Origin: Eledone cirrhosa
Taxonomy: Eukaryota
Length of the DNA stretch: 64,000 nucleotides
Direction: 5' to 3'
NCBI GenBank assembly: GCA_964016885.1
Contig: OZ024742.1
Coordinates: 177,010,001 to 177,074,000 of the forward strand
This document shows, in pieces, positions 1 through 64,000 of the stretch (position 1 is its first letter; every line of letters starts with the position of its first letter). The notes below the pieces were generated by a model. That model had not been told where the DNA came from, did not search any database, and was given only the letters and a program-made list of their open reading frames with translations. The position numbers were made by a program, and so were the translations under genes.

Positions 1-25
1 TGTGTGTGTGTGTGTCTGTGTGTGT

Positions 26-85
<60 letters not shown>

Positions 86-266
86 GTACATGTGAGTATG
101 TGTTTGTATTCTTTTCTGTTTCTTCTGCTATCTGCATATAAGTGTTTGTTAGGAATAAATTAGTTATTTTGACATTTGACAAGCTAAACCGTATATATTT
201 TCCTATGTTTATATCATAGCATAGCAGTGCATATATTCACATACATACATACATACCTACATACAT

Positions 267-618
267 GAACGCTGCCCCTCGTTACCGAGTATGGCCATCG
301 CACGATATACCATTATTAATAATAATTAATTAATTCTATCGTGCAATGCCTGTGCGAGAAGATATTTTTTAAAGTGAGGAAAAACTGTGCACTGAGCCAA
401 TCCCACTCTCTGAGCGACAGTAGCTATAACCCGAAAAGAAGAAAAGATCAACATCATCGGTAACTACTGAGCCGCAGGTTTTATATCGGAGTTATCCCAG
501 TTTCCTGAGTAGTTTTCTCCTAGAAGAATGCCCTGACAAAGGCTAGGAGTCCTTCACTCCCAGTGGTTTAACCACGTGATTGGCTGTCCAGCCCGACTAT
601 TTCTATGTCCCCGCACTT
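267..618 (-). mobile_element. Diverged relative of the ~610 bp non-autonomous RTE-like element
   Basis: Reverse complement shares the cctttgtca...ctaggagaa...tataa.acctgc...gatgttga and ggcc.tactcg..aacgag..ggcagc motifs with 11614-12222. Flanked by (CATA)n. Confidence 0.6.
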
Positions 619-664
619 ATACATACATATGTACATACATACGTAAATATATATATATATATAT

Positions 665-1196
665 AAATGGAAAAAAATGAAATTTCATTTCTCACTCTTA
701 GTACGGCTGATATTTAAATATAAGTAGGTATTATTACATACATATATGTATACAGACGCACAGTAGTATGTATATACATACATACATGCACACATATAAT
801 ATATATATATATATATATATGTACGTATAGGTTTACCGAACATTTATCATAATGTTCGGTTTGTTCGTAAACAAACAGCCCGGATTATTAGCCATACAGT
901 GTTCGGCAACATTCGTTGCCCTTCTGTTCAACACTGACAAAGGAACGATGAACTAGTTTGCAGCTTATTAGCTGTCGTCAGCACTGTATACCTTCCTGTC
1001 AGTTGATTGAAGGTTTGAAAGTATCAGCCTAATTTGCATATCGAGTGATTTAGTCGGCTGGGCGTACTGAAAACGATAAATGAAAAAAATGAAATTTCAT
1101 TTCTCACTCTTAGTACAGCTGATACTTAAATATAAGTATGTATACGTACATATATGTATACATACGTACAGTAGTATGTATATACATACATACATG

Positions 1197-1281
<85 letters not shown>

Positions 1282-1430
1282 ACGTATAGGTTTACCGAAC
1301 ATTTATTATAATGCTCGGTTTGATTGTAAACAAACAGCCCGAATTATTAGCCGTACAGTGTTCAGCAACCCTCGTTGCCCTTTTGTTCAACACTAACAAA
1401 GGAACCATGAATTAGTTTCTAGCTTATTTA
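665..1430 (-). repeat. Two tandem ~410-460 bp monomers of a hammerhead-bearing repeat (retrozyme/pLTR-like)
   Basis: Unit starting aaaaaatgaaatttcatttctcactcttagtac recurs at ~671 and ~1083, with an internal (TA)n. Further copies at 2130-2473 and 34422-35330. Confidence 0.85.
946..986 (-). ncRNA. Minimal type-I hammerhead ribozyme with a G12C core mutation
   Basis: Minus strand reads cagtg CTGACGA cagct-aata-agctg CAAA ctag TT catcg. Sister copies at 34690 and 35085 have GAAA. Confidence 0.7.
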
Positions 1431-1631
1431 CAGAAGTAGTATATGGTGCACTATCTCTCTCTCTCTAGTGAGTTATCTTTTCCACATATTGTATTATAAA
1501 GAACTCGGGATTCCTTCTTCTTTGAGGACATTACTGACAGGGAATAGCGAGAGTTTAAGGCTCCGTTAATTTATCGTGATATTTCGCTCCTTATAACAGT
1601 CTTTCCTCTCTCTCTGTTTGGTTGAGCACAC

Positions 1632-1682
1632 TTCTCTGAGTATTTTGGGCTGCCCTTTCTAGCAGCTCGTTCCTCAGAGACC
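1632..1682 (-). ncRNA. Degenerate hammerhead-like motif
   Basis: Minus strand reads tct CTGAGGA acgagctgc-tagaaagg-gcagccc AAAA tac TC aga. GAAA is mutated and stem III is eroded. Confidence 0.4.
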
Positions 1683-1780
1683 ACTGGTTACTGCCGTAGG
1701 CACGCTGTGAATTCTCTCTCCCACGTGTGGCTGGACAGTCGCTTTAGATTCTCTTAGAGTTGTCTGAAATGTATAGCCTT

Positions 1781-1864
1781 ACACACGCTGATGATCCATG
1801 GGCTAATCATTTCTGTCAACAACTTATTTGGCGAAACAGATCTTTTTTGGATTTGTACGTGTGT
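1781..1864 (+). ncRNA. Type-I hammerhead ribozyme with long stems I and III
   Basis: acacacg CTGATGA tccatggg...cttatttggc GAAA cagatc-T-rich loop-gatttg TA cgtgtgt. Stem I is 7 bp, stem III is 7 bp, cleavage triplet GUA; U.C mismatch at the base of stem II. Confidence 0.8.
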
Positions 1865-2129
1865 GTTAGATAGTTATCAAGGTATGTATTTACACTTTAA
1901 TTCATACTTTTAATTATTGTGTGTCTACTCTGCCTTCCATGGGCTATATATTCCATACACTGGTGGTTATTCCCTGTTTGACTGATGGCGCACTATCTCT
2001 CTCTCTAGTGTGTTATCTTTTCTACATATTGTATTATAAAGAGCTCGGGATTCCTTCTCCTTTGAGCACATTACTGACAGGGAATAGTGAGAGTCTATGG
2101 CTCCGTTAATTTATCGTGATATATATATT

Positions 2130-2509
<380 letters not shown>

Positions 2510-2672
2510 ATATATATATAATAATAGTAATTTGATGGGCCTAGCATGGGTTTCATTGCTAGTACCGGTTTCATCTCAGCGTACTCAATCGGTAATGTTA
2601 TGCAAAATCCCAGAGTAGACACATAGTTATTCCCTTCAATACAGCACACGTAAATGGGTACCTTCAATCTAT

Positions 2673-2785
2673 ACTCATACTCGAGTTTCAGCCACATTTA
2701 ATATAGCAATAGGGTGTACAGCATCTACTGTCTGCTTATATTATGCAACAATGCACAATCGGAACATGTGACTTCATCAGCGGGT
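2673..2785 (-). ncRNA. Type-I hammerhead ribozyme with intact core and a ~70 nt insert in loop II
   Basis: Minus strand reads acccg CTGATGA agtcacat-(~70 nt)-atgtggct GAAA ctcgag TA tgagt. Stem II is 8 bp and stem III is the palindrome ACTCGAGT. Confidence 0.8.
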
Positions 2786-2974
2786 TTCTCCTAATCTATA
2801 ACCATCGATTGACAGAATTCAGTCCGTATTGGCTATGGCAGTGAATGTGACGGTCAACACAGTAACACATTAACAACTGCGATCCCAACGCGTCATCACA
2901 ATGCCGTCAACCGATTGGCTACAGGTTCAGAAATGTATGTCACGGTAAGGGACGAAATTCAAATAATACCGTCA

Positions 2975-3200
2975 TTGATTTTCGAGTACGATCCGGAGAC
3001 CAAGCACCTCAGCCTTCGAAGTTACTGAGGCCGAAGAAAGCAAGACAGTCGACGTCCAAAGTTAAACTCATGTTGATCACCTTCTTCGGTGAGAGGGGAA
3101 TCGTTCATATAGAGTTCTTGTCACAGGGCCACACGATGAACCAGCATATTTACAAAGATATCATTTGTAGTTGCTTCACCACGACAACGCACTGGCTAAA
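2975..3200 (+). pseudogene. Mariner transposase fragment, internally deleted
   Basis: Translates to F-EYDPETK, KKARQSTSKVKLMLITFFGERGIVHIEFLSQGHTMNQHIY and LLHHDNA, all typical of the mariner DDD domain. Confidence 0.8.
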
Positions 3201-3235
3201 AATGTCCCGGAGAAAAAGAAGGGAGTGGGGGAGCA

Positions 3236-3400
3236 AGAGAGAGAGAGAGAGAGAAAGGGAGAGAGAGAGGGAGAGAGAGAGGGAGAGAGAGAGGGAGAGA
3301 GAGAGGGAGAGAGGGAGAGAGAGAGGGAGAGAGAGAGTGGGAGGGGGAGATGGAGAAGGAGGAAGAGGGAGTGTGTGGGAGAAAAAAGAGGGAGAGAGAG
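3236..3400. repeat. (GA)/(GAGAGAGAGAGG)n purine-rich microsatellite
   Basis: Directly visible. Confidence 0.95.
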
Positions 3401-3429
3401 CTGGAACAAATATGGGAAGGCATTTAGTA

Positions 3430-4100
3430 TAAGGGTCTACTTACTTTGCCAATTCACTGCCATGAAATCATGATGAGTTTTATGTGCAATTATAATGTTT
3501 TCAGATAAACATTTTTAATCCGCTAACAATGTTTAAAGCATGGCTATCACAACTGATCATATCTTCTAATTTCATGACTGCAATTAAGACCTCTTTATAA
3601 AATGCCCCATTAACGCTCTGACGAAACAGTTGTACATTTTGATGAGCAATATTTCAAACATCACTAAACGCAGGGTTGTCGTGACCTTTCATCCATTTTT
3701 TCGGACGTGGTGATTATAATGGTAATAACCACTGAACCAAATAGTGTTCCATCTTAAATTTATTGCTGTAAAAACATGGTTCAAGAACTTCGTAATAATG
3801 TGATTGATGAAATTACAATTAATTTCAAGTCTTCGTTTTAATTTCCCGATCACTTCTCGATAGAGACACGTTTGATAATCTCTCAACACTCAATGTATGA
3901 CAACATTATTAAGGACAAATTTCTTGACATGATGCAAATAAAAAGAATCCATCTTACTAAAAATATGTTTTATTTGACCTTAGCAACTACCTTTTTCGGT
4001 GGACTATAATGACATTACTTCTGATATCAGTAGTTCAGTCACTTGTTCCTGAATAAATTGGATACATTTTATTTACTGATATACAGACATAATCATGCTG
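3430..4100 (-). pseudogene. Possible highly decayed hAT (GTF2IRD2/Buster-like) transposase N-terminus
   Basis: Frame-broken minus-strand peptides such as G-F-(I)KEVLIAV resemble the conserved GEFIKEC motif. Weak evidence. Confidence 0.3.
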
Positions 4101-5245
4101 TAAACATCAGAAATAACAGATTCCATTTCCGAGAGTATTGTTACACGCAAAACACCTGATGCACGAACATTTCTACCTTTACTATGTGTTTCTATTAAAA
4201 CACAAAAAAGGCTAAGTATATCCCCCCCCCCCTCTCTCACTCTCTCTCACTCTCTCTATCTATCTATCTATCTCCCCCTCTCTCGCTCTCTCTCTCTATA
4301 TATAATTCAAATTAAAAGATATATATAGAGATAGGGAGGAGAGAAAGAGCCATGTATGGTTAGAGAGACACATGTTTTTGTACATATATATAAAAATGTA
4401 ATATATCAGAAAATGTATATAATTTATAGAGGAAAAGTTCTTATTTTCCTTACGATACCGTTTCATAATTTGTACAACAATGTAAACCGAAGCAAAGTCG
4501 ATCTAGGTAATCAATTATCGGTTACCAACTATCGTGTTTGGTAAAACTACCTAATAGGGACAATTGAAGGGCACAGGTTAATAGACAGAGTACGCAACAG
4601 GGTTCCAGAATAGATGGCGATAGAATGAAAGATATTATAAGAGATGAAAAACGGAAAGATATATCATACGTGCAACTTTTTTTAACCGTGTGTATATTTG
4701 TATTTCTATTTCGTAATGAATAACATTTGCCTTGACACAATGGTAACCAGATATCTAGATTAAGCTCTCAATCTTACATTTATGTTACCTGTTAGAGCAA
4801 TTAAACTGCGGTCATGCTGTGGCACTAGATATTTTTAATCGGCTATATCGAACCGAATACTTATTTTCTACACCGCTAAATTTCGGGACATAAACAATAA
4901 CATAGGTTAAACACTGACAAATAGTCAATAGACAAGTGGTTGCGCATTCAACAGACACTGAATTATCCAGGAGGGAACCAGAGAATATTTACGGCCATGT
5001 CTTCCCCCTTGAAGAACACAGAAATTATACTATTGTCTGGTTCTAACATTGTGCGGGAATTCTGGCAATATGGTTTTCAAAACTCATTCAAATTCATGCA
5101 GAAGTACTTGGTTATATTTTATTCCATGATATCGAGTTGTTTAGGAATGTCAGTTCGCAATCATTAGGTTCCCAGTTCGACCCCCATCAAGTAGCATATT
5201 GGGCTAGTGTTAATTGTCTTAGCCTCATGTCGATCCCTGCCGTCC

Positions 5246-5444
5246 ATGTATGTAGGATGTATGCTGATGTAGGTATGTATGTTGACGTGTGTATGTTGTG
5301 GGTTCGTCGTAGGGAGAAGTGTTTAGATGGGGTCCGTATTTGTTAATAAAGTGAGATTCCTTGCTAAACACTTCTCCCTAAGGCGAACCCACAACATACA
5401 CACGTCAACATACGTACCTACATCAGCATACATCCTACATACAT
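5246..5444. repeat. Fold-back with ~81 bp near-perfect inverted arms and a 37 nt loop
   Basis: atgtatgtaggatg...gaagtgtttag (5246-5326) is the reverse complement of ctaaacacttc...catcctacatacat (5364-5444). Confidence 0.9.
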
Positions 5445-6257
5445 CTCTATCCACATATAAACACAATGACATACGTAAACACACATGTTCTATGGTGCAA
5501 CACAAATATACACACATTTGCATACCTTTTGATGTCTATAGATATAAACGTGCCGACACACACACATACATATACGCACACATGCATTGCACACTGATGG
5601 GCACATACATATTTGTACACAAATATTCCAATACGGCAAGGCCTAATGGATTCCCCTTGCAGTACGTACAATCTGGACACTCACATACACCTTGGTATTA
5701 TCCCAATACTATATATCATTTCACACCTTTTATTATTAAGGTTTTTGATGTTCTATTGAGAGAATCGTTTTTACTGAAAATATCGAATATTGTACACCAT
5801 TTTTACCAGTATCACAAAAATACTGGTCCACCTCCACACACACATTCACATACACACACACATATATATACACACACACATACACACGCGTAGATTAACG
5901 TACAAAGAGACATACACACACACACACACACACACACTTCATAGTATAAGACAAGAGCTGAAAAATATCTTTTAACATGTTAAAATATACCCCACACACG
6001 TACAGACACATTCCTACTGACCGATCCCTCTACCACGAATTACTCTGCTACACACACACACACACACACACACACTTGTCTTAATAGGCATTTGAACTGT
6101 CAGCAGGCTGCGGTTCGTACACACATCCCTGGGGACCATTAACACAACAACTAACCTCTTTACTACTACTACTACTACACACACACACACACACACATAT
6201 TTGTCTTGAAAGACTTATTTTTCAGTGACTTCTCAATCAGCCGAGACAAACCTACAT

Positions 6258-6575
6258 TTGGCGCAAAATCAATTTTTAACATTCACATGACCTCTACCGA
6301 CCAATCAAAATTGTTTTGACCACAATAATTTTTTCATACATCTGGAACCACTTTATTTTACATAAAACAGGTAGAATTTCCAAAACTAATCAGATTAGAG
6401 CAAACATCACGGGCGCTCTATTTCACAATTATTTTTGAAAAGCATTAGAAATGCGCAACCGGTAAAACTTAAAGCCAAAACTGAATACTAACCAATACTA
6501 TTACTAATTTTTACTTATTCTTAATTAAACTATTTTTCTCTGGGAACAATTTGTCAGCATTTTCTTTTCCTTTTA

Positions 6576-6580
<5 letters not shown>
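6258..6580. repeat. Dispersed non-coding repeat (second copy 41060-41402)
   Basis: ttggcgcaaaatcaattttt.acattcacatgacctctaccgaccaatcaaaattg...gaacaatttgtcagcattttc is shared. Both copies end at (TA)n. Confidence 0.85.
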
Positions 6581-6621
<41 letters not shown>

Positions 6622-6914
6622 TTATTCTTTATATATATATATTTATGTAAATGTACATCTCGCGTATTTGATTATTTTTAAGTTGTTTTTTATCCCAACA
6701 CCACTCTTACTTATCGTTGTCTTTATTTCGTTTTTGACTTTGTATCTTTAGTTCTTATTAATTTATTTATTTATTATTATTACTTCATGTGTATGTATTT
6801 ATGTCTATCTCTGTAGACGCATATATGCTTATGTCAAAAAGTATACGTCTACGCACTTTTTAAGTATATGCACGTGGTTGAGTGTTTGTGTATGTTTATG
6901 TTCTGGATATTTTT

Positions 6915-6967
<53 letters not shown>

Positions 6968-7072
6968 TCTTTTTCCCATCTTCTTCTTCGCCCGTTTTTT
7001 TCTCACCATCACTTTCATATTTCTTAAATCTTGTTTTCAAATCCATATTTAATAAAAACACCATGATTTTTT

Positions 7073-7131
7073 ATTCATCTGTGGACTGAAAACAGATCTA
7101 GCATCTGCTTTCAAGAAACCACTGGTAAATG
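7073..7131 (+). ncRNA. Degenerate hammerhead motif (A6 mutated)
   Basis: ttcat CTGTGGA ctgaaaacagat-ctagc-atctgctttcaa GAAA ccactgg TA aatgag. Confidence 0.45.
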
Positions 7132-7184
7132 AGATAATTATCTTATGTTGTTTATATTACATAAGTAATATATATATATATACA

Positions 7185-7313
<129 letters not shown>

Positions 7314-7439
7314 TGTTATACTTGTGGAGGGTCATATTGTTGTAATAATATAGCCAAAAATAATAACAGAACACACTCACTGTCTGGTTGATTCTTGCTT
7401 CTGTATCTTTTATATCTCCATGGTTAATTCATTCGGCAA

Positions 7440-8134
7440 TCAATGTTTATCATTGATTGACTACTGATATAAATATATATAGTCTATCAAAGTTCTTTCG
7501 TTGCACATCTGCAACATCATCAGTGTTACTATCATGTTTCCTCCTGTTGTATTGTATGTCTACACCATTTTTATTTTATCTGTTTATTTATTTATTTATT
7601 TATTTATTTTTGTCCTCTTCTCTGCGCATGAGTTTCCGTGTGTGTATAGTGTTTGGTGTGTGTGTTCACGTTTGGGTGAGTGTGTTTTGGTTATTGTATT
7701 CTATCTTAGTTTATTAGTGTGTGTTTATATCTGTTTGTTGTTATTGTGCTTGTGTATTTATTTATTTATTTATTTATTTATTTATATTTCTCTTAAGTCA
7801 GTATTGTTTGTTTGGTTGTTGTTTTTATTCCGTTCATTTTTCTGTTTAGCTTTGGCTTTCTAAGCTCTGTTTCTCTTGCCTCTCTGATCTGCCTACCTGC
7901 TGGGTCATTTATATGTTGTCTATGTTAACGTCATGTTGTTGTCTGGCGTGTTCGTATAGTACTGAACCTTTTGTTTGTACTTTTAATTCACCCAGTGTTG
8001 GTCTATCTTTTCTCTTATTCTTCGAGCTGTCTCACCTATGTATGTTATGTTTCTGAATGAACCCGCTATACATATTATGCTATAGACTACATTTCCAGTT
8101 TACAGTTTATCTGGGGGTTTACATTTCATCGCCG

Positions 8135-8135
<1 letters not shown>
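7440..8135 (-). mobile_element. 5'-truncated Penelope-like element: GIY-YIG C-terminus plus pLTR
   Basis: Minus strand ~8110-7830 gives GNVVYSIIC..GSFRNITYIGETARRIREKIDQHW, GSVLYEHARQQH and DPAGRQIREARE..LRKPKLNRKNE with frameshifts. An HHR lies downstream. Confidence 0.75.
7484..7529 (-). ncRNA. Hammerhead motif in the pLTR, with an extra U after A9
   Basis: gtaaca CTGATGA t gttgca-gatg-tgcaac GAAA gaac TT tgatag. Confidence 0.6.
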
Positions 8136-8204
<69 letters not shown>

Positions 8205-8712
8205 TCATTGTGTCTGCAAATTCTGCCAATCGGAATGTAGGTACTTCTTCCTTTAAACAGTAGTAAGAAGCTAGATACGCTATATCAAATGCTCGCTCGC
8301 TTTACCTAGGTATGGGGTGCTACTAATTTACCAACGGCATATCAACATACCTACATAACTATATCATGTAATTGTGTTAGTACCTGATAATATCACATTC
8401 GTGCCTATTAATGATGTAGCAATTACATGATCACTAACCAGGTTGTTATTGATATACGTATAATGCAATACAACTATTACGTAAACCTAACATTTGTCTT
8501 GACTTTATTTCCTCTCTATCTATATATATATATATATATGCGTGAGTGTGTGTGTGTATGTGTGTGTGAGTGTATGTATGTATATATATATATATATATA
8601 TATAATGTAGGAGGTGAGTTTTATTGTAGTACAATAAAGCAATGCAGATATCGGATAAGAAGCACTCTACAGTGTGTAGGACTGGAGTATACATAATATA
8701 TAAGATCAAAAG

Positions 8713-10330
8713 ATGGTTAAAAGAGTTCCATGTATTTTATTATGCGCATTTGCCAGCTACTATTCTTCTATTTCGCCTTCACTTCTCAACAATGCTCTAT
8801 CTTTCGCATTTAAATATTCTGACATCACCACAGATACACTTCAGATCATTCTCACCGGACGTAAAACCATCCTAGAGTTCAACAATGAATATAGTATCAG
8901 AGATGATACCTCTAACAACTTGGACATCACAATGGGAGCATCCGATTCATCCCAATTGACAGATTTAATTGGTATCTTTATTTTGAACTCTTTGAGTCGG
9001 AAAATTCCTCAACTTCGCGGTGGAATTTATCGTGATGATGGACACTTTACTATCTTAAATTGCAACATAGTTAACCTTAATATTATTACGAACAATATAC
9101 GTAATCTCTTTAACCAACATAACCTAAAAATTGAATTTGATAACAGCATCAAACTAGCTAATTTCTTGGATGTATCTCTTAATCTTGACACTGGCCTATA
9201 TTACCCTTACCATAAAATCAATGAGAAGCTAAATTATGTTAATTTTAAATCTAACCACCCTACTAATATTAAGAATGCTATAGTTAGTAATATTGGAAAA
9301 AGAATATGTAACCTATCATCTAATAAAAACATCTTTGATGCTAACGCCAATTACTATAATAACGCGCTTTCTAAAGCCGGCTATCCTGATGAAATCAAAT
9401 ATAGTAAAGAAACAAATTCTAGAATATCTTACAGTAGAATAATTAATCATGATCCTTCCAATAACTTTAATAAAAAACCTAGATACAAAAACATAATCTG
9501 GTATAATGCTCCTTTCTCCATCTCTATTAATAATAATATTCCTAAATTATTCTTTAGTGCCTTAAATAAATGCTTCCCTTCCTCACATATCTATAGTAAA
9601 ATATTTAACAAACACACTATAACATTTTCCTATTCGACATCCTCAAACATTTCCAACATTATCTCTAAACACAACAATAAAATACTAAATACTAAATCTC
9701 TTCCTTCCAACACTGACTATCATAATAATAGTAATAGTACTTCCGAGGACATTGTAAACGCTAGGCTAATTTCTGCAAACCCAAATACAACGTCCAACAC
9801 AACTTCGCTAAATGTTCTTAATCCCATTCTAAATCAAGAAAGTATTATTCCTATCGCAAATAACTTCTCCAATTCAATTCCTTCTATAGATAACACTAGG
9901 CCACTCGTTAATAATCTCTCTACTCGCAATTGCAATTGCCCTGTTAAAAATAAATGTCCTCTCAACAACCATTGTCTTGATAAAAACTTAATCTACGAAT
10001 GTAAAGTTATAACTGACACCAATTCCTTCACCTATTTTGGCTCCACTTCCACCTCCTTTAAAGCTCGTCTTTATAATCATCATTCGTCTTTTAAATACCA
10101 ACTTAAAAGAACCAACACGGCTCTCTGAGAACTCATATGAACCTTGAAAGACACAAATATTAAATATAACATCTCTTGGAAAAAGGTTTCTTCTGCTTCT
10201 TGAACAGTTCTCTATCCAAGACTTGCAATCTCTGTCTAAATGAAAAATTTACCATTAATTCTAATTTAGATTCTATAATAAATAGACGCACTGACTTGTT
10301 TTCTCTCTGCTTGCATACATTCCACAGAAC
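8713..10330 (+). pseudogene. PLE reverse transcriptase plus GIY-YIG endonuclease (471 aa ORF, then stops)
   Basis: ITMGASDS, GIYRDDG, NFLDVSLNL, YVNFKSNHP, IIWYNAPFS, KIFNKHT, CNCPVKNKCPLNNHCL, LIYECKV, YFGSTSTSFKARLYNHHSSF, and downstream CNLCLNEK. Confidence 0.9.
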
Positions 10331-11239
10331 ATTCCATAAAGTATACAGCTAATATCCAATACTTTATCAGTTTAGAATCCTTTTCTCAAAGGCACATATA
10401 TATGTATTTATACTTCTTTAAAAATATACCCATCTTTCTAACTTATTTCAAAGTTATTTATTATACATTATATAATACTTGTTACTCATTCTATAACACT
10501 CCTATTTATAACTTCCCTTTCTTCCTTTTCCTTTTCTTTTCTTTTTCTTTTAATTTCTAACCCCTAATCTGTACCTTTTCTCACTGTGCCTAACATAGAG
10601 ACAATTATTACACAATACAATATATTCTTACTTTATATCACCTTGAAAAAATCCTTCGTAAACATAAACATTTTTTTGACGTTAGATTATTCATCTTCAA
10701 TTCATTATTTTTTTCTCACTTTCATGTTTCATCCTTTCTTCTACTTTTTTCACAATATATCCTTACTCACATTACCTTTGCTATTTTTAATATTACATAT
10801 CAACATTTTCTTTCCATCGCACATATTATTGAACACTTAAATATTATTCTTAATACATATTAACAATTTCTTTTCATTGCACATATTATTAAACCCTTCA
10901 ATATACAAAACTTAACTTTACATTATTTTTCGCTTCGTTAATTTTCAAATTCTTTTAATTTATACATTATCTTCCAACGATTTTTCAACCTCTCTATGTA
11001 AAACAATATATTTTTCTCAGTTATAAAAGCTATCTCTCTCTATATATCACCCATCTCTCCTCCTATCTCATCCTTCCTCATTATACTCCTCCCCCTCCAC
11101 TTTTTAGTCTCAACTCCTCCCCCCCCCCTCAAACATTTGTTTTCCCCAATATCACACATCAATCTAAAACTACTTTTCATGAGTTGAGTTAAAACTGCCC
11201 TATCCACAAGTGTTTTTTAACCTTCATATCATGTCTTCC

Positions 11240-11310
11240 TATTTTATCTGATGAAAACACAAATATTATTGCATGATGATATTTGTTTTTGAAATGCGCA
11301 TAATAAAATA
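11240..11310 (+). ncRNA. Type-I hammerhead ribozyme of the Naiad pLTR
   Basis: tattttat CTGATGA aaacacaaatat...atatttgttttt GAAA tgcgca TA ataaaata. Stem I is a perfect 8 bp and stem III is palindromic. Confidence 0.85.
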
Positions 11311-11354
11311 CATGGAACTCTTTTAACCGTCTTTTGATCTTATATATTATATAT

Positions 11355-11468
<114 letters not shown>

Positions 11469-11613
11469 GTATATATATATATGTATGTATGTATATATAT
11501 ATGTATGTATATATATATATATGTTTGTATATATATATGTATGTATATATATATATATATGTGTATATATGTGTGTATAAATGTGTATATATATATGTGT
11601 ATATATATATTAT

Positions 11614-12219
11614 GTCAGGTCACCAGTTGGTGTACTGGTAACATGTATTCCAGTACAACGTATCCCAAGGTCGGGTCGTTGTTGACTAAACTGGCAACCG
11701 CACCAATGTTTCTTGTTGAGGAGGGTCACTTTGGACATCCTGCAGGACTAAAAACAACACCTGTCAAAGGGCAAAAGAGCTCTTAAGAGTCAATGGCCAT
11801 CTAAAATCACCAGGAGAGATGACCCCTTAGCCTTTGTCAAGACATAATTCTAGGAGAAGGAAAACTCTGATATAACACCTGCAACCCTGATGGTATCCAA
11901 TGATGTTGACTTGTTCTTCTTTATGGTAAAATATCATCTTGGTTAAGAGAGTGGGACTGGCTTGGTGCAGTGCCTTTGCTCACTATAAAAGCTTCACCGC
12001 ACAGGCATTGCTTTATATCTGGAGATCTCTCTGCACTTGTCGTCACATGGTACCATGGGCCCAGCACTATGTGTCAATAATTGTCACAAGTGTAGTGTTT
12101 GTAACAGAGTTTTCAAGTCGCTGGCTGGACTAAAAAGTCACACTCCTTCAGCGCATCGGTATGGGTTCTCCTAGATGGATATAAAGTAGTGGCCGTACTC
12201 GAAAACGAGTTGGCAGCCA

Positions 12220-12222
<3 letters not shown>
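11614..12222 (+). mobile_element. ~610 bp non-autonomous element with RTE-LINE 5'UTR-like motif
   Basis: Contains ctaggagaaggaaaactctgata, recalled as typical of RTE 5'UTRs. Highly similar copies at 28084-28692 and 29343-29692, all embedded in (TATG)/(TA)n. Confidence 0.75.
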
Positions 12223-12258
<36 letters not shown>

Positions 12259-12267
12259 TATACACAC

Positions 12268-12298
<31 letters not shown>

Positions 12299-12323
12299 TA
12301 TATATATATATATATATACAGGC

Positions 12324-12447
<124 letters not shown>

Positions 12448-12471
12448 GATAAACATAAGATAGATATAATT

Positions 12472-12507
<36 letters not shown>

Positions 12508-12979
12508 ACATTAATATAAATCAAAATGAATTTAATCTAAATCAAAATTATGGGTGTCATGCCAGAAAGGCATGCGCCATACCACCCGTAAAATAAGCTC
12601 AAAGATTCTAATGAATAGGTCCGAGCATTTTATAACAACTAAAAATTGATTAACATATAAATAAACATATGAAACAATCACAGGGGATAAGTTTTACTAT
12701 TGTGTAATCACACATAGCTAGGTAGGTAACAAAATAAAGTTAACTAGAACTTCAAAAATAGATACCTTATAATATGATTAATCTTCCCTGTATATATTCC
12801 ATTAAAGAAATATATTTCACCAATTAATCGAATGGTAAACCACGGAGGCCGATACCTGGATTTTCAACAAGGAAGATGTACAGCGGTTTGTGTTTACGCA
12901 TTAAGTTCAAATCAGCGACTGGCCAGTAACACGTCTTGTATCTACTGGAGCATAATTATCACGGTATATCTTATAACCC

Positions 12980-14945
12980 CATATCTCATGGCCGCTACGT
13001 CCTGCGAATATTGCTGAAGCAGACGCACGAGGAAGAGCCTGACTTTGGAGATAAAGCTGGACACTTTGAAAAGGAAGGAACAGGGCAAGGTACGTCCGCC
13101 ATAAGTCGTAACTTAGGCCTAGCGCAGTCTACAGTCTGGACTGTTTTAAAAAATAGTGAGGCTGTCCAAAGGGCTGGGGAGAATGCTACGAATATACAGA
13201 GTAAATTGTTGACCAAATATGGGGAGCCTATTATGGATCAAAATTTGGATCGACGACACAAATCGTCAAACTATGCCTCTGTCTTTAAATGTATTCAGTG
13301 AGAAAGCATTGTCCATTATTGACAGGCTCAAGATTGAAATGGGGGTGGAGGACTTTGTATACAAGGCAAGCAAAGGCTGGTTTGATAAGTTCAAACGACG
13401 TTCGAGTCTTCACAACATAAATGTTACAGGTGAGGCTACCAGTTCCGACAAAATTCAAGGCAGTGTTAGAGAAATGCATTGCAGAGAAGGGGTACAGAAA
13501 ATAACAGGTTACTAATTATGATGAAACAGGACTTTATTGGAAAAAGATGAAAAGTAATAATTATATTGACAAGGAGGAGAAAGGTGCGAAGGGGTTCAAA
13601 GCCTCAAAGGACCACGTTACTCTGTTACTTGGAGGGAATGCAGAATGAGATTTAAAGCTAAATCCACTCTGAAACTCCAAGAGCACTCAAGGGTTTACAT
13701 AAGCAATACCTACCAGTGATATGGAAGTCTAATAAGAAGGCATGACTGATTACTTCAATTCACCAGGATCTTTTCTCCTCATATCTGTCTCTAACCCTTA
13801 AGGAATATGCATTAGCTAACGACATTACCAACCGTTTTCTGCTATTAGTGGACAACGCCCCCAGCCACCCACAGGCAATGGAAGACTGGTCAGAAAATAT
13901 TGAGGTTTTGTCCCCCCCCCCCCAACCACCACAGCTCTCATTCAGCCGATTGATCGAGCAGTCATCAAAACATTTAAGGCATACTACCAGCGAGAACCAT
14001 GCAGCAGCTGATAAAGGGCACAGATGGGCCTGACAGGCCCACGATCAGGGAATGGTGGAAATTGTACAACATCAAGCACGGCTTAGACAACATCAATGCA
14101 TCTTGGGAAGAAGTGAAGCAGTCTACCATGAACTTGGCCTGGAAGAATTATGGCCAGCATGTGTGAATGACTTCCAAGGCTTTGCTGAGGACATTGGTGC
14201 GATAAAAAAAAGATATTGTAAATCTCTGCCATAGAGCTGGCTTCGATGGTGTTAATGATGATGATGTGCAAGACCTTTTTGAAAGCCACGCTGAACCACT
14301 CTCCATTGATGAACTCATAGAACTAGACAAGACGATACAGGAGACAGAAAAAGAAGAAGAGGAGGAAGAAGAACCTGTGCGTGGCTTGGACATAACAACT
14401 CTAAGAGAATGTCTCGGGAGTATCGAAACAATATTAGAAACCCTGAAGGAACGTGACCCCAACCCTGCTAGAAGCAGCAAAGTGGCTCAAGACGTCGAGA
14501 AAAGCGTCAAGATTTACCAAGAAATATATGAAGCCAAAATAATCACTGCTAAACAGTCCTTCATCTACTCTTTCTTCAAGCCGCCAGTCACACCTGCCAA
14601 CCGTGCTACAGCTGGCTCTTCAACATCCCCTGCAATCAACGAGTTTGTTGGTTTTGAGTCTCCCACATCACCTTCATCCTCTCCTGCCGACTCAGCCCAA
14701 GATGAGTAAGGACTTAAACCCATACTGTCCCTTAGCCTCGGGAGGGACAAATGAAGAGGCACATCATCTGATGGATTACGCGACATGTATAGGGTACGGT
14801 AAATAAAAAAAAAAACATTATTTCTTTTCTGGAGGGATGACTTTTTCGATGTGCTGGAACGCATCCCTATCTATTTAATGTTATAATGGGTTCTTTATAC
14901 GGTAATTCGATATACGGTAAGGGTTTCTGGAACGAGGACTCACTG
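12980..14945 (+). mobile_element. Tigger/pogo DNA transposon (CENP-B HTH plus DDE), decayed, right TIR present
   Basis: RKSLTLEIKL, LGLAQSTVWTVLKN, FVYKASKGWFDKFKRR, NYDETGLYWK, VDNAPSHP and IQPIDRAVIKTFKAYY. Ends ...gaggactcactg followed by TA. Confidence 0.9.
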
Positions 14946-17900
14946 TATATAAATAAGGGCCCGAATGCCGCCATGTTCGGGCTTAAAGAAGAAAACAAAC
15001 GGGATGAAGTTGCACAGTACCAATCAGCACGATATATAAATACCAGCGAGGCCTTTTGGCGAATTGACCGTTTCTCAATGCACAGAAGATACCCTGCCGT
15101 CCAACACCTTACTGTGCACCTGGAAAACGGCCAAAGAGTGTACTATACAAAACAAACAACTTTTCTGAGGGCTCTGCAACCAAGGAACTCAACTCTTACT
15201 TCATTTTTTCAATTATGTCAAGGCGACGCATTCGATCGCACTTTGCTGTAACCCCAAGTCCCCTCTTTCTTCAAATGGGAAAAGTATTCATGGAAGCCAA
15301 GAATCAAAGGTGAAAGCGTTGATGGTCATCCAGATTTTAACATTGACAGCTGCTTGGCGCGAGTTTACACAGTGCCCCCTATCTACCAAGAATATTACTA
15401 CCTGCGTATGCTTCTCCATGACGTAAGAGGACCAACCACTTTTCAACACCTAAGAACTGTTGATGGCCAAATTTGCGACACGTACAGAGAGGCCTGCCGC
15501 AGGCGTGGACTACTGGAAGATGGTGCTCAGTCGGATGCTACTTTGGAAGAAGCTGTTGTTTCACAAATGCCACACAGCCTTAGGAAGCTTTTTGCTGTCT
15601 TACTGTACATTTGTAAATTGCTCGATCCTTCCTTCTTGTGGTTCAAGTACAGAGGTGACTTCTCTGAGGACTTCAGACATCAAGCACAATTACAACTTCC
15701 TGACATGGAAGTAGGCTTCATAGATGAAATCTACAACAAAACACTTATTGAAATAGAAAATATGATTGCTGCAATGGGTGGGAATGCACTGCAGACATAT
15801 GGCCTGCCCAAACCAACAGAACAGGCTCCGACGTCATTTCAGCAGACATACTTCGGGAACTATCCTACGACACTGACAGCTTGGCTACATATGTCACTGA
15901 ACATGAACCAATGCTGCTGCAGGAACAGGAACGAGCATTTGCTGACTGTGTCCACAGTCGTACGGGAGGAATCTTTTTCTTGGACGCCCCTGGAGGCACA
16001 GGGAAGACTTTTGTCATACGGCTTCTCCTTGCCAAGGTTCGACAACACAGACACAGCACCTGCTGTTGCGTCTTCCGGTATTGCAGCAACCTTACTTCCT
16101 GGGGACAGGACAGTACATTCAGCCTTCAAACTCCCCCTCAATATGACAGCAAATGACACACCCTGGTGTAATATTACCAAAGGATCAGAAAAGGCAGAAC
16201 TGCTTAAAAGGTGTGAACTTATAGTTTGAGACGAATATACCATGGCTCATAAGAGGAGATTTGGAGGCACTGGACCGGACTTTAAGAGACATAAGAGACT
16301 CCCAGGATCCCATGGGAGGCGTGACTGTCCTTTTATCCGGAGATTTCAGACAAATCCTCCCTGTTATTCCCAAAGGAACCAGGGCTGATGCTATTCGAGC
16401 ATGCTTAAAGTCATCTCCTCTTTGGCGTTATATCACAACATTAACGCTCTCTACAAACATGAGAGCTCGGATGCTTGGTGACCAAGTGTCATCAGATTTT
16501 GACACTTGGGAACGGCAAAGTGCCACTTGATGAAGATGAAAAAATCTCCCTTGAACCGTTCTGCACTTTAGTCGACAGTGCTGACGAGATGACAGATGCA
16601 TTTTTCCCTGAGTTGAGCACTAACTACCAAAATCCAAACTGGCTGTGCGAAAGGGCACTACTGGCTCCAAAAAAAGAGAATTGTCGACAAAAATCAACGG
16701 ATACTGCTTAAGTCTCTTCCTACAGCTTCGTGTAATTACAAGTCCATCGACACAGTCACAGACCCCATTAACTACCCTATTGAGTTTCTTAACTCATTGA
16801 ACCCCTCCGGGTTGCCATCTCATCGATTGGAACTTAAGCAAGGATGACCAATTATGCTTTTGATGAATCTAGACCCACCAAAACACTGCAACGGCACCCG
16901 CCTTACAGTAAATAAACTAACGCAAAACTTGATCGAGGCGACGATTCTCTCGGGGTGTGGAAATGGGGAAAATGTTTTTATCCCAAGGATTCGCCTTTGT
17001 CCATCAACATCAGAGATCCCCTTTTGATAATAGGAGGCTCCAGTTTCCAGTTCGTTGTAGTCTCGCTATGACGATAAATAAGTCTCAGGGGCAAACATTG
17101 TCCGTCGCGGGAATAAACCTAGAAGAGCCATGCTTTTCGCACGGTCAGCTATACGTTGGATGTCCCAGAGTAGGAAGCAAAAGAAACCTTTATGCATTTG
17201 CACCATACGGTAAAACCACAAACATTGTGTACCAAGAAGTTCTGTAATCAACACTGCGATACAAACTGTCTTCTAACAATCAAATACCTCGCTGCTTTCA
17301 ACAATTACCAAATTGTAGACATTGCGTCTTTGAAATTGATAACACCATACTTTTCGACTGTAAAAATTGTGACCACTTTGAGCTGCACGGTATTGAAATG
17401 CACGTTCCCCTCTGGTTGGTTGAGTCAGTTTTTAATGGATTCACCAGCGCGTGCTGCAGACGTTGATTCACATGTCTTTGCTGCCGCAGTTGACGCTGTG
17501 TTTCGGTTGATACAGCTCAAAAAGCAGACGTTGACTCACAGTTCTTTGCTGCCGCAGTAGACGCTGTGTTTCGGTTGATGCAGCTCGAGCTGCGGAAGTT
17601 CCCTCAATATTTCTATGCCGCCGTAATGAACGCTGTGGTTCGTTCTCTGCATCTCTTGCAATAGACGTTGCCTTAATATTTGCTTTCTGTCGCATTGAGG
17701 GTTGCGAATCCTTTCTGCACCTCAAGCAGCAGCAGTTGCCCCAGCATTTATTTGCTGCCTCATCGAACGTTGTGTTTCGTTTTCTGCATCTCGTGCAATA
17801 GAAGTTGCTTCAGTATTTTTCTTTTGGCGTAATAATCGCTATTCGTTATTCTCTGTTACTTTTGCAATCGAGGTTGGTGCAGCAATTGTGTTGAGGAATT

Positions 17901-18455
17901 TTGAGCTTTTTCATGTTTGGTCTATGTCACTGTAATCAGTCTAAGAAAAGCAACGGCACAGTTTCTATTGGCAGCCACAAGTATACAGAATGGCAAGCAT
18001 TTCAAACTGCATAAATCATTAGAATGCCTACACATACGCAATGCATAACCACAAATTTACATGTTCCTACTGTAGCAAACGTATAGCACCCCCCTTATTT
18101 GTACCTTTTACTCAAAGTCGTTATACATTATCTCCGTCATCCCGCGAAAACTTCAGTCTCTGAATTGCCAAACATCCCACATTATTGTCATAAATTCCAT
18201 GTGACTCACTTTTGGGCTGCTGACTTCCTTGGGGCATAGTTCGCGTTTGGAGCTCCACCGCGTCAATGTCACAATTTTACACTCATTCAGCTTTCATATG
18301 TCATAAGATTTTACCGTTTTTACATCGAACAACACATACTTCTTATGGTTAAAAATAAATGTTTTTGGGGGGTTCGTGATACGTTGTTTTCTCTTTTAAA
18401 AAATGATTTACTAATGGTAGATTTACATCCGGGCAACGCTGGGTATGGCTGCTAG
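14946..18455 (+). mobile_element. Helitron 3' portion: end of Rep domain, PIF1-type helicase and 3' terminus
   Basis: YINKG, YQSARYINTSEAFWRI, VHLENGQRVY, YYLRMLLHDVRGPTTF, FFLDAPGGTGKTF, VASSGIAATLL, GDFRQILPV, AMTINKSQGQT and FSHGQLYV. 3' hairpin ccgggcaacgctggg followed by CTAG|T at 18452-18456. Confidence 0.93.
17470..17900 (-). pseudogene. Antisense STPR-like 23-aa repeat coding remnant inside the Helitron 3' region
   Basis: ARDAENEPQRSLRRHRNIEGTSA followed by ARAASTETQRLLRQQRTV, with a 23-aa period. Confidence 0.6.
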
Positions 18456-19159
18456 TTTGTAATATAACGATAGTTCTTTGGCGTTGAGAGGTAATAAGGA
18501 ATTATAGAGATAGAGTGAAAAGGTAAAAGAAAACGAGAAGGAAAGGAAGAGTAGAAGATAGAGAGAAGGATGGAAAATAAACATAAAACATGAAAATAAA
18601 AAAAAATAAATGGAAATAAAATGATGGGAGGGAGAGAAAGGGTGAGATATGGAAATTATAATTATGTACAATAAATTTAAATTACGAACTACTAAATTAG
18701 TGAAAGATGAGATGTGTTAATCCATTTAGATATAATAATACACAATATAAGCACACAATATATAACATATAATATATGATATTAAATTAAATTATAAAAC
18801 AGAGAAATAATGTAAAATGTAAAGAATACAGAAATATATATTTATAGAGGGTAATAAATTATGATAATAATAAAAGTAAAAGTGTATAATGAGTAATGAT
18901 CATCATAAAAAAATGATGATTGTATTGCAAACAAACGTTGAGTCACACTGTACTGTCAATAAATGGGATCTACGACATATACTATAAATAGTATATGCAT
19001 GTACGATGAAGATATGAGAATGTAAATATATAAATAAATAAATAAATAGAACATATATATGTATCAAGTAGATTCAAGATATAGTTAATATAGATATAAA
19101 TATATACGTAAATATACAATTAAAATAGATAAATATAAAAATAAGTACACATATGACGC

Positions 19160-21090
19160 CCTCTTGTTTAATGGAATTGGTGCTATGAACTCAAAAGGGC
19201 TGATGCTACATTTACACTGTAGGGAATTTGAGCTTATAATCACTAATAACATGTTTCAACAGTCTGCAAACCATAACTCCTATATCCAATGATTGGCACA
19301 TCATCCACTATGTAATCACAAACAGGCATGCACTAAAAGATTTCAAAATAGCTCACCATTTTTACTCTGCTTGCTATCTTTCAGAATATGTACAGATTGG
19401 CAGTAAGATTTATGTCATCTTCCCAAAAGGCATCTTCAAAAGCCAGATCTCACCAAAGGTTGATATGGTTGTTTTGAGATTCACTGATAGGAGGCTTGAA
19501 TATTCTGCAAATCTTAACATATCACTCGACTCTCAACAGATCTTCGATGACATTATGTGTTCCTGGAGAGGGTTCAAAGATACCACCTATGCAACCCCTG
19601 TACAAAACACCAAGATTGGGTTGATAAAAGCAACTTAGATTACCAACATCTTGAAAGCGAGATATATAACATACATAGGCTTTGGATTGGTGATTCAAGC
19701 TAAACAAACAAAATCAAATCATATAATGATGGTATGCAACATGCACAGGCATTTCTTAGAAAGAGGAGGGATGTCTGGGGGTCAGCTAAAGCATCTGAAC
19801 TGCAAGGATCTGATGATAAAAAAAGTGTGAAGGGACTTTTATAATGGCTTGAAGGCAATGTATGGTATTAGGGGGAGCAGGCCAATTCCAATTCTATCTT
19901 CTGATGGTATTACCCTATACAACGACAAAGCTGAGATACTCTCCCAATGGACTGAGCAGTTTGCAAACCTCCTAAATGCTGAGTCTAATGTAAATAAAAA
20001 TGTAATATCTATTTCACAAATTCAAAATATATATGGATTAGCATTCAATTCAATCGTGAATGAAAGAAAAGCCACTTTCAAGCAACTGTTATGCAATACA
20101 CCTTCTTGTAAATATGACATTACACCTGACATTTTTAAATGTGGTGATCAAAAACTAGTTCTTAAGCTTCTGCTATTTCTGGAAATCTGAAAAGACGAGC
20201 CTGTCCCTCCAATGGTCAAAGATGCATCTATAATCCATGTCCTAAAAAATAAAGGAGGAAATATATATCTGCAGCAACTCTCGTGCCATCACTATTGTCT
20301 TTATTGCTGGTAAGTTATTTACCATGTCATTCTCAACTGAAGTCGCATCATTGGAAAAGTCACAATGATTGATGGACCGATTCCCACTTGTCTGTAAGAC
20401 GTTTGGTGTAACAATCCCCATTAAGTGATACATCAGACTAGACTATTCGAAGATGCTAAACAGGGACAGCCGATGCAGTCGTTTCCTTGTACTCATTACT
20501 CTTGACTGCAATGATCTGAAGTATGTGAACTCACTTACCTTGGCCGCAAGCTGAACCGCCCTGCATCCATGGATGATGAGATCGTCAATCACGTCTCCAA
20601 AGCAAGTGACTCTTTTGGTAAACTACATGGTTGTCTATTGGGTGTCAAAGGCATATCGTTGAAAATGGAAGTGGTATTTTATCATGCAAATGTGATGACA
20701 ACACTTTTGTAAGCCTCCGAATCTTGGGAACTTCAACACACTTACTTTTAATATCCACAAATATGTCTTCACTCTATCTATGGTTATAACCTTTCCGACG
20801 GTGTCACTAATGCCGATCTGATCACTCGGTGCGATATTGGTGGTATTGAATAATTTCTCATGTAATCCCAACTTAGATGGGCTCGTCATATCCTACAGAT
20901 CATTGAGGACCGCACATCCAATACACTGATGTATTTCCTGGTGAGGTGCACGAAACCATTACTTAGATAGAAAGAAAAAAAGACCTAGGAACACAAATCT
21001 GTGAACATACCGTGTACTTCTTTGAGCAGCTGACCGTGAAAATGGAGAATTGCCTGCCATAAAGTTATAAAGAACTTCCTCAAAAGAAAT
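19160..21090 (+). mobile_element. Old RTE/BovB-like LINE remnant (APE endonuclease to RT)
   Basis: GIGAMNSKGLML..CREFELIITN, YNGLKAMYG..PILSSDGITLYNDKAEILSQWTEQFANLLN, ITPDIFKCGD and KDASII, with many stops. Confidence 0.8.
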
Positions 21091-22061
21091 CCTATGAAAA
21101 CTGTAAGAGTTTTCAAGATTTCATACGTTTTAGTTGCCGTCCTAAGTGCTCAGGTTATCAAAATTGATTATCCTCAGCGAAATAGGTATACAAAGATTTA
21201 AATAAACTCCGGTCTTTTTAATATGATATATAGATATATTATTTAGATTGGAAATGTAGTACTGCAACTAGGTAGACGAATTAACAGCAATTATTTGCTG
21301 GGTTAACATTGACATTATCATGATATAACTGAGATGAAACGAATTTAAAGGACTAATATTAAATACTGACGCGAAGTATCCATGTTGTAAGCTATTGCAC
21401 ACACACACACACACACATACACATCTCTTGCTCTAATCCTCTCTTGTTCACGCGCACACTGTCACGGATACAGGATTGCAGCACAACACAGATATACCCG
21501 CCACACTCAGATACATAACACATACAACAACAAAATAATTTTTTAAACATTCCTTAATAAACAAACATGTAGAACTGTACACACACACACACGTCCTCAT
21601 ATCCACACACGCATGCTTCACTCAGTGTGTGATAGCTATGATAATGTAACAGCTTTTTGAGTTGATTTCAACTCCAACTGTTCCACCTTGTATTTGAGTG
21701 TCGTTCTTTAAATGAACATATACATCATGTTCAGATACATTTGTCACTAATAATTTACTTGATATTTAATACATAAAACTACATGTATAAACTACAATGT
21801 ATAAACTACACACACATACAATGTTAATACACTCAATCACGATTAGACACCACCACGACCAATGTATAAACCATTCCACCAATATATACGGTGATACACA
21901 CACAAAAAAGAATTAAGAATAAAACACACATACAAACATGTCCCTTTTTCTATTTTTGCATTATCTAATCCATCTACATGTACTCTTCTGGCGAGGGATT
22001 AACGTCCGATACATTGACCATTTTTCTGTCTTTGATACAGAACGTGAACTTAATAATAATT

Positions 22062-22245
22062 GTTTCTACTTTTGGCACAAGGCCAACAATTATCCAGTAT
22101 ATTACTGGTACTCTATTTTATTGACCCCGTAAGGATGAAAGGCAAAGTTAACCTTGGCGCAATTTGAACTCAGAATGGCAAGGGGCGTAACTCTATGCGT
22201 CAAAGCATAGTGTCTGACTCTCTACCGATACTGCCAATCCACCTG
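22062..22245 (-). mobile_element. tRNA-type SINE, family A
   Basis: Shares actggtac..tattttat.gaccccgtaaggatgaaaggcaaagttaacct with the 45 kb and 55-63 kb copies. Confidence 0.85.
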
Positions 22246-22391
22246 TTTTCATATCACACTGTGTATATAATATATATAAATATATGTCACAAATACATCC
22301 ACACATATCCACACACAGTGTCTCTGTCTCTGCGTTTGGTTGTTAGGGCTCAGTAAGAAGCCGGGTGCAGTTGCACTCTCAATAATTCCTT

Positions 22392-22469
<78 letters not shown>

Positions 22470-22481
<12 letters not shown>

Positions 22482-24180
22482 GAAGATGTCTGATTGTTTA
22501 ACCGCAAGCATTTCTACATTTTACAACCGATTTGCACCAAATTTCATACATAGGTTTCTGAAGTCCTCTTACGCGTCGAAGGCTATTTTACTCTTCCGTA
22601 CATCGATTATGGAGCCCCCCAGGGGCAGGTAGCCCCCTTAAGCCTCTCCCTTCGACACATTAACACTGTATTAGGACCTCATAACTTTTGAAGTTTACAT
22701 TCGATCTTCGTTTTCACTTTCAAAACAACAATCATCGTCGGATGAAATTTCAGAAATGTAAATATCTGATTCATTTGAAGATAACTCACTAATATTATCC
22801 TTTGTTTCTTGTTCATTTTGAATGTCGTCGTGTGTAAAAACTTCAAAGTCGGTATGGCTACATTCATAAGCCCTGTTTATACAAACAAAAATCTGTTCTA
22901 TTTTCAACGTTAAAAAAACATGTGTTATTTTAAGTTGTTTCACTATATTGAGTGTTAATTTCCGCGGTAAGGACCTAATCTCGCAGTAATCTCGAATTAA
23001 CGAGATTTTGATGGCGGTATTGTTTACTTTTAGAACGATATTTAAGTGTGGGTGTCACGGCGGTTTTGTGCGGTTAGAACACATCAAGGGGAAATAATTT
23101 CGGCCGGTTTGAACATTAAAGGGTTAAAGGAGGTTTAGTTAATGTTTTTATGGTCATAAGGTTCCAGTTTATAATACTGTAATTTTTCGGCCATTATTGC
23201 CTGTATCCTTTCAATGGTTAGTACTTACTTTGCGTTGCCTCTAACTTAAAACTTAAATTTGACTGGTACACAAAATCTTGCAAAACATACCCACTTTCTC
23301 AGACCACATAGATTTGTCACATTTTTTCACAATTTATATCAGTGTCTTTTGCTCACTTAAACGTTATTTGTCCACTAGTTATCGCCCTCCCTGGTTAATT
23401 TTCTAAAAACAATGCCCCCAAGAAAAGACCTCTCAATGGTCGATTATCTAATGATGAAAGTAGGTCTAAGCGAAGGCGTATCACGGAAGATGTAAATACG
23501 ACTGCGATCAGGCTCTCACAGAATGCTGTGCAGACGGCAGGTGCAAGAGCGGAGTAGGATGACAGTCGGCGTGAAATTCGACTGAACAAAAGTGCTGTCG
23601 CGACTGCTGCTGCTCGCGCACGAGAGAATGAAGGACGACGTGCCGTTCGACAAAGCAGGGACGCCGCTGCAACATTCGCTGCTCGCGCACGAGAGGATTA
23701 AGGACGACGCGCCGTTCGACAAAGCAGGGACGCCACTTCCACTACTACTGCTGCACGAAATACTGAAACCATAGAGCAACGACGTGGCCGACTTCTGCAA
23801 AGTGAACAGCGGCGATCATCGAGGGCTGCCGCATGCCCATATCTTGATTTGGTTGGTTACAAAAATCAGGTAAAACTACACCGACATATTCATTTCTGCC
23901 GAACTACCTGATCTGTCGATTGACAAGGACCTCTTCTGTGTAGCCACATCAAACATGGTCCATGGTCCTTGCGGACATGGAATCAATATGAAGTCCCCGT
24001 CCATACACGACGGAAAGTGTACAAAACTATATCCCAGACCGTTTTTACAGGAAACACCGACTGGCGGTGACTGATATCCGTTGTATAGGCGCAGGAGACC
24101 TGAAGACGGTGGCTTCACAGCAAAAGTTGATGAACGCGAAATCGACAACAGCTGGATTGTACCATATTGCCTGCCGTTAT
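22470..24180 (+). mobile_element. Helitron 5' portion: STPR-like repeats plus Rep (HUH) domain, internally deleted
   Basis: 69-bp repeats encode ARARENEGRRAVRQSRDAAATFA. Then RGLPHAHILIWL, ISAELPD, MVHGPCG, CTKLYPRPF, YPLYRRR and IDNSWIVPYC. Confidence 0.85.
22664..23123 (-). mobile_element. Possible piggyBac-derived non-autonomous insertion
   Basis: TTAA at 22660-63 and 23124-27, a terminal ...aaaggg, and an acidic Ser/Asp/Glu peptide on the minus strand. The TIRs match poorly. Confidence 0.4.
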
Positions 24181-26000
24181 TGGTCTTCATCATGAAAACA
24201 GTAGAGACGCGGTATCTGACTACCAAGCAGGACGATACATTAGCAGCAATGAAGCGCATGCATCAAATGGATCCAGACACCAGAAGGAATAACAGATATG
24301 CCTTCAGCCTTGGTGTAGTCGCTCTCTACACCTCGTCCCGACATTGCCGGCCGTCAATATACTAATGGAACGCGTCCAATCCACCGACCTACACTGCTTC
24401 GGGCTCACCACTACTGACATCCACCAACTCCTATCCATCGTCGTCGACAACACCTACTTCGGATTCCTTGACCAAACATACCAACAAACCTCGGGATTAC
24501 CCATGGGATCAAGCCTGTCAGGTGTTCTAGCGATCTCTTACATGGACAACCTCAAGCGCAAGGCACTCAACCCCTGCCACCCCAGCCCCGTAGCCTTTTT
24601 CTCAAGGTACGTGGACGATATCCTCATCCTCACATCTTCCCAAGACACGGCGAACAGAATCTATAAGACGTTCAACAACACGGACGAGAACATTGACTTC
24701 AGTGTTGAACACCCCAACGAAGACGGGTCACTTGCCCTCCTCGACTTCCGAATTAACATCACAGAACAGGGAGGGATCCACTGCAACGTCTACCGAAAGG
24801 CAGCCTGCAGAGACCTGTTCGTTCACTACAAGTCCGCCCTCCCTAACAGTGCCAAAAGAGGATACATCACGAACGAGATCGCGCGAATCAAAAACAGATG
24901 CAGCGATCCCGCGAGTGGTGTCACTCATACCAAACGATTCCTCGAGGTCATGGAGACGAACGGGTACCCTACCTCGCTCACAGACAGAATAGGAGACACC
25001 AGACACAAGAGACAGAGAGGCACCCAAGGCAAGTGCTTCCTTAAAATGCCACACCTGGGCGAGAATACCACCAACGCTATCCGCAAAGCTATACGGACGG
25101 AGGGCCTCAACATCCACCTGGCCCACTCGGGCCCCTCCCTGCGAAGATGCCTCTCCAGGAAACCCGGAAATTCTACTGACGCATGCTCCCTCAGAGACTG
25201 CCCGATACGCCATGCGAACTGTTGCCTAGGCACATACGTCGTGTATAAGATAGAATGTGACAGGTGAAACCAATACTACATAGGTAGCACAATCCGACCT
25301 TTGCACATCCGGATCAAGGGCCTCGTCTTTCCGGAAACACATAAACAAATGCGGAAACAAAGACAGAAGGCCCATTGTCACAATTCTAGCTGAAAGAAAC
25401 GTCGGCACGTTACGTATCAAGGAAGCGCTTTTTATCAAACGCCTGCAACCGCAAATAATCAATCGATCCGAGAGAAGCGAAATGAGATGGCTGGTTTAAG
25501 TTAACAAACGATGCAGCAACACACGCACACACACACACACAAACGAGACAACTACACACGCACACGCACACACACACAGTAGCATTCCACCATACGAACA
25601 TACTACACTGTCAATCCAGAGGAACAAGGCAACAACACACACACACACACACACGCAAGCGAGACAGCAACACACGCACACACATACACAGTAACATTTA
25701 ACAAACAGGCAGAGAATGGACTGACAGCTAGCGCCACCCCACTCCACCATTCGGCTGCTGACCTCTGCCCGACCGACCCCATTTCACGCGCACGCGCGCT
25801 CTGCTGAATACCTCAGATATTCAAAACAACAAACAGCGGAGGACGCGTTTCACACCTTTCCGATAGACAACCTTTGCCCCACCCCGGAAAAAACCCCAGT
25901 TGATGGATGTGAATCCGAAATATATAAGGACAATTAAATCTCTCCTAAGGTATCTCTCTCTCGTGTTGCTATTTTTATTTTATCCTTTATACTCTTTCCT
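24180..26000 (+). mobile_element. Penelope-like retroelement (RT, Cys-rich linker, GIY-YIG) abutting the Helitron
   Basis: VVALYTS, YQQTSGLPMGSSLSGVLA, FSRYVDDI, LALLDFRI, VYRK, VVYKIECDR*NQYYIGSTIRPLHIRI and IKEALFIKRLQPQIIN. Decayed HHR at 25899-25930 (ttgat ggat-gtga-atcc GAAA tata TA). Confidence 0.9.
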
Positions 26001-27465
26001 TCATTCTTCTACACGTCTTATACACACCACGCATCTCAACGTACACCCACTTACATCTCTCTCTCCACCACCGGATCTTGTTACCCGGAGATTTACCCAT
26101 TTGCATTGTCAAGGCTTCCAAACGACTTAAATATATTTACTTATTATTCCACAATGCTTTCAAGCAAACTTCAATACTCTCATATATATATATATATATA
26201 TACATATATACATACATAAAGCGTGTTTGTTAGTGTGTACGTATATTTATATGCATCTATATGCATCGACGTAGACAAGCATTCTCATAACTACTTATCG
26301 CTTTCAGTAGATCGCTTGATTCATGAAAAAATATTCATTCATCATACGATGTCGCTTGATTCCAAAAGCTGTGTTGTCGTAATATAATTATATCAGGCAG
26401 CATATTTACTGAAGTTTTAAGTAACAAACCGTTTATTAAGAAAGTAAGGAAAAGATCTAAAGAACCAGTGGTTTTCTAATAATGATTGGGAAATAAATTA
26501 AAATGACATATATCTCTTAAATGTGTTTATAATTTTGCAAAATAATACATATTAGCCAGAGTTGACAAGTGCTTTTCATAGCTTCTATGATGACATTCAA
26601 TATAAACAAATAAATCTGTACAAACTAAAACAGCTTTAGAAGGAGTTATGTTTGCAAAGAATTAGAAAGATTTTGAAAGAAGTATAAGTATAATATAAAA
26701 ACGAAAGTTTTATTTTGTAAATGTAAAGAAGCCTCAAAGAATTAGGAATTTCTATCACTTGCGTCTTGTTTTATTCTGTCGATAACATTTCTGTGTACTT
26801 ACTACTATCAACATGGAGTTTATTGTATGAGAGTGTTAAAGTTGAAATGATGAAGATGTACTATAGTTCTGTAAAAGATAACGTTGAAAGTATGGGCGTA
26901 TGAGATAGTTATGAAAGTCATGTTTGTAGTGTCGTCTTCATATAATATTTTAAATAGAATTTCATTGGAAAAAAGTGTTTGTGTATATAACGCTTGTAGC
27001 CACCCGAGAAATTCGAGATCTATACGTGTTAAAACTGTAAGAAGGAAATGTCCAGGTATGGACTAATAACGGTTTCGTATGTGTGTGTTCCTGAAATATG
27101 TTAAAATGAAATTAACGTGTAAGTGGCTGTGCATACCACAGATATGTATTCCTAACAAATTTCTCAGGGTGATTCAGGGAAACACATTGTCTGACAATGC
27201 GGGACTTTTCATTTACAGATACAGATAACTCAACCTGTTTCCAAACAGTTTCAGTTTATCTAGTTTCACTCACACGGCATGGGTCGACTCAAGCTATGAT
27301 GAAGAAAACCCTGGAGGAAATAAACGCGAAGTTAAATTCTTCAAATTTTGGGTGATACTTCCACATATGGCTCTATATTTTCAACAGGAAAGACTAGATC
27401 GAGACACCGGGTCTTTTCTTTAACTATGTAGAATATGTTTGGAAGAACGACGACATGCCATAGCT

Positions 27466-27504
27466 GTTAAAATAGGGCTGAATATACACTGTACATATAT
27501 ATAC

Positions 27505-27551
<47 letters not shown>

Positions 27552-27750
27552 TGTGTATGTGGGGGGGTCTAAATATCTCTCTATCTGTCACTAACTCTTT
27601 CGATCTCGCTCTTAACGATTTTCAGTCCCGTTCGTTGAATGCCTTTCGCTACTGGGGTCATCGTTCTTGTTTGCGCATCTTTCTTTGAACCTTTCTTGCC
27701 ACTTGAAAATCTGTGAACGCACATCTTCTCATCTTACTGCAGTATACTTA
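27466..27750 (-). repeat. Left arm of an inverted duplication containing a mariner HTH fragment
   Basis: Reverse complement of 30074-30459, including the microsatellite and tattcagccctattttaac. Confidence 0.8.
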
Positions 27751-27765
27751 CTGCAGTATTCTGAG

Positions 27766-27896
27766 TACTTCTGGCGGAGTTGGCCCAAGCCGGACCAGAA
27801 ATGAAGGCTGATTCGTCGTTCTGTGCCCATCGCTCTACTCTACGGCTTAAAGTTGAGGATCTGTTAAGAAAAGCACATGAAAAAACAAAATTGTTG
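27766..27896 (+). CDS. Candidate host exon or pseudo-exon
   Basis: Open frame LLAELAQAGPEMKADSSFCAHRSTLRLKVEDLLRKAHEKTKLL ends at a canonical GTGAGT donor. The acceptor is weak. Confidence 0.25.
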
Positions 27897-28083
27897 GTGA
27901 GTGTTGAGATTGCAGTTATATACTCATCGGATATGACGTCACAATATGATGCAAACCTCTAATCTATACACCACTCTTAACCCACAGAGCAAACTAAATC
28001 CTATTTCTTTTTTGACAGACCTCGTATGTATGTATGTATGTATGTATGTATGTATGTATGTATGTATGTATGTATGTATGTAT

Positions 28084-28692
28084 GTCAGGTCACCAGTTGG
28101 TGCTACTGGTAACATGTATTCCAGTACAATCTGTCCCATTCACGGGTTTTTGGCGACTAAACTGGCAACCCCACCAAGGTTTCTTGGTGAGGAGGGTGAC
28201 TTTGGACATCCTGCAGGACTAAAAACAAAACCTGTCAATGGGCAAAGGAGCTCTTAAGGGTCAATGGCCATCCAAAATCACCGGGAGAGATGAACCCTTA
28301 GCCTTTGTCAAGGCAGAATTCTAGGAGAAGGAAAACTCTGATATAACACCTGCAACCCTGATGGTATCCAATGATGTTGACTTTTTCTTCTTTTTGGTAA
28401 ATATCATCTTGGTTAAGAGAATGGGACTGGCTTTGGGCAGTGCCTTTGCTCACTATAAAAGCTTCACGGCACAGGCATTGCTTTATATCTGGAGATCTCT
28501 CTGCACTTGTCGTCACATGGTACCATGGGCCCAGCACTATGTGTCAATAATTGTCACAAGTGTAGTGTTTGTACCAGATTTTTCAAGCCGCTGGCTGGAC
28601 TAAAAAGCCACACTCGTTCAGCGCATCGGTAGATGTTCTCCTACATGGATATAAAGTAGTGTCCGTACACGAAAACGAGTTGGCAGCCACCA
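28084..28692 (+). mobile_element. Second full copy of the ~610 bp RTE-like non-autonomous element
   Basis: Colinear with 11614-12222, preceded by (TATG)n and followed by tgtatgta. Confidence 0.85.
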
Positions 28693-28779
28693 TGTATGTA
28701 TATATGATTTCACAAATGTTTACCAATAGAGAGAGTCGGTTTCTAACATAGACACAAGTCTCTCTCATTGGAATTTACA

Positions 28780-29315
28780 CAACGTCAACTAGGTAGATTA
28801 TGTCTGCATGTCTGCGTGTGTAGATATGGATGTTATTGTATGCGTGGATGTGTATGTTTTGAGTTGTATGTGTGAATGTGTATATTCTTTGTATCTCTAC
28901 ATGGGTATATGCAGTTATTAGATGCAGGTGTGTATGTATATATTATGGATGTATGTTATCTCTTTCTCTTAATTTCGCGTATATTTTTGACCGGCCACCT
29001 TACTGGTGGCAAGGTTGTAAAAGAAAAGAAATTGTCATCCCTTGAATCACAAGAATGTTTTGCAAATTTTGAAGGTGGCATTTGTAGACTATGAATTAAA
29101 GAGCTGCGCTCTTTGTCCGCAAATCCAAGTTCAGTTATACATTGGTCCAAGCGGTTTGGTATATAACCCGTAGCGCCAATAATGATGGGTGTGAAGCTAA
29201 AGGTGTATCTTGGTTACTGTATTTGTAAACTCCTCATCAATGGTCCGTAGATGTCCTCTTTCTCCTGTATTTTTCTTACAACCTTTACATCAAGTTGGCA
29301 GCTGATCTCCACAAC
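28780..29315 (-). mobile_element. 3' fragment of an R4/Dong-type LINE (restriction-like endonuclease)
   Basis: VVEISCQLDVKVVRKIQEKEDIYGPL..FTPIIIGATGYIP parallels the C-terminus at 42190-42470. Confidence 0.75.
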
Positions 29316-29342
29316 ATGTATGTATGTATGTATTATGTATGT

Positions 29343-29692
29343 ATATAACACCTGCAACCCTGATGGTATCCAATGATGTTGACTTGTTCTTCTTTTTGGT
29401 AAATATCATCTTGGTTAAGAGAATGGGACTGGCTTTGAGCAGTGCCTTTGTTCACTATAAAAGCTTCACGGCACAGGCATTGCTTTATATCTGGAGATCT
29501 CTGCACTTACCATCACATGGTACCATGGGCCCAGCACTATGTGTCAATAATTGTCACAAGTGTAGTGTTTGTACCAGATTTTTCAAGTCGCTGGCTGGAC
29601 AGAAAAGTCACACTCGTTCAGCGCATCGGTAGGGGTTCTCCTATATGGATATAAAGTAGTGGCCGTACTCGAAAACGAGTTGGCAGCCACCA
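29343..29692 (+). mobile_element. 5'-truncated third copy of the RTE-like element
   Basis: Matches 28340-28692 and is flanked by TATG repeats. Confidence 0.85.
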
Positions 29693-30073
29693 GGTATGTA
29701 TGTATATATGTATGTATGAAGAACATTTTAGCATATTTTATCATTTTATCAGTATTGAAGACGATAATCTCGAAGGTGCATAGAATATAATTTGAAAGAA
29801 ATTCCATTGCATTCTAATTCATAAGCTTTAAAATCATTATACACTTATCTAATCTTGTTACGTTATCTCAAACGTAAACAGCTGCTACATAATAGAGGTT
29901 AGCCTTGATGAAATTTGCTATACTTATATTCATTAAATACTACTTTGATTCCTACCATAGGATATTTGAAATTGAATAAATAAAGAATATGTGTAGTGTA
30001 TTTGCTGAATACAGGGAATGAACTGCTAGATTATATGTGGTAAATCTGCAGATTAAACACAAAGAATTGTAAG

Positions 30074-30459
<386 letters not shown>

Positions 30460-31100
30460 TAGTATAGGAAAGTATGAACAGTATATTTGGAGTTTAAAGG
30501 CTGTGAATTCGTAGAAATTAGACGTGAAGTTTACAGACTGGGAATTGACAGTATGTAAGCGATAAATTGGCAGATAATAGGCAAACAATTAACATATTAT
30601 AGGCAGTGAATTAGCAAAGAGGAGGCAGTCTATTGGCAGGTTATAGGCTGTCACTTGGTAGACAAAACCTGGCTGATTGTTAGATTATAGGCTGTGGAAT
30701 GACAGTTAAGTGGTCAAATGGCTGAGTAAGAGCGCTGAATTGTTTGAATATTGGCCGCTAATTGACTGAGCATAAGGAAATTGGCAGAATATAGGCACTT
30801 CTTTGACAGAATATAGGCAAATAATTGGCTTAGTAGGTACTGGATTGGCAGAATATAGGCAGTTAATTTTCTGAGTATAGACCTGAGTATGCTCAGTGTA
30901 TTGCCTGATTAGGGGCAGTGAGTATGATGAATTTGACAAATATTAAGTGGTCTGTTGGCAGATTAAAAGAAGTTGTATATTGCAAGGAATAGGCAGTAAA
31001 TTGACTAAATATAGGCAGTAAATTGAATGAGTATAGGTAGTATATTGGCTAGGAATAAAACGTAAATTGGTAGTATATGTGGGGAATTTGCAAGTATAGT
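30460..31100 (+). repeat. Degenerate ~22 bp minisatellite (AATATAGGCAGTGAATTGGCAG)n
   Basis: Recurring taggcagt.aattg units; similar degenerate units at 29990-30075. Confidence 0.75.
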
Positions 31101-31690
31101 CTTAATCAGTCACCAGGTATAATACCACTCACTGATTCAAGCAATCTAACAGTGTCTCTCGTGTTAAGAGAACCATGTCCCAGAGGCCGCGGATGCCCTA
31201 AAATATATCAGGTCAAAGTTGCCCTTCTTGTTTGACAAACTGATAAAAAGGAAAAATGTAAGAGGAGTAACTCACATCCAAATAGGTTTAGGGATATATG
31301 ATATATAAGTGATACGATTTTGAAATGAAGACTAATATTGCCATTGTGTAACTATTACTATCTATTAATTTGGTGATAAATAACATCCTGCTAACTAAGT
31401 ATGCCAATAGAAAAATAAACTGAAAACTAAATTTACGGAACGTCTCTTGGTCTATTTGCAGGAGTATTAGTCCATTACTTGGCTACCTTTTATGTTTATT
31501 TAGTTTGACTTGTCCTGTCAGCATTAATTCTGTGTCCCTAGGTAATTTCCTGTGTTAAGTAAGTTCACACTATGTTATTAATTATATCAATTAAGAAAGA
31601 TCGGATATAATCAAAACGAAGAATCTAAAATGAATTTTTTTTTAATTTATTCCTTTATTTATTCCTTTATTTATTGTTTTTCAGTGTTTT

Positions 31691-31916
31691 CTAGATACAT
31701 TTATTTTTTAATATAAAGAGTGGTATACTCTTGCGCCGAGATGCTACAAGTAGCTTATAAATTAGGGTGAAGATCCTTAAAGATGAAAAGATTAGTTGCC
31801 ATTGACCGCTAGGAGGGATGACCGATACCAATTTCATTTTTCATCTTTAAGATTCCTTATGCAATTTTATGAGCTTTATATAGTATCTCCGCGTATGAGC
31901 GCACCGCTTTTTATAT
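31691..31916. repeat. Imperfect ~225 bp palindrome (MITE/fold-back-like)
   Basis: atataaagagtggtatactcttgcgc...cttaaagatgaaaa pairs with ttttcatctttaag...gcgtatgagcgcaccgctttttatat. Confidence 0.7.
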
Positions 31917-33321
31917 CAACTTTATTCCTCCAGCGCTATGCAAAAGACCGAGAGATGGGCTAAGAATATGCATTATTTTTATTTCAATTTTCCTCTTACT
32001 TAATTTTCAAAGGGATGCTTTTGGGTCTAGATTTTGAGTATTGTTTAAATCTTTGGTACGGATTCGCCGTGTAACGAATGGTTGCCTGGAACTAATTAGA
32101 TTCCTTAAAAAACAACCAACTGTTTCTTGGGGCATAATATGTAGCACCCTATTCGATGTTTTCTGACATAAGATCTTGGCCAATTTAGATGAGATATTTT
32201 AACCACTACAGACTTGTTATATAAAGAGAGAAAATATACAACAAAACATTTGTTTATAGGACAAAGTCTTCTGCACCATTAGGTTAGTAATATGATATCG
32301 TTTCACAGACAGAACTAAAATCTTGCATTCTTAACTTATTCAGCATCTTATCAATAATATAACATCTTGCTACAGACTTGATTTGATGACAATGCACCAG
32401 ACAATTTTATTAAAGTTAGGTAAATGAACACAATACTATGCTCGCTTTGGCGTTCTTCACACACAGAAATTACAACGATGTACTTCCAAACATTACACTG
32501 ATAATATTTCCCTACACAATCTTAAGTTTCTCTTTGTAAACATGATTTCTTTCTACTCGAATGTTATCGAAAATAATGTATATATTGTAAGACTTCAGTT
32601 GTATGAACAAGTATTGCTATGACGACAAATGTTGTTGCCAAAATCGTTTTAATGATGTCTCGGGTGGCAATCAACTAAACATCTCTGACAAGAAAAATAA
32701 AAATAAAATGTCAGAGTGGGTAATTGTTGCTCCAATTCTCCATTCATGCTTTTCAGGAGAGTTATTATTCAAGGAACGTTACTGATAATCAAAATAACAT
32801 CCACCATGATTGTTTGATTTATCATTTATATTCAGTTTCTTGAATTTATAAAATATAGATTAGGACAAATTATGAGAATTCTAAAACACAGAGCAGTTAT
32901 TAGATTTCGATAATGAAGTAAATTGCGTTAGCTTCTTAGTAGAAGAAAAAACACGAGTGAATTTAACAATTGTCTGTAGTAAAAATGTTGGCACCGAGTT
33001 AGCGATCTCTGGTGAATTGCGTTTCGCTACGAAGGATTTGATACATAATGTCATTGCAGCCGGAAATAAAATATAGTGCTCTCCCTTTGTTTCTATTAGT
33101 GCAAAAGTTTTACGTCGCAGAGGCATTGTTTTGGTTCTTATTTAAGGTTATCTTTGTATTTCTGCATACACTAAGCAATGATGTTTGAAGAAGTTACAAG
33201 AATGTACGTACTAAATATGACGTTCTTTAGAAATAAATTCTCTGAGATCGTATCTCAGAATTCCTACCTGAGATGCACCAGGTATTATTTCGTTAATAAA
33301 ATATATCATATATGAATCTTT

Positions 33322-33640
33322 GGACGCATTATGGCCGAATGGTTAAGATGTTGGATTAGCAATCATTACGGTTCAGGTTCGACCCTAATGCGTGACATCT
33401 TGCGCAATTTACCATAGCCTAAAACTGACCGAAGCCTTGTAGGCAGAAACTTTTTAGAATCTCCTCAGATGGACTGTAATGCATTTCAAAGGGCCGGCCT
33501 TGTTAGATAGAATGAAAAGTTGGATCTCCCTGTGAATTACGTTAAGAGATAAACGCATCTGTCTAATTCGCAGTCGCTTACAAACTGTGATATACATTGA
33601 ACAATGAAACATCCATGCTAACAACGGACGTTAGTAAATT
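33322..33640 (+). mobile_element. tRNA-type SINE, family B (related copies near 5140, 27065-27330, 47085, 53270, 60848 and 62590)
   Basis: A box tggccgaatggt and B box ggttcgaccc, with a tail similar to 60848-61165. Confidence 0.65.
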
Positions 33641-33774
33641 CTTCTATATGAATCAAAATATATTAGCAGGCAGGGTGACAGGAGATCTGTGTACATGTTT
33701 AGTACAATTGAATATATATATATATACACACACTCACAGAAGGATATATGCTTATATTTGAATCATTACATCTA

Positions 33775-34421
<647 letters not shown>

Positions 34422-34689
34422 ATAAACGGAAAAAACGAAACGAAATTCCCTTTCCCACTCTTAGTACGGCTGTTACTTAAATATAAGTATATACACGTAC
34501 ATACATATATGAATACAGAAGTACAGTAGTATGTATATATATATACATACATGCACACTTATGTATATGTACGTATGGATTCACCGAACATTTATTATAA
34601 TGCTCGATGTGTTTGTAAACAAACATCCCGTATTAAGCCGTAGTGTCTAACAACCATCGTTGCTCGTTTGCTCAACACTGACAAAGGAA

Positions 34690-34730
34690 CGCTGTACTAG
34701 TTTCAAGCTTATTAGCTATCGTCAGAAACG
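34690..34730 (-). ncRNA. Minimal type-I hammerhead ribozyme
   Basis: cgttt CTGACGA tagct-aata-agctt GAAA ctag TA cagcg. Confidence 0.8.
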
Positions 34731-35084
34731 TATACCTTCCTGCTAGACTGTTGAACATATATACTTACCGTATGCATATTAACGGCTGAGTAGCCCAATT
34801 TGCATATCGAGTGGGTTAATCGGCCGGGTGCACTGAAAACGATAAACGGAAAAAATGAAATGAAATTTCATTTCCCACTCTTAGTACGGCTTTTATATAA
34901 ATATACGTATGTACACGTACATACATATATGTATACAGGCGTACAGTAGCTTATTAGCTATCGTCAGTTTTCGGTGCACCCGGCCGAGTAACCCACTCGA
35001 TATGCAAATTGGGCTACTCAGCCGTTAATATGCATAAGGTAAGTATATACTTTCAGACGTTCAATCATCTGGCAGGAAGGTATA

Positions 35085-35125
35085 TGTTACTGACGATAGC
35101 TAATAAGCTTGAAACTAGTACAGCG
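35085..35125 (+). ncRNA. Minimal type-I hammerhead ribozyme (inverted copy)
   Basis: tgtta CTGACGA tagct-aata-agctt GAAA ctag TA cagcg. Confidence 0.8.
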
Positions 35126-35533
35126 TTCCTTTGTCAGTGTTGAGCAAACGAGCAATGATGGCTGCTAGACACTACGGCTTAATACGGGATGTTCGTTTAC
35201 AAACACATCGAACATTATAATAAATGTTCGGTGAATCCATACGTACATATATATGTGTGCATGTATGTATATATATATATATACATACTACTGTACACTG
35301 TATACATATATGTATGACGTGTACATACTTATATATATAAATATATATTATAAAGTACGTATGTGTATTTGTATATATGGGTGGACATGTGTGAGTATTC
35401 ACATATATATATATATGTGTCTGTATGTATGTATGTGTGTGTATATATATATACGTGTATACACATGTGTGCATGTATGTATGTATGTGTATGTATGTGT
35501 GTATGTATATAAGTGTGTGTATGAATGTGTATA

Positions 35534-35642
<109 letters not shown>

Positions 35643-36413
35643 GTATAGAAGGTTGGGCGTATGTATATGTGCGCGCGTAGCGTATGTATGTATATATGTA
35701 TATGTTTGAGTAGGATATACTTATCCTAACTGATACAGGGCGGGAAGTAAGCAGCCGTCAAAAGGCTTGTGGCGAGATTTATAAACAAGTGGGTGTGAAT
35801 GGATCCGTGGAAGCGAGGGAGAGAGGGTGAGTGTACATATATACTTCGAAGTATGTATGTGGGGGAATGGGGGGGGGGTCTGCGCATGTAGGCGTTCCTG
35901 TCTGTATCATAGATAGGCATGTGACTGCATGTGTGTGTGTTTATGTGTGTATTTTAGTATGTGTGGATACTTACTCTGAGGTGTGGGCAGACGTGTGAAG
36001 TACTGAACCCAGCTTGACTCCATTGAAATGTGTCGGACAGAAAATGGTTGATGAACCGTGTGGCAGCAGATACTGACCAGAACTAGTGATTACGTGGAGT
36101 AAAAACAGCCAATGGCATGACAAGAGTGGAATTAGAGTTTTTTGAGGGTGTGTTTTGATGATAAAATTTCCGCCAGACTAAACACCAGCGTCTGAAAGAA
36201 GCCGCACAAGTAGAATCAGCCAGATCCATACAGGGACCATGACCCGAGCTACATGCCGGCGAAACATTTGTAATACGAAATAAACTAAGTCCAGATGCAT
36301 CACTGATTTTTTGTTTTCTTTATAATATCTACACTCTACTCTGATGAATATCGAGTGCTAATTTTGGCATACCGCCTACGGAAGCACCATAGCTACCACT
36401 ATACACAACTATA

Positions 36414-36449
<36 letters not shown>

Positions 36450-36475
36450 GATATATATATATATATATATATATA

Positions 36476-36513
<38 letters not shown>

Positions 36514-36514
36514 G

Positions 36515-36549
<35 letters not shown>

Positions 36550-36720
36550 GTATATATATATATATATGTATGTTTGTATGCATATGCTTGTGTGCGTTAG
36601 TCTATCTATGTGTGTTCGTATGTATATGTAGATACTCCTGTCGTGTCGCGGGGTATCCACATTTAAAAAAGTACTCAATAAATTGGTAGAGCATTTGCAC
36701 TCTCTTTTTTTCATATATAT

Positions 36721-36808
36721 ATATAGAAATAACTTTTACAGGGCTAGAACTCTCGAATGATTTCATACGAATGAAATAGTTCTAGTCCTGTAGAAGTCAT
36801 TTCTATAT
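36721..36808. repeat. Short fold-back with a 5'-truncated HHR of the 46.4 kb family
   Basis: ATGA tttc-atac-gaat GAAA tag-ttctagtc-ctg TA gaag. Arms are 36721-51 and 36778-808. Confidence 0.75.
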
Positions 36809-38357
36809 AAAATAATTGTATATAAAAATATATATATACGCGTGTGTGTGTGCGCGCGTGCGCATGTGTGTCTGCGTGTGTTCATGCGTGTGTGTTTATG
36901 CGTGTGTGTGTACGTGTGTGTGTGTATGTGTGTATGCGTGTGTGTGCGTGTATGCGACTGCAGAGAATATGTAAGTTTTTGTGATAACAAATTAGACAGG
37001 AATTTACTCACCACAAAGTTTAGAGTTTATAGTATTTTATCCTCGAAACTTTACAAGTTACTGTTACTATTTGCTCGTTCACTATCCTAAGTCTGGTATG
37101 TGTAGGTATGAGTAGATATGCTGGTGTGCCTGTATTTATGTTTTTGAGAATGTGTACGTCTGTGTGTGCGTGATTTTATATGTGTTAATGCACGTGTATG
37201 AAGACTTGGGATATTAAAATTATCAATATTAGATTCCATATCTCAATTTATTTCAATTGAACGTAGAAACTGGAAAGTGATGAAAAGATTTGTTGAAATT
37301 AAAGAGATCATTTATTTTCGGGGATAACTACATTCTTTACCTTTCTTCCTTGCATAATAACGCCCAGTTTAATCATCTGTATTGCATAATTCACTTTGAT
37401 ATCTTATGTTGTAAGCCAAACTCTATTCAGCACTTCAATTTCTGGCTGATAGGCTCAAATAGACTTTGAAATGTTACATAATACATCGACATACTTTTTC
37501 TTATTCTTTAATCACATATTTCGCTGTCAGACTGTTTGTTAAGTTTCTAGAAAGTTATACAATAATCAGGAATGCTAACCACCATAGTAAATATGAGACG
37601 ATTAACTACACCGCAAAAAGGAGGCAGAAATTCATTAGAATATGAATAGCGCTCATTTAAAGATTTCGTCAACTTAATTCAAACATTTGATAAGAGACTA
37701 CCGTGATTGTTGTATATATATTATTCAGCAGAAGTCCGCACGACTTTCATTCAATTTATTGTTTCAATTCCATGTGACTCTGACAATCAAGCCGTACGTT
37801 CATAGAGAAAATAGATGCCATTTCCTAATTTCAAGCTCTACCATTTTAAATCATCGTTGAAATGATGGCATCTGGATGACTAGTGCTAGTCAAAGATACT
37901 TTGATTACCATTCTGTACGGTTTTATGTTTATCTCCTCGATGGAAATATCTCGAGCAGTGACTGAATGTTTCTAATTAGAGGGGATTTCAAACTTTATTT
38001 CGCTTGCATTGATTTCGTTTCAAAGAAAACAACTAACTAATACATGTGTTAGCTTTCAATTCTAAGATATGACTATGATGAAAAATTCTCTTCGTCTCGT
38101 TATTTCTCTAAATGTTCGCCCGACACTTTGGCGAACATCAGATGAAGTTAGCTTCATTATCAGCAATAGATAACATCGGTGTAGTAAAATCGCCCCAATG
38201 AGTAGGCAGATATGTATATGCATGAGTGTATTTATTCATGTGTGTTTGTGAGTTAAAGTATATACATACACATATACATACATAGAAATACACACCCGCA
38301 CACACACACATATATATATATAATAATAATATATATGCATAAACGCAAACACACATA

Positions 38358-38463
<106 letters not shown>

Positions 38464-38556
38464 GTAATAATAATAAATTTGAAGAATAAAATCCAAAGAG
38501 GGCTCGATAACGACAAATATATATCAGATATATAAGAACCGTAGACAAACATTTAA

Positions 38557-38705
38557 TAAAATAACTGATTAAAGTTTAAACAAAGAATCGATGCTTTAAC
38601 CCTTAACGGATTCTTCAGAAACAATCCTCAGAAATAATGAGATTGTTTCTCAAGTTCCCGTTAAGGGTGAAAGCAGCGGTTCTTTGCTTAAACTTTAATC
38701 TGTTA

Positions 38706-38710
<5 letters not shown>
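38557..38710. repeat. Fold-back with two degenerate HHRs on opposite strands
   Basis: Consensus is gttt CTGAAGA a.cc-gttaa-gggt GAAA gca..tgc TT aaac. The plus copy has CTCAAGT and the minus copy has TAAA. Confidence 0.7.
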
Positions 38711-38742
<32 letters not shown>

Positions 38743-38918
38743 CGTAAGATGAGAAAATTATAAAATTATAAAAAAATTTATAAAATTGACTTACTTACTA
38801 AAATATCACTTCCAACTAATTAGTTTCTGGAATGGAGTAAATATATTTTCCGAAGAACATATAGAAAAGCATTCCGTCGTCAGGTCCTCGCTATGCCTAG
38901 AAACTTACATGAAAATAG

Positions 38919-39000
38919 ACTTTCCTGAAGACGGAATGCTTTTCCATATGTTCTTCGGAAAATATATTTACTCCATTCCAGAAACTAATTAGTTGGAAGT
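38919..39000 (+). ncRNA. Type-I hammerhead ribozyme with branched stem II
   Basis: actttc CTGAAGA cggaatg-[ttttcc..ggaaaa]-cattcca GAAA ctaattag TT ggaagt. Confidence 0.8.
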
Positions 39001-39460
39001 GATATTTTAGTAAGTAAGTCAATTTTATAAATTTTTTCATAATTTTATAATTTTCTTATCTTACGTCTCTCATATTATTGTTCTGCAACCCCATGCATTG
39101 AACTACAATGTTACTAAGACAAAACCTATATATTTGCTAGCATTGATATGCATCTGTATGTATATAAATGTTACTAGATATAAATTCTTTATAATTATCT
39201 CCAATTCATTTGTCGAGCAATATTGGCCATGACTGCTGCTATAGTAGTAGGCAGGCCGCTGTCTTATTAACAACTCGCTTTTCACTGATTGACCTCGATG
39301 TCACATGATTGATTCTTTTTGAATTTGCCACAGACGTAGAGGCAGTGATTTTCTCAATGGCTAGGATTTCAGTCCACGCTTCGCTATTTCCTTTCCACTG
39401 AATTATTTTTTAATAAGTTTCCAGAGTCCTCGCTATGCCTAGAAACTTACATGAAAATAG

Positions 39461-39542
39461 ACTTTCCTGACGACGGAATGCTTTTCAATATGTTCTTCGG
39501 AAAATATATTTACTCCATTCCAGAAACTAATTAGTTGGAAGT
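39461..39542 (+). ncRNA. Second tandem copy of the same hammerhead
   Basis: actttc CTGACGA cggaatg...cattcca GAAA ctaattag TT ggaagt. Confidence 0.8.
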
Positions 39543-39720
39543 GATATTTTAGTAAGTAAGTCAATTTTATAAATTTTTTTATAATTTTCTTATCTTACGT
39601 CTCTCATATTATTGTTCTGCAACCCCATGCATTGAACCACAATGTTACTAAGACAAAACCTATATATTTGCTAGCATTGATATGCATCTGTATGTATATA
39701 AATGTTACTAGATATAAATT

Positions 39721-39777
<57 letters not shown>

Positions 39778-39908
39778 GATAAATCTACCAAAAGTTTACG
39801 GTAGTGTCCAATCCGTATGAAGAACTCAATGTAATCCGGATATCATGGAAAGAAGAGATGCATTCAAAAATCACTTTCGGTGAAAGATAAACGGAATACA
39901 GAGTCAAG

Positions 39909-40198
39909 ATAAAACATTAAAAAAATAATGAATAAAACAATGAAACAGTTCCTTATATTAAACAAAACAAGTTCATTATTTAACGATCGTTTCAAGGACA
40001 TATATGTGTTAGAATTGGCATGAATATTCAAAAGATCTATGTACAAAATTATACAACATTTTGTATAATTTTGTACATAGATCTTTTGAATATGCATGCC
40101 AATTCTAACACATATATGTCCTAGAAACGATTGTTAAATAATGAACTTGTTTTGTTTAATATAAGGAACTGTTTCATTGTTTTATTCATTATTTTTTT

Positions 40199-40208
<10 letters not shown>
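39909..40208. repeat. Near-perfect ~300 bp palindrome (~145 bp arms, small loop)
   Basis: ataaaacattaaaaaaataatg...tgtacaaaattatacaa pairs with ttgtataattttgtaca...cattatttttttaatgttttat. Confidence 0.95.
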
Positions 40209-40252
<44 letters not shown>

Positions 40253-40261
40253 CTGTGTATC

Positions 40262-40950
40262 AGTTACTGCATATTCCGGAAAATATATATATTCACTAGC
40301 TCTGACAGTTGGCAGGTAAACAGTATACGGCACTGGTGTTGCCGTTCTGTTTGAATTCCACCACAAGAGCTAGAATGACCGGGCCATTCTACTTACATGG
40401 CCTGAAAAGGCTTTTTGCATAATTGCAAACGAATCGAATATTATCCTTAATATTCGAAATAATCAGATTTACATTTCCTGTATTCAGCAAAAGGGGAGCG
40501 ATAACTAGGTGTTAGTTATCTAAATATGGCAAAGCTGGCCATTAATCACTCGTATACAGAAACTAACTGACTGGCCAACCTGCTGATATGCAAATCTGGC
40601 TGATCAGTGGGTTTGCTAACATGCAGATGTGTCTGATCAGGCAGTCTGCTAATATGCTAATCAGGCTGATCAGTCACTGTATATTCCAGAAAATGTCACA
40701 TATTTTCACTAGCCCTGACAGTTGGAAGTCGAACAATATACGGTATTGATGAAGGGTAATCACCCAGAAACATTAGTGTTGCCGGTCTGTTTGTATGCCA
40801 ACACAAGAGCAAGAATGAGGAGGCATTCTACTGACATGGCTTAAAGAGGCTGTTTGAATAATTGGAAACGAATTGAACATTATTCTTGTGCCTAAAGTAG
40901 AAACAATTATTAATATTCGAAATACTCAGATTTACATTTCTTGTATTCAG
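40262..40950. repeat. Diverged tandem duplication (~410 bp period) with three 33-bp subrepeats carrying an octamer-like motif
   Basis: atattcc.gaaaat...ttcactagc.ctgacagttgg occurs at ~40270 and ~40681. Subrepeats of ctgctgatatgcaaatctggctgatcag type lie at 40580-40675. Confidence 0.75.
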
Positions 40951-41059
40951 CCATGTGGAACAATAAATCTATGTTATATATACATAAAATTGTTTTGACC
41001 ACAAGAATTTTTGCAAACACCAAATAGCGCTGGAGCCACTTTTTTAACATAAAAACAGT

Positions 41060-41398
41060 CTTGGCGCAAAATCAATTTTTTACATTCACATGACCTCTAC
41101 CGACCAATCAAAATTGTTTTGACCACAAGAATTTTTGCAACACCAAAGTAACGCTGGAGCCACTTTTTTAACATAAAAACAGGTAGAATTCCCAAAACTA
41201 ATCAGATCAGAGCAAACAACACGGACACTCTATCTCAAAATTATTTTTGAAAAGCATTTAGAAATGCGCAACCGGTAAAAACTTAAAAACTTAAAACCAC
41301 AACTGAATACTAACCCATACAATCACTAATATTCTTTTATTCCTAATTAAACCATTTTTCAACTGTGAACAATTTGTCAGCATTTTCTATTCCGTTTA

Positions 41399-41402
<4 letters not shown>
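41060..41402. repeat. Copy of the 6258-6580 repeat, with a local partial duplication at 40985-41058
   Basis: Direct sequence identity. Confidence 0.85.
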
Positions 41403-41441
<39 letters not shown>

Positions 41442-41778
41442 ATATAAACGTTTGCAGTTAGAAGGCCAAGTCAATGCAGGTATGAATATAGAATATAAAT
41501 GCAAATGCAAACGATATTGTTGACAATTATTGTTTTACCTTAAATTTATTTAGATATCCTTAATTTACGAGATAATATCTCTTCTTTGGAGGGAAGAAAA
41601 GGGGTTAATCCAGTGTTCTAATTAGCTTGCCAAGTCATGCTGACAGGAAATGGTATAGAGATTCCATTCTATCTCTAATGTCAAAGAGTGAAGGTTAGGT
41701 GGATAAAGTTTAGTCTCCCTTTAAAAGGGCTTTTGTACATGTATGTTTAAGTGTGTGGGAGAATATGTGAAAGCGTAA

Positions 41779-41826
<48 letters not shown>

Positions 41827-42099
41827 GTGTGTGTGTGTGTGTGAGAAGATATGTCTATACGTAAATGTGGGGGCTAGATGCTCTATCATGTTAACACTGG
41901 TCTTTGTGTGTGTATGTGTGTGTGTGTGATTTAAGGAACCACTGATTATAGACAAAACACAACCACCAATAAATAATAAATTAGAACTCAACAACCAATT
42001 GTTAACATGATAGAGCACCTAGCCCCACACTTGCATCCCACTCGCACACGCACACGCACGCACACACACACACACACGCGCGCTTACACCACCATCTAT

Positions 42100-45000
42100 T
42101 CTCTCTCACACACACACATAAACACACAAAGACCAGTTTTAACATGATAGAGCATCTAGCCCACACATTTACATATAGACATATCTGGAATATTTTACAT
42201 ATTCTTACTGTTCCATTAATGGATTGTACTTGTAGTTTCCTAACTAGTTGTGTTCTTTCTGTTCCTGTGAAGCGTAGCTTCTCAAGATTTGTATTGAGGC
42301 AATTACTAACATACCCCAGAGCCCCAATAATCACAGGCATAAATCTGAAGGTGTAATCAGGGTGGAGTATCTGCTGATTTCTCATCAGTTCTGCATAAAT
42401 ATTCTCCTTTTAACTAATCTTTGATATTATATTGGTATCTGCTGGGCAGATAATTTCCACTACTGTGCATGTTTTCTTCTCCCTCTCCCATATCATAATA
42501 TCTGGTCTGTTATGCTTGTATTTTATTGGGGTTTTTACTGGAACATTCCACCAGTACTCTTTAATATTATGTACATGGATGTCTTCCGCATTGCTGTAGC
42601 TTTTAATGTGTGTATTACCGGAGCTATCTTTTTTACGAACTGCATTGTACAGTGTTTTGGCCACTACATCATGCCTCATAGGTAGATAGTACCGCGATGA
42701 CATCTTTGGACAGCTGCTGATGACATGGGTGATATCCTCGATGTTAGTTCTGCAGAGTCTGCACTTGTTATCACATCTAGGTGTTTTGCCTGATAACGCT
42801 ATCTCTTATTTGAATCAGGTATTTCGTGTTAATCTCCTGTTCTTGGATTGCAAAAGCGTATCCTTCGAAGTGGGAGCCAATATAGCGGTTATTGGTCCAA
42901 TATAGACTACTTTCCTTATCTATATTACTCTCACTCTGGAGCTTCCTGGCAATATATCCATGCATGATTTTTTACTGATAAGCATGCAGTTTTTCATCCA
43001 TGGATTCACTCCGATACTGCCGAGCAACTTCCCTGGGTGTGAGTTTTTCATTATCATACAGGGAATATCTCTCGAGGAGTTCCTTCCCAACTCTCATGAT
43101 CTTATATGTTTCATGCAGATAGACTTGCTCGAGAAACGGTCTCCTACGCTTCGAAGCTCGTAGAATGTTGTCGGAGAGATATGTTGCGACATTCAAATGT
43201 TGTCTGGACTGATGTTAGGCCTCTGCCTCACAGCTTATGTTTTAAGTAAAGGCGGTCTATGTCACTGTTGATGTGGAAGTTTCCGGTGTTGTTTAGTATT
43301 TTTTGACTTCCAACATCAACTTCTCGGATTTCGTCTATCGTCCAATTGAGAATTCCAAACGTTGGTGTTAGGAGGGCACAGCAAACACATTGTGAGCCAC
43401 TGTTTTGTTTTGCGCAGAGAGTTCCGATGACCAAATCCATTCTTAATCGGGTGTAGTTTTCCCTGGTTACGCGTTCTTTATTACAGATACCATTATAGGA
43501 TATGTTCTCATCTATCCCCAGGTATCTGTAGCGGTCCTTATCAGATATCGGTGAAACAGTTAGGCCATTGATGATAATGTTGCTAGATTGGGTTGTTGTT
43601 TTTCCCCTTGGCCAAACTGCATTGCTATATGCTTTGAGAACGTTGTAACCAGGTCAATATTTTTCTTCATCCCAGCCATGTTCTTGGCATAGAGTTTCAG
43701 ATCGTCCACAAAGAAATTATGGGTTAGGTTCGTATTTCTGTCCTTCTGTGAGCCAATGATGTATCCCTCAGATTTCTTGAGCAGAAAGGACAAGGGGTTT
43801 AATGACAAGATGAATAATATCACAGAGAGACTGTCCCCCTGAAATATAACCCTGCAATATTTTATTTTATCAGTGAAAATAGAGTCCTCCCTCTCTGTCT
43901 TTAACCTTAGGATAGTAGCCCAGGAAGAAGACAGCCTCTCTATGGTTCTGACAGTAATGTCTGGGACTTTAGCAATTTGGAGGGCCTCTATCATCCACAA
44001 GTGGGGAACAGAATCGAAAGCTTTCCTGTAGTCCAACCAGACTGTAGCCATATTCCTCCTAAGTTGTCGCACCTCCGACATCGCAGATTTGTTGATTAGG
44101 AGTTGTTCAGCACATCCCTAAACCCCTTTTTTACCAGCTGCTTGTTCATTTGTGAAGATGTTATTATTTTCACAGTGATCTTGGAGGAATAGGTTCAGGC
44201 TGCATACATCTTATACATCAGGTCCTGGCATGCAATGGGTCGGTCGATATTTGCCATGTGGGTGTCTTTGTTCTTGGGAACCAGTAATGTTTGTGCTAAT
44301 GTCAACCATTCTGGTATAAGTATATCTCCCTTAAGAAATTGTTGGTAGAGGTCAGTAAGATACCTCCGATGGAATATCAGTTTTTTGTACCAGTAGCCGA
44401 CAATCATGTCTCTTCCTGGTGTTTTCTTATCTTGGAGTTTTTCTATCACAGTATCAAGGGTACCCTCACATATTTCGTATTTTTTTGTTGTAGTGTAGGA
44501 GCAATAGTTCTTTCGGGTTTCTCTTAGCCACACTGCATCTTGGTTGAAATTCTTCTTTTCACCCCATATTTTGCTCCAAAAGGAATCTACGTCTTTCTGG
44601 GATGGGGCCTCAGTGACACTTATTATTTTGTCCTTCATATCTCTGAATCTTTTATTAAGCACTATTCTTTCATCTACCTTCTTCAGGTATCGACGTTTTT
44701 CGGTAACAGCTCTCAATTCTTGTTCCAGGGTGATCAGCTTATATTGGAGAGTTCTGGTTCTACTGTTACCAAACATCGTCTCTATTTTATTTTTCACTCT
44801 TTGTTGGTGAGGAGTGAGTTTTTGTTTGTTTGTTTGCATGTAAGGAGTATTGTCACATATCCTATGTTTTTTCGTAGGTCAGCACTCTTTTTTTCTATTT
44901 TAGTTATATATGATGGTATTTTTGGTGGTGTTCTGTTCTTGTTAATATCTCTGCTGTCACCAAGATAATGCTTCACTGTCGTTGCTAGGGTATATAAACA

Positions 45001-46160
45001 GGCGTTGATTTTCCAAAATGTTGGGTTTTATCCGTTGTAAATATTCATCCCCTATTTCTTAAATAACACATAATATTTCATTATTTGCGGTGAATTGGCA
45101 GTATCGGTAGAGAGTTGGATTATGCTTTCCAGCATAGTTACGTCCCTTTACGATCTGAGTTCAATTCCCGCCGAGGTTAACTTTGCCTTTCATCCTTACG
45201 GGGTCGATAAAATAAAGTACCAGTAATGTACTGGGATAAGTGCTGGCCTTGTGCCAAAAAGTAGAAACAATTATTTGTCTTTTTATTAAATATTGTTGTT
45301 TTAATACGTTCAGCAAGAGAGATATTTATACATCAATTAATTTCTCTCTGGAAGATTTCGTTGAGGGAAAATTTCAATTGTTTAAACTTTTGATTGTTAT
45401 TATTGATAGTATTTTCCACAATAGTCGAGATAGACTCGGATGGTACACGTGGTGTCAAATTTCTTCGATTATTATTATTATCGATAGTGTTTTCCCCAGG
45501 ATGCGAGGTAGACTAGATGGTACAGGTGGTGTCAAGTTTCTTACAGGCATAGTTGTTTGAAGGCGCTGTTCGACCTGGCTGCTAGGAATTCTAGTAACAT
45601 GGCGACCTGTAGCACGTGTTGTTGATAACATGTTTGTTGTGGGGGACATACAATTAATAAATATTTATCTTATTTTTACGTTCAACAAACGTCGCTTGTT
45701 GGCGTAATTGTTTGGCTGTGAAATAATTTAGCTCTGGGTGTATTTTGAGCCAGTGTAACTTCATTCTGTTCACATAGCCAATGGAGGGATTGTTTTTTGC
45801 CACTTTATAACAATTAAATAAATCATTATTAAGTTCGCAGCTCCAAGAGAAATGCGATTTATAATTTCGGTTTCTTCTGTAGCTACAACTGAATGAAGTT
45901 TGTTTACCTTCCCTGTTATTTTTCTTCGGTACTACCTTAATTTTGTTGTTGATGTTGTGTTCAGCCATGCTGTTTGTAGCAAATCCTTGTAAAATGAATT
46001 ATGTATTTAGTCGGATATCTCTACGAATTCGAATAAAAGGTGTCTTCATAAGATATTGTTACAAGAATAACCAGTTATGGCATTACTTCCGGGGATAGTA
46101 TTCATCTTAAATTTAATAAATAGTCTCCCACGCCAAAATATGCGACTGATCCGGTTGACT
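42100..46160 (-). mobile_element. Near full-length R4/Dong-clade non-LTR retrotransposon (RT, CCHC, RLE), frameshifted
   Basis: N-terminal WSCELNNDLFNCY..GYVNRMKLHW; KTPGRDMIVGYWYK; RPIAC; VWLDYRKAFDSVPH; IFQGDSLS; FFVDDLKLY; CRLC..EDITHVISSC; MRHDVVA; NRPDIMIW..VVEI. Confidence 0.9.
45088..45277 (+). mobile_element. Family A SINE inserted into the R4-type ORF
   Basis: gcggtgaattggcagtatcgg head and B box gagttcaattcc. ATTATTTG on both sides may be a TSD. Confidence 0.9.
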
Positions 46161-46185
46161 GTATATGTATGTATGTATGTATATG

Positions 46186-46262
<77 letters not shown>

Positions 46263-46345
46263 GTTATTCCGGGTTGAATCGGAGGTAACCACAGTAAGTA
46301 AGGTACTCAATACATTGCAGAGTATAAAAGTTTTAATATAGATGA

Positions 46346-46394
46346 GATTCTACAGGACTAGAACTGTTTCATTCTTTAGCAATCATCAGGAATC
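46346..46394 (-). ncRNA. Type-I hammerhead ribozyme (minus arm of the palindrome)
   Basis: gattc CTGATGA ttgc-taaa-gaat GAAA cag-ttctagtc-ctg TA gaatc. Confidence 0.75.
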
Positions 46395-46400
46395 GCATAT

Positions 46401-46449
46401 GATTCCTGATGATTTCTAAAGAATGAAACAGTTCTAGTCCTGTAGAATC
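46401..46449 (+). ncRNA. Type-I hammerhead ribozyme (plus arm of the palindrome)
   Basis: gattc CTGATGA tttc-taaa-gaat GAAA cag-ttctagtc-ctg TA gaatc. Stem I is 5 bp, stem III is 4 bp, cleavage triplet GUA. Confidence 0.85.
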
Positions 46450-46494
46450 TCATCTATATTAAAACTATATATATATATATATATACGTATATAT

Positions 46495-46635
<141 letters not shown>

Positions 46636-48507
46636 TACATATATACCTACTCACACACACACAAACATATATATAGAGAGAGCAGCCATGTCTATATTAA
46701 ACAAGATGTTTACACTCTACTAATGTATTGAGTACCTTACTAACCGGCCTAACCTCCGATTGAACCCGAGCCTCATATATATATGTATGTGTGTGTGTGT
46801 GTGTGTGCTTTTTGTGTGTGTGTTTTTTTGTGAGTGTGTGTACGCGCGTGACTTGCACAAATCAAATTATATATATAGCGTGTATGTATGCGTGTGCATA
46901 TGTACAATTTCATGCATCCATGCCGAATTAAAAGCGATAATATAATGAATTTATACATATATTGGTGCACGTGTAAATCTAATCATTTTTATTTAATAAT
47001 TTCGTTTAGAACGAAGATGTAACAAGCAGTTGGGATACACGATGGAGATTATATCAATAGATTTTATTACGTGAGTACACAGTGTTAAGAAATGTTTAGA
47101 TAGTTCATTTTGCCATATTTAAATCACGGGTTCGATCCTACTGCGATGTCTCTTGGGCAAGAGTTATTGAGCCTAGCATGTGGTTGACCTATGCATTTGG
47201 CGTTAAATTCACTGGATGGAAAATGCATGTGAGCCCTTCGAGTTGATTGTGCCTTCTATAAAATGCCTAGCTGAGTCTTCCTGAGATTTACACTAAGGAT
47301 AGATGCGCGCATGTGTTTGTGATCGTATGTATTATTCAAGCTTCTTAGCATTAAATGGAAATAATGACGTGTACATCTAACGTTTGCTTTAGACATTTGT
47401 AAATGGGAAAATGAGGAATTTTTATAGAAATATGGAAACTTTGATTGAACTTGAAATCAGTTGTCCGAGAGAAAAGTGGTGAGTGAGCTTTTGTGACTAC
47501 CCTTTAGAATAAGGAATTTCAGTTATGAATGCTAAGTTGCGATATAAATGTGTTTATAGAAATAACTGTGGGAAATAGTATCACCGATGGATACGTTGTT
47601 GAACATTATGACATTAAATCATCTTTGTAGGGATATATTTAGTTATAAGTGGCACTGAGTAAAGCAATACCTTTAGGAAAGTAAATTGACAGATAAATGA
47701 ATCCTGAGTTGCAGTTACATGGGTTGAGGAAATGAACTCTATCTATAATAAAGCTTCTTCTCTGAAAGATTGCAACCCATGTAATTAGAAACATATGAAA
47801 CCAGCCATATAGTTGACAATTTCCGATTTATTGACGTGCAGGAAACACCGAACTCTTAAATGACCACATAAAAAGGCCCCATTAGAATTAGGTAACTATA
47901 AATCGTACAAATAATTACAAAAAAAAAATGCAGATATTCTATTGTTTGTGATGTAAGTAGTCACTTATAAATGTTTCCTTTACTTAAATATGATTCAATG
48001 ACTGTAGGTGAGACTGAGAAAAATAGAGAGCACGAGGGAGGTGGAGTATAGGGAAAGAGAACTGGAGAGATAAAGAGGAACAGATATAGGAAGAGAGTGA
48101 GAGAAATGCAGAAGTTTATATATTTGTTTGGGGGATAGCGATCAGCTGTGAAGCCCATGGTTTGATGATGATTGCCGCAACATGGTGTAGAAATATCTTG
48201 TCAGCTATATGTGATGGAAGAAGTAATCTGGGAGAAGATAACTTTGAAGACAAACTGTAAACAATGCTGAGCTGTTTACATTATTTTCCGTAATAAATGT
48301 GAAATCATGGAACGTTTTGATCCTACCTCATAAATGTCTATTTTATACGCCGTACTGACAAGATTTGGAAGAGAGTATTTACAATATGTATTGGATTATG
48401 TAGAAGCAAACTTGCAGATGCGCAATCGTTATTCCATTATATTTCAGTCAGTTGTTTTCACTTATATATATATATATAAAAGAAATTTATCTAAACGAAA
48501 CGATAAA

Positions 48508-48533
48508 GCAGCAGCAGCAGCAGCAGCACCAGC

Positions 48534-48587
<54 letters not shown>
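48508..48587. repeat. (GCA)n(GTA)n trinucleotide microsatellite
   Basis: Directly visible. Confidence 0.95.
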
Positions 48588-48588
<1 letters not shown>

Positions 48589-49455
48589 TATAAAAATAAG
48601 TAACATCCTCGTATATCTTCAAAGGCTACATCAAAATAAGAAGAAATACCATTATATCATAGGCAATCTTAAAGGCCTGCAGTAATGTAAAGCGTAATCT
48701 ATTTAGTTATGTATCACAAATGCTTACATAAAAATTGAAGTGAGTTATTAATATCTTATATAATCTGATGTTAAATCTTCAGTTTTCCGTTCAATAACCT
48801 AGATCGGTTCCAAAAGAAACATTTAGGAACTTGATAAGATTTCGTAAATTGAACAGCAGTAAAATGATTGTCATACAACAGCTTCCATCTTGTTTAAAGA
48901 ATACACACTGCTATAGCTATCAAGTTAAAAATTGCCAGACGCTAAATGTTGTCGCTAACTGGCTATGTTTTCTAATGATCATATTCACAATCACTTGAAC
49001 CTACACACATATGTTCATACAAGTACATATACACAGACACACAGAGACACATAGATATACATAATCAGATATTAAATAGCTATATTACTAATGTTGTTTT
49101 TGATTTTCTTTATATGTATGCACAGCATTGTCATCTGTATTCAAGTGTAAATAATAAAATTTGAAAAGAGAAACTCGATTTCTACATGATGAATCATGAA
49201 GTCAATTAAATCTAGGGGACAGTATATGCTTGCAACCATTTGAATAATCATAAATATGACTCGAGGTTCCTGTAGATTTTACGCAGAAACTTAGATATAT
49301 TTCAGGTAAAATAATTATTCCCCATTACGTGAGGCAGCAAGATTTTTGGGCTAGATTATGTGTGGACATGATTTAATCATACAGAACATATATTAAACTG
49401 AGAATCTATAGCTTATATATAAACAATATTGATCATTGATCTCTTATATATATTC

Positions 49456-49509
<54 letters not shown>

Positions 49510-49533
<24 letters not shown>

Positions 49534-51260
49534 AACGAGGTTTTGTATCAGGTAATTCAAGTAGAGATTATGAGTAATCTGTAGAGAGGACGATTCTAAC
49601 GTGCGGTGTTATTTGACTCGACGAGACGTTTACTTAGTGGTGGTGTAGGAGTGAAGAATAACGCGGATAAGCTATACAATAGAGTTTATTCCAGGTATTA
49701 ACAAATGTTTCCCTGACTCGGTGTGTCTAAAAATCGCTATCTGCGGTGCTGATTTGACATCCCATTTTAAGTACTATTATCACCAGCCAAATTATCAACA
49801 TTATCAACATCGTTCAGGAGTGGCGATACAACGTCATACATATGTGCACAGATAATGACATGAAAAATAACATGAAACATAACAAGATAAAAATGATAGT
49901 GAAATGAGAAATAGTAAGATCATGATATCAAAAAATAACATGAAAAATAGCAAGATGAAAGGTAAGATAGTAGGTTGAGGGTAGCAGTGGCAATAACGGA
50001 TGATTGACACCATATGTGAGGGAAAGAGAATTGAACGAGTGTGTCTATAAAGATAAAATTATTATTCACTGGCGTAGTGTACTTAGAATGCCAGCTTCTC
50101 TTGCGGCTGATCCGTTAGGAATTATTCTTCGTTGCATTCGATTGGTTAATAGTATAGCCTTTTATGTCTTTGATGGATCCGTCCGTTTATTGTGGTTGTT
50201 GGTGACAGAAAATGTATGTGCTTGTAAGATGAGTTACGGTGGATTTGCGATGCCATGTCGTTTAATAGTAATAGTGATAAGACAGATATTAGAGTGATTC
50301 AATGGTGCTAAGTTTTCAGACCTTATATGTCTAGGGAGTTATAATGTATATACAAATAGTAAGATTATTGGATCGAATCCTGCTTATTTTGTTTTGTAGT
50401 GTAAGAATTGCTGGCGACTTTATGCCTACAGTCCGTTCAATTTTGTTATTTAGTAGTTCGTTATTATAGTGTAGATTATGGAGTAATTCGATTACATAAT
50501 CTGCATTGGGACAGCCCGTGAATATAAGCCCTGGTATTCGATAATTTATACCAGTTTATTTCGTATTTTTCTCTGTTATGCGCGCGCTGCCAGATTTTAT
50601 TGGCTAGCGTCGTTGTGCTACTGTGCCTGCGGTTCTTAATGGAATTACTATGCACATGCACTCGATCTTTTAATTCATTTGCTGTAGAACCTATGTAATA
50701 CCACACCTGGTCGCCAGATTTTATAGTACACAGATATGCAATATTGAATTCAAGGGATTTCTTTTGTAGCAGGCACTTATCTGGTAGGTGGTAGTTACAC
50801 TTTGTTGCCTTCCTATATATATATTGGCTCTTCGTTATAGTCCGATGTGTGGCATGAGTTAGGCTGGGATGCTTGTCTGTTTATGTTTTGTTGCTGTGTC
50901 ATATATTGTCGATCGGCTAGTACTGATGCCGTTATATTGTTGCGTTTGATATGATATGTTGTGTTGGTGTGTGGACTAATATTTTTAGAGATTATTTTAG
51001 AGTTGAGTTTTTTATGTGCGATTCAATATTTGCTGCAGTAGAAAATGATAGTTTAATAGTTTTTCTATTGAAGATTTGGTGGTATGTATGTGCTTTTGTG
51101 AAGTGCTTATCTATTAAATTAAAGAAGATATAGGGTAGGTTGGTGCTTATGGAATAGTTGAATATTGGATTAAATCACAAAATATGTTTTATATCTAGAT
51201 TTCTTTGAGTTTTTGGAGGTTCCCATGCTCCTATTTTGTTCGGCTATTCCTTTATATGCT
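49510..51260 (-). mobile_element. Second Naiad-type PLE, 3' part (linker plus GIY-YIG at ~50400-51215)
   Basis: FNPIFNYSISTNLPYIFFNLIDKHF..HQIFNRKTIKLSFST; KCNYHLPDKC; YYIGSTANELKDRVHVH; TTLANKIW; INWYKL; CRLC. The 3' boundary is uncertain. Confidence 0.8.
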
Positions 51261-51487
51261 GTTTATGTTTATGTATTTCCTATTCGATAAGCTTCGTTCC
51301 ATAATCATAAATATAAATATAAATCATCATCATCATCATTCTTCGACTACTGTCGAGATGATGGATCTCACTCTCATGCCCCAGAACTCCCTGTCGCCCA
51401 TATAGTGCGGTTCCCTGAGGAACAGGAACCCTGGTGCAGTCAGTTGCGAAATCCATCATCTTTTCAAATACACATATATATATATAC

Positions 51488-52208
51488 ATTATGAAGAGAG
51501 AAGAAACATTTAGATATAATTAGTAATAAAATGTATCATACCTAAACTGCTCCTAAATTCCTCGACTACGTAGTTTCGTGGCATAAACAAAAACAATATA
51601 TCATAAAGATATAGAGTCCTTGCGAGGTCTGCCGACTTATCAAGAGGATACCTCATTTTACTAGTCTCAAGAACGCGTCTACACGACGTGAGAAAGAATC
51701 CCAAAAGGCGGAGGGGGAGATAGTCACGCGATATAACGGTCGAGAAACAGAGCTAAGCCTCTTATAACCCCGAGGAAAATACCACGGAGGCGGAGGGGGT
51801 ATTTATATCGAGGCCGTAGAAGAGGTGGTGAAGAAGGCGAGAAGTATGAGTAATGGAAGCTTTCCAGCTGTCCCCACACTTCAAAGATTGCTCGACCAGA
51901 GGGAGTTATTAACAATATATTTAGAAACACACACATACATGCGGACACACACATATATACATGAATGCATCCGCACCCAACTGTGAGTTAAGTATGATAC
52001 ATTTTATTACTAATTATATCTAAATGTTTCTTCTCTCTTCATAACGTATTTTTAACTTTGATACTGGTTCAGTCTAGTTCAACTGAATTGGTCTGTCCCA
52101 GTCATTCATTGAGCAACATCGGTGAAGTTGGCACCCTTAACTCACAGTTGGGTGCGGATGCATTCATGTATATATGTGTGTGTCCGCATGTATCTGTGTG
52201 TTTCTAAA
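51488..52208. repeat. Interlocking inverted repeats A-B-A'-B'
   Basis: A 51488-51541 pairs with A' 51992-52043; B 51920-51992 pairs with B' 52136-52208. Confidence 0.85.
51559..51648 (-). ncRNA. Degenerate hammerhead with a long stem II
   Basis: tcctc TTGATAA gt(c)ggca...tgccac GAAA ctacgtag TC gagga. Two core transitions. Confidence 0.65.
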
Positions 52209-52589
52209 CATATATATATATATATATATGTGTGTGTGTTTATGTATGTATAACCACTGAGAAAGATGACTGCATGTGGGTAGGATAGTTGAGATATCCT
52301 GATCGATGTACCAGTTAATTTCTGCGATTCCGATCTATCAGCTGTGGTCCGAATGGAAATTAGGTAACATTAGGTTAGATGGCGGAAAGCACGTCATCGG
52401 CAGAAGTTCGCCTCCTTATAAAGGAAAGTTCCATATGGCGTGATGGTACATCATGTTGCTGGACACAAGTAAATGTATTAGTAGTCCTCAAGTTTTAGTG
52501 ACGCGTGACGTCACACCAAAGAGAATATAAGCCAAGCCTGAGCATTTACAGTGAACACATATTTGTGTTGAATTTCGTATGACTAGATA

Positions 52590-53256
<667 letters not shown>

Positions 53257-54422
53257 ACACACCGTATAATCTTTAGATGGGATCCGTATTAGGTCCAACT
53301 GCGTAGCATCTTGATTAAATGCCATTTACCATTGCTTCGGGTTGGGCTACGCCTTGTGAGTGAAACTGCGTAGAAAGAAACTCGTGGTAAGATTGTCGTA
53401 TACACTGCACCTGTAATTCAAAGGGTCAGCAATTTCTAACACCTTGTCTCTTCGACAATCAGGTAAAGGATACACGCCTCTTCAGAGTGAACAACCTTTT
53501 CGACCTTAATTTCATCAACTAGCTACTCCATTAAAGAAACAAATGAAACACTCATCGTCGAAACGACCGAGGCTCAGTGTTCGTTCATGATCATCTTGGA
53601 GTGAATGTAGGCGTGGAAACACCAGTGAAGATCAATGCTTTCCGGGTATTGTAGATGGTATTCTTATCTGAACAAATGGAAGCCATATTCAAGTGAACTA
53701 AATTACTACATGGGATTTTATAGAATTTGTTAGTATCATTCTTAAACCTATTTTTATACAAACACACATAGACGCACACAAACGCTCACACACACACACA
53801 CGCACACACACATACACAGATTCATATATTGGGACGTCAAGTATGAAATTTGTACAAATTTGTTTTTTCCACAAATTTCTACAAATTTTATACTTGACCC
53901 AATATATACATATATATATGTGTGTATGTGTCTTGCTGTTTTTGTATGTATGTATTGTGCGTTTTTGTTTGTGTTTGTGTATTTATGTATGTTTAACAGT
54001 TAAAATAGCGCCCACGACACTTGAAGACGGGTTCCTACTTCTTCAACATACCCAATCTCTGCATTTCATTGTTCATCGGGTACTATCATGATTCGAGATC
54101 TCCGCACCTCAGATAAGGCACACACATAGACACACATACGCACACACACTTTCACACACACACAGAAACACACGTACAAAGACATTACCAGCTGTTTCAG
54201 CATTAATGAATACCTATAATATAAGGTTTATACTTCATTTCACCTGCTAACAAATGTCATAAAGACTCATCTTCAACTGCGAAACCGACGGTTGTCATTC
54301 GATCGATATATACAATTAAAATCGCAATATTTTTTTCTAGAGATATGATTTAAATCTAACATTTAAATTATTCAGTGGAATATTTCTGTGTTTACACTAG
54401 ACATAGAATTAGTGTATATACA

Positions 54423-54487
<65 letters not shown>

Positions 54488-54535
54488 CGTGTGTGTGTGT
54501 GTGTGTTCGTGTGTGTGTGTGTGTGTTCGTGTGTG

Positions 54536-54606
<71 letters not shown>

Positions 54607-55023
54607 AAGCAAAACTGATAGAATTTCAAGAAATATAATCTTTGGATAATAGATTATTTCCATAAATCAAGCCGTGTTTTAATGGAATTAAGTGAGAAAT
54701 TTACCGATCTGAGAAATAGCAGGCGAATTTGAAACATGGCTTTGGTTTTAGTTGGAAACAAGCAATGTGATTAAAGGCAATAATGTTGAACATCCAGACA
54801 GAATTTGATTTGCATATTTCTAACAAAGTTAATGGAGTAGTGTACAATGACTGAAATTATTCAAGAAACAGACATACAGAAAGATAGCACCATGTTACTG
54901 TATATTGACAGAAACATACAGCCTTACATTCAAATATATGATTGTTCCCTAAACACACATATATATACTAACGTACACACAGAGGAACTTTTATATGCAC
55001 ACACAACACACACACCTACACCT

Positions 55024-55070
<47 letters not shown>

Positions 55071-55075
<5 letters not shown>

Positions 55076-55345
55076 GATATTAAATAAATGGAAACTATAT
55101 TTATAAAACCATATTTATTTCATTATACATATTTCAGGGATACCAAATTAAAATATGGCATGCCTTCGTCAATTTAATTTGGTATCCCTGAAATATGTAT
55201 AATGAAATAAATATGGTTTTATAAATATAGTTTCCATTTATTTAATATCGTATATCTACTCCAAAAACTTGTCGAGTGCTTTATATCAGTTTTATAAAAT
55301 ATTTACTTGTTGTATCCCAACAATTTTAAATAAAACTTTTGCATA
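55071..55345. mobile_element. Second fold-back of the 34 kb HHR family
   Basis: Minus arm reads (t)TGACGA aggcatgcc...ggtatccct GAAA tatgta TA atgaaata and lacks stem I. The tail matches the reverse complement of 33970-34058. Confidence 0.85.
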
Positions 55346-55873
55346 TATATATATATATATATATCCTAGTGGTAATAGTTACGTAAAATATAGAGCAACT
55401 CAAGTTCGTAGGCCGAGTTTGAATACGATTATTAAGGACAGTTACTACAACGGTGCCATCCAAACTTGGACTAACTGAGAACGATAACATATGTACAGAG
55501 GTTGACAAAATAAGTACTGCGGCCGTATGGTTGGCTAAATCCCACCATCTCTGTAGTCTACTGACTGAAACAAATGAAAGAAATATAGATAATTGCATTT
55601 TGGAGGAGAATGATTGGTAACATTTCTAGAGCAGCAGTTTATAATTGCATTCTTGTATGGTCCATGTTCAAATCTTCCTGAGACCCCTTTTTTAGTTCAT
55701 CCTCCAAAGGGGATATAACTAATATGTGATTAATTTGATTGCGTACCGTCAATCACCTTTATATTTTCCCCTAAATTTACCTGAAATCATTAAGTGCATC
55801 GGGATGCTTCTAGGCTCTATGAAATAGCAACAGTGAAGGACTGGTATCGATATAATTGACGTTCTTCTCCGCA

Positions 55874-56315
55874 GAAATTGCTGGCCTTGTGGCGAAATTA
55901 GAAGTTACTAACTACATCAGTGTAGCGAGGTGTCATTATTGGTGGATTGGCAGTATCGGTAGAGGGTCGGACGCCATGCTTTCCAGCATAGTTACGTCCC
56001 TTTACGATCTGAGTTCAAATCTCGCCGAGGTTGACTTTGCCTTTCATCCTTCCGGGGTCGATAAAATAAAGAACCAGTAATGCACTGGGTAATTGCTGGC
56101 CTTGTGCCTAAAGTAGAAACAATTATTGGTGGATTGGCAGTATCGTTAGAGGGTCGGACGCCATGGTTTCCAGCATAGTTACGTCCCTTTACGGTCTGAG
56201 TTCAAAACACGCCGAGGTTAACTTTGCCTTTCATCCTTACGGGGTCGATAAAAATAAAGTACCAGTAATGTACTGAGTAATTGATGGCATTGTGCCAAAA
56301 TTGGAAACAATTATT
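55874..56315 (+). mobile_element. Head-to-tail tandem family A SINEs
   Basis: attattggtggattggcagtatcg occurs at ~55935 and ~56122 (~187 bp period), with a preceding tail fragment. Confidence 0.85.
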
Positions 56316-56834
56316 ATATGTTTAATTTAAACAGTAATTATTCAGTGAAGATGAAAACCAGTTAAGATTAATTCAATCTTTAGAAATATCTGACGTATAG
56401 TTGCTAACATGAGAGTGTTTATCTAGATATCCACTCGAACGTGGAAAGTTACTTTAATTCTAACACCACTTTTATAACAAACTTTAACATTCATTTGCTT
56501 AGATTGATTCTCTATAGCCAACGCTTAATGATTTCCTTTTCATTGACGCTTGATATTCTACCATTGATTGGAGTTGCAACATTACGAAGGCATTTACCAG
56601 CCAGCGAAGCGCACTGTATAGTCACTCGTCTTGCTATGAAGAGCTGTGATTTTCATTGTCAAGGCATGGCCAAATTTTTAAAAAGGATACGACAAAATGA
56701 CATATTGTGCCCGAACAAAAAGACTTGATACCTATAGATTAACCATTGAACATGTATCTATTCAATCATGGTTGCCCTAGACATAAAGAAAGTTTGATTT
56801 TATTAGAGACTAAATGATGCAGTATAACTTTTAA

Positions 56835-57895
56835 TTTAGGATAAAGGCCAGCAGTTTACGATGCGTGTGAATCCGATCACATCAATCCCAGTACTTGACT
56901 GGTACTATATGTTATCCTCCCTGAAAAGGTTTGATTTGAACTCGGGGCGTTAAGCCCGGACACACTATCGGACGCGCTAATTATTAAACAAATCAACTGC
57001 CCTTAAATAAATCAATATAGATATAAACTTGAATCATACTCTAAGCATGGACAGAAGAACCTTTGCATTCCAGAAAGCTTTTCTGACATTAACATTTCGT
57101 ATTTCCTCTTTCTTTATCATATTTCTATCGAAATACACGACTTCAAGTACACTAATATCGAAATACACTACTATCGAAATACACGACTTCAAGTACACTA
57201 CTATCGAAATACACTACTATCGAAATACACTACTTCAAGTGCTTCAAGTAATTAAAATATCACAATTTTAAGAACTTTAAAATCGTTTCTACATTTGGCA
57301 CTAGGCCAACAATTTGAAGGAAGGAATAAAGTTAATTAAATCGACAACAGTTTGTTACTGCTACTTAATTTATCCACCCCATAAGGATGAAAGGTAAAGC
57401 TAACCACGATGGGATTTGAATACAGAACATAAAGGTCCGTAATTGTATACCACAATGCATGTTCTCCGACACCGTACGGTTACTGTCAAGTCACCGCATA
57501 TGTAAGCAACTTAATAAAAGCAAGTTCCCTATTAAACTGATATGATTCGTACACATTATGATGGAAGGGATTTACATACATATAAACACTTTAAAATAAA
57601 CAGATTTGTACCACAGAACCAATGGTAGTTTGCGATGGCTTGATGTCAAAAGTTTAAGACCAACATTGACGAGTAAATTAGCTGGGAAAGCTTGAGAGTG
57701 AATTGTTGTCATTAGTGTTATTAAGATGTTTCACCGCCCGTAGGCATATAGGGCCGAATCACTTAACAGTCAGAGTGAGTGTTTTGCGGTATTCGTTCCG
57801 GCTATCTAAGGTCAAATCAAGCGAAGATAAAATTCCCTTTCATTTTTCCGAGGCCGAGAAAATAATTATAAGCCCAGTACTGGGGTTGAACCTTC
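56835..57895. mobile_element. Cluster of three diverged family A SINE copies (~56835-57005 minus, ~57283-57500 minus, ~57700-57895 plus)
   Basis: Variants of aaggatgaaagg.aaag and actggtact. Confidence 0.65.
57126..57248 (+). repeat. Minisatellite of 16 bp (tatcgaaatacactac) and 14 bp (ttcaagtacactac) units
   Basis: Directly visible. Confidence 0.9.
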
Positions 57896-57953
57896 CCCTA
57901 TATTTATTTCTCACTACTTCCTCTCTGACCATCTCACTTTCTATTTCTGGTAG

Positions 57954-58146
57954 AAATCTATTGTGTTCAGATCAGGAGAGGAAATGCTTTCCGCCAGGTT
58001 CTCAATGCTCCAGAAAAAACTGTGTATCATGAGGGGACCCCTACGATTTCACCAAGAGTTATGAGTTCATACAGACATATGACCCAAATATGTCTAGAAA
58101 ATATAAGCACTCTCATACATTCGACGAAACTATGAAGCATATATGA
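57954..58146 (+). CDS. Candidate terminal exon
   Basis: A pyrimidine tract and TAG acceptor precede the open frame IYCVQIRRGNAFRQVLNAPEKTVYHEGTPYDFTKSYEFIQTYDPNMSRKYKHSHTFDETMKHI*. No recognised homology. Confidence 0.2.
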
Positions 58147-58249
58147 AGTTGATACGCCAAACATAAGAGTAGATTATTTTTTAAATCACATCACATTATC
58201 TTTTTAAAACAGGACACGTTGAAGTATGTAATAGTTATTTCTAAATTAG

Positions 58250-59175
58250 GTTCTTTATTTTATCAAACCCGTGGGGATGAAAGGCAAAGTTAACTTCGGC
58301 GAGATTTTCATTCAGAACGTAAAGGGACGTAACTATATGCCACAACGCGAGTTGATATATGCTCTACCGATATGGCTATTCCACGGACCGCATAAGAATG
58401 TAATATTGGTTTCTGATTTAGGCACAAGGCCAGCAATTTTGAGAGAGGGGAGGAGTCGATTATATCGACCCTAGTGCGTGACTGGTACGTTATTTTATCG
58501 ACTCCGTAAGGATAAAAGGCAAATCTAACCTCAGCGGGATTCGAACTCAGAAGGTAATGGGCCGTAAATATGCGCCACAACACATGCTGTCCGCTGTTCT
58601 ACCGATATTGCTATTCCACGGCTCCCATAAGAATATAATAATGGTTTCTTATATAGGCACAAGGCCAGCTATTTTGTGGGAGGGGACATTCAATTAAATT
58701 GACCACAGTGCGTGACTGGTACTTTATTTTATCGACCCCGTAAGGATGAAAGGCAAAGTTAACCTCGACGGGATTTGAACTCAGACCGTAAAGGACCGTA
58801 CCTCTATGTTGCAAAGCATGGGGTCCGACTGTCTACCGATACTGCCTCTCCACCGCCCTCCATAAGAATATAATAATTGTTTCTACCTTTGGCACAAGGC
58901 CAGCAATTATGCCAGTAAATTACTGGTACTTTATTTTATCGACCCCGTAAGGATGAAAGGCAAAGTTAACCATAAGAATATAATAATTGTTTCTACTTTT
59001 GGCACAAGGCCAGCAATTATGCCAGTGTATTACTGGTACTTTATTTTATCGACCCCGTAAGGATGAAAGGCAAATTTAACCTCGGCGGGATTTGAACTCA
59101 GACCATAAAGAGACGTAAGTGTGCTGCAAAGCATGGCGCCCGACCCTCTACCGATACTGCCAATTCACCGCCCTT
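58250..59175 (-). mobile_element. Tandem array of ~5 family A SINE units
   Basis: The junction cataagaat.taata.t.gtttct recurs at ~58391, 58626, 58861 and 58971. Confidence 0.9.
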
Positions 59176-59964
59176 ATATAATAATAAAAAGTAAACTATG
59201 CCTAAAATCAAATTCATGGTTGTAAGAGTTAGAACGTCAATGTTTGTAAGAAGTTAAATCGGGGCTAACCTAAATAAAACCAATGATAACCACAAAAATA
59301 ATCATCAATCTCCCATCCCCACTTCTCGCTCTAAAATATACATTCTTTGTGGCAAGTAAAGAGGAAATTAATATTAGTTTGAAAGCATCGGACAAAATTC
59401 CTTGAGGTATTTAGTTACGTCTCTATTTTCTCAGGTCACATCGAAGTTCGGCCGAGGTCAACTTTGTCATTTTATCATTCCTGGGTCGATAAAATCAATT
59501 ACCAGAATGGAGGTCGATATAATCAATAAACCCATCTCCCAATTCTAGGTCTTGTGCCTCTGTTGGAAAAATCAATCTTAGTTTGAAAGGACGTATAGTC
59601 TCCGAACATAGACAAGTTGTGAAAATGTATGTTGCAATATCTACGCCGACGCAGCATAGACGAATGATTAAGAATTTCTTTTCACAATTATCATGTCCTG
59701 TGTTCCACCCCATGGAGTGCCAATTTAGACATATGTCACTTACTATACATTCAGGTCGACCCATGCAGTGTTAGTGAAATTGTGTAGAGTAAATTGTTCA
59801 TAAGCCTCTCGAATGGGCAGCATATGTTATTATTCAAACGTTCATTTCAGTCACGCATTGCGTCTTTTTGTATTTCCAAGACAAGAATATCTAGTGTGTA
59901 CCTCTATGGGGAATTCTGAGTCTCTAACACATTAATTTCATTCTTTAATTGAATAATTGGAACG

Positions 59965-60655
59965 TCCATTATCTAGGACTGCATCTCAATGCAAAGAAGA
60001 CCGAAATCATGCATTACAATCAGGTTGATTCAGCTCCAGTTCTTGCTAAGGACGTTACAATCAAAACAGTTGAGAACTTTAAATATATTGGTGCATGGAT
60101 GCACGGCTCACGCAAGAACTTTGAAGTTAGAAAAGCATTAGCATGGTCGGCATGCCACAAGCTACTGAAAATGTGGAAGTCCGACCTAAACCGCAAAATC
60201 AAGGAACGCCTCTTCCTAGCAACTATTTAATCCATCCTGCTTTACGGCCGTGAAACGTGAACTATTCACAAAGTGTTATACAAGAGACTTGACGGATGTT
60301 ACACGAGGATGTTGAGAATGGCTCTCAACATTTCTTGGAAACAGAAGCTGACAAATAAAGAACTATACAGATTACTACCACCAGTCACAAAAAGAGTTGC
60401 CTGCCGAGGAATGAAACTCGCTGGGCACTGTATCCCTCATCCAGAAGAGATTGTATCTCAACTTGTGCTCTGGAAACCGGCGGTCGGACGAAGAAGCGTG
60501 GTAAGACAGGCCGTCTGATTCATTGATACTCTGCTGAGAGATGCCAACATTGATAATATCGATGAACTGAGAAATGTCATGCTCGACCGGGACGATTGGA
60601 AAAAGCGTACCGAATCTTTGCGAGTGTATGGTAAACTCGGCCGAAGAAGAAGATT
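59965..60655 (+). mobile_element. 3' end of an RTE-group LINE with a (GAA)n tail
   Basis: LGLHLNAKKTEIM, VENFKYIGAW, RKALAWSAC, SILLYG.ET, LDGCYTRMLRMALNISW and LAGHC. Ends gaagaagaagaa. Confidence 0.88.
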
Positions 60656-60847
60656 ATCTAAAGCAAGACGGAGGTTCTTTCAAATATGTGAAATACGATA
60701 ATCCTGTCATGAGAATGGTGATGCCATTGACATCCTGATCTTAGTTGCACAGTAATCCCATGTGTGTATGTGTGTGTGTGTATGTGTGTGTGTGCGTGTG
60801 CGTGTGTGTGTGTGTGTGTGTATATGTGTGTGTGTATGCATGGATTT

Positions 60848-61165
60848 GAAGGTGATTAGCTGTGTGGTTAGGGTATTCAGCTAACGATCCTGAGTTCGTG
60901 AGTTTGATTCCCGCTTGTGCGTTGTGTACTTGAGCAAGACACTTTACTTCACGTTGCTGCAATCCACTCAGCTGGCAAAATTGAGTTGTATCTGTGTCAC
61001 GCGGAATCTCCCCGACAGGTACACGTGTTTGTGGAATCTCCTTTAAGGTACACGTGTTTGTGGAATGCTCAGCCACCTGCCCTGTAAATTCATGTGCAGG
61101 CTGTCACGTTTATCTCATCAGCAGGAACACTCGTCGTTGTAACCGACAGAGTACCACAACAACTA
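60848..61165 (+). mobile_element. tRNA-type SINE, family B (CORE/V-like central motif)
   Basis: A box tagctgtgtggtt, B box gagtttgattcc, central tgtgtacttgagcaagacacttta and an acaacaac tail. Confidence 0.75.
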
Positions 61166-63244
61166 TATATGTATAAAAACGTATACCTGTATATGTTTGT
61201 ATATGTGCATAAATATTTGTGTGCGCATGTGTGTGAATATTTGTGTACGTTATCATTTTATCACTGATCATATATATGTAATCTATATCAGATACAGATA
61301 AGTTAATAAGATGGAAGGAACGTCGCTAAGTAAAAATTCTTAAACTCTTCATCTAGTTTAATTTAACTTCCTATTTCGGTTTAACTTTTGGATTTGGAGA
61401 TATTTATTTTTCTCCGAGAGGATATTGTATTTACATATGGGGAAATTAAGAAAGTAAATAGAAGCAGGTATAAATGAAGAGTTTCTAGGAAATATAAATC
61501 ATTGTCTACACCATGTATACTCACATACATACGTACACTAACCTACATACATACCGACGCACCGTCACACATATGTGTACATATATTTGTGTATTTTATT
61601 TGTGTGTGTGAGAGAGGCAAAGAATAGTTGTTTCTATGAACGTATGTGTGTATGTTTGTGTTTAAATGTATGAGTATTAGTTCCTATGAGAGGATGTGTG
61701 AATATATGTTTCTTTCGTTATGCAAGAAACACAAATGTTTCCTCAAAAGTGAAAACCAAAGTTAAAATGGCGAAACATCCTTGGAAACCTTTATTGAGAA
61801 TTTTCTTTTACGTTGAAATCAGGTGAAACATCTTGAAGTAAACTGTTGAAAAATGTCACGACTTTCGGAAATTAGTTACTGGAAACAACCAGGTATTTAC
61901 ACACTAAATCTAAAGGGTTATTCACGTATAATTTTATCGTTAAAAAGAAATATCATCAGAAACCTAAGAAAATGGAAATTTTGTTTGTCGATTTCGTAAT
62001 TATCATTCAAAACTTTAGTATATTTACTGAAAGTCATGGATAGTTATATTAGTTTCAAAATCTTACTTCAAACTATCCTCGCATGACAGCATTGTGTGTA
62101 GTGTATGAGTGGAATATGATGACGTAAAGCTTTATATATTTATTATTTCTATATTTTCTCAATGTACATGTCTGTATAGAGTGTGTAAGACATACTGTGA
62201 AGGATTATAGTACTACTTATAATTATTAAAAAGAAACAAGAGAAAGACAGGGAGAGAAAAAGAAGAAATAAGATGACAGAATAAATATCAATAAGAATAA
62301 GGGGAAATCAAGGAAAGTGATAAAGCATTTAAATGTTTGTTGAATACTTTCGTAATCCCGCAAAACTAAGTGGCTTTTTAAATATCAGCCTCAAGAGGTC
62401 TTTTTCCACAGAAAGTTTGTTCTGTTCTATGAAATAGCAGCTGCAAAAATAGACAGATATATATTGTATATTTTCTATGTAGTGTTTAGGCATTAAGAAT
62501 AAACTACATTAATAATTTCAAAATTAAAATGATTTCTTTAAACTACAAAGCACATACAAAATTTGTGAAGTGTCTAAATTTGGCTAGCATGTCGAAAAAG
62601 GAAGGTGTAACATATATCTCAATCCCGGAGTCTCATTAGACCGTTGCTTATCTTAGCGCTGCGCAACTGAGACTATATGGCACCCTCAGAAGAAAACACC
62701 AGTATATCACAGGTGTAAACCCTGATCTACAACTGATACTAATGTTTAGAACCACATGGAACAACATGAGATGAAGTTTTGTGATCAAGAACACAAAACA
62801 ACAAAATTAGAATTCTAACATAGGGGATTGCATACATGTAATTATGGGGTTTATATCGAATAATGATAATAATCATATTCGATTCGTTTGTAAGCAAACG
62901 TCATCATTATGCTATGTTTTTTTTTTGTATGTCCATCGTCATCCGTTTGTTCAACAGTAGCATCGAAGGACATTCAACATGTTTCTTGATTATTTCCCTT
63001 CATCAGGAGTGTATACTTCTCCAATACTCGTCTGAACAGTTGAGATTAAGAGAGAAGGAGGTTGATTTTGAACTTTATTTTGCGTATGGCTACACCCCAT
63101 CAGAATATCTCATTGGCGTCAATTGTTGAGCAGCGAGAAAAAATCCCCTAAACAACAATTCTATATAACTAAAACATATGCTCTACAGCTTGTATTGAAT
63201 CTCACTTTCTTCGTTCGTTCCCTGAAAGAAATACCTAAACATAT

Positions 63245-63345
63245 AATAATTGTTTCTACTTTAGGTACAAGGTCAGCAATTACCCAGTGCATTACTGGTA
63301 CTATATTTTATCGACCCCGTAAGGATGAAAGGCAAAGTTAACCTC
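63245..63345 (-). mobile_element. Family A SINE 3' half
   Basis: actggtactatattttatcgaccccgtaaggatgaaaggcaaagttaacctc. Confidence 0.85.
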
Positions 63346-63814
63346 ATATAATAATGTGTGCTTCAACGGAAAATGAAACCTGCACCATATAATCTCTTGG
63401 CTGCAGATCAATACTTTAGACAACACACGGTTTGATATTCCATTTACAATACAATATTAATTAATATAAGTTAACAGAAAGGTAGAGAAAGTATGATGTC
63501 TGGAATTATAGAATGAAATTACGCACCAAATTGAGAAAAGACAAAAACATATAACATCATCAAAACAGAGAGTATACTGACCTGCTTTCCCTACAAACTA
63601 CAATTCGTTAAGTATGATAAATTAAAAGCTATCAAACTGCGATAAAACATTCGAAGCATTACAAAAAAAGTTATTAGATTTTAATGGAAAATGTTTAGAA
63701 ACGTAATGAGAAAAATACAGAAATATTGTGCAAATGAGATTTTCGAGACAAATAATAGAAATCATTCCTGAAAACCTCGTTACACATGTGCACACGCATA
63801 CTTCATAAACACAC

Positions 63815-63855
<41 letters not shown>

Positions 63856-63897
63856 CGCACACATACATATATATATATATATGTGTCTGTGTTCAGG

Positions 63898-63934
<37 letters not shown>

Positions 63935-64000
63935 ATTATAATATACTAGAAAAAAATTATAGATGTCATGACTGAGACATTGACAAACATGCGCCAACAC

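Follow-up and report, generated by a model that had tools for sequence, protein, structure and literature searches.

Origin of a hammerhead repeat inside a (TA)n tract

The window analysed here, a 64,000-nt stretch of the Eledone cirrhosa genome, contains a short repeat carrying hammerhead ribozyme motifs, and it raises two questions: what kind of element this is, and how a sequence with no protein of its own came to lie head-to-head within a run of TA. The element is flanked on the left by (TA)13 (38711-38736, from a repeat scan) and on the right by (TA)25.5 (39724-39774), as the initial annotation, which had placed it in (TA)n, would have it. Two arms of opposite orientation lie between these tracts. 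The inverted 5′ arm (38733-38884, minus strand) is 152 nt long and mirrors 38924-39075, corresponding to unit positions 472-542 and 1-81, pairing with it over 152 nt at 97% identity; its 3′ end is the first of two recurrent ends, here called S. The direct arm (38884-39727, plus strand) is 5′-truncated and comprises 1.56 units (unit positions 432-542, 1-542 and 1-199), visible as a direct repeat of 38884-39054 and 39426-39596 with 96% identity; its 3′ end is the second recurrent end, L. The inverted arm had been described as a copy of both the hammerhead and the tail. The entire catalytic core is indeed present and the 5′ strand of stem I is reduced to 1 nt, but the arm ends 81 nt past the cleavage site, without the 118-nt tail borne by the direct arm.

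Two type I hammerheads in the same orientation are found in the direct arm, HHR1 at 38919-39000 (plus strand; C3 38925, GAAA 38981) and HHR2 at 39461-39542 (plus strand; C3 39467, GAAA 39523). Cleavage is predicted after H17 at 38994 and 39536, exactly 542 nt apart and with the triplet GUU, so that the coordinates first proposed hold. The sequence between the two sites (38995-39536, plus strand) is a complete unit of 542 nt with a GC content of 33%. It was reported to be free of open reading frames, and even when circularised its longest stop-free frame is 72 codons and its longest ATG frame 47 aa. The absence of protein coding and a GC content below 50% are features of non-LTR retrozymes; the RT / GIY-YIG ORF of an autonomous EN+ PLE is absent from the element. 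The tail of the first unit (39076-39193, plus strand) runs from site S at 39075 to site L at 39193 and contains two conserved hairpins, while the terminal tail of the direct arm (39610-39727, plus strand) runs from the S site at 39609 to the L end at 39727. A motif scan returned 4 hammerhead matches in the window, compared with a total of 2 across 200 dinucleotide shuffles. An Rfam scan of the window gave no hammerhead family match here, even at E<=1, probably because stem II is so long.

Structure and predicted folding of the hammerhead

The motif consists of the core CUGANGA / GAAA / NUH in type I order with three helices, and the core positions are retained in 77-79 of 79 unselected family copies. 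GUU is among the active NUH sites according to the accessible text of PMC3138052. The extended stem II (39475-39521 in HHR2) had been taken to be branched; it is instead unbranched, a 6-bp helix leading through an internal loop to an apical hairpin. Within the internal loop lies a hypervariable spot (unit positions 492-494; 39486-39488, plus strand, and also 38944-38946), which reads T, C and A in the three copies at this locus. In an alignment of 13 diverse hammerheads 6 of 16 helix pairs are altered on both sides. The 21 cells with two-sided change compare with 8.8 +/- 2.0 in shuffles, and this number and the covariation score were exceeded in 0 of 500 shuffles, whereas the count of pairs was matched by 54 of 500; relatedness inflates such shuffle tests, which related sequences may pass without structure. 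Invariance of the core and of stem III follows from the way the 13 sequences were selected and was not counted.

The G10.1-C11.1 pair that would adjoin the core of a type I hammerhead is replaced by a C.A mismatch in 12 of the 13 aligned variants; other hammerheads of the same genome have U.U or A.A. A C.A at 10.1/11.1 may reduce hammerhead activity. Stem III was rightly described as palindromic, its 3 bp lying inside a perfect 12-nt palindrome. This is predicted to pair between two copies (-9.0 kcal/mol), single-copy pairing being unstable, and so would suit cleavage as a dimer, as described for PLE hammerheads in the accessible text of PMC4209133.

HHR1 of this copy carries an A at position 7 (38929) that is private to it (1 of 79 family hammerheads), C being found in 76 of 79. 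It is predicted to misfold, favouring an alternative fold by 5.5 kcal/mol, and its stem II has a predicted probability of 0.0 whether transcription reads through the inverted arm or begins internally and leaves that arm out; in the read-through RNA a 152-bp hairpin with the inverted arm would capture HHR1. For HHR2 the predicted probability of stem II is 0.69-0.97. Among six other two-hammerhead arms with C at position 7, four are predicted to fold both hammerheads and two score low, so the misfolding of HHR1 is not attributable to the position-7 change alone. Judged by these folding models, this copy is probably a poor source of circles, and the family rather than the locus would be the candidate source. 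Circular folds of four units gave z between -4.9, for the present unit, and -6.5 (30 shuffles each). The two conserved hairpins of the 118-nt tail gave z -2.9, and the first of them is shared with a separate hammerhead family, family D.

A young family within a larger superfamily

A count of genomic copies, which the initial annotation had proposed, was made over 3.0 Gb with motifs whose matches count hammerheads and not insertions: the family 26-mer has 1,843 exact matches and the superfamily-wide 17-mer 13,041, with 0 for the reversed-pattern controls of both. Twenty-five complete family units are 92-100% identical to the present one (median 97.8%). More widely, 58 distinct complete units of 518-571 nt form five clusters at 89% and align along their whole length. 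The 542-nt repeat is a young dispersed family within this superfamily. As in retrozymes, the units are arranged head-to-tail, each with a type I hammerhead, with up to 9 units per arm; 46 of 217 arms carry two or more hammerheads. One satellite-like array of the superfamily, at least 22 kb long and with recurring variant units, was seen at G000:C5:84646038-84668716 (start in L338), and suggests later amplification at the DNA level.

Insertions end at two fixed sites, one on each arm

A set of 150 insertions was compiled from 39 best family matches, 27 best sister matches and 34 plus 50 loci taken by position, overlapping loci and the near-duplicate L145 being left out. Throughout this set the 5′ ends are scattered and the 3′ ends fixed, the latter typically at two sites only, S at +81 and L at +199 nt after the cleavage site. 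The distance between them is 116-118 nt in all six reference units, and 196 of 217 canonical ends meet TA. Where an inverted pair has two canonical ends, one is always S and the other L: this is so in 65 of 65 pairs in the 150 insertions (21 of 21 in the 50 position-sampled loci) and in 17 of 17 pairs from 24 further loci, giving 82 of 82, with 24 inverted pairs that have at least one non-canonical end (22 in the 150 insertions and 2 in the 24 loci) excluded from the count. Single arms in the 150 insertions end at S in 31 cases, at L in 36 and elsewhere in 8, from which about half of the pairs would be expected to have like ends by chance.

The same rule is seen in two autonomous Hydra-type PLE families of this genome (10 of 10 pairs in 33 loci and 4 of 4 in 23 loci) and in the unrelated 459-nt family D (5 of 5 pairs in 17 loci). 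The S and L ends are also repeated in contigs of unrecorded kind from four sequencing runs of one study, perhaps on the assembly's own sample, in which loose ends meet TA at 39075, 39193 and 39609. No LTR-internal-LTR layout was seen in the 150 insertions. The literature searched, mostly outside subscription papers, yielded neither a strict S+L count nor its application to retrozymes.

Truncation at the 5′ end, a fixed 3′ end, an inverted 5′ copy, an optional tail and a microsatellite bias are together the signature of PLE-type insertion. On this genomic evidence the element is best explained as a protein-less, head-to-head hammerhead insertion into (TA)n, likely made by a PLE RT-endonuclease acting in trans, and mobilisation by PLE machinery appears highly probable.

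Nature of the template

Arms of up to 9 units occur and 199 of 217 arms pass through the cleavage site, while this site shows no excess of 5′ ends (2 of 215 arms against an expectation of about 2.8); linear monomers released by cleavage are therefore not the usual template. At five lineage-marking sites, the units of one insertion disagree in 1/67, 0/61, 0/40, 0/40 and 0/51 comparisons, against 36-51% expected, and this concordance across units and across both arms indicates that one haplotype is copied per event. Rare alleles, by contrast with what would single out a circle, are mostly confined to a single unit (172, as against 13 present in all units and 14 partial). A uniform tandem transcript, a circle and a self-jumping monomer are all compatible with the arm data. 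We lean slightly towards a circle, formed by hammerhead cleavage of a tandem transcript followed by ligation; otherwise the template would be an uncleaved, uniform tandem RNA.

In that latter case the same PLE-driven insertion would proceed from a linear transcript, the hammerhead would be dispensable for copying and the 542-nt circle irrelevant. We give this an appreciable probability, well below even. It accounts for the missing peak of 5′ ends at the cleavage site, and a young uniform tandem source would likewise give one haplotype per insertion; the superfamily array on C5, with matches across 22 kb, shows that long tandem sources occur, and hammerhead mutations were without effect on Poseidon insertion in vitro (PMC11167929, accessible text). 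It is harder to square with the compensatory changes in stems I and II and the near-invariant core, which point to selection for a ribozyme, or with the accumulation of coral, mussel and axolotl retrozymes as circles (PMC7229834, accessible text), and lengthening of tandems would be impossible from a linear source alone. Reads joining 39536 to 38995 had been suggested as a means of detecting circles; since the genome has identical sequence at 39536->39537, and tandem copies are numerous, back-splice reads are unable to discriminate between the two.

No A>G over T>C excess of the kind left by A-to-I editing was found in three families (p 0.21, 0.43 and 0.24). One family has a G>A excess (p 0.004, among 18 tests) that is absent from the other families. 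A 587-nt contig from run X4, of unrecorded kind, is a copy of the inverted type with 10 A>G among 26 listed differences, and is given no weight here. Unit position 493 is a hot spot: of 68 comparisons made within insertions, 21 disagree there (8 of 27 loci), as against only 1 of 67 at a site 5 nt away with a 50:50 split; the hot spot recurs in a 522-nt subfamily. RT stops showed no enrichment at the hypervariable spot 492-494 (3 of 136, p 0.2).

A two-primer model for the inverted arms

The S+L rule can be accommodated by a PLE RT-endonuclease that acts in trans and primes once per target strand at two fixed internal RNA sites. The sense RNA would be bound through the hairpins of its 118-nt tail and both strands of (TA)n cut, after which one 3′-OH would prime cDNA synthesis at S and the other at L, on one template or on identical templates; an asymmetric dimer could plausibly carry out the two primings. 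The two cDNAs would then halt at random and their far ends be joined, mostly with 0-10 nt of overlap, and failure of one arm would leave a single-arm insertion.

The inverted arm might instead arise by fold-back or self-priming on an antisense template, with no priming on both target strands, a model proposed for head-to-head PLE copies (PMC3846280, accessible text). The inner junctions of the 65 pairs, of which 13 are flush, 40 overlap by 1-10 nt and 12 have a gap, include in those 40 overlaps what fold-back could yield. Fold-back should, however, reproduce the first arm, whereas inverted arms often contain sequence absent from the other arm; at L005 the direct arm is 107 nt and the inverted arm about 770 nt. 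In addition, S and L arms have medians of 463 and 465 nt with uncorrelated lengths, and S lies on the left in 37 pairs and on the right in 28. Fold-back is consequently considered unlikely, and priming on both strands is preferred.

A more far-reaching form of the two-primer model, offered tentatively and with somewhat less than even confidence, would make PLE integration itself a two-primer reaction, in which an asymmetric RT-endonuclease dimer on one circular RNA uses S on one target strand and L on the other, so that the inverted pLTR and the one-sided tail would stem from a single event; the superfamily would then be a circular RNA parasite that has kept only its ribozyme and tail hairpins, with one stem II position miscopied in reverse transcription.

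The search for a PLE partner

PLEs are plentiful in the genome, with 10,596 GIY-YIG candidates and several Hydra-type families. No homology between the unit and PLE ends was found in 50 GIY-YIG loci, in 35 loci of a first Hydra-type set or in 24 of another Hydra-type family, from a genome with more families than those sampled. Apart from members of the superfamily and variants of family D, searches with tail-hairpin patterns gave isolated matches, few in number and at control level. With no PLE with homologous ends among these, the driver is proposed from the insertion signature alone, and since Hydra- and Neptune-type families of this genome both target TA, it might be of either clade.

A PLE protein match is present in the flank of 33 of 174 insertion loci, and four insertions (L020, L033, L116 and L260) adjoin one without intervening TA. 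The match that abuts L260 has only 25% identity, and L020 and L339 are ambiguous. Three candidate partners were rejected: L033 lies at the short end of a Hydra-type family, and the 3′ ends of that family bear no relation to the unit; L089, at first taken for a PLE whose 3′ end was 76% homologous, has a piece of a sister family beyond about 600 nt of TA; and L082 likewise reflects nesting in a shared TA tract. At L339 (G000:C1:36627000-36635600) 18 nt link a retrozyme arm to the 3′-terminal 1.3 kb of a Hydra-type PLE, and the two outer ends are both L. We read this arrangement as a later nested insertion with deletion; the alternative would be a template switch, which would name the driver.

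Overlooked ORF-bearing copies of a full-length PLE might exist, in which case the present copies would be simply its 3′ ends (pLTR stumps) and the tandems ordinary partial-tandem pLTRs. The architecture is like that of PLE ends, stump-sized PLE palindromes are frequent, one of them immediately to the left of the element, and the 174 insertions examined are drawn from several thousand. In none of these 174, however, is the unit the 3′ end of an ORF-bearing PLE. Every long arm runs, upstream of the hammerhead, into the unit's own tail and never into an ORF, 46 of the 217 arms carry at least two hammerheads, and the four PLE-abutting loci are read as junctions to other families. The whole unit, aligned across the five clusters, is kept in the sister families. 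The non-autonomous status claimed initially, as opposed to a mere 3′ end of a full-length PLE, is thus upheld for these insertions, and the stump explanation is very improbable. Alternatively, the repeat could be of DNA-level origin (satellite, MITE or Helitron fragment), its resemblance to a hammerhead being a relic or due to chance. The missing Rfam match and the one long satellite-like array might speak for this, but it is scarcely credible in view of the fixed 3′ and scattered 5′ ends, the dispersed short insertions and the covarying RNA stems.

Other elements in the window and the genome

The window contains further elements. A 5′-truncated Hydra-type PLE at 8600-11345 (plus strand) has a 474-aa frame with RT and a CxCx5C linker, a hammerhead at 11248 and an inverted 5′ copy that bears the tail; no Pfam match was obtained for it. 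A first look gave 43,409 candidates for this PLE in the genome, with full-length 808-aa frames at L191 and L192. The palindromic stump at 38480-38710 represents the 3′ end of another Hydra-type PLE family, the second in the window, and the retrozyme occupies the TA tract that follows its short end. To the right, a 300-nt palindrome at 39909-40208, with 148-nt arms of 98% identity and TA-rich ends, recurs in 9 fetched loci and looks like another PLE-end stump. It is followed at 40255-40970 (plus strand) by two diverged units, of roughly 440 nt, of another hammerhead repeat that is intact at L061; the core of the second unit is degenerate near 40747 and that of the first is lost. At 33975-34325 a type I hammerhead (C3 34228) lies in a small inverted insertion within TA, matched by 23 fetched loci. 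A PIF1-helicase frame, likely from a Helitron, and two reverse-transcriptase remnants are found at 14206-17800, 24293-25267 and 42002-44970. Elsewhere in the genome, family D (L082:8000-8920, G000:C5:100721999-100722919) has a 459-nt hammerhead unit with a 105-nt tail and about 2,400 first-look candidates, and has only the first tail hairpin motif in common with the 542-nt family.

Comparison with known systems

The published sources are cited here for the parts of their text that are accessible. Circles of 170-400 nt have been shown experimentally for metazoan retrozymes (Cervera and de la Pena 2020, PMC7229834), and retrozyme monomers span 51-972 bp (Li, Clavereau and Pollet 2026, bioRxiv 10.64898/2026.07.22.740005). 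The unit had been thought longer than metazoan retrozymes; at 542 nt it exceeds the former range and falls inside the latter. In Xenopus, 8 of 9 retrozyme dimers remained uncleaved in vitro, and 24 of 57 families have a homologous PLE (bioRxiv 10.64898/2026.07.22.740005), whereas none was found for the 542-nt family among the loci sampled. Movement of retrozymes by PLE machinery has been proposed from co-occurrence and pLTR similarity, with the mechanism described as unresolved (PMC7229834; bioRxiv 10.64898/2026.07.22.740005). Like metazoan non-LTR retrozymes, the present family is low in GC and free of ORFs, carries a type I hammerhead in each head-to-tail unit, is dispersed in thousands of copies from monomers to multimers, has a predicted circle that pairs with itself and co-exists with PLEs. 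Unlike them, it has an extended stem II of 49 nt with a C.A mismatch at the base. Nor did the accessible text on these retrozymes show (TA)n targeting, inverted arms or a pair of fixed PLE-type ends: the word 'tail' is absent from Li 2026 (0 occurrences) and 'inverted' from Cervera 2020 (0 occurrences).

PLEs typically carry a tail at one of their ends and, on the 5′ side, an inverted copy (Craig 2021, PMC8557442). In the Poseidon PLE (PAc) the tail provides two RT start sites, both strands are cleaved and extended, a dimer is predicted and hammerhead cleavage is unnecessary for insertion (Frangieh 2024, PMC11167929). The 542-nt family resembles these EN+ PLEs (Hydra and Neptune, PMC8557442; Poseidon PAc, PMC11167929; Adineta Penelope, PMC3846280) in its 5′ truncation, partial tandems, inverted 5′ copy, optional tail, hammerhead ahead of the 3′ end, (TA)n bias and two fixed ends matching two RT start sites, and differs in that the RT / GIY-YIG ORF is absent from the unit. 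The tail is 118 nt compared with 30-40 nt in published PLEs, the Hydra-type families of this genome having about 85-160 nt. Both ends finish in AUAU/UAUA and could pair with a TA primer, whereas the PAc start site is not homologous to its target (PMC11167929). Where the PLE papers place a tail 'often' or 'optionally' at one end, it is here at exactly one end in all 82 pairs.

These sources already describe retrozymes as non-autonomous PLE derivatives and monomers of up to 972 bp, as well as copies in inverted orientation, tails on one side and a pair of RT start sites. What the present insertions add is a set of scars with the PLE signature, which gives independent genomic support for PLE-driven movement of retrozymes. 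The strict one-short-one-long rule, seen also in autonomous Hydra-type families, turns an oddity of PLEs into a prediction for work in vitro, namely that within one complex each target strand would be extended from a different start site. The class of element is already known, and an ORF-free member of some 540 nt with many natural variants would make a compact test substrate. In being protein-less, multicopy head-to-tail, probably PLE-mobilised and biased to microsatellites the family is like the non-autonomous Chlamys PLEs, for example MRC1 (PMC8557442), and as judged from its genomic copies, with cleavage and circles predicted, it would appear to belong, as a new member, to the animal non-LTR retrozymes, its insertions providing genomic evidence of mobilisation by PLEs.
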